DNA of 64,000 nt from NCBI GenBank assembly GCA_038210005.1, contig JBBQXC010000002.1, forward strand, positions 24,911 to 88,910, written 5' to 3'. Below the pieces are notes generated by a model. It did no database searches. It saw nothing but the letters and a program-made list of their open reading frames with translations, and was not told the DNA's origin. This document shows, one piece after another, positions 1 to 64,000 of this stretch (position 1 is its first letter; each line of letters starts with the position of its first letter). The translations under genes were made by a program, and so were the position numbers. Origin of the DNA: Gemmatimonadales bacterium (lineage in GTDB: Bacteria; Gemmatimonadota; Gemmatimonadetes; Gemmatimonadales; Gemmatimonadaceae).

Positions 1-692
1 CCCATGCCGGCGCCGGATGGTCCAAGCTGACCGGGCATCAGCGGTCGCAGATCTTGTTCTATATCGCGGAGAATCTGTCGGCCCGCGAGCAGGAATTCGC
101 CGCACGTCTGTCCGCGATGACGGGAGCCTCCGCCACCGACGCCATGCGCGAGGTTGAGGCCTCGATCTCTCGGTTGTTTACCTATGGCGCGTGGGCTGAC
201 AAGCACGATGGCGCGATTCACGACGTGCCATTGCGTGGTGTCGCGTTGGCGATGCACGAGCCCATCGGGGTCGTCGGCGTGGCCTGTCCCGACCCATATC
301 CGTTGCTTGGTCTGGTGTCACTGATCGCCCCGCTGCTGGCCGCCGGTAATCGCGTGGTCGCGGTGCCCTCCGAGCGGTATCCGCTGTCGGCGACCGATTT
401 CTACGGCGTACTGGAAACGTCGGACGTACCGGCCGGTGTAGTGAATATCGTGACCGGTCCGCGTGAGGCGCTCGCCAAAGTGCTCGCCGAGCATGACGAT
501 GTCGATGCCATGTGGTATGTTGGTTCAAGGGCCGGTGCGACCGCTGTTGAAAAAGCGTCGGCCACCAACTTGAAGCGCACATGGACCGAATGGGACGGGC
601 GCGAATGGCTGGATCCGCGGGTGGGCGAAGGCCGTGAGTTCCTGCGGCGTGCCGTGCAGGTCAAGAATATCTGGATTCCGTACGGCGAATAG
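1..692 (+). CDS. Aldehyde dehydrogenase (ALDH) superfamily protein, 3' part only; the 5' end lies upstream of the window
   Basis: The translation aligns to the ALDH NAD-binding region: PIGVVGVACPDPYPL, LIAPLLAAGNRVVAVPSE, GVVNIVTGP, HDDVDAMWYVGSRAGATAV. At the position of the conserved SNLKRVTLELGGKSP motif it reads TNLKRTWTEWDGREW. The ORF stops about 30 aa later, before the region that normally carries the catalytic Cys. Confidence 0.6.
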   Translation, partial: HAGAGWSKLTGHQRSQILFYIAENLSAREQEFAARLSAMTGASATDAMREVEASISRLFTYGAWADKHDGAIHDVPLRGVALAMHEPIGVVGVACPDPYPLLGLVSLIAPLLAAGNRVVAVPSERYPLSATDFYGVLETSDVPAGVVNIVTGPREALAKVLAEHDDVDAMWYVGSRAGATAVEKASATNLKRTWTEWDGREWLDPRVGEGREFLRRAVQVKNIWIPYGE

Positions 693-763
693 CGCCACTC
701 CGTCACGCGAGAGCGCGCACATCGACGCGCTCCGCTGACGCCGCGGCGACGCCACGACGTAGT

Positions 764-2527
764 GTGTATTTTATGCGACCTTCCTCCGACATCATGATCG
801 AACTCCCGGCCTCACCTGAGGCCTTCCGCGATGCTGCGTGGGACGACATCCTCCCGTATTACGAGCAGCTGGCCACGCTCGCCCTCGATGGCACGACACC
901 CGTCGTGGAGTCGTGGCTGAGCACGTGGTCGCGCCTCGACACGCTGGTCGGCGAAGCCGGCACGCTCGCCATGATTGCGTACACCGGGAACACGGCCGAT
1001 AGCGCGGCCGAGACAGCCTATCTCCGTTTTTCGATGGAGATCTTCCCGAAGCTGGAAGAGCAGGGCGTCCGCCTCGCGAAACGCCTGATCGATCTCGGCT
1101 GGTCGCGCGCCGATCTCGAGACCACGATTCGGCGCTTTCGTACCGACATCGAGATTTTCCGCGAAGCGAATGTCGCACGTTTTTCACAGATCGAAGAATT
1201 GTCTGCCGGTTACCAGAAGATCACCGGCGGCCTGAGCGTCGATTGGGATGGCATCCCCAAAACGATCCCGCAGTTGCAGCCCTACCTCAAGTCCGCCGAT
1301 CGCGCCGAACGCGAACGCGCGTTCCGGCTCGGCGCTGAGGCGTACATGGTCAAGCGCGATGAGTTCGCCGACTTGTTCGACACCATGTACGTGCTCCGCG
1401 ATGCCGTGGCCAAGGAAGCCGGCTTTTCCGACTATCAACGCTACTGCTTCGCCGCCAAGCATCGGTTCGACTACACCCCCGAAGATACCGCGCGGTTTCA
1501 CCAAGCCGTGAAGACCACGGTCACGCCGGCGGTCGCGCGTCTCATGGACCATCGGCGTGAGTCGCTCGGTCTCGATGTCCTACGACCGTGGGATGTCACC
1601 GTCGACCTGAACGCCGACGAGCCACTCAAGCCGTTCGCCGACGTCGACACGTTCATCGATCGCGCCAAGAATATTTTTCAGCGCGTCGACCCTGAGCTGG
1701 GTGCGCAGTTTCGCATCATGGCCGACGAGAAGCTGCTCGATCTCGAGAGCCGTCCCGGCAAGGCGCCCGGTGGGTACTGCACCGATCTCTCGTTCCGCGG
1801 CCGTCCGTTCATATTCATGAACGCCGTCGGTGTGCCCGACGATGTGCAGACGCTCGTGCATGAAGCAGGACATTGCTTCCACGACTTCGCCACGCATTCA
1901 CTGCCGTTCACGTGGCAGCGCCGCACCGGGCATGAAGCCGCGGAGCTCGCGTCGATGAGCATGGAACTGCTCGCCATGCCGTACTTCGTGGCGCCCGATG
2001 GCTACTACACGCCCGACGAGGCGCGCGTGGCGTGGCTCGAGCACTTCGAAGATGTGCTCGGGAGTCTCGTGCACATTGCCAGCGTCGACGCGTTTCAGGC
2101 ATGGATCTACACCGATCCCGCCGGCGCCGATCGCGACGCACGCGATGCGAAGTGGCTCGAGCTCCGCAAGGAATTCGAGTCCGGCGTGGACTGGACGGGG
2201 CTCGAACGCGAGCGGATCGGTCGTTGGTATCGTCAGCTCCACATCTTCGAGCTGCCGTTCTACTACATCGAGTACGGGCTGGCCCAGCTGGGTGCACTGC
2301 AGGTATTGCGGAATGCGGTGGCCGACGCCGGGGATGCCGTCGCGGCGTACAAGCGCTTCCTCGCGCTCGGTGGCACGCGCCCGCTGCCGGAGCTCTATGC
2401 CGCAGCGGGTGTGCAGCTCGTGTTCGATGCGGAGACCATGGCGGAGCTCGTCGCGTTCGCCGAGGAACGGATTGCCGCCTTGCGTGCCGGTGCCGATGCG
2501 CCGTTTCGTGGTATCGTGCCAGTCTGA
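764..2527 (+). CDS. pepF: M3-family oligoendopeptidase F
   Basis: 587-aa ORF with the HEAGH zinc motif (LVHEAGHCFHDF) and M3B-like length and architecture. The true start may be the ATG at about 794 (MIELP). Confidence 0.8.
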   Translation: MYFMRPSSDIMIELPASPEAFRDAAWDDILPYYEQLATLALDGTTPVVESWLSTWSRLDTLVGEAGTLAMIAYTGNTADSAAETAYLRFSMEIFPKLEEQGVRLAKRLIDLGWSRADLETTIRRFRTDIEIFREANVARFSQIEELSAGYQKITGGLSVDWDGIPKTIPQLQPYLKSADRAERERAFRLGAEAYMVKRDEFADLFDTMYVLRDAVAKEAGFSDYQRYCFAAKHRFDYTPEDTARFHQAVKTTVTPAVARLMDHRRESLGLDVLRPWDVTVDLNADEPLKPFADVDTFIDRAKNIFQRVDPELGAQFRIMADEKLLDLESRPGKAPGGYCTDLSFRGRPFIFMNAVGVPDDVQTLVHEAGHCFHDFATHSLPFTWQRRTGHEAAELASMSMELLAMPYFVAPDGYYTPDEARVAWLEHFEDVLGSLVHIASVDAFQAWIYTDPAGADRDARDAKWLELRKEFESGVDWTGLERERIGRWYRQLHIFELPFYYIEYGLAQLGALQVLRNAVADAGDAVAAYKRFLALGGTRPLPELYAAAGVQLVFDAETMAELVAFAEERIAALRAGADAPFRGIVPV

Positions 2528-2575
2528 CCGGCTCGACCTCACGAAACTTTTGCGCCTCGTAGTCGTATCCGAAAC

Positions 2576-3319
2576 ATGACCTCAACTCTCGGAGCTTTCA
2601 TGCGATTCACACGACACCTTGGCGTAGCAGCCTTGGTATTCAGCGCGATGTCCGCGCGCGCCGAAGCGCAGCTGCCCACGGTTCAGCAGGTGTTCGACAA
2701 CTATGCCACGGCCGTCGGTGGCCGCGACGCGTGGTCGAAAGTGCAAGGACGCAGCGACAAGGGCACGGCGGATATCACGTTCGCCGGCATCTCGGGCACG
2801 TACGAACGCCACAGCGGCGCGCCGAACAAGATGCGCATGATCATCGACCTCGGCATGGCCAAGGTGGATCAAGGCTTCGACGGCACGGTCGGCTGGGCCG
2901 TGCAGCCCATGGGCCAAGCCTCGCGGATGCCTCCCGAGCAGGAGAAGTCACTCGGCGAGTCCATGCAGGTCGGTGCCGCGTTTCTCGATGTGAGCCGGTT
3001 CGCGAAGGCGACCGTCGAGGCGAAGGAAACGTTCGACGACGTGGAGTGCTACAAACTTTCGATCACCTCGAAGCAGGGCGAAGAGCGCACCGAGTATTTC
3101 GAAGTCGCGACTGGCCTCCGCCGGGGCGCCGTCACGAAGTCGCCGATGGGAGAGCAGAAGTCGGTCTTCCGCGACTACAAGGCGTTTGAAGGCAAGCAGA
3201 TCCCGACCAAGATCGTGCAAGTCACACCGCAGGGCGACGTCATTCTCACCACGGCTGAAGTCTCGTTCACGCCTCCCGATCCGTCGCTGTTCAAGGTACC
3301 GGACGGGATCGCGAAGTAA
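2576..3319 (+). CDS. Secreted hypothetical protein, possibly LolA-like or DUF4412-like
   Basis: The ORF has an internal Met followed by a signal peptide (MRFTRHLGVAALVFSAMSARAEAQ). I found no catalytic motifs. Its 3' end overlaps the convergent photolyase gene by 29 bp. Confidence 0.5.
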   Translation: MTSTLGAFMRFTRHLGVAALVFSAMSARAEAQLPTVQQVFDNYATAVGGRDAWSKVQGRSDKGTADITFAGISGTYERHSGAPNKMRMIIDLGMAKVDQGFDGTVGWAVQPMGQASRMPPEQEKSLGESMQVGAAFLDVSRFAKATVEAKETFDDVECYKLSITSKQGEERTEYFEVATGLRRGAVTKSPMGEQKSVFRDYKAFEGKQIPTKIVQVTPQGDVILTTAEVSFTPPDPSLFKVPDGIAK

Positions 3320-5747
3320 CGCGACCCAGCACACGACCGGCCAGCGCGATACCACTCAGCCACGCGCGCTCCACCGACTGGTGCGAGCGCCGCGAGGCGC
3401 CGGCGGCTCCCCAGTCGCCGCACGCGCCTATCCCGCGCGTCTCGTCGAACAGACACGCATCGTCGAGACCCGTCTGCACACGCGCATAGCGCCAGCGATG
3501 CGCGACGGCGTGCACCACGTTGCCGGCGATCTGCAGTTGCGCCCGCAACGCCTCGGACACGAGCGCCGCGATGACCACCGGCTCCTTGTCCACGTGCTCG
3601 GCGCTCCAGTGCCCTTCGCTGTGCACGACCCACGCTTCGTCGCGGCTCCGGCCCGGACGCGCCGATTGGCGCCACGCCCGATGCACGACTGGCGAGTCGG
3701 TGCGCAGCGCACCGCCAATCAGCGATGCGCACACGATCGTGGGCGGCGGCCCGTCGAACACGATCATGCTGCTCCAGCACGGAAGCATGGTCACCCCGGC
3801 CAGCAGCGGGGCCAACGCTGTTGGCTCTTCGAGCATGCTCAGCAGTGCCGAAGCCTGTGGGGCGGGCGTAGCCAGCAGCACGATGTCGGAGTGGTGCTGG
3901 CCACCGTCGCGGTCTGCAACGGCCCATCCTGAGCCCGCACGGGATAGCGCACGGGTGATCGACGCCGCGTGTACACCGGTCTTCACGCTCAGATCGCGCG
4001 CCACATGCTTCGCCAACGCATTCATACCGCCGGTGCCGATGAACTCCCCGTCGTTCACCGCACGCAGCACCCCATCCTCACGCCACGATTCCGAGAGGCG
4101 CGCCAAGCGCTGATCGTCGAGTCGGAATGACGGAGCGCCGTGGTCGAATTGCCAGTGGCCTTCGCGGCGCGTGCTCATGCGCCCGCCCACGCCGCGGCTT
4201 TTGTCGAGCACGGTTACCGCGATGCCGTGATCGTGCAGCGTGCGCGCGCAGGCGAGCCCCGAGATGCCCGCACCGATGATCGTGACGCGTGGTGCTAGGC
4301 CGGCAGAGCGGCTCACGTGTGCCCGATACGCCGGAAAGTTCATGCGCTGCTGGTGCTCGTCGGATCGCCGCGGACGAACAGTCCCGAGTACCGCGACCTC
4401 CGGGGTGAACGGCCGGTCGAACTGTCCCAGGCACCAGAGCAGGCCGCCGAAACTCGCCGGGTCGCGCCCATCCAGTGCGTAGCGATGGTTCAGATCGATC
4501 AGTCGCGCCAGCGCCCCGGCGGCGTTGCGCGACCACATCGGAATGGCCTTGCCCCACGTCATGCGCACGTTGTTGTGCAACTCGCCATGCACGCGGAGCG
4601 ACTGCTGCGCAGCGTCCCAGAGGTCGTCGCCGGTGCCGCTTCGCGCCAGCGTTTCCCACGAGTGCAGAGTGCGGGAGTCCGACTCGTGTCGCGCCAGCGC
4701 CTCCCGCGCCCACCCGGGAATCGCCTCGAGGGTCTCGGGGGCATCGTGCCAATAGCAGAACGCATACGCCAGCTCGCGCCACACCAGCAATTCGTCGAGG
4801 TACTTGTCGGCGCCGTCGCCAGCGCGCGCCGCACATTCCCGCACGATGCGAAACGTCGACACCATGCCGTAATGGAAGTACGCGGACATCCGGCTCACGC
4901 TGTCGATGCTCGCGTCATTGCGCTTGGCGGCGTAGCGATCGAGACGACCCGTGCTCACGAATTCGCGCCATCGCGCGTAGCCGGCCACCGTGCCGCCGGG
5001 CGTGTGCGGCACCGGCGCGACCCCATGGTCGATCTCGCAGCACGCGACCAACGCGGCGATGTCGGCGTCGGCCAATCGCAGCGGTTCGAACGGGAGAGCA
5101 TCCGGTACGAACGGCGGCGTGTGCGCGGCCACGTCGGTCCACGCGGCGGAAACCCGCGCCGCCCGCAAGCCAGCAGTGGCGTCACGAAACGCGAACGCGC
5201 GCGTGTGCACTTTCCCCACCAGTGGCATCGGTACCACGCAGGCGGTATCCACACTCCACACGGGGCAGGTCACCGCCTCGGCCAGCGCATCGGTCAGCCA
5301 GTCGAGTGGCGCGACCGGTAGCGTCTCGGTCACGACCAGCGCAGCGCGATCGGCAAGCGCGCGAAGCGTCGGACCGCGATGCCCGGGGCGCTCGAGATGA
5401 AACGCGTAGCCGATGCCGCGCGCCGCGCACTCCGCCTCGACGTCGCGTGCGCCCTCGAGAATGAAGGTGTGATGCCGGTCCGACGCGAAGGAATACTTCT
5501 CCGACAGCGCGTGATACACGAACACCGGAAGTCCCAATTGCCGGCCAGCGCTCAGTGCGACATCCAACGCCGGGTTCTCATGCGCACGGACTGCCGTTCG
5601 CATCCAGTAGATCACGAAGGCGCCGCCGTCGGGGATCGCAGCGGAGGCCGAGTGGTTGCTGATCCGCTCGGCGAGATGGTCGGGAAAAGCGTCGGGTCGG
5701 AGCACGCTGAACAACGCGCTCCGACCCGATCTCGTGCCAAACACCAA
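3291..5747 (-). CDS. Class II CPD photolyase fused to a renalase-like NAD/FAD-dependent oxidoreductase domain (818 aa)
   Basis: The N-terminal ~480 aa carry class II photolyase signatures: FVIYWMRTAVRAHENPALDVAL, DELLVWRELAYAFCYW, NNVRMTWGKAIPMW...NHRYALDGRDP. After a ~25-aa linker comes a Rossmann motif, VTIIGAGISGLACARTLHDHGIAVTVLDKSRGVGGR, and about 320 aa of COG3380/renalase-like sequence. The reading frame is continuous. The track start is a TTG at 5747; a GTG at 5744 is an alternative. Confidence 0.75.
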   Translation of the reverse strand: MVFGTRSGRSALFSVLRPDAFPDHLAERISNHSASAAIPDGGAFVIYWMRTAVRAHENPALDVALSAGRQLGLPVFVYHALSEKYSFASDRHHTFILEGARDVEAECAARGIGYAFHLERPGHRGPTLRALADRAALVVTETLPVAPLDWLTDALAEAVTCPVWSVDTACVVPMPLVGKVHTRAFAFRDATAGLRAARVSAAWTDVAAHTPPFVPDALPFEPLRLADADIAALVACCEIDHGVAPVPHTPGGTVAGYARWREFVSTGRLDRYAAKRNDASIDSVSRMSAYFHYGMVSTFRIVRECAARAGDGADKYLDELLVWRELAYAFCYWHDAPETLEAIPGWAREALARHESDSRTLHSWETLARSGTGDDLWDAAQQSLRVHGELHNNVRMTWGKAIPMWSRNAAGALARLIDLNHRYALDGRDPASFGGLLWCLGQFDRPFTPEVAVLGTVRPRRSDEHQQRMNFPAYRAHVSRSAGLAPRVTIIGAGISGLACARTLHDHGIAVTVLDKSRGVGGRMSTRREGHWQFDHGAPSFRLDDQRLARLSESWREDGVLRAVNDGEFIGTGGMNALAKHVARDLSVKTGVHAASITRALSRAGSGWAVADRDGGQHHSDIVLLATPAPQASALLSMLEEPTALAPLLAGVTMLPCWSSMIVFDGPPPTIVCASLIGGALRTDSPVVHRAWRQSARPGRSRDEAWVVHSEGHWSAEHVDKEPVVIAALVSEALRAQLQIAGNVVHAVAHRWRYARVQTGLDDACLFDETRGIGACGDWGAAGASRRSHQSVERAWLSGIALAGRVLGRVTSRSRPVP

Positions 5748-5752
5748 CGGGC

Positions 5753-5920
5753 CTACTTCGTCGGCTTCTTCGCGTGTGGCGGCTCAGGCGGCGACTCGGG
5801 CCCGATACCATCCGGATCGAAGTGCTTCTGGTCCGTCAACAGTCTGGTGAATGCCCAAGCCGCGAGGCTCAGGACGAATGTCCAACTGATTGCCATAAAG
5901 GCGATAGCTCCACCGGACAT
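5753..5920 (-). CDS. Small single-TM membrane protein (57 aa), translationally coupled to the upstream SNF transporter; putative small transporter subunit
   Basis: It is below the 60-aa cutoff of the ORF track. I translated it by hand: MSGGAIAFMAISWTFVLSLAAWAFTRLLTDQKHFDPDGIGPESPPEPPHAKKPTK. The ATG shares one base with the transporter TGA (TGATG). A GGAGG lies 4 nt upstream. It has one hydrophobic helix and a Pro/Lys-rich tail. Confidence 0.5.
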   Translation of the reverse strand: MSGGAIAFMAISWTFVLSLAAWAFTRLLTDQKHFDPDGIGPESPPEPPHAKKPTK

Positions 5921-7554
5921 CAGACCTCCGCTCGGTTGGTATCGATCTCCACGAAGCCCTTGCGGTCATCGTAGCCGTTTCGCTTCCATGCCATGCGGAT
6001 CGCGAACAGGAAGCACACGATCATGAGCACGAGAATACCGCGGGAGATCGTGATGAACGGCATGTCGACGTCCGATACCGGATTCGAACTGCCGGCCGAA
6101 CGCTGATTCAACAGAATCGGGATCGCCTCGTCCTTGCCCCACCACGTGAGGATGATGAGCAGGTAGATCGGCGTCACGTACGTCATGATGAACTTGAAGA
6201 TCTTCGGAATCTGAATGTCGGCGCCCATGTGAATCGACTTCCAGGCGTTCTCCGGCTTGAAGATCCAGACGAAGATCACGACCTCGAAGACGGCCACCAG
6301 CACCAGGCCGAACGTGCCGACCCAGTAGTCCCACTCGTCGAGGAACCCGTGGCCGAGCCAGTGGACATGCATCAGACCGATGACGAACGCGAGCGCGCCG
6401 AAGCTCCACGCCACTTTCTCACGCTTGATGCCGAACTCCTCACGGAAGAAGGCCGTGACGGGCATCAGCATGGCCACCGATGACGTGACGCCCGCGAAAA
6501 ACAGAAGACCGAACCACATCACGCCCAGCAGGTTGCCGATGGGCAGCGTCTTGTCGATCTGCTGAAAGACCACGGGCATGGTGGCGAAGCCGAGGTCGAA
6601 CGAGCCCCCCTGGGCGATCTGCATCGCGCCCGCCACACCGAAGAACGTCACAGCGGCGGGAATCGCGATCGAACCACCGAGCACGACTTCCGCCGTCTCG
6701 TTGGTTGCCGCCGTCGCAATGCCGTTCAGCGCGATATCGTCTTTCGTGGACAGATACGACGCGTACGCCTGCAACGAACCCATGCCGACCGACAACGTGA
6801 AGAAAATCTGCCCCGCGGCCGCCAGCCAGATGCCGGGTTGGTTCAAACGTGAAAGATCAGGCTTGTAGATGAACTCCAGTCCCTGTGCCGGTGTGGCACC
6901 GATGCCAGGCTGCGCGGGAAGCGTCAGGACGACGCCAGCGAGCACAATGGCAAACAGGAACAGAATTGGCATGCCGATCTTCGCGAGTTTCTCGATGCCG
7001 CCAGAGATACCTCTCGACAGCACGTAGATGTTGATCAGCAATGTGAAGGCAAAGAACGCGTAGGGCGTGTACGACGCGTGGTACACCGCGCCACCTTCCG
7101 GGGCGAGACCCTGGAACGAGCGGAGGTAGCCGAGCATACCCTCCTGAGTGGTCTGTCCCCAGTAGTCCTTGGTCGCCGAAAAAATGGCGAAGGCCAGCGT
7201 CCAACTCTCGATGTACGTGTAGTAGATCATGACGCCGAGGGGGACCACCATGCCCACGACCCCGAAGTACTTCGCCGCCGGATGTTTCCAGATCGCGGCG
7301 AACATGCCCGGCAGGTGTCCCTTGCGATACCGTCCGCCGTTACGGCCGATGCCCCACTCGATCCACATGAGCGGAATGCCGAGCAGCAGAAGGGCAATGA
7401 AGTACGCGATCATGTACGAGCCGCCACCGTTGGCGGCAGCCTGACGCGGGAAACGGAGGAAGTTGCCGAGACCGACCGCATTACCCGCCATGGCGAGAAT
7501 GAGACCGATACGACTACCCCAAGCTTCGTTCGAGCCGGAGTTGGACGAGGACAA
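5920..7554 (-). CDS. Neurotransmitter:sodium symporter (NSS/SNF) family transporter
   Basis: N-terminal NSS signature WGSRIGLILAMAGNAVGLGNFLRFP. About 12 predicted TM helices. TTG start preceded by GGAG. Confidence 0.85.
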   Translation of the reverse strand: MSSSNSGSNEAWGSRIGLILAMAGNAVGLGNFLRFPRQAAANGGGSYMIAYFIALLLLGIPLMWIEWGIGRNGGRYRKGHLPGMFAAIWKHPAAKYFGVVGMVVPLGVMIYYTYIESWTLAFAIFSATKDYWGQTTQEGMLGYLRSFQGLAPEGGAVYHASYTPYAFFAFTLLINIYVLSRGISGGIEKLAKIGMPILFLFAIVLAGVVLTLPAQPGIGATPAQGLEFIYKPDLSRLNQPGIWLAAAGQIFFTLSVGMGSLQAYASYLSTKDDIALNGIATAATNETAEVVLGGSIAIPAAVTFFGVAGAMQIAQGGSFDLGFATMPVVFQQIDKTLPIGNLLGVMWFGLLFFAGVTSSVAMLMPVTAFFREEFGIKREKVAWSFGALAFVIGLMHVHWLGHGFLDEWDYWVGTFGLVLVAVFEVVIFVWIFKPENAWKSIHMGADIQIPKIFKFIMTYVTPIYLLIILTWWGKDEAIPILLNQRSAGSSNPVSDVDMPFITISRGILVLMIVCFLFAIRMAWKRNGYDDRKGFVEIDTNRAEV

Positions 7555-7679
7555 GCGTGCTCCGATTGGTGGGAACGGGAGACGGACAGCGAATAGGCGG
7601 TTCGGACCGCCCTGCGCAGCCCGTAACGTTTCCGCCCGGACCCGCGGATGTCCAGTGGTACAGCGCGATTGCCCCGCGC

Positions 7680-8999
7680 TCAGCGTCGAGCGACGACCCC
7701 GTTTTTCATGACGAACCGCACAGCGCGGAGCGCGCGGATGTCTTGGCTGGGGTCGCCGGTGACCGCGACCAGGTCGGCCAGGAGCCCAGGGGCCACGCGC
7801 CCGAACTCATTCTCACGGTGCATGATACGGGCGTTCACACTCGTCGCGGCCTTGAGGGCGGCGATCGGCGACATGCCGTAGTCGACCATCAGTTCGAGCT
7901 CGAGTGCGTTCGCGCCGTGCGTGAAGACGCCCACATCGCTGCCGTTGCAGATCGTCACGCCCGAGGCCAGCGCCGCCTTGAACATCGCCCTCTTCTGCAC
8001 GATGCCGGCCGGATCCGGATCGACACCCTTGTTCCATCCGCGATAGCGGGTGGTGCTTTCCGTGGCCGACAACGTGGGACAGAACGCCACGTTGCGCTGT
8101 TTCATGAGCGCGAACACGTCGGGCGTGGCCATGTCGCCATGCTCGATGGTTTCCACGCCGGCCATGATCGCACGCGTCATACCCTCCACGGTGCTCGCAT
8201 GGGCCACGACCGGCCGGCCGCTCGACGTCGACGTGCTCACGATCGCCGCCCACTCTTCCGCTGTGAAGGTGGGACGTGCCTCACCGCGCGGTCCCCATCG
8301 ATAATCGGCGTAGATCTTGATCCAGTCCGCGCCATGCCCGATCTGATCGCGCACCACACGCGTGACCCCGTCGATGCCATCGGCTTGTTCGGCACCCTGT
8401 GGCACGCCGATCTCCGCGCCGAACCCCTTCGGACCGTAGGAACCGGTCGCCACGATCGCCTTGGTCGTCACGAACAGGCGCGGCCCGGGAATGATCCCCT
8501 GGTCCACCGCTTCCTTGAGGCCCACGTCGGCATAGTCCGCGCCTTCCGTGCCGAGATCGCGCAACACCGTGAAGCCCGCGTCGAGCGTGGCCTTGAGATG
8601 ATTCACCGCGCGCGCCGTGCGGAGCGCCAGCGATTCACGCAGCACCTGATCGTTCCAAGGCGTTTCGTCGTACGGATGCAGCAATACGTGACTGTGCAGG
8701 TCGCTCATCCCCGGCATCAGTGTTGTGCCTGGCAAGGCAATACGCTCAGCGTCTCCCGGCACGGTGATGCTCGCCGCCGGCCCCACGGCCGAGATCCGCG
8801 CGCCGCGCACCAGCACCACCCATCCGCGTTGCGGCGCGTCGCTCACACCATCGAACACGGCGTCGGGCACCAGCAGGATCGGCTTCGACGCGGGCGTCGC
8901 GGCGGTGACCGTCTGTGCCGAAACCGGGTGTCCAACCAGCACGGTTACGCCAAGGACAAGCGCCAGGGCGGCCCGCATTACGCGAATGGTGTGAAACAT
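7680..8999 (-). CDS. Secreted metal-dependent amidohydrolase (imidazolonepropionase/prolidase-like superfamily)
   Basis: Amidohydrolase motifs: [32 protein letters not shown]. Signal peptide [29 protein letters not shown] from the ATG at 8999, which overlaps the DUF502 stop (TGATG). The longer track ORF reaching 9173 is probably upstream read-through. Confidence 0.75.
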
Positions 9000-9601
9000 C
9001 AGGAGGTCCGGACGGTGGCGTATTCGCCAGTGGAGAGCGCAGCAGGGACGAGTCCGGACACACCGCCGGACACCACGAACGCCATCGCATCCGCACTCGC
9101 AACATCGAGCGCGCGTACGCGGGTTGCCAGCACGAGATGCAGCTGGCCGGAAAAATTGTAGGAGTGCGGGCAATACACCGCCACGTACTCGGACATGCCG
9201 AGATGGGCGAGCGACTCCTGCGTCACGAACCCCACCAGCCGCACGCCGCCGTCCGGCGAGAGGTCAAGCGACACCGGTTTGTCGAAGCGGCGCTTCTCGC
9301 CCACAAAGGCATTCAACAGGTCCTTCGTCGACCCGTACAGCAGGCGGACAAACGGGAGGCGCCCCATGAGCCCCTCCAGCACGTTCACCGCCGATCGCGT
9401 CAGCAGGTTGGATCCGAGGAATCCGACCACGGTGATGAGGGCGAGCGTTACCACGAATCCAGCGCCTGGGATGGGCAAGCCCAGCCAGCCGTCCACATTC
9501 GTGAACACCAGCCAGCAGACCCACACCGTGACGACCAGTGGGGCCAGCAGGACGAGTCCGCGCGCAAAGTAGCCGAGCAACCGTCTCATCGAATTCCTCA
9601 C
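8999..9601 (-). CDS. DUF502 family membrane protein
   Basis: 200 aa with two N-terminal TM helices and DUF502-like conservation ([20 protein letters not shown]). Coupled to the downstream amidohydrolase. Confidence 0.7.
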
Positions 9602-9704
9602 GCGGTCGAAGCCGCGCCGTTAAGCTTTTCCCCAACAGGATCCGGCCCAAGTTGGGGCTCCGTCGCCCGAACGACCAGCCCGTCTCACGTCTCGCACCCC
9701 CTAG

Positions 9705-12700
9705 ATGATGCGATCGCCAGTGAATCGTTCGTCCCGCGTTACGCGGAACCGCGCCTTACGCGCCGCTACGGCGTCCGCACTCGTGGCCGGCCTCGTCGGC
9801 CCGTCAATGCTCGACGCGCAGTCGGCGACCACGGGTCGGACGCCCGCGCCGGCCAATCCGTACACCAGCGTGTCCCGCTGGACGCCGCCGCCCCTGCCGG
9901 CCGGCAAGAAACCCATCACGCAGGACACGTACGACGAGTGGCGCACGATTACGGGCTCCTCATTGTCGAATGATGGCAAGTGGGCAGCCTATACGCTGAG
10001 CCCTGTGGTAGGCGAAGGCGAACTCGTCGTGCGCTCCACCGCGGCGGTCACGGAGTATAGGGCACCGCGCGGCTTCACGGGCCGCCCGCAGCTGCAGCCC
10101 GCCGCCGACTCGTCCGCGCAATTCTCCGCCCAACCGGTCCAGTTCAGCGCCGACGGTCGGTTTGTCGCGTTCACGATGTACGCGTCGCGCGTCGATGTCG
10201 AGCGCGCCCGTAGCCGTCGCGGCACGCCGCCGTCGCGGAACGGACTCGGCATCATGAAGCTGGCCGACGGCACCCTCACGCGTGTCGCTGGCGTGCGCTC
10301 GTTTCGCCTCGCCCGCAACGGCGGTCGGTTCCTTGCGTACCTGTTGGAGGACACCACGACGGCCCCCCGCAATGGCGCTGGAGCACCGACGGCGGCCCCG
10401 GTTGCGCCCGTCGCGCCGCGTCGCGAGAACGGCGTCACGCTCGTGCTCCGCGATCTCAGCGCCGGCACCGAACAGCGCATCGAGGGCGTGACAGCGTTTG
10501 CGTTCGACGATGACGAGAAATGGCTCGGCTACACGGTTTCGACCCGCGACGGGGCCGGCAACGGCGCCTTCGTGCGTGCCCTCGCCTCGGGCACGGTCAC
10601 GCCGCTCCTCACGGGTCAGGCCACGTATCGCGGCCTGACGTTCGATCGGAAGGGCACGCAGGTCGCGCTCGTCTCCGACCTCGGTGACTCCACGCCGAAG
10701 CCGAAAATGGCCGTCTATCACGCGTCACTCATGCCGGCCAAGGGCAAGTCGATTGCGGCGCGCAACATCGTCGCCGCGACCGAAGCACCCGCCGGCCTGC
10801 TGATCGCGGAACGTGGCGCCCTCAGCTTCACACGCGACGGTAACGGCGTGATCTTCTCGCTCGGCAACCTGCCGATGGACTCGATCCCTGCCGATTCACT
10901 GGTCGACAAGGCCGGCTACGATCTGTGGCACTGGAAGGACACGCAGATCCAGCCGCAGCAGCGTCTCAGCGCCAATCGCGACCGCAATCGCACCTATACA
11001 GCGCTTTACACCATCGCCAACGGGAAGTGGACGCAGCTCGCCAATGACAGCCTCCGCGTCACGGTCAGCAACGACGGACGACGCGTGCTTGGCATCAATG
11101 CGGTGGAGTACGCGATTCCGCAGTTCTGGGGAGAAGGGGCCAGCGACGCGTATCTCATCGACCCACTCACGGGCGCGCGCACGCTGATCGCCAAGGGGCT
11201 CGATGGCAACGCGCAGCTCTCGCCCGGTGGTAATTACGTCACGTGGTTCGAGCACGGGCAGTGGGTCTCGTACGCGAATGCGACGGGCAAGAAATCGGTG
11301 CTCACGGACAAACTGCCCGTGAAGTTCCAGGATGAGGAGTTCGATTCGCCGGACGTACCGCCGCCTTACGGCCTTGGTGGCTGGAGCACCTCGGATAAGC
11401 GCGTGCTCGTGTACGATCGCTTCGATATCTGGGAAGTGGATCCTGCCGGCGTGGCCGCACCCAAGAATCTCACCGACGGGGAAGGACGTCGCGCCGGCAT
11501 GACGTTCCGCGTGGTCGATCTCGATCGCGAGGATCCGTTCCTCGATGCCACGACGCCACTGCTGCTGCGTGCCGTCGACACACTCACGAAGGCGTCGGGC
11601 TTCTGGCGTGATCGGATGGGAAGCGATGGAAAGCCTGAGAAGATCGTCATGGCCGACCGCAACCTGAATGGGCTGCAGAAGGCAAGGAACGCCGAACAGT
11701 ATCTGCTCACGCAGAGCACGTATCGCGAGTTCCCGAATCTGCACACCGGGACCACGATCGCGAGCACGACCAAGATCTCTGATGCCAATCCGCAGGACGC
11801 GCAGTATCCGCGTGGCACCGTCGAAATGGTGTCGTGGCTGAACGGCGATGGCATCCCGCTGCGCGGCTTGCTGCACAAGCCGGAAAACTTCGATCCGTCG
11901 AAGCAGTACCCCATGATCGTGTACTTCTACGAGAAGCTTACCGATGGGTTGCACAACTATGTCGCGCCCTCGGGACGCAATACGGTCAATCCGCTGGTTT
12001 ACAACAGCCTCGGCTACATCGTGTTTCAGCCCGACATCGTGTACACCGACGGACAGCCGGGCCCGAGCGCGGCCAAGTCGATCATTCCCGGTGTGCAGTC
12101 GCTGATCGCGAAGGGCTTCGTCGATCCCAAGCGCGTCGGCATCACAGGACAGTCGTGGGGCGGCTATCAGTCGGCGTACCTGATCACGGTGACGAACATG
12201 TTCGCCGCCGCCGTGCCCAACGCCACAGTCGTGAACATGACGTCGGCGTACGGCGGAATCCGCTGGGCCTCGGGCATGGCCCGCGCGTTCCAGTACGAGC
12301 ATACGCAAAGCCGCATTGGCGGATCGTTGTGGCAGTATCCGGAGCGCTTCGTGGAGAACTCGCCGCTGTTCAAGCTCGATCGTGTCACGACGCCGGTGCT
12401 GTTCATGGCCAACGACAACGACGGTGCCGTACCGTGGTATCAGGGCATCGAGTTCTACGTGGCCATGCGCCGCCTGCAGAAGGAGGCGTACATGGTGGTC
12501 TACAACGGCGACGAGCACAATCCGACCAAGCGGGCCAACCAGAAGGACATCGACAAGAAGATGATCGAGTTCTTCGCGGTGAAACTTCAGGGGGCCGAGC
12601 CCCCGTCGTGGATGGTGCGCGGTATCCCGTTCCTCGAAAAGGGACGTGATCAGGTGAAGATGTCCAACACGACGGCGGGCGGCGCGGCGCCGATTCGCCC

Positions 12701-12716
12701 CAACGGAGGCAAGTGA
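9705..12716 (+). CDS. Secreted S9 family serine peptidase (prolyl oligopeptidase / acylaminoacyl peptidase-like) with an N-terminal beta-propeller
   Basis: 1003 aa with a signal peptide. GQSWGGY is the GxSxGG catalytic-serine motif and the C-terminal region is an alpha/beta-hydrolase. The N-terminal region has TolB-like propeller repeats. Confidence 0.8.
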   Translation: MMRSPVNRSSRVTRNRALRAATASALVAGLVGPSMLDAQSATTGRTPAPANPYTSVSRWTPPPLPAGKKPITQDTYDEWRTITGSSLSNDGKWAAYTLSPVVGEGELVVRSTAAVTEYRAPRGFTGRPQLQPAADSSAQFSAQPVQFSADGRFVAFTMYASRVDVERARSRRGTPPSRNGLGIMKLADGTLTRVAGVRSFRLARNGGRFLAYLLEDTTTAPRNGAGAPTAAPVAPVAPRRENGVTLVLRDLSAGTEQRIEGVTAFAFDDDEKWLGYTVSTRDGAGNGAFVRALASGTVTPLLTGQATYRGLTFDRKGTQVALVSDLGDSTPKPKMAVYHASLMPAKGKSIAARNIVAATEAPAGLLIAERGALSFTRDGNGVIFSLGNLPMDSIPADSLVDKAGYDLWHWKDTQIQPQQRLSANRDRNRTYTALYTIANGKWTQLANDSLRVTVSNDGRRVLGINAVEYAIPQFWGEGASDAYLIDPLTGARTLIAKGLDGNAQLSPGGNYVTWFEHGQWVSYANATGKKSVLTDKLPVKFQDEEFDSPDVPPPYGLGGWSTSDKRVLVYDRFDIWEVDPAGVAAPKNLTDGEGRRAGMTFRVVDLDREDPFLDATTPLLLRAVDTLTKASGFWRDRMGSDGKPEKIVMADRNLNGLQKARNAEQYLLTQSTYREFPNLHTGTTIASTTKISDANPQDAQYPRGTVEMVSWLNGDGIPLRGLLHKPENFDPSKQYPMIVYFYEKLTDGLHNYVAPSGRNTVNPLVYNSLGYIVFQPDIVYTDGQPGPSAAKSIIPGVQSLIAKGFVDPKRVGITGQSWGGYQSAYLITVTNMFAAAVPNATVVNMTSAYGGIRWASGMARAFQYEHTQSRIGGSLWQYPERFVENSPLFKLDRVTTPVLFMANDNDGAVPWYQGIEFYVAMRRLQKEAYMVVYNGDEHNPTKRANQKDIDKKMIEFFAVKLQGAEPPSWMVRGIPFLEKGRDQVKMSNTTAGGAAPIRPNGGK

Positions 12717-13507
12717 TGGCGGCTGACGAAATCGATTACCAGATCATCGGCGACGACCTGCAGGCGGTGATCATCACGCTCGACCCCGGCGAAGCGGTCT
12801 TCGCCGAGGCGGGTGGAATGATGTTCATGCGCGAGGGGATTACGATGGCGACCACTCTTGATCCGAACTCGAAGGGTGGCGGGTTGTTCGACAAACTGGT
12901 CGGCGCCGGTAAGCGCGTGCTCTCCGGAGATTCGTTCTTCGTCACGCTGTTCGGCAACGACAGCGCACGGCGCGCCGACGTGGCATTCGCCGCCCCGTTC
13001 CCGGGCAAGATCGTACCGCTCAATCTTCGCGACTGGGGCGGTACCGTGTTGGCGCAGAAGGACAGCTTTCTCTGTGCCGCGCGCGGCATCGACATTTCTG
13101 TCGCCTTCACCCGCAAGATCGGCGCGGGCTTCTTCGGTGGCGAAGGCTTCATCCTGCAGAAACTCCAGGGTGACGGGCTCGCCTTCCTGCACGCGTCGGG
13201 TACGCTGCACGCGATCGATCTCGCACCGGGTGAAAGGCTCCGCGTGGACACGGGCTGCCTCGTGGCTTTCCAGCCCACGGTGGATTACGACATCCAGCGC
13301 GTTCCCGGCATCAAGACGGCACTGTTCGGTGGCGAAGGATTGTTCTTCGTGCAACTCACCGGCCCGGGCCGCGTGATTCTGCAGACGTTGCCGTTCTCTC
13401 GTTTGGCCGATCGCATCATTGCGGCGGCGCCTCGCGCCGGCGGCAAGCGCGTGGGCGAAGGATCGATCCTCGGCGGCCTCGGCGGTATCCTCGACGGCGA
13501 CAGGTAG
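12716..13507 (+). CDS. AIM24 (DUF124/TIGR00266) family protein
   Basis: Shows AIM24-family conservation along its length. The ATG at 12716 overlaps the peptidase TGA (TGATG), with a GGAGG 6 nt upstream. Confidence 0.7.
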   Translation: MAADEIDYQIIGDDLQAVIITLDPGEAVFAEAGGMMFMREGITMATTLDPNSKGGGLFDKLVGAGKRVLSGDSFFVTLFGNDSARRADVAFAAPFPGKIVPLNLRDWGGTVLAQKDSFLCAARGIDISVAFTRKIGAGFFGGEGFILQKLQGDGLAFLHASGTLHAIDLAPGERLRVDTGCLVAFQPTVDYDIQRVPGIKTALFGGEGLFFVQLTGPGRVILQTLPFSRLADRIIAAAPRAGGKRVGEGSILGGLGGILDGDR

Positions 13508-13547
13508 TGCGTCCGCAGGGCCGTCGCCGTGGCCGGCGAGGAGGGAA

Positions 13548-13579
13548 TTCGGGGCGGCGGCTCCCTCCGCCGCCCCGAA
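13548..13579 (+). terminator. GC-rich hairpin between the AIM24 gene and speA; a terminator or a structure in the speA leader
   Basis: Perfect 13-bp stem ttcggggcggcgg / ccgccgccccgaa with loop ctccct, followed by ccctctagcttt. There is no long U tract. Confidence 0.35.
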
Positions 13580-13599
13580 CCCTCTAGCTTTGCACGCCT

Positions 13600-15558
13600 A
13601 TGGCCACTCGTAATCAGTCCAGTACCGAGGCGCCGACTCCGGCTGCCTGGTCCATCGAATCCGCGCGCGCCCTCTACAACGTAGAGGGCTGGGGCGCCGG
13701 CTACTTCGACATCAACGAGCGCGGACGTGTCATCGTCCGTCCGAATCCGGACCGGCCGGATCTCACCGCCGATCTGCGAGATCTCGCGCATGATCTCGAA
13801 GGACAGGGCATCGCCCTCCCGGTGTTGTTGCGCTTCTCCGACATTCTCAAGTCGCGCATTGAAACGCTCAGTGAGCGCTTCGACGCGTCGATGAAGGAAT
13901 TCGAGTACACCGGTGGCTACACCACCGTGTATCCGATCAAGGTCAATCAGCAGCGGCACGTGGTCGAGGAGATCGTCAAGTTCGGCAAGACGCACGGCGT
14001 CGGGCTCGAATGCGGCTCCAAGCCCGAACTGCAGGCCGTCCTCGGCCTCTCGGAAAGCACCGAACATCTCATCGTCTGCAATGGCTACAAGGATCACGAG
14101 TTCATGCGGCTGGCCCTCATGGGACAGAAGCTGGGACACAAGGTTTTCATCGTGCTCGAGCAGGTCAGTGAGCTCGACGTGTTGCTTGAAGTGGCGGAAG
14201 AGCTGGGCGTGACGCCCACCTGCGGTGTGCGCATCAAGCTGGCCAGCGAGGGCGCCGGCCGCTGGGCGCAGAGCGGTGGCGAGAAGAGCAAATTCGGTCT
14301 GAGCTCGGCCGAGCTGATCAAGCTCATCGACAAGCTGCAGGCGCTGAACATGCTTGGCATTCTCAAGCTGATTCACTTCCATCTCGGCAGTCAGATCACC
14401 GACATTCGCTTCATCAAGTCAGGGCTGCAGGAGGTCGCGCGGTTCTATCTCGAGCTGCGTGCTATCGGTGTCGACATCACGCACGTGGACGTAGGCGGCG
14501 GACTGGGCATCGACTACGACGGTACGAACTCCACGAACAATGCGAGCGTCAACTACTCGCTGCAGGAATACGCCAACGACGTGATCTACACGATCGCCGA
14601 GGCGTGCCGCGATGCCGAACTGCCGATGCCGCACATCATCAGCGAGTCCGGGCGCGCGTTGACTGCGCACCATGCGCTGCTGCTGGTGAAGGTGATCGAC
14701 GTCGAATCACAGGCCGAGCAGCCGATCCCCGTGCTCGACGACGAAGAGCATTCGTTGCTGCACGAGATGTACGAGGACTGGCGTACGCTCACCGAGCGCG
14801 GCGCGAAGCCCCGCAAGGTGCTCGAAGTGTTCCATGATGCGTCGTTCGACAAGGATCGTGCCCGGAACTACTTCAACAGCGGCGTCCTGAGTCTCCGCGG
14901 ATTGGCCAAAGCGGAGGTGCTGTGGCTCGGCACCATGAATGCGATCTATCGCATCGCCAAGGCCGACGAGGTGACCTACGCCGACATTCTTCCCGAGCTC
15001 GAGTCGGCGCTGGTCGATCGCTACTTCTGCAACTTCTCGCTCTTTCAGTCGCTGCCGGACAGCTGGGCCATCGATCAGCTGTTCCCCATCATGCCGATTC
15101 ACCGGCTCGACGAGGAGCCCGTTCGTCGTGGCACGCTGCAGGACGTCACGTGCGACTCCGACGGGAAGATCGATCGCTTCGTGGGCGACAAAAAAGGACG
15201 CCCCAGCCTCGAACTGCATGAGTTCCGCGATGGTGAGGACTACATCCTCGGGATCTTCCTCACGGGCGCGTATCAAGAGATTCTCGGCGATCTGCACAAC
15301 CTGTTCGGTGATACGAACGCCGTGCATGTACGCTTGAACGATCAGGGCTCGTACGAAATCACCGACCTGGTGGAAGGCGACACGGTCACCGAAGTGCTCA
15401 ACTATGTGCAGTTCGGTGCGTCGCAACTTCTGGCCACGTTCCGTCGTAAGGTGAATTCCACGACATCCCTGACGCGCGAGGAGGCGAACGCCTTCATCGC
15501 GGACTACGTCGCTGGACTCGAGGGATACACCTACCTCGAAGGAGAGGCGGCGCGATGA
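13600..15558 (+). CDS. speA: Biosynthetic arginine decarboxylase
   Basis: 652 aa with full-length SpeA similarity: YPIKVNQQRHVVEEIV, HFHLGSQITD, PLP-fold decarboxylase. Confidence 0.9.
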   Translation: MATRNQSSTEAPTPAAWSIESARALYNVEGWGAGYFDINERGRVIVRPNPDRPDLTADLRDLAHDLEGQGIALPVLLRFSDILKSRIETLSERFDASMKEFEYTGGYTTVYPIKVNQQRHVVEEIVKFGKTHGVGLECGSKPELQAVLGLSESTEHLIVCNGYKDHEFMRLALMGQKLGHKVFIVLEQVSELDVLLEVAEELGVTPTCGVRIKLASEGAGRWAQSGGEKSKFGLSSAELIKLIDKLQALNMLGILKLIHFHLGSQITDIRFIKSGLQEVARFYLELRAIGVDITHVDVGGGLGIDYDGTNSTNNASVNYSLQEYANDVIYTIAEACRDAELPMPHIISESGRALTAHHALLLVKVIDVESQAEQPIPVLDDEEHSLLHEMYEDWRTLTERGAKPRKVLEVFHDASFDKDRARNYFNSGVLSLRGLAKAEVLWLGTMNAIYRIAKADEVTYADILPELESALVDRYFCNFSLFQSLPDSWAIDQLFPIMPIHRLDEEPVRRGTLQDVTCDSDGKIDRFVGDKKGRPSLELHEFRDGEDYILGIFLTGAYQEILGDLHNLFGDTNAVHVRLNDQGSYEITDLVEGDTVTEVLNYVQFGASQLLATFRRKVNSTTSLTREEANAFIADYVAGLEGYTYLEGEAAR

Positions 15559-16274
15559 CGGAAGGTTCGGCTGGATCGCCCAAGAGCAGTGTGTTCGAAG
15601 ACGTGCTTGAAGTGCTGTGGGCGCCCGCGATGGTGTTCGATCGCGCGCGGGCGAAGGGAGTGGGGATGTATATCCTCGTGCTCACGGCGATCACGCTGGT
15701 CATCGTGCTTGCGACGAAGGGACTGGTTCAGCCGTATATCGACGCGAATTTCGACCTGCAGATGCAGCAGATGGCAGCAAAGGGCACGCCGATGCCGGCT
15801 GAAGCGGCGGCCGTGGCGCAAAAGTTCGGCGCCTACGGGTTTGTCGCCACTGGCGTGCTGATGATTCCGCTGGGCGCGGTGCTGACCGGGCTGTTGGTCT
15901 GGATCGGCGGCAAAGTCGTGTCGGCGAATTTCACGTACGGGCAGGCGATGCTGATTGCCACGCTCGCGTCAGTGCCGCGTGTGCTCAGCTTCGTCGCGAC
16001 CGCGGTGCAGGGGGCGATGGTGGACCCGCAGACGATTCGCTCGTTCTCAGATTCTGCACTTGGTGCCGCACGTTTCGTCGATCCCACCAGCGCGTCGCCG
16101 GCGCTGATGGCGATGCTGGCCAACCTCGATGTGTTCAACATCTGGCAGCTGGTGATCATGGCAGTCGGTATCAGCGTGATCGGCCGTGTCGAGCGCAGTG
16201 CCGGCTTTGTCGGCGCGCTTGTCGCCTGGGGTGTCGGCGTCGCGCTGACCGTCGTTCCGGCGCTGCTGGCCTGA
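15555..16274 (+). CDS. Yip1-family (DUF1282-like) membrane protein
   Basis: 239 aa with 4-5 TM helices. Its start overlaps the speA stop (ATGA). Confidence 0.65.
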   Translation: MTEGSAGSPKSSVFEDVLEVLWAPAMVFDRARAKGVGMYILVLTAITLVIVLATKGLVQPYIDANFDLQMQQMAAKGTPMPAEAAAVAQKFGAYGFVATGVLMIPLGAVLTGLLVWIGGKVVSANFTYGQAMLIATLASVPRVLSFVATAVQGAMVDPQTIRSFSDSALGAARFVDPTSASPALMAMLANLDVFNIWQLVIMAVGISVIGRVERSAGFVGALVAWGVGVALTVVPALLA

Positions 16275-16301
16275 TCGCGCCCATACTGGGCACAACCGAC
16301 A

Positions 16302-16335
16302 GAAGGGGCGCCGTGAGTTCACGGCGCCCCTTCTT
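16302..16335. terminator. Bidirectional intrinsic-terminator hairpin between the convergent yip1-like gene and sodA
   Basis: Perfect 16-bp inverted repeat agaaggggcgccgtga / tcacggcgccccttct with a 2-nt centre, sitting between the two stop codons. Confidence 0.6.
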
Positions 16336-16354
16336 GCACACTGATGCAGCTGAA

Positions 16355-16957
16355 TCAGGCGGCGAAGCGCTTCGCGACTTCAGCCCAGTTCACCACGTTC
16401 CAGTATGCGCCAAGATAGTCGGCGCGACGGTTCTGGTACTTCAGGTAGTACGCATGCTCCCACACGTCGCAGCCGAGGAGCGCGTGCTTGCCTTCCATCA
16501 GCGGGTTGTCCTGATTCGGCGTGCTCATGATCGACAGCGCACCGCGCGTGGACACCAACCACGCCCAACCGGAACCGAAGCGGCCCATGCCGGCGGCCTG
16601 AAACTGTTCCTTGAAGGCGGCGAAGGAGCCGAACGCCTTCGTGATGGCCTCGGCCAGCGCACCCATGGGCTCGCCACCGGCATTCGGCGCCATCGTCTGC
16701 CAGAACAGCGAATGATTCCAGTGACCACCGCCGTTGTTGCGGACGGCCGTGCGAACCGCCTCCGGCACGTCGTTGATCTTGCTGCACAGCTCGTCGATCG
16801 ACCACGACGCCAGCTCGGGCGCCTTCTCGATCGCGGCATTCAGGTTCGTGACGTACGCCTGATGATGCTTGCCATGGTGAATGTTCATGGTCTGCGCATC
16901 GATGTGCGGCTCGAGCGCCTCAGGCGCGTACGGTAGCGGCGGAAGAACGTGGGCCAT
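16355..16957 (-). CDS. sodA: Superoxide dismutase, Mn-type
   Basis: 200 aa containing [11 protein letters not shown] and NQDNPLMEG...[15 protein letters not shown], which closely resemble E. coli MnSOD motifs. Confidence 0.85.
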
Positions 16958-17018
16958 GATGACAACTCCTTCAGTATGACGTGAGTATGATACGAACTCG
17001 AACGAGACGACGCGACAG

Positions 17019-17060
17019 GTCAGGCCTTTGCCGTCAGGCCTTTGCCGTCAGGCCTTTGCC
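17019..17060. repeat. Three perfect tandem copies of the 14-nt unit gtcaggcctttgcc
   Basis: The copies lie at 17019-17032, 17033-17046 and 17047-17060. The third copy encodes the last codons and stop of dedA. The other two fill the dedA-sodA intergenic region. Confidence 0.8.
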
Positions 17061-17734
17061 TGTGCGCCGCGATTTCGCCACCAGGCAATGATGCCCGGCA
17101 GAATCGAGAGGAACACCACCACCAGAATCACCTTTTCGACATGCTTGGCCACGCCGGGCACGGTCTTCGCCAGCACGTAGCCGGTAAGGAGCATGCTCCA
17201 AATCCACAGCACGCCACCTGCCACGTTATACGCAAGAAACGATGCATATCGCATCTGGCCGACGCCGGCCACCACTGGGGCGAACGTCCGAACGATCGGC
17301 ATGAAGCGCGCAATGATGATCGTCTTGCCACCATGCGTTTCGTAGAACGCCTGCGCTTTCAGCAGGTGGTCTTTGTGAAAAAAGAGCGAATTCTCGCGGG
17401 TAAAGATACGCGGTCCGGTGGCCTTGCCCACGTGATAGCCCACCGTGTCACCCACAATCGCCGCCACAGTCAGAATCAGCCCCAGCAGCCACACGTTGAG
17501 GCCGAATGCCGGGTCTGCCGCAAGCAGGCCGGCCGTCACCAGGAGTGAATCCCCGGGCAGAAAAAAGCCGACCAGCAACCCCGTCTCCGCGAAGATGATA
17601 ATCGTCAGCCCGACGTACCCGGCCCACTGAACGAGGGCGGGAAGGTCGCGAAGCTTATGGTAGAACTCGGTCAAAAAATCCAAGCAGATATCCGGATACG
17701 GTCGGGAACGGGAACGGCGCGAGTCATTCAGCAA
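17048..17734 (-). CDS. DedA/VTT-domain membrane protein
   Basis: DedA-family motifs: FAETGLLVGFFLPGDSLL, GYHVGKATGPRIFTR, GKTIIIARFMPIVRTF. Confidence 0.8.
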   Translation of the reverse strand: MLNDSRRSRSRPYPDICLDFLTEFYHKLRDLPALVQWAGYVGLTIIIFAETGLLVGFFLPGDSLLVTAGLLAADPAFGLNVWLLGLILTVAAIVGDTVGYHVGKATGPRIFTRENSLFFHKDHLLKAQAFYETHGGKTIIIARFMPIVRTFAPVVAGVGQMRYASFLAYNVAGGVLWIWSMLLTGYVLAKTVPGVAKHVEKVILVVVFLSILPGIIAWWRNRGAQAKA

Positions 17735-17842
17735 GCCGAAAGGTCGATGGAGGTGACGTTGCGGTCAACTGCGGACCCGAACCTCCGCTACGAGTCCGTC
17801 CCGAACTGGCCGCCGACTCGGTTCGGGAGGTAGCTTGCAGGC

Positions 17843-20575
17843 GTGCACGCTACCTCCCACGAGTCCCGCACCGCCGGCCGGATCCCGCTTCGGGTGTGCG
17901 TGGTGTCCCACACCCATTGGGACCGAGAGTGGTACCACAGTGCGGCCCGGTTCCGTCAACGGCTGGTGGCACTTCTCGATGCCGTGCTCGAGCGCAGGAA
18001 TGTCAGCGAGACATTCCTCCTCGACGGGCAGGCGATCACGCTGCTGGACTATCTGGCGGTGCGTCCCGAACGGGAAGAAGAGCTGAGCTCGCGGTTAGGC
18101 GCGGGCGCGCTCGAGGCCGGTCCGTGGTTCGTGCTCGCCGACAACCTCATCCCATCGGGCGAAGCAATCCTGCGCAATCTCGAAGCCGGGCATCGCGTGC
18201 TGCGCCGCATGGGAGCGGCACCTCCGCCGGTCATCTATTGTCCCGATATGTTCGGGCATCCGGCCGCGCTGCCGGCGGTTGCGGCTGGCTACGGCTTTCC
18301 CGTGGCTATCGTCTGGCGCGGTGCCGGCGGTGCGTCCCATCCCGCCTCCGACGCCTTTCGCTGGGCGGCGGCCGATGGATCGTCCGTCGTGGTGTACCAT
18401 CTGCCTCCAGACGGCTACGAGTACGGCAGCGCGTTGCCGGTGACGCCCGACGCTGCAGACGCCTGCTGGTTGCGGATGCAGGCCGTGTTGGCGGCGCGAA
18501 ATCGCACGGGGGTCGTATTGCTGCTGAACGGTGCCGACCACCACGCGCTCCAGCCCGATGTCATTGCTGCGGTGAGCGCACTCCGCGACGCGGCCGCAGC
18601 GGATGCCATCGTGCAGCGGTGCTCGCTGACGACATTTGTCGACCTGTTCGAGACAGCCAGTCGTGCCATGGAGCTGCCCGTTGTACACGGCGAATTGCGC
18701 GACTCCTACGGGTACACGTGGACACTCGGGGGAACGCTCGGCACGCGCGCGCACCAGAAGCGCCGCAACGCCATGCTGGAGCGTGTGTTGCTGCGCGATG
18801 TGGAACCGTGGCTCGTGCTCGCGTGGTTGCATCGTGCCGCGACTCGGTCGCGTTCGACGGCACCGAATGGCACACTCACGCTCTCGCAGTTGCCCGCGCT
18901 GCTGAACAGCGCATGGCAGGACCTGCTGGAAACGCATCCACACGACACGCTCTGCGGTTGTTCCGTCGACGAGGTCGCCCGCGCCATGGACGCGCGTCAG
19001 GAGAGCGTGCAGTCGCAGGCGCGCGGACTGCGCGAGGCTGCGCTCCAGCTTGCCCTCCAGCACGATATCGCCGCCGCGCGAGCGCGAACCATCGATCCAA
19101 GCACTGATCACGCCATCGTGGTGCGCAATCGCGCGGCCAGCGCTCGTGGTGGCGTAGCCGAGCTTCGCGTGCTCGAGACGCTGGCCGATGTGGACGTTGG
19201 CCCGGGCGGTGCCGATGCGCGGCCGGTGACTGTGAGCGGACGGGTTCACCCGCCGCTCGTACCGGCTTGCCTACCGGGCATGGTGCTTCAGCCGCTTGAT
19301 GACCGGGTCGTGCATTGGCGGCGCGAGTCTCCGCAGCATTACCCCGACGACGACCTCGTACGCGTGCACCGGATGCTGGCGTGGATTCCCGAGGTCCCCG
19401 CGTACGGACTCCGCGTGTTCGGCACGGCACGTGGCGATGACCGCGATCACGCCCAGATCCTCGCGCCGCCAGCGGTGCGCGTCGTCGAGTCCGCGTCGGA
19501 CATCGTGCTCGCCAACGACCGCGTGCGCGTCATGATCTGCGACGGTCAGGTCGCCATCGAGCAGCACACGCATCGCCTCGACGACGTACTGCGGCTCGAG
19601 AGCACAACCGATCTCGGCGACAGCTATACGCCGTCGCTGCGCGGGGCTCCCGAACCATTGGCGTGCGTCGAGACGCTGGTTCTGCACCGCGGTCCGCTCA
19701 GAGTTGCTGTTCGTCTCTGCTGGGAGTCCGCCGCGCGCGACATTCGCGTGCACACCACGCTCACGCTCGACGCGGCGGACGACGTGTTGCGGTGCGACGT
19801 ACGTGGCGTGAATCGCCGCCGCGATCACCGACTGCAGCTCACCTGGCGCACCGGATTCACCGACCCGGGTACGGTAGCCGATGCGGCGTTCGGTCCCGTC
19901 GAACGCCGCGTCGCGATTGCGGCCGCGAGCGCGCGCGAGACGGTCGTACCTACCATGCCGATGCATCGCTGGGCCACGCAAGCGCAGCACGGTCGATGCG
20001 TCACGCTGTTCGCCGATGGTCTCGCCGAGGCCGAGTCCACGCCCGGCGCGCTCTCGCTCACGCTGCTGCGTGCCATCGGCGAGCTTTCGCGCGCCGGTCT
20101 TCCCGAACGTCCGGGACACGCCGGTTGGCCCGCGCCCACGCCCGCGGCGCAAAGTCTCGGTCGTTTCAGGGCCCGCGTTGGACTGATGCTGCACGTCGAC
20201 GGACCAGAACGAGCGCAGACCGTCAGTCGCGCGGCCGACTCGCTGCTGCTTCCACTGTGCGGAGAATCCTGGCGCGATCTCGATGTGGCGAATGCGCCTA
20301 CGCTCATGGCGGGGCCCGAACTGCACGGGCCTGGCCTCGAGGCCTCGGCCGTCACACTGGCGCAGCGTTCCGACGGGATTATGCTGCGGGCGGTGAACCT
20401 CACGTCCGAGCCGGTGCCGGGACACTGGCTGCTGCCCCACGACGGTCCGTGGCTCGTCACCCATTGTCGGCTCGACGAAACGCCGATCGATTCACCTGTA
20501 GTGCGCGATGCTCGCATTCCGTTCACCGCCGGGCCACGGGAGATCATGACGCTGCACGTCGCCGCGGTCACCTGA
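17843..20575 (+). CDS. Glycoside hydrolase family 38 alpha-mannosidase-like protein, cytoplasmic
   Basis: 910 aa. The N-terminus carries the GH38 motif VVSHTHWDREWY and GH38-like downstream conservation. No signal peptide. GTG start. Confidence 0.75.
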   Translation: MHATSHESRTAGRIPLRVCVVSHTHWDREWYHSAARFRQRLVALLDAVLERRNVSETFLLDGQAITLLDYLAVRPEREEELSSRLGAGALEAGPWFVLADNLIPSGEAILRNLEAGHRVLRRMGAAPPPVIYCPDMFGHPAALPAVAAGYGFPVAIVWRGAGGASHPASDAFRWAAADGSSVVVYHLPPDGYEYGSALPVTPDAADACWLRMQAVLAARNRTGVVLLLNGADHHALQPDVIAAVSALRDAAAADAIVQRCSLTTFVDLFETASRAMELPVVHGELRDSYGYTWTLGGTLGTRAHQKRRNAMLERVLLRDVEPWLVLAWLHRAATRSRSTAPNGTLTLSQLPALLNSAWQDLLETHPHDTLCGCSVDEVARAMDARQESVQSQARGLREAALQLALQHDIAAARARTIDPSTDHAIVVRNRAASARGGVAELRVLETLADVDVGPGGADARPVTVSGRVHPPLVPACLPGMVLQPLDDRVVHWRRESPQHYPDDDLVRVHRMLAWIPEVPAYGLRVFGTARGDDRDHAQILAPPAVRVVESASDIVLANDRVRVMICDGQVAIEQHTHRLDDVLRLESTTDLGDSYTPSLRGAPEPLACVETLVLHRGPLRVAVRLCWESAARDIRVHTTLTLDAADDVLRCDVRGVNRRRDHRLQLTWRTGFTDPGTVADAAFGPVERRVAIAAASARETVVPTMPMHRWATQAQHGRCVTLFADGLAEAESTPGALSLTLLRAIGELSRAGLPERPGHAGWPAPTPAAQSLGRFRARVGLMLHVDGPERAQTVSRAADSLLLPLCGESWRDLDVANAPTLMAGPELHGPGLEASAVTLAQRSDGIMLRAVNLTSEPVPGHWLLPHDGPWLVTHCRLDETPIDSPVVRDARIPFTAGPREIMTLHVAAVT

Positions 20576-20602
20576 ACCACCCGCGGTATTGCGGTGACGC
20601 GC

Positions 20603-21505
20603 CTATCGAATGTCGCGTTGCGTGCGTCGGTCGCCCAGCGCATCACCCACCACGGTGCACGCCACCACGGTGATCACCAGCGCGACACCCGGTAGCAGCG
20701 CAATCCAGGGAGCGACCAACAGCCACTCGCGGCCGCCGGCGATCATGTTGCCCCAACTCGAGGCGGGCGGCTGAATGCCGAGGCCCAGAAACGACAGGCC
20801 GCTCTCCAGCAGAATGGCGTTGCCGACGCCAAGGGTAATCGCCACCGTCGCGCTGCCCAACGCATTCGGCAACACATGACGCCGCAGTACGCGCCACGAC
20901 GGCACGCCCAACGCGTTCGCTCCCTCTACGAACGCCAGCGCGCGCACGCCCTGCACGTCAGCGCGCACGAGGCGCATCACCGACATCCATCCCGTGAGGC
21001 CGAGTACGGTGACCACGACGCCGAGCCCGGGCTCCCAGAGCGACGCGATCACGAGAAGCAACACCAGCCGGGGGATCGCCAGCAGCGCGTCGCCAAGCGC
21101 TATGATCGCACGATCGATCGCGCCGCCGCGCCAGCCCGCGATCGCACCCAGCAGAATGCCCAAGGCGCCGCTGAGCGCCGATCCGGCAACGCCCACCCCC
21201 AGCGAAATGCGCGCGCCCGTCCACAGGCGCACAAAGAGATCGCGGCCAAAGGCATCCGTGCCCAACAGATGCCACAGGCCGCGTCCGTCGCGCGACAAGG
21301 GAGGGACCAATCGGGTGGCGAGCACATCTCCGATGTCCCGCGCACCGTCCGGCGCCAACGCCGGCACCACAATCGCCGCGACTGTCATCGCGACCAGAAC
21401 GCCCGCCGCCCAGCGCGGTGCACGTTCGCTCAGTGCACCGGAGCGCGCCGCCGACGCGGAGCTCGCCGCCGACGCGGAGCTCGCCGTCACGATGTGCGCC
21501 GTCAT
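20603..21505 (-). CDS. ABC transporter permease, DppC/OppC family
   Basis: 300 aa with six TM helices and an EAA-like loop. The C-terminal LSFLGLGIQPP is typical of DppC. Confidence 0.85.
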   Translation of the reverse strand: MTAHIVTASSASAASSASAARSGALSERAPRWAAGVLVAMTVAAIVVPALAPDGARDIGDVLATRLVPPLSRDGRGLWHLLGTDAFGRDLFVRLWTGARISLGVGVAGSALSGALGILLGAIAGWRGGAIDRAIIALGDALLAIPRLVLLLVIASLWEPGLGVVVTVLGLTGWMSVMRLVRADVQGVRALAFVEGANALGVPSWRVLRRHVLPNALGSATVAITLGVGNAILLESGLSFLGLGIQPPASSWGNMIAGGREWLLVAPWIALLPGVALVITVVACTVVGDALGDRRTQRDIR

Positions 21506-22500
21506 GATGTCCGCCGACGGGGATCGAGCCGCAGCAGGACCACGTCGGCCAGCAAGTTGGCGGTGACCACCGCGCCGGCGTACACCAACGTCAGTCCGAG
21601 CACCACCGGATAGTCACGTGCAGCGATCGCCGAGAGCATCGTGCGCCCGAGACCGGGCCAGGCGAACACCTGCTCGACGAACACCGAGCCGGCTATCACG
21701 CCGGGCAACGTCAGGCCGAACAGGACCACCAGCGGGGTGAGTGCATTCCGCAGCACGTGCGCACGTTCAACCTGGCCGCGTGATAGACCGCGTGCGTACG
21801 CCGCTGGTACATGCGGCGCCTCGGCGGCGTCCAGCAGCGATCGGCGCGCGAAGCGTGCTACACCGGCAGCGCCGGGCAAGGACAGCACCAGCAGCGGCAA
21901 GATGGCGTGACGCCATCGATCCGCCCAGCCGATCGATGCAGGGTCGGCGGCCGGGTCCTGCATCCCGAACGCAGGGAGTCGTAGCGATTCCGGCAAACCG
22001 AGCCACACCACGCCCGACGTGAACAGGGTCACCATCGCGAGCGCCAGCCAGAAGCTGGGCGCGGCATAGATCGCCGTCGTCACGGCCGTGATCACGCGGT
22101 CCGCCCGGCGCGACGCGCGCAGTGCCTGCATCATCCCGAGCATCGTGCCGATCAGGAAGCTTGCCAGCAACGACACGCCGCCGAGAAACAGGGACACTGG
22201 CAGGGCGTCCGCGATCACGCGCGTCACGGGTTCGGCACGCACGAGACTCTCGCCTAGATCCCCGCGCAGCACTCCACCGATCCAGTGCGCATATTGCAAC
22301 GGCAGCGGGGCATCGAGCCCCAATGTGGTCCGCTGTCGGGCCGCCTCCTCGGCGGACGCCGTCGGGGATATCAGCAACGCCGCCGGATCACCCGGCGCCA
22401 GATGGATCAGCGCGAAGGTAATGGTGGTGACGAGCCAGAGCAGCAGGAGCGCGTCGAGCACGCGCGACGAGAGACGATGCACGTGAGGATGATGCCTCAT
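21502..22500 (-). CDS. ABC transporter permease, DppB/OppB family
   Basis: 332 aa. The N-terminus aligns to DppB (LLLLWLVTTITFALIHLAPGDP). Its stop overlaps the dppC-like start. The start is either the ATG at 22500 or the GTG at 22482. Confidence 0.85.
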   Translation of the reverse strand: MRHHPHVHRLSSRVLDALLLLWLVTTITFALIHLAPGDPAALLISPTASAEEAARQRTTLGLDAPLPLQYAHWIGGVLRGDLGESLVRAEPVTRVIADALPVSLFLGGVSLLASFLIGTMLGMMQALRASRRADRVITAVTTAIYAAPSFWLALAMVTLFTSGVVWLGLPESLRLPAFGMQDPAADPASIGWADRWRHAILPLLVLSLPGAAGVARFARRSLLDAAEAPHVPAAYARGLSRGQVERAHVLRNALTPLVVLFGLTLPGVIAGSVFVEQVFAWPGLGRTMLSAIAARDYPVVLGLTLVYAGAVVTANLLADVVLLRLDPRRRTS

Positions 22501-24108
22501 GGCGCGACAACGTCAACCCGCGCGCGACGGTGGATTGCGTCCGGGTTGGCCGCCGCCTTCGCGGGTATCTCGATGGCGAGTCTCAATGCATGTGGGCGAC
22601 CCGATCGACCGGCGGGCACGATCGTCATGGCCTCCGGAGCCGACCTCGAGTCAGGCAATCCGCTGGTCACGGTGCATCCGCTTTCGCGGCAGCTGCAACG
22701 GCACGCCCTGTTCGTCACGCTCGTGAAACTCGACAGCACACTGCAGCCGGAGCCGTACTTGGCGCGCTCGTGGCAATGGGATCCGACACGTCGGGCGGTC
22801 ACGTTCACACTGTTCGTGGGTCTGAAGTGGCACGACGGGGCACCGACGACGGCGACAGACGTCGCCTTCACCATCGCCGCGGCGCGAGACACGATACTCG
22901 GCTCACCGCGGGCCGGAGATGTCGCGGTCATGGACAGCGTTGTCGCGCTCGATGACAGCACCGTGCGCGTCGTCTTCCACGAGCCGCGCACCGCGCTGCC
23001 GACCGTGCTCGCCGAACTGCCCCTCGTGCCGCAGCATCTCCTCGACAGCGTCCCGCGTGCCCGTTGGCGCGCGCACCCGTTCTCGACGGCACCGGTCGGC
23101 AACGGGCCGTTTCGATTCGTCTCGCGCACGGCGGGCCGACAGTGGCGATTCGCGCGTAACGCCGACTTCCCCGTCATGCTCGGCGGGCCTCCCAACGCGC
23201 AGCAGATCGTCGTCGCGGTCGTCGACGAGGCCGCCACGAAGTTTGCCGGGTTGGTGAGTGGGGAACTCGACGTCGCTGGTGTGTCGCCCACCATGGCGCA
23301 TCTCGTGGAAAGGGACCCGTCGCTCATGTTGATGACGCCACCCGCGCTCTTTTCGACGGTGCTCGCGTTCAACACGACACGCGCCCCGTTCGACGATGCT
23401 CGCGTACGTCGAGCGCTGAGTGTGTCGATCGATCGCGAGCGCCTCGTACGCGCCGCCGTGGCGGGTTACGCCACGCCGGCCGGTGGCGCCATTCCACCGG
23501 GGTTGCCGTTCTCTACTGCCGACGCCCCGCAGCACGACGCACGGCAAGCTGACTCGTTGCTCGACGCTGCGGGTTGGACGCGCACCCGCACGGGAGGAGG
23601 TCGATCGCGCCGCGGTACACCGCTCGAAGTCAGCCTCTTGACCGTCGGCGGCGGCGACCTGGCCGTGGAGCAACTCGTGCAGGCCGACCTCGCGGCGCGT
23701 GGTGTCGCGCTCACGGTGCGCGTGATGGAGCTCTCCACCTTTCTCGCAACCGTGCGCGCGCCGACAAAGCAGTTCGATGTCGTGCTCACCGGCATCCCGG
23801 GTGACATCGCCCTCGGTCACCTCTCGGCGCTCTTCGCGTCCGCGCAACGTGGCGGTGCGCTCGACTACACCGGTTTCCACACGGCGTCGCTCGATGGTCG
23901 GCTCGCCGCCGCCCGCGGTGCCTCCCCGGAAGCAGCAGCCGGCTCATGGAGCGCCGTTGCGGATGAACTCGAGGAACGCATGCCGGTAGTCTGGCTCTTT
24001 CACGCGCGAGGTGTGCAGGGACGCTCGCGCAAACTGGACGGTGTGCACATGGATCTGCGTGGAGAACTCGTCTCCATCGCTCGTTGGACTCGTAAGGATA
24101 CGCCGTGA
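22477..24108 (+). CDS. ABC transporter substrate-binding lipoprotein, family 5 (peptide/nickel/oligosaccharide type)
   Basis: SBP_bac_5-like conservation along the whole length. Lipoprotein signal with lipobox LNAC. The start is uncertain: ATGs at 22477, 22489 and 22492 all overlap the divergent permease start. The longer track ORF from 22285 is not credible. Confidence 0.75.
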   Translation: MHVRMMPHGATTSTRARRWIASGLAAAFAGISMASLNACGRPDRPAGTIVMASGADLESGNPLVTVHPLSRQLQRHALFVTLVKLDSTLQPEPYLARSWQWDPTRRAVTFTLFVGLKWHDGAPTTATDVAFTIAAARDTILGSPRAGDVAVMDSVVALDDSTVRVVFHEPRTALPTVLAELPLVPQHLLDSVPRARWRAHPFSTAPVGNGPFRFVSRTAGRQWRFARNADFPVMLGGPPNAQQIVVAVVDEAATKFAGLVSGELDVAGVSPTMAHLVERDPSLMLMTPPALFSTVLAFNTTRAPFDDARVRRALSVSIDRERLVRAAVAGYATPAGGAIPPGLPFSTADAPQHDARQADSLLDAAGWTRTRTGGGRSRRGTPLEVSLLTVGGGDLAVEQLVQADLAARGVALTVRVMELSTFLATVRAPTKQFDVVLTGIPGDIALGHLSALFASAQRGGALDYTGFHTASLDGRLAAARGASPEAAAGSWSAVADELEERMPVVWLFHARGVQGRSRKLDGVHMDLRGELVSIARWTRKDTP

Positions 24109-26948
24109 AGCGCCTCCGTCTGCTGCCGCTCGATCTCGACGCACGCCGACTCGAGACGGCCGAGGGCTCATCGCTCGCGCCCACTATACTGGGACTCGCC
24201 GCTGAACTGGAGCCGCTCTTGCTGCGCGAGCTGCCAATCCCTCGGCAAAAGGCGCGTCTCACACGCGCCGGCGGACGCTGTCCGGTACACGGCGTGCTGC
24301 TCGAGTTCGATCCGTGGTCGCCGCAGGTTCACCGCTGCCAGCGCTGCGCGCGCGCGTACACAAGTGTGGAGCACGACGACTGGTGGGCGATGGGTGCGCA
24401 GCTGTACACGGCCGAACGCGCCGTGCACGCTGCCACCTTGTACGCGCTACGTGGCGACCCTACACACGCTGCACTCGCCGTGCGCATTCTCTCGGAGTTC
24501 GCCGATCGCTACCGCCAGTGGCCCAATCGCGACAACGTGCTCGGACCCGCACGGCCGTTCTTCAGTACGTATCTCGAGTCCATTTGGCTGCTCAACCTCT
24601 GTCACGCGCTCGATCTGCTCGACGCGTCCATGGCGCCAGGCGCCGATCACATGGGGGCGCGCCTGCGCGGGCAACTCATCGCGCCCAGTGCGGCGCTGAT
24701 CGCGTCGTATCATGAGGGTACGTCCAACCGGCAGGTGTGGAACGAAGTCGCTGTGCTATCGGCCTACCGTGTCCTGGACGATCAGCACGCGTTCCAGCGT
24801 CGACTCGACGCCGACCAAGGGTTGCTCAGTCTCCTGGAGCAGGGATTGCTGACCGACGGCACGTGGTACGAAGGCGAGAACTATCACCTCTTCGCGCACC
24901 GCGGACTCTGGTACGGCGTGCAGCTGCTCGCTGCTGCTGGCCTGTCACTTCCGGCCGCCCTCAGCGATCGCTTCGCGGCGGGTTTCGTCACGCCATTTCT
25001 CGGACTGCTTCCTGACGAGATCATCCCGGCACGGCGCGATTCGCAGTATGCGGTATCGATTCGTCAGTGGCGGTTCGCCGAGTGGTGCGAACTTGGGCTT
25101 GCACATCGCGCCCACCCTCGACTGGCGGGGCTCTTGTCTCGTCTCTACGACGGATCGCTCACGCATCACTCGCATGCGCGGGCCCGCTCCACCGCCGATG
25201 CCGAGCGGAACGAAGCCCCGTCGGCGCTGTCGCGTGCGGACCTCTCGTGGCGATCGCTGCTCATGGCGTCGGCCCGGCCTGTTCCCGCCGCGAGCTGGGC
25301 CCCCGACAGCGTACTGCTGGCGTCGCAGGGATTGGCGGTGCTGCGGCGCGAACACGGGCACGTGTATGTCGCGCTCGAAGGCGGCCATTCAGGCAGCGGT
25401 CACGGGCACCCGGATCGCCTCGCGCTGACGCTGCAGACCGGTCCCGAGCGGTGGTTGCAGGATCCCGGCACCGGGAGCTACGTCGAACGCACGCTGCACT
25501 GGTATCGCAGCACGCTCGCGCATCATGCCCCGCTCGTCAACGGCGGTTCACAACCGCCTGCCACCGCCACGCTCGTGGCGTTCGAAGATCGTGGGGGCAT
25601 GGGCTGGGTTCAGAAGCGCGCATCGATCGGGCAGGGCATACGCGCCACGCGCACGCTCGTGGTGTGCGAGGGCTATGCCATCGACCTGCTGGAATGGAGC
25701 CGCGATCCGTCCGTCGCTGCGTCTGTAACGTCGGAGTCTGACGAGATCACGATCACGTTGCCCATCTGTGGTGACGCGCTCCGCACCACGCCCTCCGACT
25801 TCGCACCCACCTTGCGACCGGGCGCCGGCGCCCTCGAAGACGGCTTCGACTTTTTGCATCACGTGGAGTCGGTCCCGATCGATGGTACGGTGGTCATCGA
25901 CGCGCTCGCCGTCACCGCCGACAGCGCGCCAGTCCATCGCGCCAACGCGCAACTCGTGCTCGCCGCCAACGTGCCGGCCACACTGCTTCGCGCACGCGCC
26001 CCCGGTGCTCCCGGGTGTAGCGAAACGGTCAGGCACGCCGTCGAGTTACATGGGCGCACCGGTCGTCTGGTGTCGGTCTGGCATTGGCAGCCGTCCGAAG
26101 AGCTGCCGGGGGTTCAGCGCGTGCTGCTCGACGCCTTCGGCGGAGCGACACCCAGCAGCGAGGCACCAGTAGCGCGCATAACCACGGCTGACGGGACCAC
26201 CGCCGTGCACGGGCCGGCGGCGCATGGATGGCACATCGAGTTGTTGGCCCGCCACGCGCGCAGCAGTGTCGACCTTGAAGGACTCGTCGCCGTGGTCGAC
26301 GCCGACCACATCAGCGAGGTCGTCGCAACGGCTTTGCCCCTGTCGCTCCCGCTGCAGATCACCCTTGGCGAGGCGCACTATCTGCGTACTGAGCAGTCGT
26401 GGCGCGAAGCCGATAGGCCGACCGCCACGGTCCACGTCGCCGTCGTCGGGGGGCGTGTCGTCGTCGAGGTCGTGGCCACGACCGGCGTCGTCGTGCCGGC
26501 CGATGGCCTGGATAACTCGCTCGACAATGAGCGGGCAGAGGTGAATGCCGATGGTGTGCAATGGTACTGGGGCGCCACAGACGGTCGGTGGCGGCAGGCC
26601 GCGCTCTGCACACCGTCCGACAGCGCAGTCCTGATGACGAGATTGGTGCCGGGCGACTGGCCGCTTCCGGAAGCCGCGTGGGAAGCGCTCGCCGAAGACC
26701 GCGGCTGGCGCGTGCGCTTCGAGTGGAAGCTGGCCGATCTTCCCTTGGCATCTGACGGCACCGTCACGTTCGACCTGGTGGTTAACGAGCGGCCTGTCAA
26801 CCGGATGCGCCGACGCGGGCAGCTGTTGCTCAGTGGTCCGCCAGCGGCGTACCCCTCAGCGGGTGCCTACGCCTATCTGCGCGGCGATCGGCACTCGACC
26901 GCGCACGCCGTGCGGCTTCGTCTCGGGCCTCAACGTCCCGGCCACTAA
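24105..26948 (+). CDS. Heparinase II/III-like polysaccharide lyase family protein with N- and C-terminal extensions, cytoplasmic
   Basis: 947 aa. The central region has heparinase II/III and alginate-lyase-like features, including the His-rich GHSGSGHGHPDRLALTL. An N-terminal Cys/His cluster reads CPVHG...HRCQRC. It has a C-terminal extension of about 300 aa. The GTG start overlaps the SBP stop (GTGA), with AAGGA upstream. Confidence 0.65.
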   Translation: MKRLRLLPLDLDARRLETAEGSSLAPTILGLAAELEPLLLRELPIPRQKARLTRAGGRCPVHGVLLEFDPWSPQVHRCQRCARAYTSVEHDDWWAMGAQLYTAERAVHAATLYALRGDPTHAALAVRILSEFADRYRQWPNRDNVLGPARPFFSTYLESIWLLNLCHALDLLDASMAPGADHMGARLRGQLIAPSAALIASYHEGTSNRQVWNEVAVLSAYRVLDDQHAFQRRLDADQGLLSLLEQGLLTDGTWYEGENYHLFAHRGLWYGVQLLAAAGLSLPAALSDRFAAGFVTPFLGLLPDEIIPARRDSQYAVSIRQWRFAEWCELGLAHRAHPRLAGLLSRLYDGSLTHHSHARARSTADAERNEAPSALSRADLSWRSLLMASARPVPAASWAPDSVLLASQGLAVLRREHGHVYVALEGGHSGSGHGHPDRLALTLQTGPERWLQDPGTGSYVERTLHWYRSTLAHHAPLVNGGSQPPATATLVAFEDRGGMGWVQKRASIGQGIRATRTLVVCEGYAIDLLEWSRDPSVAASVTSESDEITITLPICGDALRTTPSDFAPTLRPGAGALEDGFDFLHHVESVPIDGTVVIDALAVTADSAPVHRANAQLVLAANVPATLLRARAPGAPGCSETVRHAVELHGRTGRLVSVWHWQPSEELPGVQRVLLDAFGGATPSSEAPVARITTADGTTAVHGPAAHGWHIELLARHARSSVDLEGLVAVVDADHISEVVATALPLSLPLQITLGEAHYLRTEQSWREADRPTATVHVAVVGGRVVVEVVATTGVVVPADGLDNSLDNERAEVNADGVQWYWGATDGRWRQAALCTPSDSAVLMTRLVPGDWPLPEAAWEALAEDRGWRVRFEWKLADLPLASDGTVTFDLVVNERPVNRMRRRGQLLLSGPPAAYPSAGAYAYLRGDRHSTAHAVRLRLGPQRPGH

Positions 26949-26965
26949 GCCGCTATCTTCGTAAA

Positions 26966-26986
26966 CGCGAGACAGGGCGTCTCGCG
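26966..26986 (+). terminator. Short hairpin after the heparinase-like gene
   Basis: Stem cgcgagac / gtctcgcg (8 bp) with loop agggc, 18 nt after the stop. No U tract. Confidence 0.3.
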
Positions 26987-27035
26987 CGTCTCCGTCATCC
27001 CCGCGTCGGGGCGACGGTCCCCGAATTCCCGCCGG

Positions 27036-27845
27036 ATGTCCGAATCTGTAATGACCGCCGTCACGGTGGTCCTGTACGAATCGCAAGATCCTATCAACAT
27101 CGGCGCTGTCGTGCGTGCGATGAAGAACATGGGCGCTGTTGACCTGCGTCTGATTCGTCCGTGTCCCTACGACCTCAATCGCATTGAGCAGATCGCGCAC
27201 GATACGCGCGATATTGTGGCGCGGATCCGTCACTTCGATACGATCGACGACGCCCTGGCCGACTGCCGCTACGTGGTGGCGTATTCGGGACGTCGCCGCG
27301 CCGCCAAGTGGGCGCGTCACACCCCGCGCACCGCCGCCGTCCATCTCCTCGCGCACGCGCAGCACGGTCGTGTCGCGATCATGTTTGGACGGGAAGATCA
27401 TGGCCTTCCCAACGACGCCCTCGATCGCGCGCACGCGGTCGCGACGATCCCGACCACCGAACACTTCTCGCTGAACGTGGCGCAGGCCTGTCTCTTGGCG
27501 CTGTACGAGTGCCATTTGCTGGCCGGCGACGCCACGAAGAAACTCGCCGGTCCGAAGCACGCGAAAGGCGCGCCCACGATGGAAGAGTTCGAGCTCACCT
27601 TCCGCGATGCTGAGAAGGCGCTCGAGGCGCTCGCGTATTTCAAAACGCGCAGTCCCGAGCTCATCATGCGCTCCATGCGCGGGCTCATGTTTCGCGCCGA
27701 ACCCGATGCCCGTGAGCTATTGCTCGTGCGCACGGCGAGCATCGAAGTGCTGCGCACGATCGAGCGCGAGTCGCGACTCGCGGTCGAGCGCGCGTTGGCC
27801 AATCGCGACGTCGCCCGCGAAGCCGCCGAGCGCGACGATCCGTGA
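27036..27845 (+). CDS. SpoU/TrmH-family RNA 2'-O-methyltransferase, TrmJ-like
   Basis: Carries the three SPOUT motifs (NIGAVVRAMKNMG, IMFGREDHGLPND, IPTTEHFSLNVAQACLLALYE) and a C-terminal extension of about 100 aa, as in TrmJ. Confidence 0.75.
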   Translation: MSESVMTAVTVVLYESQDPINIGAVVRAMKNMGAVDLRLIRPCPYDLNRIEQIAHDTRDIVARIRHFDTIDDALADCRYVVAYSGRRRAAKWARHTPRTAAVHLLAHAQHGRVAIMFGREDHGLPNDALDRAHAVATIPTTEHFSLNVAQACLLALYECHLLAGDATKKLAGPKHAKGAPTMEEFELTFRDAEKALEALAYFKTRSPELIMRSMRGLMFRAEPDARELLLVRTASIEVLRTIERESRLAVERALANRDVAREAAERDDP

Positions 27846-29083
27846 ATCGAGGGATTCCCTTCGCCGGTGTGCCGGACGACGACTGGCGGTCACGCGCCGC
27901 CGACGTGATCCCCGGTGGGAGTTCAACCGGCAGCCGCCGCCCCGATGCGCTGTACGGGTCGAGGGCGTTCGATGCGGCCGTGCCGACGCACTACGAAAGG
28001 GCCGAGGGCTGCTACCTCTGGTCGCCCGACGGGCGGCGCTTCCTCGATTGCGGCATGGCGCTCGGTGCCGTCGGCATCGGGTATGCCGACGCCTCCGTGA
28101 CGCGAGCGGTCGTCGCCGCGGCGTCGAGCGGAAATGTGTCGGCGTTACCGCATCGACTCGAAGTGGAGGTCGCCGAACGACTCGTCGAGGTGATCCCGTC
28201 GGCCGAGCACGTGCGCTTTCTGCGCACCGGTGCCGAAGCCAATGCCGCCGCGATTCGACTCGCCCGCGCGCTCACGGGCCGCGAGCATATCATTGCGTGC
28301 GGCTACTTCGGATGGCTCGATTGGTGCAGCGATGCCGTCGGAGTGCCCACGTCGGTGAAGGACGCCATCACGTGGGTGCCGTTCAACGACATCGCGGCGC
28401 TCGACGCGGCGGTGTCTCGCGCGGCCGTCCCGCCGGCGGCCATCATCATTGAACCGCTCGTGCACGACATCGCGAGTGTGCCGTGGCTCGAATCCGCGCG
28501 CGGTCTGGCCGATCGCACGGGTGCGGTCCTCATCTTCGACGAGGTGAAGACCGCGTTCCGTGTGCGCACCGGAGGCGTGCAGGAACTCACGGGCGTCACC
28601 CCCGACCTCACGACACTCGGCAAAGCGATGGCCAACGGCTATCCGCTATCCGCCGTCGTTGGGCGCGCGGGCGTGATGGAGGCGGCACAGCGCACCTGGA
28701 TCTCGTCGACCGCCGCCACGGAAAGTACGGGACTCGCCGCCGCGAAGGCGGTGCTCGAATGGCATGAGCGGACGGACGTGCCCGAGCGTATGGCCGCCGC
28801 CGGCGGCAGGCTGCTCGAGATCATCGGCACAGCGCTGTCCGAGTCGCCGTGGGTGAGCGTGCGAGCCGAGGGGCCGCCCGCCATGTGGCGGCTGCTCGCC
28901 AAGGCGCCCGATCAGCTGGACGCGCTCGTGGCGGTTGCGGCTCGCTACGGACTGCTGCTCAAGCGCGGTGCCTACCAATTCGGAGCGGTTGCGCATGACG
29001 AGGCGGCGCTTGAATATGTCGCTCACGTGATGCCCCGCATCATGCACTCGCTGCTGCCGGGTCCACGACGCGTCGAGGATTGA
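27842..29083 (+). CDS. Class III PLP aminotransferase, glutamate-1-semialdehyde 2,1-aminomutase-like paralog
   Basis: HemL-like throughout: IPGGSSTGSR, IFDEVKTAFR, TPDLTTLGKAMANG (the PLP lysine). The GTG start overlaps the upstream TGA. Confidence 0.8.
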   Translation: MNRGIPFAGVPDDDWRSRAADVIPGGSSTGSRRPDALYGSRAFDAAVPTHYERAEGCYLWSPDGRRFLDCGMALGAVGIGYADASVTRAVVAAASSGNVSALPHRLEVEVAERLVEVIPSAEHVRFLRTGAEANAAAIRLARALTGREHIIACGYFGWLDWCSDAVGVPTSVKDAITWVPFNDIAALDAAVSRAAVPPAAIIIEPLVHDIASVPWLESARGLADRTGAVLIFDEVKTAFRVRTGGVQELTGVTPDLTTLGKAMANGYPLSAVVGRAGVMEAAQRTWISSTAATESTGLAAAKAVLEWHERTDVPERMAAAGGRLLEIIGTALSESPWVSVRAEGPPAMWRLLAKAPDQLDALVAVAARYGLLLKRGAYQFGAVAHDEAALEYVAHVMPRIMHSLLPGPRRVED

Positions 29084-29087
29084 CACG

Positions 29088-29939
29088 ATGACCGAATTGA
29101 TAGACGTCCACGCCCACTTTCATACCCCCTACAGCAATCGCGGCGATTGGCAGCGGTACAATGCGTCGCGCCTCGATGCCGGCGATCGCATCGGCGTCGC
29201 GTGCCACGTCGCGTCGGTGCTGGGGTCATGGGGGGCGACGTCACCGACGTATTTCGCGTCGCCGCCCGATCAGACGCGCGCGAACGAGTGGATGCTCGAC
29301 TTTGCTGAGCAACAATCGCCGCGCGTGAAAACGTGGGTCGCGGTGAATCCGAATTTTACGGCACACGCGCTCCGCGAAATCGAGCGCGGCATCGCGCGCG
29401 GTGCGATCGGGATCAAGCTGGCGGCCGGCCGTCGCGCCGACGATGCGCTGCTCGATGATATCGCCGCCGCCGCCGTGCAGTACGGTGTACCGGTGTTGCA
29501 GCACATCTGGCAGCATCGCCGGCGCGACTGGCCGAATCAGGACGCGTCCGACGGCATCGAGTTGGCACGCTTGGCGGCGCGTCATCCGAACGCCATTTTT
29601 CAGCTGGCGCATATCGGTGGCGGCGGCGATTGGGCCCACACGTATCCTGCCGTGCGCGATTTCGAGAACATCGTGATGGACTTGTCGGGCAGTGGCATCG
29701 ATCGTGGTATGATCGATGAAGCGCTGCGCTGGGTGGGAGCGCGTCGGCTGCTCTGGGGGGCTGATCTCACGCTCTGCACCGCCCTCGCGAAGTTGCGGGC
29801 CCTGCCGTACACCGGCGCGTCGAGCGACGATCTGGCTGATATGTGCTGGCGAAACGCCGTGCGTATTTTTCCAGCCGGCGCCTTCACGGAGGCGTTGGCG
29901 GCAGCGAACCGCTCCGTCGCGTCCGGAGCGTCGGCATGA
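29088..29939 (+). CDS. Amidohydro_2 (TIM-barrel metal-dependent hydrolase) family protein
   Basis: N-terminal IDVHAHFH motif with a metal-binding His pair. 283 aa. GAGGA upstream of the start. Confidence 0.7.
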   Translation: MTELIDVHAHFHTPYSNRGDWQRYNASRLDAGDRIGVACHVASVLGSWGATSPTYFASPPDQTRANEWMLDFAEQQSPRVKTWVAVNPNFTAHALREIERGIARGAIGIKLAAGRRADDALLDDIAAAAVQYGVPVLQHIWQHRRRDWPNQDASDGIELARLAARHPNAIFQLAHIGGGGDWAHTYPAVRDFENIVMDLSGSGIDRGMIDEALRWVGARRLLWGADLTLCTALAKLRALPYTGASSDDLADMCWRNAVRIFPAGAFTEALAAANRSVASGASA

Positions 29940-30850
29940 CGACCTCGGCGGCCCCCGATCCGCGTCCGATCGACGTCACGTCGTGGATCGGCAGCTATCC
30001 GTTCCGCGACGTGCCCCATCCTGATCCAGAGCTCCTGGTCCGCGTGCTCGACCGGGAAGGCTTCGCCGGCGCCTGGGTCGGCCATCTCCCCGGGGCGTTT
30101 CATCGGGATCCCGTACCCTCCAACCGCGCGCTGTACGCGGCGGTGCAGCCGTTCGCCGGCGTGTTGTTCCCCACGCCGATCGTGCGCCCCGATTGGCCGT
30201 ACTGGACCGAGATGCTGCGCGATGCGGTCAACGCTGGCGCGCCGGCGGTTCGGGCGTACCCGGCGCAGTGGGGCCTCGGGCCAGGGCATCCGGCGTTGGC
30301 TGAGCTCGCGATGGCCTGCGGTGAGGTCGGGGTCGCCCTGCATGTCACGCTTCGTTTCGAGGACCTACGGCAACGGCACCTCATGGATGCTGTCGGTGAC
30401 GTCCCCGCGGCCACCCTGCGGGCCCTCGCGCGACTGGCCGGATCGCGATGCCACGTGGTCGTTGCCGGCGCGGGTCGCGAGATCATCGAGGAGACGCACT
30501 GGGGACTGACACCGTCGGAACAGCAGCGCGTGTTCTACGACTTCGGCTGGGTTTGGGGACCGCCCGACGATCACTTCGCGCATCTCGTCGACACCATGGG
30601 CGCCGAGCGGTTAACCTGGAGCAGCTGGTGGCCACTGCGGCTCACGCAGCAGTCGCGGGCCTTGGTTGATCTCCTGCCGCAGCACGCGACGTCCCCGATT
30701 TCCGACACCACCGGTGCCGATGGTTTTGCCGATGGTTTTGCCGATGGTTTTGCCGATGGACGGAAAATTTTCGAGGCCGCGCAGCGTGCGGCCCAGTCTG
30801 GACTTGGCTCTGAAAACAGCGCGGGAACCGCGCCTCGCACCAATCGTTGA
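29936..30850 (+). CDS. Amidohydro_2-like paralog with a degenerate metal site and a repeat-containing C-terminal tail
   Basis: The start overlaps the previous stop (ATGA) after a GGAG. The equivalent N-terminal strand reads IDVTSWIGSYP, so the HxH pair is lost. The C-terminal tail contains GADGFADGFADGFADG. Confidence 0.6.
   Translation: MTTSAAPDPRPIDVTSWIGSYPFRDVPHPDPELLVRVLDREGFAGAWVGHLPGAFHRDPVPSNRALYAAVQPFAGVLFPTPIVRPDWPYWTEMLRDAVNAGAPAVRAYPAQWGLGPGHPALAELAMACGEVGVALHVTLRFEDLRQRHLMDAVGDVPAATLRALARLAGSRCHVVVAGAGREIIEETHWGLTPSEQQRVFYDFGWVWGPPDDHFAHLVDTMGAERLTWSSWWPLRLTQQSRALVDLLPQHATSPISDTTGADGFADGFADGFADGRKIFEAAQRAAQSGLGSENSAGTAPRTNR
30716..30760 (+). repeat. In-frame tandem repeat, 3.75 copies of the 12-nt unit gccgatggtttt (ADGF)
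   Basis: Perfect copies at 30716-30727, 30728-30739 and 30740-30751, plus a partial copy. The ggtttt codons are unusually AT-rich for this genome. Confidence 0.8.
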
Positions 30851-31035
30851 TCGTGCAAGCAGAAAGTTCCCTCAAACCGTGTTGTGTACTGTGCTGACAC
30901 TTGCGTATCAATACGGCGGCGGGCATACTTCCCGCTTGCAAAAATCGAGTTGACACAGACTTACACGCATGACTACGGCTACGGGTCGTCACCGGACAAT
31001 CGGGGCGGATTCGGCGTTGGGGTTGTGCATGACGT

Positions 31036-31692
31036 GTGTCTTCCGCATCCAACGCCTTCCCGGCCCCAAAGTCGATGACGGTAAAGAAGAAGTGGACGGT
31101 GATTCCTGCGTTTCTCGCGCTTGCGGCAGCGGCCACGCTGCTGTCGGCCTATAGCGGCGCATCGTCGTCTCAGGGTCTGCGCGTCGAACAACCCGTCAAG
31201 TTTGTTCACGCACCGCACGTGCAGAAGGCAGGCATGAACTGCCTCTACTGTCATAGCGCTGCGAACAAGTCGCCCGATCCGGGCAATGCGTCGGTCTCCA
31301 CCTGCATGGGCTGTCACCTCCTGGTGAAGCCACAAGCACCGGAGATCAAGAAGATCGCAGCGTTCTACGCGAAGGGGCAGGCGATTCCCTGGAATCGCGT
31401 GCACAAGGTGCCTGACTATGTGCAGTTCCCGCACATGCGTCACGTCAACGCTGGTGTCACCTGTCAGACCTGTCATGGCCAGATCCAGAATCAGGGTGCT
31501 CAGGGACCTGACACCAATTACGTGCCCGTCCAGCAGGTGAACTCGCTCAACATGGGCTGGTGCATCAACTGTCACGTGCAGGGCTACAAGCCTGCTGAGG
31601 GTGCTCGCCTGGCTGGAATGCCGGTGACCCCCGAACTGCTGGCCGCACCGCCCAAGAAAGCTCGCTACGACTGCGCGACCTGCCACTACTGA
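31036..31692 (+). CDS. actA: Alternative Complex III subunit ActA, pentaheme cytochrome c
   Basis: Five CxxCH motifs (CLYCH, CMGCH, CQTCH, CINCH, CATCH). An N-terminal membrane anchor. The ATG at 31075 (MTVKKKW) is an alternative start. Confidence 0.8.
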   Translation: MSSASNAFPAPKSMTVKKKWTVIPAFLALAAAATLLSAYSGASSSQGLRVEQPVKFVHAPHVQKAGMNCLYCHSAANKSPDPGNASVSTCMGCHLLVKPQAPEIKKIAAFYAKGQAIPWNRVHKVPDYVQFPHMRHVNAGVTCQTCHGQIQNQGAQGPDTNYVPVQQVNSLNMGWCINCHVQGYKPAEGARLAGMPVTPELLAAPPKKARYDCATCHY

Positions 31693-31778
31693 TCGTCATC
31701 TGACCCTCGACCACGGGGCCACGGCGCGTAGTGTGCGTGCCGCATGCCCTGTGCAGCCGCCCGGAGCGGAGTGACTGC

Positions 31779-34700
31779 ATGAGCACTGAAGCGGGAACCG
31801 GCGTCAAGCGCCGAGACTTCCTCAAGATTTTAGGCGCCACGGGTGCCACGACCGCGGTAGTGGGCTGCTCCTCCGAAAAGGTGGGGAAGCTCATTCCGTA
31901 CGTCGCGTCACCTGACAACACCGTGCCGGGTGTGTCGCAGTATTACGCGACCACCTGCCGCGAGTGCGCCACGGCCTGCGGCGTGATGGCCGAAGTGCGC
32001 GACGGCCGGCCGATCAAACTGGATGGCAACCCCGATCACCCCCTCAGCCGCGGCGCGATCTGCTCCGTTGGCCTGTCAGCGGTGCAGGGCTTGTACAATC
32101 CCGATCGCTATCGCACGCCGATGGTGCGCGAGGGCAACGCCCTCAAGCCCACCACGTGGGATAAGGCGTATGAGCTGCTCGCCCAGAAGATCGGCGAGGT
32201 CAAAAGCCGCACGCAGGCGTCGAACGTCGTGTTCGTCAACCAGCACGAGTCGGGCACCTTCCCGGGCTTCCTCGATCAGTGGCTGTCAGCGCAGGGCATG
32301 CCGGCGCACCTCAGCGTCGATGCACTCGCGCCGTTGGCCACGATCGCCGCCAATCAGCAGGCGTACGGTGCCTCGTGGCCGGCGCTCGATTTCAACGCCG
32401 CGAAGCTGGTCATCAGCTTCGGCGCCGACTTCCTGGACGGGTGGGGCCACAGCGTACCGCAGCAGCTCGACTGGGCCGATGCGCGCGCCAAGCTCGAAGG
32501 CGCTCCGCGTCTGGTGTACGTCGGCGCGCGCCGCTCCCTCACCGGCCTCAACGCCGACCAGTGGATCGCCGCCACGCCCGGGAGCGAGCGGGAGATCTGT
32601 GCTGCCCTCACGGGCGCGGGCACGATGGCCGCTGCCTCCGATGCCTCGGGGGTGCCCGTTGCGACGCTCGAAGCGCTCGCCAAGGCCATCGCCAACGCCG
32701 GAAGCGGCGTGATGGCGATCTGCGGTCTCACGACCGCCAATGCCGTCGAGTGCGGCGTGATGGTGGCCGGTATCAACAAGAAGGCCGGCGCGGTCGGAAC
32801 CACGATCAAGCCCGCCGCTGGGCATGCTGGCTACAACGGCCTCTCGTCCTATGCCGATCTCGCCGGAGCCGTCGCCAAGATGAGCGCGGGCAGCGTCCCG
32901 CTCGCCTTCGTGCGGGGCGCCAACCCGGCACACACCATGCCGAAGTCGGCCGGCTTCGCCGCCGCCTTTGCCAAGGTGCCGTTCAAGGTGTCGTTCACGT
33001 CGGTCCCCGACGAAACGGCGCAGCTCTGTGATCTCATTCTGCCCGATAATCATTGGCTCGAGAGCTGGGGCGATGCCGTCAGCACGCAGGGCCAGATTGG
33101 ACTCCAGCAGCCCACGCTCGAACCGGTGTTCGACACGAAGGCCACCGCCGACGTGCTCATCGCCCTCGCCAAGAAAGATCAGGCGCTCGCCGCCAAGTAC
33201 ACGGCCGCCGATTACCGCGGCTGGTTCATCAGCCAGTTCCCCGGTGGTGGCTCGGCGTTCACGGTGGCGCTCACGAAGGCGACCATCAGCGGCTCCCCGC
33301 TGATCGCCACCGCCACGCGCTCGCTGACCGCCACCGCCTCGCCGGCCGATGCCGGTACCGGTGACTATTTCGTGCATGTGTTCCCGTCGCCCACGCTCGG
33401 CGATGGTCGTGGGGCGAACAAGCCCTGGTTGCAGGAACTCCCCGATCCCGTCACCAAGATCGCGTGGCAGTCGTGGGTGGAAGTCCACCCCACCACGTTC
33501 AAGAAGCTCGGACTCGTGGAAGGGCAGCACCTCACCGTCGAAACGTCCGCGGGGAAGATCACCGCGCCGGCGTACCGCTACATGGGCGTGCGTCCCGACA
33601 CCGTCGCCATCTCGCTCGGTCTCGGACACACGGCGTACGGTCGCTTCGCGCAGAACGTCGGCGTGAATGCGTTCGATCTCGTCAAGAGCGGCTGGGATGC
33701 GTCCGGTGCGCTCGCGCTCTCCGGAACCAAGGGCAAGGTCACCGTCTCGGCCGACACGTCGCAACTCGTCACCACCGAAGGGTCGGCGCGTCAGCATGGC
33801 CGTGGCATCGGTCAGGCCATGACGCTCGCCGCACTCCTTGGTCAGGAAGCCGAGGAAGGCGGACACGAGGAGCATAGCATCCCAGGTCTGCCGTCACAGG
33901 ATTTCAAGGCTGGCCTCAAGGCGCCGGTCGCGGCTGATGCGCAGGGTGAGCTGGCCAACCCGAAGGCGAAGGACCTCGGGATGTACGCCCCCGATCACGT
34001 GCAGAAGATGGAGAAGCGCCGCTGGGCGATGACCATCGATCTCGCACGGTGCACGGGCTGTTCGGCGTGCGTCACGGCGTGCTACAGCGAGAACAACATT
34101 CCGACGGTCGGCGCACCCTATCAGGGTCGCGCGCTGAGCCCGACGGTATGGGATGAGCGGCCCGGCGCGAACATCATCAAGGGCCGCGAAATGGCCTGGA
34201 TTCGCCTCGAGCGTTACTACGAAGGCAACGAGAACACGGAAAACGAGTTCTCGCCCGACTTCGATACGCGCTTCGTGCCGATGATGTGCCAGCATTGCGG
34301 CAACGCGCCATGCGAGCCGGTGTGCCCGGTGTACGCCACGTACCACTCGCCCGACGGCCTCAACGTGCAGGTCTACAATCGTTGCGTCGGTACCCGCTAC
34401 TGCAGCAACAACTGCCCGTACAAGGTCCGCTACTTCAACTGGTTCGGATACGGTGAGCCGGATCGCAAGCAGTATGCGTGGCCGGAGCCGATGCACTGGG
34501 GCCTCAATCCCGACGTCACCGTGCGCGGCAAGGGTGTCATGGAAAAGTGCACGTTCTGCGTGCAGCGCATCCGTGAAGCCGAACACCGCGCCAAGGCCGA
34601 AGGCCGTGAGGTCAAGCCGGACGAGTTCACGACAGCGTGCTCGCAGGCATGCCCGTCGCGCGCCATCATCTTCGGTGACGCGGCCGACGAAAACTGGACC

Positions 34701-34823
34701 GTAGCGAAGCTCGCATATGACCGTCGTGCATACCACGTGTTCGAAGAACTGAATACGTATACCGCCGTGGTCTATCTCAAGAAGGTCAACTATCCGGCGC
34801 CGGCATCCCCGGCGCAGGCCTGA
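31779..34823 (+). CDS. actB: Alternative Complex III subunit ActB (fused molybdopterin-oxidoreductase-like and 4Fe-4S ferredoxin domains), Tat-exported
   Basis: Tat motif RRDFLK. CISM-like N-terminal half. Multiple Cys clusters in the C-terminal half (CTGCSACVTAC, CQHCGNAPCEPVCP). 1015 aa. GGAG upstream. Confidence 0.85.
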   Translation: MSTEAGTGVKRRDFLKILGATGATTAVVGCSSEKVGKLIPYVASPDNTVPGVSQYYATTCRECATACGVMAEVRDGRPIKLDGNPDHPLSRGAICSVGLSAVQGLYNPDRYRTPMVREGNALKPTTWDKAYELLAQKIGEVKSRTQASNVVFVNQHESGTFPGFLDQWLSAQGMPAHLSVDALAPLATIAANQQAYGASWPALDFNAAKLVISFGADFLDGWGHSVPQQLDWADARAKLEGAPRLVYVGARRSLTGLNADQWIAATPGSEREICAALTGAGTMAAASDASGVPVATLEALAKAIANAGSGVMAICGLTTANAVECGVMVAGINKKAGAVGTTIKPAAGHAGYNGLSSYADLAGAVAKMSAGSVPLAFVRGANPAHTMPKSAGFAAAFAKVPFKVSFTSVPDETAQLCDLILPDNHWLESWGDAVSTQGQIGLQQPTLEPVFDTKATADVLIALAKKDQALAAKYTAADYRGWFISQFPGGGSAFTVALTKATISGSPLIATATRSLTATASPADAGTGDYFVHVFPSPTLGDGRGANKPWLQELPDPVTKIAWQSWVEVHPTTFKKLGLVEGQHLTVETSAGKITAPAYRYMGVRPDTVAISLGLGHTAYGRFAQNVGVNAFDLVKSGWDASGALALSGTKGKVTVSADTSQLVTTEGSARQHGRGIGQAMTLAALLGQEAEEGGHEEHSIPGLPSQDFKAGLKAPVAADAQGELANPKAKDLGMYAPDHVQKMEKRRWAMTIDLARCTGCSACVTACYSENNIPTVGAPYQGRALSPTVWDERPGANIIKGREMAWIRLERYYEGNENTENEFSPDFDTRFVPMMCQHCGNAPCEPVCPVYATYHSPDGLNVQVYNRCVGTRYCSNNCPYKVRYFNWFGYGEPDRKQYAWPEPMHWGLNPDVTVRGKGVMEKCTFCVQRIREAEHRAKAEGREVKPDEFTTACSQACPSRAIIFGDAADENWTVAKLAYDRRAYHVFEELNTYTAVVYLKKVNYPAPASPAQA

Positions 34824-34834
34824 GGGCATCGCGC

Positions 34835-36237
<1,403 letters not shown>

Positions 36238-36238
<1 letters not shown>

Positions 36239-36738
36239 TGCAGGGTGTTGTCGGAGCATTCCATGAGATCGATACGACCGTTGCGGCCATCGAAGATCTC
36301 AAAAAGAAGAAACTCGGCGATGTGACTGTTTACTCGCCGACCATTCGCCATGAACTCGAGCATGCGATCGATGCGCCGCAAAGCGTCGTTCGCCGGTTCA
36401 CCCTGATCGGCGGCCTCATCGGCGTCAGCTTCGGCTACTGGATGGCTATCTGGTCGTCCACCTACTGGCCCCTCGTGGTCGGTGGCAAGGCGATCGCCTC
36501 GTGGATCCCTTACACCATCATCGGATTCGAAGTGATGGTGCTCGTCGGCGCGCTTTCCACGGTGGCCGGCATGTTCATCAATTCGCGCATCCCGCGCCTC
36601 AGCACCACGTCGGGGTATGACACCCGGTTCTCGGGTGGATACTTCGGTGTCTTCATCGCCTGCGACGCCAACAAGGCGGGCCAGGCGGAAGAACTGCTGC
36701 GCCATCACGGTGCAGTGGAGGTGCGGCGTGAAGCCTGA
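36238..36738 (+). CDS. actD: Alternative Complex III subunit ActD (DUF3341)
   Basis: 166 aa. The ATG overlaps the actC stop (TGATG). It has two TM helices, as in ActD. Confidence 0.7.
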
Positions 36739-36751
36739 GCCTACGTTCTTC

Positions 36752-37585
36752 ATGACTTCTGTCGTCGCGCGCTCGTCGCGCCTCGCGGCCGCCGTCGTGC
36801 TCCCCTTTGCATTCGGGGCGTGCACATGGTTCACCGACTTCAAGAATCAGCCTCGTATCGAGCCGTGGGAGCCGATGTCGCAAAACGACGCCGACTCGCT
36901 CGTGCCGCCGCGTGGTAATCCGCAGTTCAGCGTGCCGGTCCAGGGAACCGCCGTCGCCGGTTACCAGATCTCGTACGCCCCGCTGCCGCCGGTGATCGAT
37001 TCGTTCTCCGCCATTCCGAACCCGCATCCGGTCACGGAAGCGTCGCTCGCGAACGGCAAGTTGAACTACCAGATCAACTGCGCCGTTTGCCATGGGATGG
37101 CGGGCGATGCGAACGGCGGGATGAAGAAGGTGAATCCCGCGTATGGGTTCGCCCCAAGCTTGCTGGCGCCGTCGGCCCTCGGCCGCACGGACGGCTACAT
37201 CTACGGCGTCCTGCGCAACGGCCGCGGTATCATGCCCAGCTACAACCGTATTGAAGAAGCGGACCGCTGGGACGTGATCAATTACGTCCGGGCGTTGCAG
37301 GGCACGACCACGCTCAAGGCCGACACGTTGCTGGCGGGCTATCCCGGTCAGAACGGCACCACGGTGCCGGGACCGACGCTCACCGCGCCGAATGTGCCGT
37401 CGCGTTACCTGCATCCCACGCAGCAGCCGACGCCCGGTTCCTCGGGCATCAATTCGGCCACCTTCAAGGGCAACAACGACAACGACACCATGCGAAAGCT
37501 GCATGGCGCTCCGCACTCGGAAAAGGCTCCTGCTGGTGAGACGTCCAAGGCCGGTAAACCGGCCGCGAGCCAGGAGAAGCACTAG
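36752..37585 (+). CDS. actE: Alternative Complex III subunit ActE, lipoprotein monoheme cytochrome c with a long low-complexity C-terminal tail
   Basis: Lipoprotein signal MTSVVARSSRLAAAVVLPFAFGAC. A single CAVCH heme motif. The C-terminal ~60 aa are Pro/Gly/Ser/Lys-rich. A GTG at 36728 is an alternative start. Confidence 0.75.
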   Translation: MTSVVARSSRLAAAVVLPFAFGACTWFTDFKNQPRIEPWEPMSQNDADSLVPPRGNPQFSVPVQGTAVAGYQISYAPLPPVIDSFSAIPNPHPVTEASLANGKLNYQINCAVCHGMAGDANGGMKKVNPAYGFAPSLLAPSALGRTDGYIYGVLRNGRGIMPSYNRIEEADRWDVINYVRALQGTTTLKADTLLAGYPGQNGTTVPGPTLTAPNVPSRYLHPTQQPTPGSSGINSATFKGNNDNDTMRKLHGAPHSEKAPAGETSKAGKPAASQEKH

Positions 37586-38913
37586 TGAGCCAGCATTACC
37601 ACTATCCGGCGCGCGCGGAGTTCGCGAAGCGTCTGGCCGCCAAGCCGGTTCCGGGCGGAATCAAGATGGCCGCGCTCGGCGCGGCCGTGGTCGGCATCGC
37701 AGTGTTCGCCTTCGGTCTGTTCAGCAACGCGGATCGCGCGTGGCAGGCACTGCACTTCAACTGGTTGTTCTTCGCCACGATCTCGTCGGCCGGTGTGGCG
37801 TTTGCCGCCGTTCAACGGATCGTGACGGCGCGCTGGTCGCGGCCCGTCGTCCGTTTCGCGGAAGGTTACGTCGCGTTCCTGCCGGTCGCGTTCGTGATAC
37901 TGCTGCTCATCCTGTTCCCGGGACGCGAGCACATTTTCACGTGGGCTGGTCGCGAGACCGTCTCGATTGCCGAAAAGGCGCGCTACCTGCAGCCCGGTTG
38001 GTTCGTGCTGCGCGGCGTCTTCTTCTTCGGCGCCATGATGGTGCTGCAGCTGCTGTTCGTGTATCACTCGGTCCGTATGGACGTCGCCGTCCTTCCTGAG
38101 TACGGCGCCAAGTGGGCGGCCGGTCTTCGCGCCAAGATGCGCGCAGGCTTCGGCGACGAACGTCGCGAGCTGCACACGCAGCATTCGCTGCAGGGCAAGC
38201 TCGGCGTCGCCGTCTGCATTTCGTTCGTCGTCGGCTGGTGCTTCATGGCGTGGGATTACTCCATGAGCATCTCGTTGCACTTCCAGCAGACGATGTACGC
38301 CTGGATTGTGTTCATGGGCGCGTGGCTCAACATGATCATGTCGCTGTCCCTCCTCGCGATGTGGTGGCGGAAGCACCTGCAGGCCGATGACATCGTGACC
38401 ATGGATCACTTCTGGGATCTCGGGAAGCTGGGTTTCGCCTTCACGGCGTTCTTCGGGTACATCAGCTTCAGCCAGTACTTGGTGATCTGGTACGGCAACC
38501 TGCCGGAAGAGACGCACTTCTATCGCCTGCGTTTGTCGGGTGTCTGGAAGACGGTCACGCTCATGGTGCCGATCCTGGTCTTCATTCTGCCGTTCTTCGG
38601 TCTCATCTCGAAGGCCGCCAAGGTGTATCTGCCCACGTTCGTGCTCTTCGCCGTGTGCAGCCTCCTTGGCATCTATCTCCATCGCTACATCGAGATCTAT
38701 CCGTCCATCTACGGCGAGGCCACGAGCCTTCCGTTCGGACTGCAGGAAATCGGCACCACCGTCGGCTTCCTCGGTCTGTGGGCGTTCTGCTACTTCTCGT
38801 TCATGGATGCATTCCCCGTCATGCGTGTGTTCATGATGACGACGGCCGCCAAGGACGAGGTGCAGGTCCCGGTAAACGCTCGCACGATGGAGCCGCTCCC
38901 CGCGCACGAGTAA
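37585..38913 (+). CDS. actF: Alternative Complex III subunit ActF (NrfD-like membrane protein)
   Basis: 442 aa. The GTG start overlaps the actE TAG, with AGGAG upstream. About 10 TM helices; a paralog of ActC. Confidence 0.8.
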   Translation: MSQHYHYPARAEFAKRLAAKPVPGGIKMAALGAAVVGIAVFAFGLFSNADRAWQALHFNWLFFATISSAGVAFAAVQRIVTARWSRPVVRFAEGYVAFLPVAFVILLLILFPGREHIFTWAGRETVSIAEKARYLQPGWFVLRGVFFFGAMMVLQLLFVYHSVRMDVAVLPEYGAKWAAGLRAKMRAGFGDERRELHTQHSLQGKLGVAVCISFVVGWCFMAWDYSMSISLHFQQTMYAWIVFMGAWLNMIMSLSLLAMWWRKHLQADDIVTMDHFWDLGKLGFAFTAFFGYISFSQYLVIWYGNLPEETHFYRLRLSGVWKTVTLMVPILVFILPFFGLISKAAKVYLPTFVLFAVCSLLGIYLHRYIEIYPSIYGEATSLPFGLQEIGTTVGFLGLWAFCYFSFMDAFPVMRVFMMTTAAKDEVQVPVNARTMEPLPAHE

Positions 38914-38948
38914 TCGCGACGGGACGGTTCGGCGAAACGGTTCGAACG

Positions 38949-38990
38949 AAGCGGGCGGGCACGCTACGGTGCTCGCCCGCTTGCGATTTT
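38949..38990 (+). terminator. Rho-independent terminator after actF
   Basis: 14-bp stem aagcgggcgggcac / gtgctcgcccgctt with one mismatch and loop gctacg, followed by gcgattttg. Confidence 0.6.
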
Positions 38991-39049
38991 GCATCGGAGC
39001 GATTGGCTCCGGGCGGGGAACTGATTATTCTTCAATGTTGGTGTTACTC

Positions 39050-39122
39050 GGGGCGTTAGCTCAGCTGGGAGAGCGCGCGCTTTGCAAGCGTGAGGTCATC
39101 GGTTCGATCCCGATACGCTCCA
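39050..39122 (+). tRNA. tRNA-Ala (anticodon UGC)
   Basis: I folded the cloverleaf by hand: acceptor GGGGCGT / ACGCTCC with the G3:U70 alanine identity pair, D arm GCTC/GAGC, anticodon stem CGCGC/GCGTG with loop TTTGCAA, T arm ATCGG-TTCGATC-CCGAT, discriminator A. The 3' CCA is not encoded. Confidence 0.9.
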
Positions 39123-39154
39123 CTCCGAAATGTTCTGACGCAGTGATACGAAGC

Positions 39155-39180
39155 GGGGGCGGCCAGTTTTGGCCGCCCCC
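39155..39180. terminator. Strong GC hairpin between tRNA-Ala and the convergent S51 peptidase gene
   Basis: gggggcggcca-gttt-tggccgccccc, an 11-bp stem. Confidence 0.5.
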
Positions 39181-39217
39181 GCGTTGCTCTCCCCTCATCG
39201 CGAGTGGTCCACGCGCC

Positions 39218-40282
39218 TCAGTAGATCGCGCCGATACTCGACGACAGCACGCCGGACGTCGCACTGAGCACATACGGTGTCGACGTGGCCGTCGACCAGG
39301 TCGGGAGATTGAACTGCGCGCCCACGGGAACGCGCACCGTGGCAACCGGTGAGTAGCTCAGTGGTGTATTGGCCGCGCATACCCGGGTCACGCTGTTGGT
39401 GACGCTCAAAAAGTAGGCACCGTTGCCCGCGCCGAATACCGTTGCCGTACCGTTCGGCAGCACCGCCACGGCGGACTTTTCGTCCACACCGATACCCCGG
39501 GGTGCCGCTGCGCGTCCATCCTGCTGGAGGCGAGCCAGGAACGTCACCAGTCGCCCCATTCGATCGCGCACCACGAAGTGCGAATCGGTGATCAGGTTCT
39601 GAAGCATCGGCACATTGAACAGCGCATCGGTAATCGTGACCGACGCGTCGTGCGGATTCGCGAGGACGACCGCCGACGTAGACGACACGTTGAAGGCGGC
39701 ATATACGAATGGACTCAGCACCGCTAAACCCGCGCTCGTGCCGCCGATCGGATAGCCCGCCGCAACGCGCGCATTCACTGCGGTCTGCAGCCCCGTGCCC
39801 GTCCACAGATTCACGTACGTGGACTGATCACCGCCGGCGATGAACACCACCTCTGCTTTCGCGATCGTGTTCTTCACATAGTCGCTGTTCGCGCCTGCTG
39901 TGGTCGAAATCACGATGCTCGTCACGGAGTTGGCGCCGAGGTTCATGAGGAAGGCGTTGTAGCCATTCGTGCCGCTCGTGCGCAGTACGACTACGTCGCC
40001 GTACGCGCCGGCACTTCGCGCGCCGCCCTGCGCCAGCAGCCACTGCATCCCGGCGTCGCTGTCCGTGCCACCACCGGCGAGGAGCGCGCCGCCCAGCGGC
40101 AGGGTCTGTACATCAATCGTGTTGCCGGATACGTATGTCGTGTAGCCGGGATCGATCTGCACGCCAACGACCACGGGAGCCGTGGGAGAGCTCGATCGGT
40201 TGCTGCACGAGGCCAACGCGAAGCAGAGCAGAAGGGCGGAGCACGAACGGGTCGTCATGAGGGGCGAGGCAGAGGACGGCAT
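39218..40282 (-). CDS. Secreted S51-family peptidase, cyanophycinase-like lipoprotein
   Basis: Lipoprotein signal LLLCFALASC. S51 motifs VVFIAGGDQS and GGTSAGLAV (catalytic Ser). 354 aa. Confidence 0.7.
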   Translation of the reverse strand: MPSSASPLMTTRSCSALLLCFALASCSNRSSSPTAPVVVGVQIDPGYTTYVSGNTIDVQTLPLGGALLAGGGTDSDAGMQWLLAQGGARSAGAYGDVVVLRTSGTNGYNAFLMNLGANSVTSIVISTTAGANSDYVKNTIAKAEVVFIAGGDQSTYVNLWTGTGLQTAVNARVAAGYPIGGTSAGLAVLSPFVYAAFNVSSTSAVVLANPHDASVTITDALFNVPMLQNLITDSHFVVRDRMGRLVTFLARLQQDGRAAAPRGIGVDEKSAVAVLPNGTATVFGAGNGAYFLSVTNSVTRVCAANTPLSYSPVATVRVPVGAQFNLPTWSTATSTPYVLSATSGVLSSSIGAIY

Positions 40283-40508
40283 TCAGACCAACGCGCAGAT
40301 CCTGACAATATACGAGAATCCAGGCGTCGCACGATGATCGCGAAGCGCGGGGGTGACCGGAGTGCGTCGCCCGTATGGAGGCGCGATGGCGATGGCGCGA
40401 CGGGCGGCGGCATCGTCGCGCTCGGCTGGCGAATCGCTGCGCACCACGCGTTATTTATCCCACAATATGTAGGGCGGCGTTTCTCTCAAGTCTCGACTGA
40501 CCGCGACG

Positions 40509-41036
40509 ATGATCTGGCTCTTTATTGCGGCCTTTGCATTCGGGTCCGGCCTGCTGGCGATGAGCACCCTCGGCGGGGGCGACGGCGATGGCGATCTGAC
40601 CCATGGTTCCGCACACGACGTCGGTCTGCTGGCCGTCTTCTCGCTGCGCAATCTGACTTGGGCCACCCTCGCCTTCGGAGGGATCGGCGTGCTGGCGGTG
40701 CTCACACAACGCTCGGTCGCCACGACGCTGACCGCATCGATCAGTGCGGGCGTCGTGACACTGATCGGCGTGCACATGATCTTTCACATACTCCGGCGCA
40801 GTGAGGCGGGCGATTTGCCGTCCGACGCGCAAGTGTTCGGCGTCGACGCTCAGCTCGTACTGCCGTTCAACGTGGATGGCCTCGGGCTCATCGCGTTCCG
40901 CGCCAACGGGCAGCTGCACGAACTGCCCGCTCGGCGCGCCCGTGAAGTCGCGGCGCTCGACAGCAGCCACTTCGTCACGTGTCGGGTCGAAGGCATCGAG
41001 AACGGCATCGCCATCGTGCACCCCTCGTCGCACTGA
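40509..41036 (+). CDS. NfeD-family membrane protein (partner of the SPFH/flotillin protein)
   Basis: Two N-terminal TM helices and a C-terminal OB-fold-like region. It sits immediately upstream of the flotillin-like gene. Confidence 0.6.
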   Translation: MIWLFIAAFAFGSGLLAMSTLGGGDGDGDLTHGSAHDVGLLAVFSLRNLTWATLAFGGIGVLAVLTQRSVATTLTASISAGVVTLIGVHMIFHILRRSEAGDLPSDAQVFGVDAQLVLPFNVDGLGLIAFRANGQLHELPARRAREVAALDSSHFVTCRVEGIENGIAIVHPSSH

Positions 41037-41081
41037 CCATCGTGCACGTCGATCTCTATCACTGACCATTGGAGTACACAC

Positions 41082-42437
41082 ATGGATGCGCTCTTGAAGG
41101 ACGGTTTCGGTACAGCGCTCTTCTCACTGGGCGGCGTCGCGTTCCTGCTCCTCTTGGTGTTCTTGTTGATCTTCACCACCAAACAGCTGCTCATCATCGT
41201 GCCGCCGAACATGGTCGCGGTTATCACGGGACGGAAGCGCATGTTGTCCGACGGCACCTCGGTTGGTTATCGCGTCGTGCGCGGCGGGCGGACCTTCCTC
41301 ATCCCCGTGCTCGAGCGCGCGCAATGGATGCAGCTCAACACGATTCCGCTCACGATCAGCGTGCGCAACGCGATCGCGCGCGGGGGCATTCCGATCGACG
41401 TGCAGGCGGTGGCAAACGTCAAGATTGCCTCGATGCCGGAAGAGGTATTCAACAATGCCGTCGAACGCATCCTCGGCAGTGAAAAGCAGGTCGCCGATCT
41501 CGCGCAGGAGACCCTTGCCGCGAACTTGCGTGGTGTGCTCTCCACGCTCACGCCCGAAGAGGCCAACGAAGATCGTGTGAAGTTCGAGGCGGAGCTCATG
41601 AAGGAGGTCACCCGGGACCTTCAGAAGCTCGGCCTCCAACTCGACATGCTCAAGATTCAGAACATCAGTGACGATGCCGGCTATCTGCGCGCGTACGGAC
41701 GCATTCGGACCGCGGAGGTGTTGCGTGACGCGCAGATCGCCGAAGCGCGCACGAAGGCGGAAACGGAACGGGAGCAGGCGATCTCGACCCAAGGAGCCGA
41801 TGTCGCTCGCGCACAGGCACAGATGATGGTTGCCGCCGCGCAGAACGAATTGCGCGTCAAGCAGGCCGATCTCGATCGCGCCGCCCAGATCGCCGAGCGC
41901 ACCGCACGCGCGGCCGCCGACGAGGCGCAGGCTCGCGCCGAGAAGGCCGTCGAAGAGGCGCGCGTTGAAGTCACGCGCGTGCGTTTGCAGGTGGAGCAGG
42001 TCGAGCCCGCGCGGGCACGTGCCGAGGCTGCACGCGCTGACGCCGAGGCGGCTGCTGCGCCGATCATCGCACAGGGTGAGGCGCAGGCCAAGGCCCTGCG
42101 CGCGGTGCAGGAACAGATCATGGCGGCTGGCGACCGCGGACTCTCCCTGCTGTATCTCCAGCAGCTGCCCGACATGATCGATCGGCTCGCGGCGGCGGCA
42201 GCGGATATCAAGATCGATCGACTCGTCGTGCTGGACAGCGGCGACGGACAGGGGGCTGCCAACGCGACGCAGCAAAAGCTGGGCGTCATGATGCGCCTCC
42301 TTGAAGCGGCCGCCGCGCAATACGGCGTCGAACCGGACTCCCTGTTACAGGGGCTCGCCAGCCGATTCGGTGGTGCCGCGTCAGACCGCGCCGCGACGGA
42401 AATCGTTCCGCCCGTGAAGCCGAGCAGCCCGAAGTAG
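41082..42437 (+). CDS. Flotillin-like SPFH (band 7) domain protein
   Basis: N-terminal TM helix, an SPFH domain, and a long Ala/Glu/Arg-rich coiled-coil. Confidence 0.8.
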   Translation: MDALLKDGFGTALFSLGGVAFLLLLVFLLIFTTKQLLIIVPPNMVAVITGRKRMLSDGTSVGYRVVRGGRTFLIPVLERAQWMQLNTIPLTISVRNAIARGGIPIDVQAVANVKIASMPEEVFNNAVERILGSEKQVADLAQETLAANLRGVLSTLTPEEANEDRVKFEAELMKEVTRDLQKLGLQLDMLKIQNISDDAGYLRAYGRIRTAEVLRDAQIAEARTKAETEREQAISTQGADVARAQAQMMVAAAQNELRVKQADLDRAAQIAERTARAAADEAQARAEKAVEEARVEVTRVRLQVEQVEPARARAEAARADAEAAAAPIIAQGEAQAKALRAVQEQIMAAGDRGLSLLYLQQLPDMIDRLAAAAADIKIDRLVVLDSGDGQGAANATQQKLGVMMRLLEAAAAQYGVEPDSLLQGLASRFGGAASDRAATEIVPPVKPSSPK

Positions 42438-42460
42438 CACGTCGCGCCGAGGCGTTGGGC

Positions 42461-44302
42461 CTACGCGCCCAACGCCTCCGGCCGACGGGCGCGCCACGAA
42501 CGGACGTCCGTGATCGGCGCGCATGCGCGCGACGCCAGCAGCGACGCGAATTCCAATGCCGACACGGCCTCGCCGAAGTGACGTCCCTGCTGCTCGAAGC
42601 AATGCAGGCGTGCGAGTCGCTGCGACTGCTCGCCATTCTCTACACCCTCCGCCACCACACCGAGGCCAAGGCCCCGCGCCAGTCGCACCATCGATGACAC
42701 GATGGCCTGGTCGCGCTGATCCAGCAGTAGTTGCGAAACGAATCGGCGGTCGATCTTGATACCGTCCACCGGCGCTTCCCGGAGGAACGTGAGCGACGCA
42801 TGGCCGACGCCGAAGTCGTCAACCACGAGTCGAAGCCCAAGGCCTTTCAGTGCACGGAGCGTCTCCATGATCATGTCGCCGTCGACCATGGTGCTGTTCT
42901 CGGTGACTTCGAGCGTCAGCGCGTCGGGCGGACATCCGGTCTCGTCGAGGATCGCCGCGACACGCTGCTCGAAGCCGTGCTCGCGCAGCTGGACCGCCGA
43001 CAGGTTCACGGACACACGCAGGGCGCCAGCATTCTGATCGCGCCGCCACGCAACGATCGACTCGCACGCCTGCCGCAGCACCTGCTCCCCGATCGGGACG
43101 ATCAAGCCCGTGTCCTCGGCGAGCGCCATGAATACGGACGGTGACAGCAATCCGCGATCGGGGTCGCGCCAGCGAAGTAGTGCCTCCGCCGACACGATCC
43201 GATCGGCCACGACGTCGAGAATCGGCTGATAGAATACCTCGAACTCACCCTGCGATACCGCCGCTCGAAGACGCGACTCTCGGCGGTGTGACACGGAGTC
43301 CGCACTATCCATGGCGTCGATGTGATTCGTCCCGACCGCCGCCATTCCCGTCACGGGCGTTTTCAGACGTCCGAGCCGCCGCTCGCACTTCTCCCGATAC
43401 ATGTCCGAGTCGGCAGCGTCCAGCAGGTCCTTCGCGCAGGCACCATCGAGCGGCGACATGGCGCTGCCGATACTTGCCTCGACGACGAGCCCCTCCTCGC
43501 CTTTGAGCTCCACGGCCTCGCGCAGCGACTCGAGGATGGTGTCCTTCACGTACGACACGTCACGACGACTCGTCACATCAGGCAGCAAGATGACGAATTC
43601 GTCACCGCCCAAACGCGCGACGGCATCGGAGCGCCGCACGCAGGCCAGCAGACGCGCCGAGACGGCTTTCAGCAAGGCATCGCCTTTGGCATGCCCCTTC
43701 GTGTCGTTGATCGCTTTGAATCCATCCAGATCGACGAAGAGCAAACCCGTTTTGCGGTTGTAGCGCGAACCGAAGGCGAGCGCACGGTCAAGCTGATCGA
43801 GAAAGAGCGCGCGGTTCGCGAGGCCGGTCAGCGGATCATGAGTCGCCCGATGGGCCGCGTCCACGCGAGCGGCCTCGAGCGTCGCAAGTCGCCGCTGCCG
43901 TTCAATCGCAAAACCGAGCATGCGCGCCAGCGCGTTGGAAGCCACGTCGCCTTTCGAAAGACACTCATGCGCACCGGCACGGAGCGCCCGGATGGCTGTC
44001 GCATCGTCGAGGTCGCGAGCGTACACCACGACGGGCACCGACGGTGCCGCGCCGCGAACGCCGGCTAACGTCGCGATACCACTCGAATCTTCAACGGCAA
44101 GCTCGACCACGACCGCGTCGAAAACGGTCTCCATGAGCTCGCGGATCGACTGAGCAAGCGATCGTGCGCGTACGACATGCACGCGGTCACCGAGCCGCTC
44201 TCGGAGGCCAGCCTCGGAACGGCCGGCCTCCTGCTCGTCGCTGTCGATCAGCAGGACGCGCAGGACACCGTCGGTGACTACCCTTGTCTGATGATCCATC
44301 AC
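42461..44302 (-). CDS. Response-regulator receiver plus GGDEF plus EAL protein (c-di-GMP turnover)
   Basis: REC domain with a conserved Asp, a GGDEF motif (RLGGDEF), and EAL-domain motifs (EVTE, DDFGVG, ...KIDR). Confidence 0.85.
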   Translation of the reverse strand: MMDHQTRVVTDGVLRVLLIDSDEQEAGRSEAGLRERLGDRVHVVRARSLAQSIRELMETVFDAVVVELAVEDSSGIATLAGVRGAAPSVPVVVYARDLDDATAIRALRAGAHECLSKGDVASNALARMLGFAIERQRRLATLEAARVDAAHRATHDPLTGLANRALFLDQLDRALAFGSRYNRKTGLLFVDLDGFKAINDTKGHAKGDALLKAVSARLLACVRRSDAVARLGGDEFVILLPDVTSRRDVSYVKDTILESLREAVELKGEEGLVVEASIGSAMSPLDGACAKDLLDAADSDMYREKCERRLGRLKTPVTGMAAVGTNHIDAMDSADSVSHRRESRLRAAVSQGEFEVFYQPILDVVADRIVSAEALLRWRDPDRGLLSPSVFMALAEDTGLIVPIGEQVLRQACESIVAWRRDQNAGALRVSVNLSAVQLREHGFEQRVAAILDETGCPPDALTLEVTENSTMVDGDMIMETLRALKGLGLRLVVDDFGVGHASLTFLREAPVDGIKIDRRFVSQLLLDQRDQAIVSSMVRLARGLGLGVVAEGVENGEQSQRLARLHCFEQQGRHFGEAVSALEFASLLASRACAPITDVRSWRARRPEALGA

Positions 44303-44457
44303 CGATCCCTCACGGCGTTCGGGTCAGGGAACTCGTGGGCTGGGCGCCCGTTCATCTCAACAATATTGGCGTTCTCCACATTCGCCAGTAGGGGAAACAC
44401 TTGTGACCTGACTGGTGCCGCCGCTGTGCCGTTCCGCCTCTCTTCATCTTCTATCAC

Positions 44458-44943
44458 GTGTTCATCATGTCCACGACCGTCGCACCGCTACACGCCGACA
44501 CTGAAGCCCCCGAATTCACTTTGAGCTCGACGTCAGGCGAGTCCGTGACGCTTTCCGGGTTCCGCGGACAAAAAAACGTGCTGCTCGCCTTCTTCCCGCT
44601 GGCGTTCACGAGCGTCTGTACAAGCGAATTGTGTGCCTTCAGCGAAGATTTCGACGAGTTTTCCGCTGCTGATGTGCAAGTTCTTCCCATATCAGTAGAT
44701 GCGGTGCCTTCCCTCAAGGAGTTTCGCAGCAAGCACGACATGAAAGTGGAGCTACTCTCGGACTTCAAGCGCGAAGCGTCAACTGCCTTTGGCGTTCTGC
44801 GACCGGATGCGTTCTTCTCGAATCGCGCCTACTTCTTGATCGACAAGACGGGGATGATTCGGTGGTCCTACGTCGAACCGACCCCAGGTACGAAGCGTGA
44901 GAACGCTGAAATTCTCGACGCCATCCGCGCGATCGCCCTCTAG
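44458..44943 (+). CDS. Peroxiredoxin (AhpC/TSA family, Bcp/AhpE-like)
   Basis: [15 protein letters not shown] contains the peroxidatic Cys in a T/SxxC context. The likely start is the ATG at 44467. Confidence 0.8.
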
Positions 44944-44970
44944 GGCACGCTCAGGTGCGGTTTCGCCCCT

Positions 44971-46536
44971 GTGGACACGTTCGTTCGGTCAGCTTGTCCG
45001 ATCGTTGACCGCGGTCTAGCTTGCAGGGGTGATCCCGCTCCCCACCTTACCCTGATGGATGCCGTGGCCATGCCGACCCTCCCAGAGGTGCTCGGCCTCA
45101 TGGCGTGCGCGCCCGACGTAACTCACGGCGTGACGTCCGTGTTCGAGCGCCTCGGCCCGTCTTTCGATGCCGCCCGCTTGGCGTTGGAGTACGCCGATGG
45201 CTCGAAGTCGCCCATTGTGTGGCGCGACCCGGCCAGCGTTCGCGCCACGCTACCGACCACCCCGGGACAGATTCCGGTCGCGGCCGCCACCGGCGTGCTG
45301 GCGACCCTCGTGGTGCACCGCGAGCAGCCATTCAGTCCGACCGACCAGCAGCGACTGGCCGCCGTCGCCGACGCCTTCGCGATCGCGCTCGCCCGTGATG
45401 CACAGCTCGAGGATCTCCAACGGGAACTCACGGCGAGGGTCCAGGAAGTCGCCCATCAGCGCGCGTTTATCGAGTGTGTCGTCGACTCGCTCCCAGACGG
45501 ACTGCACGTGGTGGATCGCGATTACCGCATTCACGCGTGGAACCACAAGCGTGAGACGGGTCTGCAGGGGGTGGCCCGTACCGATGCGATCGGTCGCACG
45601 ATCTTCGAAGTGTTGCATCGCCAGCCTGCCGCGCTGCTGAAACGGGAATTCGATGAGGTCTTCGCCTCGGGCCGACTCCAGCAGTTTCAGATGGAGAGCC
45701 ATGCCTTTGGTGAACCCCGCACGTTCCGGATTTCCAAGATCCCGATGCGGATGGGCGGCGGCCCCGTCACCCATGTCATCACCATCGGGGAAGACATTAC
45801 GGACTGGAAGGCCGCGCTCGACCGCACAGCACAGTCGGAGAAGCTGGCGGCGCTTGGTCAACTGGCCGCCGGTGTGATGCACGAGATCAACAACCCGCTT
45901 GCCACGATCGCCGCCTGCGCCGAGTCGATGGGACTCCAACAGGAACTCGGTGCGCCGACCATGCCTCCCACGGAGTTGTTGCGCATCATCGATCTCGAGG
46001 TCCAGCGCTGCAAGAAAATCGTGAACGGACTGCTCGACTTTGCCCGGCCGAAGCCGGCGCACCGCGAACGCTTCGATCTCGACGAGGTCGTGCAGCAGTC
46101 GCTGTTCCTGTTACAGCATCATCCGCGCTTCAAGCGGGTCAAGCTCGTGATGGAGCTGGAGGGGAACGCGCACGCCATGGTGCATGGCGACGCCGATCAG
46201 TTGGTGCAGGTCCTCATCGCGCTCGCCATGAATGCCTTGGACGCGACCCCCGAAGGCAGTCGCGTCATGATCCGCACTTCGTCGACCTGCGGCGACGACG
46301 GTCGGCGGCTGGTGGTGCTCGAGGTTGAAGACGAAGGGCCGGGCATCCCGCGCGCGCTACAGGCGAAAGTATTCGAACCCTTTTTTACCACCAAGCCGCC
46401 GGGGCAGGGCACCGGGCTGGGACTGGCGATCTGCTATGGCATCGTGAACGATCACGGCGGGCAACTGGAACTCGTCTCGCCTGAAGGCACGGGCGCGGTG
46501 TTCCGTGTGTCGCTGCCGGCCGGCACTCCGCAGTGA
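44971..46536 (+). CDS. Sensor histidine kinase with an N-terminal sensory (PAS/GAF-like) region
   Basis: HisKA H-box MHEINNPLATI. HATPase_c motifs in the C-terminus (GxGxG: GQGTGLGL). The start is uncertain (44971 or 45055). Confidence 0.8.
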   Translation: MDTFVRSACPIVDRGLACRGDPAPHLTLMDAVAMPTLPEVLGLMACAPDVTHGVTSVFERLGPSFDAARLALEYADGSKSPIVWRDPASVRATLPTTPGQIPVAAATGVLATLVVHREQPFSPTDQQRLAAVADAFAIALARDAQLEDLQRELTARVQEVAHQRAFIECVVDSLPDGLHVVDRDYRIHAWNHKRETGLQGVARTDAIGRTIFEVLHRQPAALLKREFDEVFASGRLQQFQMESHAFGEPRTFRISKIPMRMGGGPVTHVITIGEDITDWKAALDRTAQSEKLAALGQLAAGVMHEINNPLATIAACAESMGLQQELGAPTMPPTELLRIIDLEVQRCKKIVNGLLDFARPKPAHRERFDLDEVVQQSLFLLQHHPRFKRVKLVMELEGNAHAMVHGDADQLVQVLIALAMNALDATPEGSRVMIRTSSTCGDDGRRLVVLEVEDEGPGIPRALQAKVFEPFFTTKPPGQGTGLGLAICYGIVNDHGGQLELVSPEGTGAVFRVSLPAGTPQ

Positions 46537-47993
46537 GCGCCGCGCCGTTCCGCCCCATCGATCCGGCCTCGCCGATCCGCGTGCTGATCGCGGAGGATGA
46601 GCCGAATCTCGGCATGATTCTCGAACAATTCATGAGCGCGCGCGGCTTCGCCGTGACGATCGTTCGTGATGGGCGCGCGGCACTCGAGACACTGCGCGCC
46701 GACAGCTTCGACGTGGCCCTGCTGGACGTCGTCATGCCGGAAGTCGACGGACTGGAGGTACTGCGGCAAATCCGGGAAGAGCCGATGCCGCCGGAAATCA
46801 TCGTCATCACCGGCAATGGGACGATCGAAACAGCGATCGCCGCGCTCAAGCTTGGCGCGTACGATTTTCTGTCGAAGCCGTATCGCATGGCCGAGATCGA
46901 GGTGCTGGTGAAGCGCGCCTGGGAGAAGCGTATGCTCGCCCGCGAGAATCTTCATCTGCAGTCGCGCCTGCGGCGAACCACGGTGGATCCCCAGTTTCTC
47001 ACGCAGTTCGCGCCGCTGCGGGCGGTCCTGTCGTTGATCGATCGCGTTGCGCCGAGTGCGTCGACGGTGCTGATCACCGGCGAGTCGGGCACCGGTAAGG
47101 ATCTGGTTGCCCGTGTGCTGCACGCGCGCGGCGACCATCCCGACGGACCGTTCGTGGATCTCAATTGCGCCGCATTGGCCGAGTCGCTGCTGGAGACGGA
47201 ACTCTTCGGTGTCGAGAAGGGCGCCTTCCCGGGCGCCGACCAGCGCAAGGTCGGGCTCATCGAACTGGCCGCGGGCGGTACGTTGTATCTCGACAACGTC
47301 GGAGAGCTCGATCTCAAATTGCAGGCGAAGCTGCTGCGTGCCTTGGAGACTGGCAGTTTCTATCGGGTGGGCGGCACACAGAAGGTGCAAGGCAACGTGC
47401 GCGTGATCGCGTCGACCACCCGCGACCTCTCGCGGATGGTGCACGCTGGGACCTTTCGCGACGACTTCCTCCACCGCATCAACACGATTCGCATCGCGCT
47501 GCCTGGCCTTCGTGAGCGCACGGTGGACGTGCCGCTCCTCGCTGCGCATTTCCTTTCATACTTCGGTGAGCAGTTCGGGCAGCGCACCTTGCAGCTCAGC
47601 GCGGACGCCACGATGGTGCTCGAGCGGTATCGCTGGCCCGGCAACGTGCGCGAACTGCGAAACGTGATGGAGCGCGCCGCCCTGCTGGCCACCGATGGCA
47701 TCGTGAGCGCACTCGATCTGCCATTGGGCGTGGATGTCGGCGGCGCGGCACGGCCCACGCCGGTCGTGCCGATGGAGCCGGTCCGCGAGTCGGGCATCCC
47801 GTCTGTGGAGCCGGTGTCGATGTCGGAGCTCACGCTCGAGGAACTCGAACGGCGTCATATTGCCGGGGTCCTTGAGCACACGAACTGGCATCAGGGGCGG
47901 GCAGCGGACATGCTGGGCATCTCGCCGAAGACGCTCTATCGCAAGATTCGCGAGTTTGGCTTCAAGCGCCCGTCGGGCGGAGCACGCCCATGA
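46533..47993 (+). CDS. Sigma-54-dependent response regulator (NtrC family: REC, AAA+ and HTH domains)
   Basis: REC domain, Walker A GESGTGKD, a sigma54-interaction domain, and a C-terminal Fis-type HTH. The GAFTGA loop reads GAFPGA. Its start overlaps the kinase stop (ATGA). Confidence 0.85.
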   Translation: MSAAPFRPIDPASPIRVLIAEDEPNLGMILEQFMSARGFAVTIVRDGRAALETLRADSFDVALLDVVMPEVDGLEVLRQIREEPMPPEIIVITGNGTIETAIAALKLGAYDFLSKPYRMAEIEVLVKRAWEKRMLARENLHLQSRLRRTTVDPQFLTQFAPLRAVLSLIDRVAPSASTVLITGESGTGKDLVARVLHARGDHPDGPFVDLNCAALAESLLETELFGVEKGAFPGADQRKVGLIELAAGGTLYLDNVGELDLKLQAKLLRALETGSFYRVGGTQKVQGNVRVIASTTRDLSRMVHAGTFRDDFLHRINTIRIALPGLRERTVDVPLLAAHFLSYFGEQFGQRTLQLSADATMVLERYRWPGNVRELRNVMERAALLATDGIVSALDLPLGVDVGGAARPTPVVPMEPVRESGIPSVEPVSMSELTLEELERRHIAGVLEHTNWHQGRAADMLGISPKTLYRKIREFGFKRPSGGARP

Positions 47994-48658
47994 AAATTCT
48001 CGTGATCGAAGACGATCCCACGGTCGGCGAATTCGTGCGACGTGGACTCGAGGAGCAGCGGTGGCAGGCTGACCTCGTGAACAACGGGCTCGAAGGCGAG
48101 CGGATGGCGTTGTCCCAGCCGTACGATCTGGTCATTCTCGACATGCGACTGCCGGGGCGGAACGGACTCGATGTGCTGCGGACCCTGCGCTCGCGGGGAT
48201 TCGAACGCCCCGTGCTCGTCCTCACCGCGCAGGATGCGGTCGACGCGAAAGTCGAGACGCTGCGGGCGGGGGCCGACGACTACGTCACCAAGCCCTTCGC
48301 CTTCGAAGAGCTGTTGGCGCGCGTGGAGGCCTTGTTGCGCCGTCCGCGCGCGATCGTGTCGCCGCTCTTGAGCGTGGCCGATCTCGAACTCGATCAAGGC
48401 ACGCGCGACGTCCGGCGTGGCGAGGAGTCGATCGAGCTGACGCCGAAGGAGTTCGCGGTACTCGAGTATCTCATGCGGCACGCCGGACGGGTCATGAGCC
48501 GCACGCTCATCACCGAGTATGCGTGGGGCTATCATTTCGATCCCGGTACCAACATCGTCGATGTGGTGATCAATCATCTGCGCAAGAAGATCGATGCCAA
48601 GTTCGAGAAGAAGCTGATCACCACGGTGCGTGGCGTCGGCTACATGATCCGCGGGTAG
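47990..48658 (+). CDS. OmpR/PhoB-family response regulator
   Basis: REC domain plus a winged-helix trans_reg_C domain (RVEALLRR...TVRGVGYMI). ATGA overlap with the upstream gene. Confidence 0.9.
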
Positions 48659-48668
48659 CGGAGCGCGC

Positions 48669-50198
48669 GTGGGGTCCATCCGGGCACGTCTGACGGTCGC
48701 CTACACGGCCGCGTTCATCGGAACGCTCGTCATCTTTTCGATCGCACTGCTCGCCGTGCGCCGCGAGATCCTGTTCCGCGAACTCGAATCACGCGTGCAG
48801 TTCGAAGCGGATCAGGTCGTGCGCGCCATCAATCTGGCACGAAACACCGGTACCGAGCCGGTGGTGGCACAAAACGATCCGCTTGCCGGCCCCAGTGTGT
48901 CGTTGCGCATGGCAGCGTTCCTGTCGCTGCTCGAGGGGTACGTGCTCGTGCAGGACAGCACGCAGTACGATATCTATGCGTCGCCCGCGGTGCAGCTGTT
49001 GTCGTCATCCGACCGCGACGTCTTCAGCACGGCCGCCCGCACGTCGTCACCGTCGCCGGCCGTGCGCGTGCTCACCATGCGCTCGGACGAGGTGCTGCTC
49101 GCCACGCGCGTGGTGCCGCTTAGCGAGAACGCGCGCTACCGTATTTACGCGGCGCTCAGCACGTCGGACATCAGTTACACGCCGCGTGACCTGGTGGGCA
49201 CGATGTTCGTGATCGCGCCGTTCCTGCTCGGCATCTCGATGACGTTCGCGTACATCATCGCGGGACGGGCGTTCCGGCCCATCGACCGCATCATCGATCA
49301 GGTCGAGGCGATCACCGACGGGCGTTCACTACATCGTCGGCTGGCGATCGGGGCCGCCGGCGATGAACTCGCCCGCTTGTCCTCCACGCTCAACGCGATG
49401 ATCGAGCGACTGGAAACGTCGTTCGGGGCGCTGCGTCGCTTTACCGCCGATGCCAGCCACGAGCTCAAGACGCCACTGGCCGTGATGCGCGCCGACATCG
49501 AGCGCTCGCTGTCGCCGACGTCGACCTCGTCGGAACAGGCGATCGCGATCGAAGAAGCGCTGCAGCAGGTGACCCGCATGGCCGATCTGGTCGACTCGCT
49601 GCTCACGCTAGCCCGCGCTGATGAGGGGCGCTTCGATCTCTATCGCGAACCCGTCGAGCTCGGGCCGTTGATGCGCGAAGTGGTGGAAACGGCCCGACTG
49701 CTTGGTGAGGACGCGGGGCTGACCATCGATGCGCCGCTGATGGAGAACGCCGAGGTGCTGGCCGATCTCACCCGCTTGCGTCAGCTCTATCTCAATCTGG
49801 TGACCAACGCGATCAAGTACACACCGCGTGGTGGGCGCGTGGAGATGACGCTGACGCGAGGCGACGCGGATGTCACGTTCGCGGTGAAGGACACCGGTCT
49901 CGGGATCGCGGCCGCCGACTTGCCGTACATCTTCGAACGATTCTGGCGCGCCGATCGCGTCCGCTCGCGCGCGTCCGAGCGCGGCGGCTTTGGGCTCGGC
50001 CTCGCGATCTGTCAATGGATCACCCAGGCCCACGGCGGCCGTCTGACCGTGCAGTCGCGCCTGGGGCGGGGGAGCACGTTCACGGTGGTGCTGCCGTTGG
50101 CGGGAGCGCCGGGCTCAGGCATGACGGGTGAGTACGAGTCGATTGTCAACCGGCGCCATGATGATGCCCCCTCGAGCGGAATGCTAACTGCGGATTAA
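48669..50198 (+). CDS. Sensor histidine kinase (TM, HAMP, HisKA and HATPase_c domains)
   Basis: Two TM helices, a HAMP domain, H-box [13 protein letters not shown], and N/G boxes in the C-terminus. Confidence 0.85.
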
Positions 50199-50220
50199 TC
50201 CGATCCTAATGTTCTGTCCA

Positions 50221-50248
50221 TTGCTCGATCATCTCCGGGACGTAGTAT
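50221..50248 (+). promoter_or_regulatory. Candidate sigma70-like promoter upstream of tonB
   Basis: -35 TTGCTC (50221-50226), a 16-nt spacer, then -10 TAGTAT (50243-50248). It lies in an AT-richer pocket. Confidence 0.25.
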
Positions 50249-50271
50249 CGCTGTAGTCAGTTCCCGGGCCT

Positions 50272-50313
50272 CTTGTCCGGGCGCTGCGAACCGTCGCCCG
50301 CACCCCGGACAAG
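50272..50313 (+). promoter_or_regulatory. 10-bp inverted repeat in the tonB leader
   Basis: cttgtccggg (50272-50281) and cccggacaag (50304-50313), 22 nt apart. The second arm ends 4 nt before the tonB ATG and covers the ribosome-binding region. Confidence 0.35.
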
Positions 50314-50317
50314 CGAG

Positions 50318-51034
50318 ATGTTCAACAACCTGCTTGAATCGCAAGCCAAGAAGCAGAAGCGCTTTGGTGGGTCCGTCACCTCGATCATTGTCCATACGGC
50401 CATTGTTGTTGCCCTCGTGGTTGTCACCAAGAACTCGGGCATCATCAACGAGAAGCCGAAGGAAGAAAAGGTCGACTTCGTCGAGGTGAAGAAGGACGAG
50501 CCCAAGCCACCTGAGCCGGAAAAGGCCCCTCCGCCGCCCGACGCCGTGGTGGCGCCGCCACCGCCCAAGGGCTTCCAGGTGCTTTCGGCTCCTATCGATA
50601 TCCCCAACGTCATCCCCGACATCGATTTGTCCAAGAAGGTCACGGACGAAGCCGACTTCTCGGGTAAGGGTGTCGCCGGTGGTATCGCGAAGGGTGTCGA
50701 AGGCGGAAAGGGCCCGGTCCCGCAGGGTGACCAGCCCTACTTCGACTTCCAGGTCGAAAAGCCCGTCGTCATGGCGCCGGGCGCTCAGGGGCCCGCGTAC
50801 CCCGACATGCTCCGCACCGCGGGCATCGAAGGCACTGTGCTGGCGCAGTTCGTAGTAGACACCACGGGACGTGCCGAAATGAGCACGTTCAAGGTGCTCA
50901 AGTCCGACAACGACCTGTTTTCCAACGCCGTGAAGAATGCGCTGCAGCGCATGCGCTTCCTCCCAGCCGAAGTGGGTGGACGCAAGGTAAAGCAGCTCGT
51001 GCAGCAGCCGTTCCAGTTCTCGCTCAACCGCTAA
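50318..51034 (+). CDS. tonB: TonB-family energy transducer
   Basis: N-terminal TM anchor, a Pro/Lys/Glu-rich spacer (KPPEPEKAPPPPDAVVAPPPP), and a C-terminal TonB domain. Confidence 0.75.
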   Translation: MFNNLLESQAKKQKRFGGSVTSIIVHTAIVVALVVVTKNSGIINEKPKEEKVDFVEVKKDEPKPPEPEKAPPPPDAVVAPPPPKGFQVLSAPIDIPNVIPDIDLSKKVTDEADFSGKGVAGGIAKGVEGGKGPVPQGDQPYFDFQVEKPVVMAPGAQGPAYPDMLRTAGIEGTVLAQFVVDTTGRAEMSTFKVLKSDNDLFSNAVKNALQRMRFLPAEVGGRKVKQLVQQPFQFSLNR

Positions 51035-51067
51035 GGTTCTTCCCCTCGCTCTGCGGAGATTTTCGTC

Positions 51068-51799
51068 ATGAACATGTCGTTGATGGAGCTGTTCAACTCG
51101 ATGGGTTGGTTTGCCAAGGGCATTGTCTTCACGCTCCTTGGTATGTCTGCCTTCTCATTCACTGTGCTCATCCAGAAGTGGTGGAGCATGCGTAAGGCGC
51201 AGGCCGAAACGCGGAAGTTCGCCCCCGAGTTCTCGCAGTTCCTCGAAGAAGACAACCTCATCGAGGCGATCAAGCTGGCCGAAGGCTACAAGAAGTCGCA
51301 TGTCGCGCGCGTGCTCGGTGGTGCCCTCGCCGAAATCCGTCCGCTCATCCAGGACGGCTCGGTGACGGTGTCGGACATCAACACGTCGGAGCGCGCCGTC
51401 GAGCGTGAAATGCTCATGACGATCGTCGACCTCAAGCGTGGGCTCGGCGTGCTCGCGACCGTCGGCGCCACCGCGCCGTTCGTCGGTCTGCTTGGCACCA
51501 CCATGGGGATCGTGAACTCCTTTACGGGTATGGCCACGTCGGGCGCAGGCGGTATCTCGGCCATCGCCGCCGGTGTTGCCGAAGCCCTCATCACGACCGC
51601 CATCGGTATCGGCGTCGCCATTCCCGCCGTGTGGGCGTTCAACTTCTTCCAGACGAAGATTGACAACCTCACGGCCGAAATGACCTACACGTCGAAGGAA
51701 ATGATCGACTACCTCATCAAAGGGGTTTCGGGTGAGTTCGGTCGGTCGCGCTTCACGCGTGAGTTCAACACCGCTGGTCAGCAGTCGATCTCGCAGTAA
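51068..51799 (+). CDS. exbB: MotA/TolQ/ExbB proton-channel protein
   Basis: 243 aa with three TM helices and ExbB-like conservation. Confidence 0.85.
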   Translation: MNMSLMELFNSMGWFAKGIVFTLLGMSAFSFTVLIQKWWSMRKAQAETRKFAPEFSQFLEEDNLIEAIKLAEGYKKSHVARVLGGALAEIRPLIQDGSVTVSDINTSERAVEREMLMTIVDLKRGLGVLATVGATAPFVGLLGTTMGIVNSFTGMATSGAGGISAIAAGVAEALITTAIGIGVAIPAVWAFNFFQTKIDNLTAEMTYTSKEMIDYLIKGVSGEFGRSRFTREFNTAGQQSISQ

Positions 51800-51871
51800 T
51801 CACGATCGGTCATCCGGTTGGCGCTCCGTACGGGGCGCCACATCGGAAGGCTCAACGCCAGGAGTCGCGCG

Positions 51872-52330
51872 ATGGGAATGGCTGTCAGCGGGGGCGGCGT
51901 CAAGGCCGAACCCAACGTGACCCCCATGATCGACGTGATGCTTGTACTGCTCATCATCTTCATGATCACGATTCCGCAGATCAACGCGGGCTTTACCGCG
52001 GTCCCGCCGGAAGGGCAGAACCTCAAGCCCCACCCGGAAGAAGATGGTGATCAGGTGCTCGGCATCGACGATCAGGGTCGGTACTATCTCAACAAGAGTC
52101 GGATCCGCAACGAGGACCTCGAAGCCCTCGTCGGCGAGATCTATCTGAAGGAGCGCGAGGACTACATCATGTACATCAAGGCCCACAAGGACCTCGAGTA
52201 CTTGAAGGTCGTCGACGCCCTCGATCGCATCTCGCGGTCTGGTGTGCGCGTCGCCGCGCTCATCACGGATCAGACACCGAATACGGAATCGCTCGTCCCG
52301 AGCGACCGCATCATGCCGGGGAGTAAGTAG
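51872..52330 (+). CDS. exbD: ExbD/TolR biopolymer transport protein, copy 1
   Basis: NVTPMIDVMLVLLIIFM signature. AGGAG 7 nt upstream of the ATG at 51872. The track ORF begins at 51818. Confidence 0.8.
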   Translation: MGMAVSGGGVKAEPNVTPMIDVMLVLLIIFMITIPQINAGFTAVPPEGQNLKPHPEEDGDQVLGIDDQGRYYLNKSRIRNEDLEALVGEIYLKEREDYIMYIKAHKDLEYLKVVDALDRISRSGVRVAALITDQTPNTESLVPSDRIMPGSK

Positions 52331-52332
52331 CC

Positions 52333-52740
52333 ATGAGCATGTCTGCACCGAGCGGTGGCTCGAATCTGAACAACGACATGAACGTCACGCCCATGATCGA
52401 CGTTCTGCTCGTGCTGCTCATCATCTTCATGATGATTATCCCGATGAGCCGCAAGGCCATCGATACGCAGCTGCCTGATCCGACGCCGCAACCGCTGTCG
52501 ACCCAGGTGAACCCCGATCAGATCGTGCTCGAAGTCCTCCCGGACGACAAGTACGCGGTCAATAAGGAGCCGGTCGAGAAGGCCAAGCTCCTCGAGAAGT
52601 TGAAGTCGATCTACGACCCCCGTCCCGAAAAGATCATCTTCGTGAAGGGCGACACCACGGTGAAGTACTCCGCTGTGATCTGGGCTATGGACCAGGCTCG
52701 CGGCGCCGGGGTAAAGGTCATCGGCGTTCCGCCGAAGTGA
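52333..52740 (+). CDS. exbD: ExbD/TolR biopolymer transport protein, copy 2
   Basis: NVTPMIDVLLVLLIIFMM signature. GGAG upstream. Confidence 0.85.
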   Translation: MSMSAPSGGSNLNNDMNVTPMIDVLLVLLIIFMMIIPMSRKAIDTQLPDPTPQPLSTQVNPDQIVLEVLPDDKYAVNKEPVEKAKLLEKLKSIYDPRPEKIIFVKGDTTVKYSAVIWAMDQARGAGVKVIGVPPK

Positions 52741-52865
52741 TGTGTGGCGCGGTCCCGAACACGGGAGCGCGCCCACCCACGAGATCCACGTCGTGACCAC
52801 GGCGGGCGAACCCACAGGGATCGTCCGCCGTTGTACGTTGTATAGGTCTCACCCCTCGAGTCTCA

Positions 52866-53708
52866 ATGACGCCAACGCCTTCGTCGCTTCCAGATACTGC
52901 TGACCTCCCGCCGCCGGAACGCCCGCGGTACCGACCGCCTATCGGCGTGCCGGTGGGCAACCAGCGTCGGGTCCGCAGCCTGCTGATCAGCATTGGCATT
53001 CACCTGCTGATCATCATCCTGCTCATCGTCCCGTTCACCTCGCCGGAGCTACTGCGCGAAGTGCTGGGCGCTGGCGGCCTTGGCCCCGCTGGCGGCGGCG
53101 GCGGCGGCAATCGCGGCACCGGCGGCGTTGCCAAGGATGAGCGACTCCAGTTCGTTCGCGTGGCGCCCCCGCCACCGCCGCCACCGCCCGTGGTGAAGCC
53201 CCCGACGATCAAGCCAATCGTGCCGCCGCCGCTGGTGCCGCCCGTGGTAAAGCCGCCGCAGCAGACGGCGGCGCCAGCACAGCCGTCCGCCGCCGACGCG
53301 GCCGACGCGAAGTCGGCGGTGACGGGCACGGGCGGTGGCTCAGGCACCGATGGAAGCGCCGGGGCAGGCTCAGGTAGCGGCGGTGGGGTCGGATCCGGTG
53401 TCGGCACCGGCAAAGGCACCAGCGTGGGGCCCGGTACCGGTGGCGGTCCCGGCACCGTGTATCCGCCGGCGCCCACCGAGCTCTTCCTCCCCCCGCTGCC
53501 TGTCCCGAACAAGGCCAAGGGCACGGTGGTCGTCGTCTTTGAAGTCGACTCCACCGGTAAAGTGCTCGACCTGCAGTTTACGCCGACCAAGGACGGCGCG
53601 TACAACCGAAAGCTGCGTGAGGCGCTCGTCGCCATCCGCTTTCGCCCCGCCGTCAATGCGCAGGGCGTCGCTGTCCGCGGCAAAGCCGAAATCACGTACT
53701 CGCTGTAG
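52866..53708 (+). CDS. Second TonB-like protein (Pro/Gly-rich spacer plus C-terminal TonB domain)
   Basis: TM anchor, then PPPPPPPPVVKPPTIKPIVPPPLVPPVVKPP and Gly-rich runs, then a C-terminal TonB-like domain (VVVVFEVDSTGKV...). Confidence 0.7.
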   Translation: MTPTPSSLPDTADLPPPERPRYRPPIGVPVGNQRRVRSLLISIGIHLLIIILLIVPFTSPELLREVLGAGGLGPAGGGGGGNRGTGGVAKDERLQFVRVAPPPPPPPPVVKPPTIKPIVPPPLVPPVVKPPQQTAAPAQPSAADAADAKSAVTGTGGGSGTDGSAGAGSGSGGGVGSGVGTGKGTSVGPGTGGGPGTVYPPAPTELFLPPLPVPNKAKGTVVVVFEVDSTGKVLDLQFTPTKDGAYNRKLREALVAIRFRPAVNAQGVAVRGKAEITYSL

Positions 53709-53812
53709 ACTCGCCGTACGCGTGACCTGACAGTAGCTTGCGCGCACGTTGTACCGCGCGCCGATCTCCGCTTCTCCCTCACGGCGCCTCCTCCCCCCCG
53801 ATCCCAGGGCCC

Positions 53813-55306
53813 ATGGGGCTGTTTGATCGAAAGCCGATCGCCGCTGCCGATGAAAGCGGCGCCGGCATGCGCCGCACGCTTGGTGCTGGCGACCTTGTCA
53901 TGCTGGCCATCGGTGCCGTGATCGGCGCCGGCATTTTCTCCTCGCTCGGAACGGCAGCGGCCGGCGAAACGCTGGCCGACGGAACCGTGATCCGATACGG
54001 CGCTGGACCCGCGCTCGTACTCTCCTTCGTGCTGCTCGGTGCCGTCTGCGGTCTCGCCGCGCTCTGCTACGCGGAGCTCGCGGCCATGATTCCGCAAGCC
54101 GGCAGTGCCTACGCCTACTCGTACGCCACGCTCGGCGAAATCGTCGCGTGGATCGTGGGCTGGGCGCTCATCCTCGAATACGCGGTCGGCAACGTCGCCG
54201 TCGCGATCGGATGGTCCGGTTATTTCACGTCGCTCCTCTCGGGGTTCGGCATCGACTTGCCTGGATGGCTCACGCACGGATACTGGAACGTCAAGGCGAG
54301 CGCTGATCCGGCCATCCGTGCGCTGATGGAGTCGGCGCCTCACATCGCCGGCATCCCGGTGCTCGTGAATCTGCCGGCGTTCGGCATCGTCGTCGCGATC
54401 ACCCTGCTGTTGCTCAAAGGCGTGAAGGAAAGCGCGCGCGCCAACAACATCATGGTGGTCATCAAGCTGCTCGTGCTGGCGCTGTTCGTGATCGTCGGCG
54501 GCATGCACATCGACCCGGCCAATTACAAGCCGTTCGCGCCCAACGGCTTCCGCGGCATCCATCAAGGCGCCGCAATCGTGTTCTTTGCCTATATCGGTTT
54601 CGACGCGATCTCCACGGCCGCCGAAGAGACCAAGAATCCGCAGCGTAATCTGCCCATCGGTATTCTCGGTGGATTGGCGGTGTGCACACTCATTTACGTG
54701 ATCGTCGGCTTCGTAGCCACGGGCCTCGTGCCGTACGAGCAACTGCGCAGCAGCGATCCCTTGGCCAGGGCGCTCTCCGTGGCAGGCCTTTCCACGGCCA
54801 GTTGGATCGTCGCCGCCGGTGCTGTGGTCTCGATGTCTGCCGTCTTGCTGGTCTTTCAGTACGGTCAGCCGCGAATCTTCTACGCGATGGCGCGCGACGG
54901 CCTGCTCCCCAAGTTCGCCGCCAAGCTGCATCCGAAAACGCATATCCCGCATGTAACGACCATCATCACCGGTGTTGCCGTGGCGCTTGGCTCACTGCTC
55001 GCCGACGACGCGGCGACGTACGATCTCACCAACATCGGCACGCTCGCCGCCTTCTCCGTGGTCTGTATCGGTGTGCTGGTGCTCCGCATTCGCGAGCCCG
55101 ATCGCCACCGTCCGTTTCGGGTGCCATTTGTCTGGTTCGTGACGCTCGGCGGGGCCGCCGCCTGTGTGTTCGTGATGCGCGGGTTGCCCTCGAGCGCTTG
55201 GAAGGCGTTCGGCATCTGGATGCTCATCGGACTCTCGCTCTACTTCTCCTACGGGTACAAGCACTCGGTGCTGCGTCGCGCAGACGCACCGGTCGCTCCC
55301 GAATAG
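53813..55306 (+). CDS. APC-superfamily amino acid permease
   Basis: 12 TM helices with APC signatures. I took the ATG at 53813 (MGLFDRK) as the start. Confidence 0.8.
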   Translation: MGLFDRKPIAAADESGAGMRRTLGAGDLVMLAIGAVIGAGIFSSLGTAAAGETLADGTVIRYGAGPALVLSFVLLGAVCGLAALCYAELAAMIPQAGSAYAYSYATLGEIVAWIVGWALILEYAVGNVAVAIGWSGYFTSLLSGFGIDLPGWLTHGYWNVKASADPAIRALMESAPHIAGIPVLVNLPAFGIVVAITLLLLKGVKESARANNIMVVIKLLVLALFVIVGGMHIDPANYKPFAPNGFRGIHQGAAIVFFAYIGFDAISTAAEETKNPQRNLPIGILGGLAVCTLIYVIVGFVATGLVPYEQLRSSDPLARALSVAGLSTASWIVAAGAVVSMSAVLLVFQYGQPRIFYAMARDGLLPKFAAKLHPKTHIPHVTTIITGVAVALGSLLADDAATYDLTNIGTLAAFSVVCIGVLVLRIREPDRHRPFRVPFVWFVTLGGAAACVFVMRGLPSSAWKAFGIWMLIGLSLYFSYGYKHSVLRRADAPVAPE

Positions 55307-55342
55307 GTCATCCGCCGCACCACGACTCCTCAAACCAGCATC

Positions 55343-56626
55343 ATGGCTCATCAGTCCTCCAGCGCGTCGCCGGCAGCACCGAGCAAGGGATTCCTCGGGA
55401 TCGGATTCTCGCAGTGGATCGTCATCTCGATGATCATCGGCATCCTGATCGGCTGGCTCGCGCCCGATTTTGCGCCGAACCTCAAGCCGTTCGCGAACAT
55501 CTTCCTGCGCATGATCAAGTCGTTGATCGTGCCGCTGCTGTTCAGCACGCTGGTCGTCGGCATCGCCGGGCACGGCGATGACATGAAGAAGGTCGGCAAG
55601 CTTGCGCTTCGCTCGATCATCTACTTCGAAGTCGTCACCACGGCCGCGCTGGCGATCGGGCTGATCGCGGTGAACTACGTGAAGCCGGGCGTGGGACTGT
55701 CGATCAGCTCTGCGGCCGGCAGCGCGGAGGAATTTCAGGCGCTCGCGGCGAAGACGCCCACCTTCGCGTCAGTGCTCGAACACACCGTCCCGCAAAGCTT
55801 CTTCGAGGCCGCCGCGCAAAACGAAGTGCTCCAGATCGTCTTCTTTGCCATCCTCTTTGCGGTCGCGTTGGCCCGCGTGGAAGGACCATCCAAGAAGATG
55901 ATGCTCGACGGACTCCAGTCGCTCAGCGACGTGATGTTCAAGTTCGTCGGCATTGTGATGGCCTACGCGCCCATCGGGATTGGTGCCGCGATTGGTGTGA
56001 CCGTCGGCAAGAGCGGGCTCGGTGTGCTGCTCAGTCTCGGCAAGCTCGTCGGCACATTGTACGTGTCGCTCATCGTGTTCGTCCTGCTCGTGCTCGTGCC
56101 GGTCGCGCTCATCGCGCGCATTCCCGTCATGCGCTTCTGGCGCACGGTGAAGGAGCCATGGCTCATTGCCTTCTCCACCGCGTCCAGTGAAGCGGCATTC
56201 CCGCAGGCCATGCAGGCGATGGAAAAGTTCGGCGTGCCACGTCGTATCGTATCGTTCGTGCTGCCCACCGGGTACTCGTTCAACCTCGACGGCAGCACGC
56301 TCTACCTCGCCATCGCCTCGGTTTTCGTGGCGCAGGCGGCCGGTATCGACATGCCGATCGGTACCCAGCTGCTGATGATGCTCACACTGATGCTCACGTC
56401 GAAGGGTGTCGCGGCCGTTCCGCGGGCCTCACTCGTGATCCTGTCTGGCGCGCTGGCGCAGTTCAATCTCCCGCTCGAGGGAATCGCGCTCATCCTCGGC
56501 GTCGACGCCATCATGGATATGGCCCGCACGTCGGTGAATCTGCTCGGCAACTGTCTCGCCACCGCCGTCATGGCGCGTTGGGAAGGCGAGCTCAATATCC
56601 CAGCCGAGGAAGCGGTACCGGCCTAG
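55343..56626 (+). CDS. Dicarboxylate/amino acid:cation symporter (DAACS, GltP/DctA family)
   Basis: 427 aa with DAACS-like conservation along its length. Confidence 0.85.
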   Translation: MAHQSSSASPAAPSKGFLGIGFSQWIVISMIIGILIGWLAPDFAPNLKPFANIFLRMIKSLIVPLLFSTLVVGIAGHGDDMKKVGKLALRSIIYFEVVTTAALAIGLIAVNYVKPGVGLSISSAAGSAEEFQALAAKTPTFASVLEHTVPQSFFEAAAQNEVLQIVFFAILFAVALARVEGPSKKMMLDGLQSLSDVMFKFVGIVMAYAPIGIGAAIGVTVGKSGLGVLLSLGKLVGTLYVSLIVFVLLVLVPVALIARIPVMRFWRTVKEPWLIAFSTASSEAAFPQAMQAMEKFGVPRRIVSFVLPTGYSFNLDGSTLYLAIASVFVAQAAGIDMPIGTQLLMMLTLMLTSKGVAAVPRASLVILSGALAQFNLPLEGIALILGVDAIMDMARTSVNLLGNCLATAVMARWEGELNIPAEEAVPA

Positions 56627-56649
56627 TCGTTATGTGAACCGGTGGGGCG

Positions 56650-57600
56650 TCAGACCTCGACGCCCAACAACCGGCGTGCACGACGAACGGCACCGCGTGC
56701 CGCGTCTACTTCCTCCGCGCGTACGGTCGCCCCCGGCACGGCGCTCTTCAGTCGCTGCTCGAGGCGCTTCCGCACCAGCGAACCCTTCGTAAGCAGGCCG
56801 CCCGCGAACGCCACGGGAACGGCGGCACGCTCGTCCATGAAGCAACGTCGCGCCAGCGTGCGAATGTGCAGCGCGAGCTCTTCCACGCAGAAGCTGATGA
56901 GCGCATTCGCGCGCAAGTCACCCGTCGAGGCCACTTTCGCGACCACCGGGGCGAGCGTCGCGAAATCCCCGGGCGTCGCGTCGGCGGCCCACGGAATCAG
57001 ATCGTCGAGCGACTCCAGTTCGAGCGCGGTGAGAATCGCACCCGTGAGCGCCGTGTCAGGCTCGCGTCCATCATGCGCCGCCGTGATAACGCTGAGGGCA
57101 CGGCGCCCGAGCCATGCGCCGCTGCCTTCGTCGCCGATGTTCGGGCCCCAGCCACCACAGCGCTCCAGTCGCCCGTCGGGCGCGCGGGAGTAGGCCACCG
57201 ATCCGGTGCCGGAAATCAGCAGCACACCGGCGGAGTCGCCGAACGCGTCATCCATGGCGATGGTCGCATCGGCCTGTACCGATACGTCGTCCGCCACACG
57301 GCGCGACGCGAGCGCCGACCACAGGGCTTGCGCGGCGCGCTCCTGCCCGGCGCCGGCGACCCCCACCACGCACACCGCCGGACGCGTTTCACTGCGATCG
57401 ACCGAGGCGAGCACGTCCGCGATCAACGACGTGATGATGTCCGCGGCCACGCCCTCGTGGCCCGGCAAGAGCGCTGTCCCGGCGCCCTCCATGCGTGCGA
57501 GCGTGTTGCCGGCGGCGTCGGCGAGCACGACGCGGGTACGGCTACCGCCGCCATCTACGCCTACAACGAGTGGTGTCGGGTCGAGAGGTCCGGCACTCAT
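56650..57600 (-). CDS. BadF/BadG/BcrA/BcrD-type ATPase; N-acetylglucosamine / N-acetylmuramic acid kinase-like (MurK/NagK-like)
   Basis: N-terminal VVGVDGGGSRTRVVL, the ASKHA-fold phosphate-1 motif. The ATG at 57600 overlaps the SSS stop (ATGA), with AGGGGAA upstream. Confidence 0.7.
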   Translation of the reverse strand: MSAGPLDPTPLVVGVDGGGSRTRVVLADAAGNTLARMEGAGTALLPGHEGVAADIITSLIADVLASVDRSETRPAVCVVGVAGAGQERAAQALWSALASRRVADDVSVQADATIAMDDAFGDSAGVLLISGTGSVAYSRAPDGRLERCGGWGPNIGDEGSGAWLGRRALSVITAAHDGREPDTALTGAILTALELESLDDLIPWAADATPGDFATLAPVVAKVASTGDLRANALISFCVEELALHIRTLARRCFMDERAAVPVAFAGGLLTKGSLVRKRLEQRLKSAVPGATVRAEEVDAARGAVRRARRLLGVEV

Positions 57601-59129
57601 GAACGATTCCCCTGAGAAGAGCGCGGCGCCATCGGTGGCGCATGCGTGAACGACGACAGAATACCTGTCACGAAAGTAAGCGTGGTACCGATCAACACGA
57701 ACCACGGCCACGCGATCACGGCGAACGGGGCAAGCGTCGGCGCGAGTGACGGAAACCAACCGCTGAGCGCCTTGGCGAAAACGATGAAGGACATGGTGCC
57801 GATGCCGACCGCCATCCCCAGCATGGCGTCGCGCTGGATGGCCCGCGGCGCCAGCATCGCCAGAAAAAACGCGCCAAGCAGACCACCGTAGGTGAATGAG
57901 GCGACCGAGAGCGCGATCGTGACCACGGGTGTCCCTTCGTTCTTGTAGAGCAGAGCGCCGCCGATCAGAATCGCTGACCAGATGAGCGTGAACAGCTTGC
58001 TGACGCGAAGCAGCCCCGGGTCATCGGCGCGGCGTTTACTGAACGGCAGATACAGATCGTGAAGCGTCGCGGCCGCCAGCGAGTTGACCGAACCGCTCAC
58101 CGTGCTCATGGCCGCCGCGAGGATCGCGGCGATCACCAATCCCGTGAGCCCCGCCGGCATCACTTCCACGATGAACTTCGGGAAGATCGCATCGGGGCGG
58201 GGGAACGCCGTTCCATTGTAGAACGCGAACAGGCCCACGCCGATCAACAGGAACATGGCGAATTGCGCCATCACCACGAAGCCGCTGCCGATCAACGAGA
58301 GACGCGCCTCACGCAGATTGCCAGAGGCGAGCAGGCGCTGCACGATCAGCTGATCGGCGCCGTGCGAGGCCATGCTCAGGAAGGCGCCGCCGATCAGGCC
58401 GGCCCACAGCGTGTGCGGGCGGTCGATGCCCGTATACAAATCGAGCACTTGGAGTTGCCCACGAGCGCTCGCGCCTTCCAGAATGGCGCCCCAGCCACCG
58501 GGCACGCCGGCACCGATGATCCACATCGCGCCCAGCCCGCCCACGAGATACACGCCGGTTTGCAGCACATCGGTCCACACGACCGCACGCATGCCGCCGT
58601 GATACGTGTACAGCACGGTGAACGCGCCGAGAATCAGGATCGAAAGAGGAGCCACGTACTCGGGCGGGACAATCGGACCGATGATCAGTCCCACCGGGAT
58701 CGCCGTCGCGAAGACGCGCACGGAATCGCCGAACGCGCGCGTGACCATGAACACGATCGACGCAAACCGTCGGGTCGCAAGGCCGAACCGCTTTTCGAGC
58801 AACGCATACGCCGTGACCAACTCTCCGTCGTAGTACCGCGGAAGCAGGGTGTACGCGATCACGATCCGACCCACGATGTAGCCCACGGCGATCTGCAGGA
58901 ACGACAAATTGCCGACGTATGCCAGTCCTGGAATCGAGATGAACGTGAGCGCGCTGGTCTCCGTTGCCACCACCGAAAAGAGAATGGCCCACCACGGAAT
59001 CGCCTTGCCGGCCACGAAGTAGTCGCGCGCGTCCTTTTGGCCACGTCCCAGCCACACGCCAAGGAGCGTCGTGCCCACGAGATAAAGCAGCAGAACGGCC
59101 CAGTCCAGCGCCGTGAAGCTGTTGGTCAC
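57597..59129 (-). CDS. Sodium:solute symporter (SSS) family transporter
   Basis: 510 aa with 13-14 TM helices and SSS-family conservation. Confidence 0.85.
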   Translation of the reverse strand: MTNSFTALDWAVLLLYLVGTTLLGVWLGRGQKDARDYFVAGKAIPWWAILFSVVATETSALTFISIPGLAYVGNLSFLQIAVGYIVGRIVIAYTLLPRYYDGELVTAYALLEKRFGLATRRFASIVFMVTRAFGDSVRVFATAIPVGLIIGPIVPPEYVAPLSILILGAFTVLYTYHGGMRAVVWTDVLQTGVYLVGGLGAMWIIGAGVPGGWGAILEGASARGQLQVLDLYTGIDRPHTLWAGLIGGAFLSMASHGADQLIVQRLLASGNLREARLSLIGSGFVVMAQFAMFLLIGVGLFAFYNGTAFPRPDAIFPKFIVEVMPAGLTGLVIAAILAAAMSTVSGSVNSLAAATLHDLYLPFSKRRADDPGLLRVSKLFTLIWSAILIGGALLYKNEGTPVVTIALSVASFTYGGLLGAFFLAMLAPRAIQRDAMLGMAVGIGTMSFIVFAKALSGWFPSLAPTLAPFAVIAWPWFVLIGTTLTFVTGILSSFTHAPPMAPRSSQGNRS

Positions 59130-59144
59130 GAGGTCACGCCGGCA

Positions 59145-61109
59145 TCACGCGATGACATACGCCTCCATCGCGAAGTACTCGGCGAGACCGAGTTGGTCGA
59201 GTTGAGCCGAGGTGGCTTTGTTGCGCTGCTCGACACGCTGCCAGAATTCACGCGCATCCTGACCGGGGAACGGCGCGGAATCCTTCTGCGACTGATGCTT
59301 GAAGATCGCCTGGATCTTGATCGTCAATTCCTCCTGCGACAGCGGCACGAGCACCGTGGCTTCCGTGATCGGCCATTCCTGCCACGCACCGCGGTACAGC
59401 CACACCTGCGGGCGCGCCGGAGCGTTCGCGCCGCCGTACACCTCGAGCAGGGCACTGTCGATCGCTTCCTTGCACATGCGGTGCGTGCCGTGGGGATCCG
59501 ACAGGTCGCCCGCCACGAAGAGGATCTCCGGTTGCAACTCCCGCAGCAGATCGGCGACGATCGCCACGTCGGCCGGACCGATCGGGTCCTTGCGGACCTT
59601 GCCGGTCTGATAGAAGGGCAGGTTGAGAAAGCGCGCGTGTTCCCGCGCGAGTCCCATCACCTCGATACCGCTCACCGCTTCCGACTCGCGGATGATGCGC
59701 TTGATATCCTGCACTTCGGCGATGTCCACCTGACCCGGCTGCTTCGCCTCGAGAAAGGCGTGCACCGTGTCGGCCAGCGTGCGGACGGCGGTACCCTCGC
59801 CGATCCGCTCGTGATCGAGTCGCACCAGAAAATCCATGTAGCGACGGACATCGTGATCGAACACCGCGATGTTGCCGCTGGTCATGTACGCCACGGTCAC
59901 ATCGTTCTCGTTCTCGACGAACTTGCGGAGCATACCCCCCATCGAGATCACATCGTCGTCGGGGTGCGGTGAGAAACAGAGCGTCTTCATGCCCCGTGGC
60001 AGCTTGCTCTTTCCGCGGATCTTGGCGCCGAGCACGTTGAACACGAACCCGTTCACGGCACCCGATGAGCCATGACGCGCCACCAGCGACAACAGCGAGT
60101 TCTCGGCATAGTCGTGTTGCGTCAGCTTGAGGATTGCCTTCTGGCACCGACCCGCCAGCCACGTCACAGCGCGGACCGCGAGCGCGTCATCCCAGCGCAC
60201 TTCGTCGATCAGCCACGGCGTCGCCACGCGCGTCAGGTCGGCGGCCGCGGCGTCATCGACGTAGAACGTCGTGTTCGAGTGACGCTGGAGGAAAGTCGCC
60301 GCGACCGCACGATCGATCTCACCTTCCACCGAACGACGCACGACGCCCGCCTTGTGTTCTCCGGTCGCGAGAATCGCGATCTCACGCGCCTGCAGAATCG
60401 TCGCGATGCCCATCGTGATCGCTTCGCGCGGCACGTTGTCTTCGCCGAAGAAATCCGCGGCGGCGTCGCGTCGCGTGACGGAGTCGAGATGCACCACACG
60501 CGTCCGGCTGTGCTCACCGGAGCCCGGCTCGTTGAAGCCGATGTGGCCCGTCTTCCCGATACCAAGCAACTGGAAATCCACACCGCCGGCGGCCAGGATC
60601 GCCGCCTCATACCGTGCGCAGCCGTCATCGATCGAAGACCGATCCAGCGCGCCGTCCGGGATGTGCACGTTCGCGGCATCGATGTCGACGTGAGAGAACA
60701 GATTCTCCCACATGAACCGGTGATACGAGTGGATGCTGTCCGACGCCATCGGGTAGTACTCGTCCAGATTGAACGAGACCACGTGCCGGAAGCTGAGCCC
60801 CTCGTCACGGTGCAGGCGGATCAGCTCGCGATACACGCCGATCGGCGTCGAGCCGGTGGCCAGTCCCAGCACGATCGGCCGACCCGCCGCCGCACGCTCG
60901 CGCATCAGCGTCGCGATGCGTCCGGCCACGACCCTCGCCATCGCTTCGTGCTCGTCGATGATGATGGTGGGGATGCGCTCGCGCATCGCGCCGTTGATGT
61001 CGGGATGCACGAAAGTGGTGCCACCGACGCGCACAGGCCCGCCGCTCGACTCGAGCGTGCGGGCCTGCGAACCATCAATGGCCACCGGAGAACCGGAGGC
61101 CATGGTCAT
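59145..61109 (-). CDS. nagB: Glucosamine-6-phosphate deaminase fused to a C-terminal LmbE/PIG-L-like deacetylase domain (long-form NagB)
   Basis: The N-terminal ~260 aa are NagB-like (GLATGSTP, NLDEY, GIGKTGHIGFNEP). The C-terminal part has the LmbE motif FSPHPDDDVISMGG. 654 aa. Confidence 0.8.
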   Translation of the reverse strand: MTMASGSPVAIDGSQARTLESSGGPVRVGGTTFVHPDINGAMRERIPTIIIDEHEAMARVVAGRIATLMRERAAAGRPIVLGLATGSTPIGVYRELIRLHRDEGLSFRHVVSFNLDEYYPMASDSIHSYHRFMWENLFSHVDIDAANVHIPDGALDRSSIDDGCARYEAAILAAGGVDFQLLGIGKTGHIGFNEPGSGEHSRTRVVHLDSVTRRDAAADFFGEDNVPREAITMGIATILQAREIAILATGEHKAGVVRRSVEGEIDRAVAATFLQRHSNTTFYVDDAAAADLTRVATPWLIDEVRWDDALAVRAVTWLAGRCQKAILKLTQHDYAENSLLSLVARHGSSGAVNGFVFNVLGAKIRGKSKLPRGMKTLCFSPHPDDDVISMGGMLRKFVENENDVTVAYMTSGNIAVFDHDVRRYMDFLVRLDHERIGEGTAVRTLADTVHAFLEAKQPGQVDIAEVQDIKRIIRESEAVSGIEVMGLAREHARFLNLPFYQTGKVRKDPIGPADVAIVADLLRELQPEILFVAGDLSDPHGTHRMCKEAIDSALLEVYGGANAPARPQVWLYRGAWQEWPITEATVLVPLSQEELTIKIQAIFKHQSQKDSAPFPGQDAREFWQRVEQRNKATSAQLDQLGLAEYFAMEAYVIA

Positions 61110-61133
61110 GGGAAGAGGTGTCGACGCGTCGGC

Positions 61134-61490
61134 TCAGGCCGAGAAAGAGCTGCCGCAACCGCAACCGCCGGTTGATTGCGGATTCTTGAAGGTAAAGCCC
61201 GATCCCTGCATCGACGTGACGTAGTCGATCGTCGTGCCGCTGAGATACTGCGCCGAAAATGGATCGACGAACAGCTTGATTCCTTCGAGCTCGAAAATCG
61301 TGTCGTCTTCCGCGTTCTTGTCCTCGATCACCAAGCCGTACTTGAAGCCGCTGCATCCGCCCGGCATCACAGACACGCGAAGGCCACCCTGCTCGGGCGT
61401 TACACCCTCGGCTTCCATGAATTTGCGGACTTCCGTCGCGGCCATGGGCGTGAGAACCACCATGACATCCGGCTGCTGCATCGTGCTCAT
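61134..61490 (-). CDS. Iron-sulfur cluster insertion protein, HesB/IscA/ErpA family
   Basis: C-terminal CGCGSSF and an upstream CSGFKY, the typical Cys triad. GGAGG 6 nt upstream of the ATG at 61490. Confidence 0.8.
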   Translation of the reverse strand: MSTMQQPDVMVVLTPMAATEVRKFMEAEGVTPEQGGLRVSVMPGGCSGFKYGLVIEDKNAEDDTIFELEGIKLFVDPFSAQYLSGTTIDYVTSMQGSGFTFKNPQSTGGCGCGSSFSA

Positions 61491-61600
61491 TGCTGTCCTC
61501 CGAAGCGGCCGGCTGAGAGCCCGGCCTGATGGAGCGCGCCGCCCGCACCCGATCGCACCCGCGATCGGCAACCGGGACAGCGTCGCGTGTAGCTGAAAGA

Positions 61601-61629
61601 AGAATAACGAGTGAATCGCTCCCTTTCAA
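61601..61629 (-). promoter_or_regulatory. Candidate sigma70-like promoter for the iscA-nagB-SSS-kinase operon
   Basis: On the minus strand: -35 TTGAAA (61629-61624), a 17-nt spacer, then -10 TATTCT (61606-61601). It is about 110 nt upstream of the iscA ATG, in an AT-rich stretch. Confidence 0.35.
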
Positions 61630-61652
61630 GAAAGACCCACGTGAAACCGCGC

Positions 61653-62936
61653 TCATCGGCCGGTGGCACCGCGCAACGCACCCACCGCAGCATCCGCCAA
61701 AGCCGTCCGGACGCCGCTGATCTTGCGATTCTCGCGCGTCGGATTCACCCGGTTGGTCAACAGCAGCACGAAGACGCCCTGGGCGGGATCCATCCAGACC
61801 GACGTCCCGGTGAACCCGGTGTGCCCGAACGCGACCGGAGAGAGCCGACGGCCGGCCGAGTTGCCCCCGGTCGGCGTCTCCCATCCGAGCGCCCGGCGCG
61901 AGATGGTCGAGTCCTGCATCCGCGTAAACGTGGCGACCGCAGTCGAGTCGAATACCCGCACGCCATCCAGCGTTCCGTGACGCAAGTACATGCGGGCAAA
62001 GCGCGCCAGGTCCTGACCTGTTGAAAAGAGCCCTGCGTGTCCGGAGACCCCCCCGAGACGGACGGCATTCTCGTCGTGCACTTCACCCCGTACCTTCTTC
62101 TGGCGCCACGGGTCCTGCTCGGTGGGCGCAATACGCGGGAGCAAGGCCGCCGGCGGAAGGTAGCGCGTGGAGGTCATCCCGAGCGGCGAAAAGACATGCG
62201 CCGAGTCGTACGCCGCCAGCCGTTCGCCGCTCACGCGTTCGATCAGCTTCCCGAGCAGAATGAAGCCCAGATCGCTGTACACGTATCGCACGCCCGGCAA
62301 AGTATCCGGGGAGGTCGCGAACAACTGCTGCTCCGCTTCCTCGGGAGTGGCTGCCTCTTTGTACAACGCGCGCCACGCCGGCATGCCTGATGAATGCGAC
62401 AGTAAGTGACGCACGGTGATCCGTTCGGCCCCAGGCGCCTTCCAGGCCGGCAGGTAGCGCACGACGGGTGAGTCGAGCGCCACCCGCCCGGATCCCACCA
62501 GCTGAATCATGGCGCTCGTGGTGCCGATCACCTTGGTGAGTGAGGCAAGATCCCAGATCGTGGTCGCCGAGGGCCGGGTGCCGTCTGCCACGTCGAGTCG
62601 CCCCACGCCGTACTCGACGATGACGCCGTCGGCGGTACCGACGGCCGCGTAGGCGCCCGGAAAGGCACTGTCGGCGATTGCACGGGAGAGGATTGCCCGA
62701 ACACTGTCCCCGAGACGGAGCGCCTGCTCGCGCGCAATGCCGGGCACGGGCGGTAGGTCGCGCGAACCGCTCAGGGGCTTCGCGCACCCGATCAGCACGC
62801 TCGCCGTGGCGGCCAGCGCGAACATCGACCATGCACGACGCTTGAGAAAGACGCGATTCGGTGCGTTCGTGCAGGCAGCGCCGCAACCGGACTGGCCGGA
62901 GAGCGGAGCAGGACGGTAGGGATCCGGTCGGGTCAT
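61653..62936 (-). CDS. Beta-lactamase-fold serine hydrolase (class C / AmpH-like), probable lipoprotein
   Basis: SxxK motif ASLTK, a YSD (YxN-like) motif and an HTGFTG (KTG-like) motif. Possible lipobox LIGC. The start is ambiguous (62936 or 62825). Confidence 0.75.
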   Translation of the reverse strand: MTRPDPYRPAPLSGQSGCGAACTNAPNRVFLKRRAWSMFALAATASVLIGCAKPLSGSRDLPPVPGIAREQALRLGDSVRAILSRAIADSAFPGAYAAVGTADGVIVEYGVGRLDVADGTRPSATTIWDLASLTKVIGTTSAMIQLVGSGRVALDSPVVRYLPAWKAPGAERITVRHLLSHSSGMPAWRALYKEAATPEEAEQQLFATSPDTLPGVRYVYSDLGFILLGKLIERVSGERLAAYDSAHVFSPLGMTSTRYLPPAALLPRIAPTEQDPWRQKKVRGEVHDENAVRLGGVSGHAGLFSTGQDLARFARMYLRHGTLDGVRVFDSTAVATFTRMQDSTISRRALGWETPTGGNSAGRRLSPVAFGHTGFTGTSVWMDPAQGVFVLLLTNRVNPTRENRKISGVRTALADAAVGALRGATGR

Positions 62937-62999
62937 GTGTTCGCGGTAGGGCGGGACGCTGTGCGACCTGAGCGCAGCGGGATCTTCTGGAGGTTACGC

Positions 63000-64000
63000 G
63001 TGAAGGCCATCAAGACGCTGGTGCTACTCTCTGTGGTGTGTGTCGGGACGCTCGTCGCGGGATGCGCTGGCGGCGGTCGCCCCGACAGCGAACCGCTGTC
63101 CGATGAGGGTGCGGATGGAATGCCGATGGGGAACCGGAACCGCAAGGTCCGCCCCGGCATAACGGTGCTGCTGGACGATAGCATCAAGCTCATCGCCGGC
63201 AAGCGTGTCGCGCTTGTGACCAATCAGACGGGCGTGGATGAGAAGGGGCGTCGCTCCATCGATCTGCTCGCCACCGACCCGCGCGCGCGACGGGCCGGCG
63301 TGAAACTGGTGCGTCTGTTCGCCCCTGAACACGGCGCCACCGGTACCGCCGATCGACCGAATCTCAGTGACGAGAAGGACGTCAAGACGGGCTTGACGAT
63401 TCACTCGCTCTATCAGAGCCGCACGATTGCGCCACCCGACAGCCTGCTGACCGATGTCGATGTCCTGGTGGTCGATCTTCAGGATATCGGCACCCGCACT
63501 TGGACCTACGTCGGCGTCATGTTGTACTCGATGCAAGCCGGCGCGAAGCGCGGCATCCCCGTACTCGTGCTGGATCGGCCTAACCCGATCACCGGCGCCC
63601 GGGCCGAAGGGGCGCTCCTCGATTCCGCCCTCGCCAACAGTGACATGCCCGCCGCCGGGAATCGCACGAATGGCTTCGCCCTCTATCCGATGCCGCTTCG
63701 CCACGGCCTCACGATGGGAGAGATGGCACGACTGTTTCAGGCCCAGTTGAAACTCACGACTCGGCTCACCGTCGTGCCCATGAGGAACTGGCGCCGCGGC
63801 ATGTGGTTCGAGGAGACGTCGCTGCCATGGGTTCGGCCGTCGCCGAACATGCCGAATATCACCAGCGCGCTGCTCTACCCGGCGCTGGTGCCCTTCGAGT
63901 CGAGTAACCTGTCGGTCGGCCGTGGAACGGACGAGCCGTTTCAGCGCTTCGGGGCTTCCTGGCTCCGCGCCGATTCCGTCACCCGGATGCTCGAAGACCT
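63000..64000 (+). CDS. DUF1343 family protein (NamZ / YbbC-like exo-beta-N-acetylmuramidase family), 5' part; continues past the window end
   Basis: It is not in the ORF track because it has no stop in the window. I translated it by hand: a GTG start with GGAGG 6 nt upstream, lipoprotein signal LVLLSVVCVGTLVAGC, then DUF1343-like LVTNQTG, VVDLQDIGTRTWTY, LDRPNPITG. Confidence 0.65.
   Translation, partial: MKAIKTLVLLSVVCVGTLVAGCAGGGRPDSEPLSDEGADGMPMGNRNRKVRPGITVLLDDSIKLIAGKRVALVTNQTGVDEKGRRSIDLLATDPRARRAGVKLVRLFAPEHGATGTADRPNLSDEKDVKTGLTIHSLYQSRTIAPPDSLLTDVDVLVVDLQDIGTRTWTYVGVMLYSMQAGAKRGIPVLVLDRPNPITGARAEGALLDSALANSDMPAAGNRTNGFALYPMPLRHGLTMGEMARLFQAQLKLTTRLTVVPMRNWRRGMWFEETSLPWVRPSPNMPNITSALLYPALVPFESSNLSVGRGTDEPFQRFGASWLRADSVTRMLED

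Follow-up and report, generated by a model that had tools for sequence, protein, structure and literature searches.

A class II-like photolyase and a renalase-type FAD oxidase joined in one polypeptide across bacteria and archaea

The minus strand of the window (the whole 64-kb stretch of Gemmatimonadales DNA that was analysed) carries one uninterrupted gene in which a photolyase is followed by a renalase-type FAD oxidase. This fusion is genuine and old, and connects bacterial renalase with the light-damage response. It is widespread yet unstudied. No description of a photolyase-renalase fusion was found in the searched papers, which agrees with the sequence-only reading of this DNA that knew of no such protein; one preprint shows COG3380 as a figure icon without comment. 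Papers linking renalase to light or photo-oxidative stress were likewise not found in the searched literature.

Reading frame and gene surroundings

The maximal open reading frame comprises 818 codons from TTG 5747 to a stop codon at 3291-3293 (3291..5747, minus strand), as seen in the ORF listing and the translation. It contains neither stop nor frameshift, so that the single ORF described by the sequence-only reading is borne out. The 818-codon extent given there holds for the ORF and not for the start, TTG 5747 being merely the furthest-upstream start codon. GTG 5705 is the likelier start because 20 close homologues have their N-termini at the position of V15 (MLRPD...) and the orthologue of Gemmatimonas groenlandica likewise has a length of 804 aa. 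The most likely gene thus spans 3291..5705 (minus strand) and encodes a photolyase-renalase fusion of 804 aa.

The upstream gene on the same strand (5920..7554, minus strand) encodes a sodium-dependent transporter of the SNF family, as indicated by the ORF and by a Pfam SNF match of the syntenic G. groenlandica gene. Between transporter and fusion gene lies a small membrane ORF of 55 aa (5753..5920, minus strand), a 54-aa counterpart of which is annotated in G. groenlandica. Its ATG overlaps the TGA of the transporter gene and its stop is 47 nt apart from GTG 5705. Transporter and fusion gene are possibly co-transcribed. On the other side a convergent gene of 247 aa (2576..3319, plus strand) overlaps the 3' end of the fusion gene by 29 bp, an overlap also present in G. 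groenlandica. Scanning for promoters and terminators around the fusion gene gave nothing above chance and no sigma-70-like promoter. Moreover, no light-responsive regulator or light-cluster gene is found near the fusion gene within the 64-kb window, and the Gemmatimonas fusion locus downstream of the SNF transporter has no light-regulon neighbours. A paper on G. phototrophica reports two photolyases induced by light.

The photolyase half

By homology the N-terminal half amounts to an entire class II CPD photolyase in which all catalytic and electron-transfer residues are conserved (residues 27-475 in the 818-residue numbering; 4323..5669, minus strand). The class II photolyase profile TIGR00591 covers residues 27-475 with positions 6-450 of 453 (E=2e-82), and the Methanosarcina mazei photolyase (2XRY/8OET) matches the window protein with E of about 3e-52. 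Foldseek aligns this half to the M. mazei enzyme (MmCPDII) with TM values of 0.86-0.91, and the two-domain photolyase fold, an N-terminal alpha/beta domain and a helical FAD-binding domain, is complete over the full length. The TIGR00591 score of 277.9 bits lies below the curated cutoff of 550, which indicates a divergent subclade that is class II-like by residues and fold and not by the curated threshold.

The catalytic and electron-transfer residues (4434..4922, minus strand) are invariant or nearly so in 120 family members. R276, N277, E319 and W323 of the window protein correspond to M. mazei R256, N257, E301 and W305; W377, R395, M396 and W398 to W360, R378, M379 and W381; W405, N420 and W438 to W388, N403 and W421. 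Among these, the class II Trp triad (W398, W377 and W405, equivalent to MmCPDII W381-W360-W388) is invariant in the 120 homologues. The flavin-N5 asparagine N420 (N403) and the residues of the CPD pocket (R276, E319, W323, M396 and W438) show no or almost no variation. The same residues are also kept in stand-alone and archaeal relatives. T397 and H421 were considered as fusion-specific and rejected: stand-alone photolyases of the subclade have them as well, and hence both are traits of the clade.

The renalase half

Judged by profile, homology and fold, the C-terminal half is a renalase-type FAD oxidase over the whole domain (residues 488-818; 3294..4286, minus strand). Amino_oxidase and NAD_binding_8 profiles match from residue 487 onward, and the motif VTIIGAGISGLACARTLHDHGIAVTVLDKSRGVGGR is found at the opening of this domain exactly as quoted by the sequence-only reading. 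A search with the single sequence hits the bacterial renalase 4ZCC with E=8e-34. The domain profile matches 4ZCC (E=1e-112, 2-324 against 5-327) and human renalase 3QJ4 (E=3e-30, 2-314 against 4-332) over the full length, in contrast to all other amine-oxidase folds, which match over the FAD motif only (about residues 1-67, roughly 60 aa). Foldseek comparison of the oxidase half with 4ZCC and 3KKJ yields TM values of 0.83-0.85 at an rmsd of 2.6-2.8 A. Both domain assignments made from the letters alone, class II photolyase and renalase-type oxidoreductase, are thus upheld by profiles, by sequence searches against solved structures and by the fold.

The GxGxxG dinucleotide-binding motif (G492, G494, G497; 4257..4274, minus strand) is 100% conserved in 130 fusions, as are GGR, W738 and D764. 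The renalase signature H750-R751-W752 (3492..3500, minus strand) shows the tryptophan in 100% and the histidine and arginine in 95% of the 130 fusions. In the alignment to 3QJ4, W752 falls on W288 of human renalase. The equivalent of human H245 is H709, a position occupied by His in 73% and by Gln in 17% of the 130 fusions and by His in the window protein. H245 and W288 are presumably key active-site residues of the human enzyme.

Connector and domain packing

A linker of about 25 aa had been proposed between the domains. Most of it turns out to be C-terminal helices of the photolyase itself: the TIGR00591 match reaches residue 475, and AlphaFold helices span SDEHQQ and FPAYRAHVS. The true connector, which in the AlphaFold model follows the final helix of the photolyase and precedes the first Rossmann strand, comprises about R480-R487 (4287..4310, minus strand). 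Of 130 family members, 111 have a connector of 7-8 residues. The whole 804-aa chain is modelled with a pLDDT of 95.5 and a pTM of 0.95. Given this pTM and the short connector, the domains are predicted to pack rigidly. The fixed connector together with the model points to a rigid, selected inter-domain interface.

Spread and history of the fusion

Of the 269 protein clusters retrieved, at least 216 carry the in-frame fusion, and so do about 66 of 80 loci from species-level genomes, which belong to at least 10 phyla. Planctomycetota, Myxococcota, Proteobacteria and, among the archaea, Poseidoniales are represented. The hosts comprise abundant surface-ocean archaea and planctomycetes as well as the cultured G. 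groenlandica, Alienimonas chondri and Halochromatium glycolicum. The complete genome of G. groenlandica carries it in syntenic position. Database labels of these proteins read just 'FAD-dependent oxidoreductase' or 'photolyase PhrII'. The sequence-only reading, unaware of this very wide spread, had suggested looking for the same architecture in other genomes, and it is found in hundreds of independent assemblies. An assembly artefact or a pseudogene joining two adjacent genes can practically be dismissed. Frame changes do occur in four of the 80 related loci (L050, L064, L066 and L067), but the frame is intact in the window gene, and the same architecture recurs in the syntenic complete genome and in those independent assemblies; an assembly artefact is ruled out by this recurrence of the in-frame fusion.

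The order of domains is always photolyase then oxidase in the 80 species-level loci, and none of the 120 proteins most closely related to the stand-alone renalase of Asticcacaulis has the opposite order. A neighbour-joining tree of the oxidase domain (200 bootstraps) never recovered a fused-only clan that would mark a single origin of the fusion. Stand-alone renalases, 32-38% identical to fused domains, are no more distant from them than these are from one another (39%). Within the fusion family the mean identity is 37.5% for the oxidase half versus 49% for the photolyase half, indicating that the oxidase half evolves faster. Stand-alone photolyases of the same subclade exist (L027, L065, P0244 and P0256), and in three loci (L053, L072 and L076) the oxidase domain has decayed with most photolyase catalytic residues retained. 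Substitutions in such oxidase-decayed lineages are N257D in L053 and W305F in Poseidoniales loci. As the photolyase is still there in lineages whose oxidase has disappeared or degenerated, it can do without that domain. Two candidates from the neighbourhood survey were discarded: a cluster labelled 'unknown 199 aa' is the antisense shadow of DPRP genes, and a 312-aa ORF of L064 is a DPRP fragment and no renalase.

Genomic link of renalase to light response

Among the 80 loci the gene that most often adjoins the fusion encodes a PF04244 (6-4)/FeS-BCP photolyase (19 loci), followed by SDR, Fpg/Nei, DUF2256 with DUF3253 and NmrA with DUF2867. A FolE family does not recur near the fusions in these 80 loci.

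Stand-alone renalases point in a similar direction. In four Pseudomonas species the gene of the characterised renalase is located directly upstream of the RudS-LitR-PhrB light operon. Using the LitR operator consensus of PMC9758184, LitR boxes are predicted 47-55 bp upstream of the renalase start at 6 loci of 4 species, the chance expectation being 0. Hence the Pseudomonas renalase is predicted to be light-induced. Light-induced P. putida genes are reportedly listed by Sumi et al. 2020. In Asticcacaulis a stand-alone renalase adjoins a short photolyase-like gene, in Burkholderia an FeS-BCP gene with MerR and photolyase; in Rhizobium it lies beside sigmaE-ChrR, in Sphingobium beside DUF2256/FolE, in Polymorphobacter beside a rhodopsin gene and in Qipengyuania beside MsrA. 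FolE and SDR genes adjoin the stand-alone renalases of Sphingobium, Rhizobium and Burkholderia, and folE, folX and folM belong to the light regulon of Pseudomonas (PMC9758184). No light-related context of renalase is seen in Paracoccus, Deinococcus and Sphingomicrobium. The sequence-only reading had stated that photolyase and COG3380-type genes meet in light- or singlet-oxygen-induced clusters; this is largely borne out, as it applies to Pseudomonas, Asticcacaulis, Burkholderia and Rhizobium and fails for the three genera just named.

Proposed function and alternatives

On balance, the fusion is probably a bifunctional two-flavin light-damage repair enzyme whose halves are joined through a shared response to photo-oxidative stress and light. 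What the analysis establishes are the identities of the domains, the conservation of their catalytic residues, the distribution of the fusion and the genomic association of renalase with light regulons; what each half does, on which substrate the oxidase acts and why the two are fused, we infer. The N-terminal domain would be a working class II CPD photolyase, whereby blue or near-UV light would excite FADH- and the excited FADH- would split cyclobutane pyrimidine dimers in DNA. The C-terminal half would be a working renalase-type FAD oxidase that, by analogy with the Pseudomonas homologue, most probably converts aberrant 2- and 6-dihydro-NAD(P) back to NAD(P)+. Photolyase and oxidase would both belong to one light and photo-oxidative stress response and would hence have been joined, the fusion guaranteeing co-expression. 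Several observations speak against this bifunctional reading. A rigid, selected interface would be unneeded for mere co-expression, it seems risky to couple an oxidase that makes H2O2 to an enzyme bound to DNA, just 73% of members have His at the position of H245, and the Gemmatimonas gene follows an SNF transporter without light-regulon neighbours.

A self-contained photorepair machine, in which electrons or cofactors are exchanged between the two flavoenzymes across the fixed interface, is conceivable at a low but appreciable probability. The renalase flavin may feed the Trp chain of the photolyase such that the repair flavin is kept reduced in aerobic cells, or the renalase may remove NAD(P) radicals and isomers arising from photolyase photochemistry. 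In either case it would become clear where the substrates of renalase come from physiologically, or what the long-sought reductant of photolyase in vivo is. Taken by itself, direct redox coupling appears rather unlikely. The renalase FAD, reduced by a nicotinamide cofactor, would re-reduce the oxidised or semiquinone photolyase FAD via the surface Trp chain, which would explain what serves as reductant for photoactivation in vivo. The inter-domain geometry fixed by connector and model (7-8 aa, pTM 0.95, pLDDT 95.5), the invariant order with the photolyase first and the invariant Trp triad fit this. Moreover, a missing helper is conceivable as NAD(P)H reportedly drives the photoreduction of class II photolyases no further than the FADH radical (Ignatz et al. 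2018, cited in PMC12723161). However, a photolyase with most catalytic residues persists in oxidase-less or oxidase-degraded lineages, stand-alone renalases accompany class I, FeS-BCP and short photolyase-like proteins with differing electron-transfer geometries, and the renalases that have been characterised do not act on normal 1,4-NAD(P)H (PMC7660482). Clean-up of by-products, with the fused renalase removing NAD radicals and non-1,4 dihydro isomers made near the photolyase by its photochemistry or by one-electron quenching of a Trp radical by NAD(P)H, we regard as improbable. It would account for the tight physical fusion as well as for the occurrence of renalase together with several photolyase classes that are unrelated to one another, it accords with the interaction of NAD(P)H with class II photolyase photoreduction described in PMC12723161, and renalase substrates are thought to come from non-specific redox events (PMC7660482). 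It is entirely inferential though, and several stand-alone renalases have no photolyase-family neighbour.

The neighbouring GTP cyclohydrolase I (FolE) and SDR genes of Sphingobium, Rhizobium and Burkholderia, together with folE, folX and folM within the Pseudomonas light regulon (PMC9758184), would suit an oxidase acting on a reduced pterin or folate in place of nicotinamides, for instance in making or maintaining an antenna chromophore. This is quite improbable: the Pseudomonas enzyme is a demonstrated 2-/6-dihydro-NAD(P) oxidase with NADH/NAD+ co-crystals (4ZCC, 4ZCD; PMC7660482), and the fusions have no recurring FolE neighbour in the 80 loci. It is very improbable that the photolyase-like domain is a cryptochrome-type light sensor switching the oxidase on. 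The rigid interface and the divergence of the subclade (TIGR00591 278 vs a cutoff of 550) would allow for it, but the CPD-binding residues (equivalents of R256, E301, W305, M379 and W421) are invariant, which counts against a pure sensor as it would not need them. Furthermore, stand-alone members of the subclade exist and the neighbours are DNA-repair genes.

Two questions become testable. One is the purpose of renalase and the origin of its unusual substrates, 2- and 6-dihydro-NAD(P): the fusion, the Pseudomonas operator and the location of renalase genes near sigmaE-ChrR and photolyases each suggest that renalase acts in the context of photo-oxidative stress and light. The other is the reduction of the photolyase flavin in aerobic cells, for which a rigidly docked second flavoenzyme represents a concrete candidate partner.

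Comparison with known systems

MmCPDII (2XRY/8OET) and the rice enzyme 3UMV share full-length homology and fold with the window protein. The Trp triad, N403, R256, E301, W305, M379 and W421 of MmCPDII are all conserved in the fusion, whereas an invariant Thr takes the place of Y380 and an invariant His that of D404, and Y345 varies within the fusion family. According to Foldseek no solved photolyase has a rigidly packed C-terminal flavoenzyme of 330 aa as the fusion does.

The bacterial renalase of Pseudomonas phaseolicola/syringae (4ZCC, 4ZCD, 3KKJ) shows end-to-end homology and the same fold as the oxidase half. They have the motifs DKxRGxGGR, PAPQ, HRW(R/L)YA, GDW and VEGAxLSG in common, and both are linked to light-response genes. 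In contrast, the former is a stand-alone protein of 328 aa, while its counterpart in the fusion is ~37% identical and covalently joined to a photolyase. Alignment to 4ZCC leaves a gap of 7 residues in the window protein within GAAGASRRSHQS, a part of the model with low confidence. Human renalase 3QJ4 matches the profile in full, with W288 aligned to the invariant W752 and H245 to H709. Its identity is ~21%; it is eukaryotic, its physiology is disputed and it has no light link.

The Pseudomonas LitR (PplR/PmlR) regulon and alphaproteobacterial sigmaE-ChrR clusters have a common set of photolyase, SDR, DUF2256, FolE, CFA/UfaM synthase and a renalase-type gene. In those systems separate genes stand under a known light-responsive regulator, whereas the window has one polypeptide without nearby regulator or light cluster.

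PhrSph98 of Sphingomonas sp. UV9 is a reported bifunctional CPD/(6-4) enzyme, and the legend of Figure 1 in Fernandez et al. 2022 places a COG3380 domain among its relatives (bioRxiv 10.1101/2022.06.29.498140). By description, PhrSph98-type photolyases are class II-like PHR2-domain proteins similar to the N-terminal half of the fusion. The fusion is neither mentioned nor interpreted in that preprint, and its outlying nodes 13-14 were left out as not true homologues (bioRxiv 10.1101/2022.06.29.498140). These nodes carry Thr or Leu at Y389, matching the invariant T397 of the fusion.

Gene structure and local context

The minus-strand reading frame 3291..5747 is open over its 818 codons without stop or frameshift, as had been read from the sequence alone. 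Translation probably does not start at the TTG lying furthest upstream. In 20 close homologues the protein starts where V15 lies (MLRPD...), which favours GTG 5705 as the likely start and a predicted product of 804 aa. The counterpart in the complete Gemmatimonas groenlandica genome was called with the same length. Both regions are syntenic over arginine decarboxylase, AIM24, S9 peptidase, DUF502, amidohydrolase, SNF transporter, a 54-aa ORF, the fusion, a 239-aa gene and M3 peptidase, and identities to Gemmatimonas proteins reach 82-88%; together these mark the window as part of a Gemmatimonas chromosome. In Gemmatimonas the fusion gene comes after the SNF transporter and a 55-aa membrane ORF. 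No other light-cluster genes were found within the 64-kb window.

The start codon of the 55-aa hydrophobic ORF of the window (5753-5922) shares bases with the stop codon of the SNF-family transporter gene (ATG and TGA in TGATG). The product probably belongs with this transporter, as a conserved small subunit or a partner; its G. groenlandica counterpart was called with 54 aa. A convergent 247-aa gene on the plus strand (2576..3319) overlaps the 3' end of the fusion gene with its own 3' end by 29 bp (window 3291-3319). The identical overlap is seen in G. groenlandica (locus L086, 12387-12415).

Both halves resemble intact flavoenzymes

In agreement with the proposed two-domain layout, Pfam and NCBIfam searches align the class II photolyase model TIGR00591 with residues 27-475 (profile positions 6-450 of 453, E=2e-82); the region matched by FAD Rossmann and Amino_oxidase models begins at residue 487. 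The class II photolyase assignment of the sequence-only reading holds, the nearest solved structures being the class II photolyases of M. mazei and rice (E ~3e-52 and 2e-38). The AlphaFold model superimposes on the M. mazei enzyme MmCPDII with TM 0.86-0.91. Residues were transferred from 2XRY, whose chain numbering equals the native one +18 (verified at R256/N257, E301 and W305). In 120 family members little or no variation is seen at the CPD-binding residues R256, N257, E301, W305, M379 and W421, at N403 (the Asn at flavin N5) or at the class II Trp triad W381, W360 and W388. Because the whole lesion pocket is kept, the photolyase half appears to be a repair enzyme and not just a sensor. The TIGR00591 score (278) stays below the curated cutoff of 550, and the subclade is divergent. 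It carries Thr in place of Y380 and His in place of D404. These substitutions are also present in stand-alone members of the subclade and are therefore clade traits rather than adaptations to the fusion.

The oxidase half had been described as renalase-type. Searched as a single sequence, it aligns with residues 5-325 of the 336-residue chain of 4ZCC, a Pseudomonas renalase with known biochemistry (E=8e-34). A profile built from the oxidase domain of 32 genomes from at least 10 phyla matches 4ZCC (1e-112) and human renalase 3QJ4 (3e-30) end to end. LSD1, MAO, PPOX, L-amino-acid oxidases and every other amine-oxidase fold match the profile only over the first ~60 residues, at 1e-18 or weaker. 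The fold agrees with that of renalases with TM 0.83-0.85 and an rmsd of 2.6-2.8 A. Among 130 diverse fusions conservation is complete (100%) at GxGxxG, GGR, the GD motif and the Trp that aligns with human W288. In the HRW motif H and R reach 95%, in PAPQ P and Q reach 97%, and opposite human H245 the fusions have His in 73% and Gln in 17%. The substrates oxidised by renalases are 1,2- and 1,6-dihydro-NAD(P), whereas normal 1,4-NAD(P)H is not oxidised (PMC7660482), and by analogy the fused domain would carry out the same reaction. Just past the GDW motif an insertion relative to 4ZCC (residues 784-795, GAAGASRRSHQS, window 3363-3398) produces a 7-residue alignment gap. The GAAGASRRSHQS stretch is the sole marked internal low-confidence region of the AlphaFold model, with 10-residue block means of 86 and 67.

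The two domains are predicted to form a rigid unit

The full 804-aa chain was predicted with AlphaFold2 from a 130-sequence alignment (mean pLDDT 95.5, pTM 0.95). Since such a high pTM for two domains means that their relative orientation is confidently predicted, the domains (~460 and 330 residues) are modelled as packed against each other in a rigid arrangement. A linker of ~25 aa, as suggested earlier, is not supported: most of it belongs to the photolyase's own terminal helices, and the real connector comprises only ~R480-R487 (window 4287-4310). Its length is 7-8 residues in 111 of 130 homologues. A fold search with the model found no solved structure covering both domains.

The fusion is widespread

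A word-indexed search, the kind of check proposed together with the fusion, returned 120 clusters of ~800 aa with the same architecture. phmmer was also run exhaustively against 1.84 billion representatives; far more than 100 proteins at the 50%-identity level align with residues 20-810 as one stretch, down to ~37% identity. Both domains are nearly complete in 216 of the 269 retrieved proteins. We moreover scanned one genome per species, which yielded 80 loci; photolyase and oxidase are contiguous in a single frame in ~66 of them, and frame changes occur in 4. The hosts comprise Gemmatimonadota, Myxococcota, Alpha- and Gammaproteobacteria (including the cultured Halochromatium glycolicum), Acidobacteriota, Rhodothermales, BRC1, a Mycobacteriaceae MAG, Poseidoniales archaea and, among Planctomycetota, Pirellulaceae, Planctomycetaceae, Phycisphaerae and the cultured Alienimonas chondri. 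The fusion is neither an artefact nor rare. One retrieved protein, P0264, has a predicted length of 4593 aa, and 14 stretches of it align separately with the photolyase query (28% identity). It is a giant multi-photolyase protein or else the product of an assembly or gene-calling error.

Pairwise distances of both halves are correlated (r=0.56, reached in 0 of 500 Mantel permutations). With a mean identity of 37.5% versus 49%, the oxidase half evolves faster than the photolyase half, and it is the dispensable part of the fusion. True stand-alone photolyases of the same subclade are found in Gemmatimonadaceae (L027) and Melainabacteria (L065), and the proteins P0244 and P0256 are further examples. 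The C-terminal domain is visibly decayed in the Myxococcales locus L053, where LGDDMAAL replaces GxGxxG, and in the Poseidoniaceae loci L072 and L076; most photolyase catalytic residues are retained in all three (N257D in L053). The Poseidoniales loci L071, L072, L074 and L076 have Phe at the CPD-stacking position (W305F). Their renalase-like domain is intact and very divergent in L071 and L074, and degenerate with broken dinucleotide-binding motifs in L072 and L076. Neighbour-joining did not separate fused from stand-alone renalase domains. A single fusion event is therefore suggested solely by the constant domain order and connector length.

Renalase genes in light-response neighbourhoods

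All ORFs of the 80 fusion loci were clustered. The commonest neighbour is a PF04244 DPRP protein of the FeS-BCP/(6-4) photolyase family (19 loci), followed by an SDR (13), an Fpg/Nei glycosylase (9), a DUF2256+DUF3253 protein (6) and an NmrA+DUF2867 protein (6). Additional photolyase paralogues adjoin the fusion in L009, L024 and L056. The recurrent surroundings are a UV-repair neighbourhood.

A stand-alone renalase 95% identical to the crystallised Pseudomonas enzyme (P0270) is encoded directly upstream, and on the same strand, of RudS (TudS+DUF1722), a MerR/B12 LitR-type regulator and the class I photolyase PhrB; SnoaL, SDR, COG2907 amine oxidase, DUF1365 and CFA/UfaM synthase continue the array. 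The layout is repeated in P. tohonis, P. xionganensis and P. poae. In P. mendocina a nine-gene light-induced transcript begins at the RudS gene, from a promoter with two operators T(G/A)TACA-N12-TGTA(C/T)A (PMC9758184); the renalase gene therefore lies outside that transcript. In 6 of 6 Pseudomonas loci the same operator precedes the renalase start codon by 47-55 bp, being exact in three and having one mismatch in three (e.g. L081 7930-7953, L084 7923-7946, L087 5931-5954, L088 5928-5951). Per locus of 13-17 kb the only other matches are the two known sites, and shuffles of two 17-kb loci gave none. Hence we predict that the characterised Pseudomonas renalase is light-induced; our literature search found no paper reporting this. 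An Epimerase+DUF1731 gene and ferrochelatase diverge from the renalase gene across the intergenic region that holds the operator, and perhaps these genes are light-induced, too.

Beyond Pseudomonas we considered stand-alone renalase-like genes 31-40% identical to 4ZCC. On a plasmid of Asticcacaulis sp. DW145 (L089 5989-8095) such a gene overlaps by 11 bp the gene of a 390-aa FAD_binding_7-only protein, i.e. a short photolyase-like protein without the N-terminal alpha/beta domain, followed by DUF3429. The pair corresponds to the fusion in separate genes, with another member of the photolyase family. In Burkholderia the renalase-like gene is convergent with an unannotated FeS-BCP photolyase gene and near MerR, class I photolyase, CFA synthase, DUF2256 and GTP cyclohydrolase I. 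On the B. anthina plasmid this FeS-BCP/DPRP gene (L091 7011-8560, minus strand) lies between the renalase-like gene and the MerR regulator. The PLSDB gene table does not list it, and its sequence falls into two overlapping ORFs, so that a frameshifted pseudogene or a sequencing error may be involved. Stand-alone renalases adjoin DUF3429 and a sigmaE-ChrR pair in Rhizobium, folE, DUF3429, SDR and DUF2256 in Sphingobium, rhodopsin and a Blh gene in Polymorphobacter, and MsrA in Qipengyuania. The association of renalase-like genes with photolyase-family genes, as stated in the sequence-only reading, and with photo-oxidative-stress genes is thus frequent and spans several photolyase classes but is not universal, as the Paracoccus, Deinococcus and Sphingomicrobium renalase loci show no photolyase or photo-oxidative-stress context.

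DUF3429 and DCC1-like/DUF393 genes recur next to stand-alone renalases (L089-L092, L097). An ABC1/UbiB-family kinase gene likewise recurs near such genes (L089 9794-11116, L090 488-1804, L094 6912-8267), overlaps the renalase stop codon in Paracoccus and is found ~8 kb from the G. groenlandica fusion (L086 20405-21835).

Possible function of the fusion

The analysis establishes two intact flavoenzyme domains, rigidly joined according to the model, within a light-damage response. The best explanation, to which we give somewhat better than even chances, is that two independent repair activities share a single chain: the photolyase domain would repair DNA by CPD photoreversal and the oxidase domain would repair cofactors by oxidising aberrant dihydronicotinamides. 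Such compounds are expected to arise from NAD(P)H exposed to UV-A, to singlet oxygen or to stray one-electron reactions. The predicted rigid interface and the fixed connector argue against this reading and would fit a coupled mechanism in which the oxidase flavin gives electrons to the photolyase. However, the photolyase survives without the oxidase and renalase pairs with several unrelated photolyase classes, which favours shared regulation over obligatory coupling; we regard electron transfer as rather unlikely. The same interface and connector would suit an in-situ clean-up of nicotinamide by-products of photoreduction by the fused oxidase. This reading, which we consider quite improbable, draws on a report that class II photoreduction by NAD(P)H stops at the FADH radical (Ignatz et al. 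2018, as cited in PMC12723161). Weaker than coupling and clean-up are a pterin or antenna role of the oxidase domain, which is very improbable, and a sensor role, against which the complete lesion pocket argues and which we regard as the least probable.

The main value of the fusion is that it ties renalase to light stress and offers a testable candidate partner for the maintenance of the photolyase flavin redox state. Each domain is of a known family, and public databases already contain the architecture with machine annotation. In line with the remark that no described fusion of this kind was known, the literature searched contains only a 'COG3380' icon in one preprint figure, whose authors set COG3380-bearing sequences aside, and no paper that combines photolyase and renalase meaningfully. 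For the 318-aa stand-alone renalase-like protein P0477 of Qipengyuania citrea LAMA 915 two sources give different names, 'deoxyribodipyrimidine photolyase' and 'renalase'; the former is apparently a wrong annotation, which may have spread from fused relatives.
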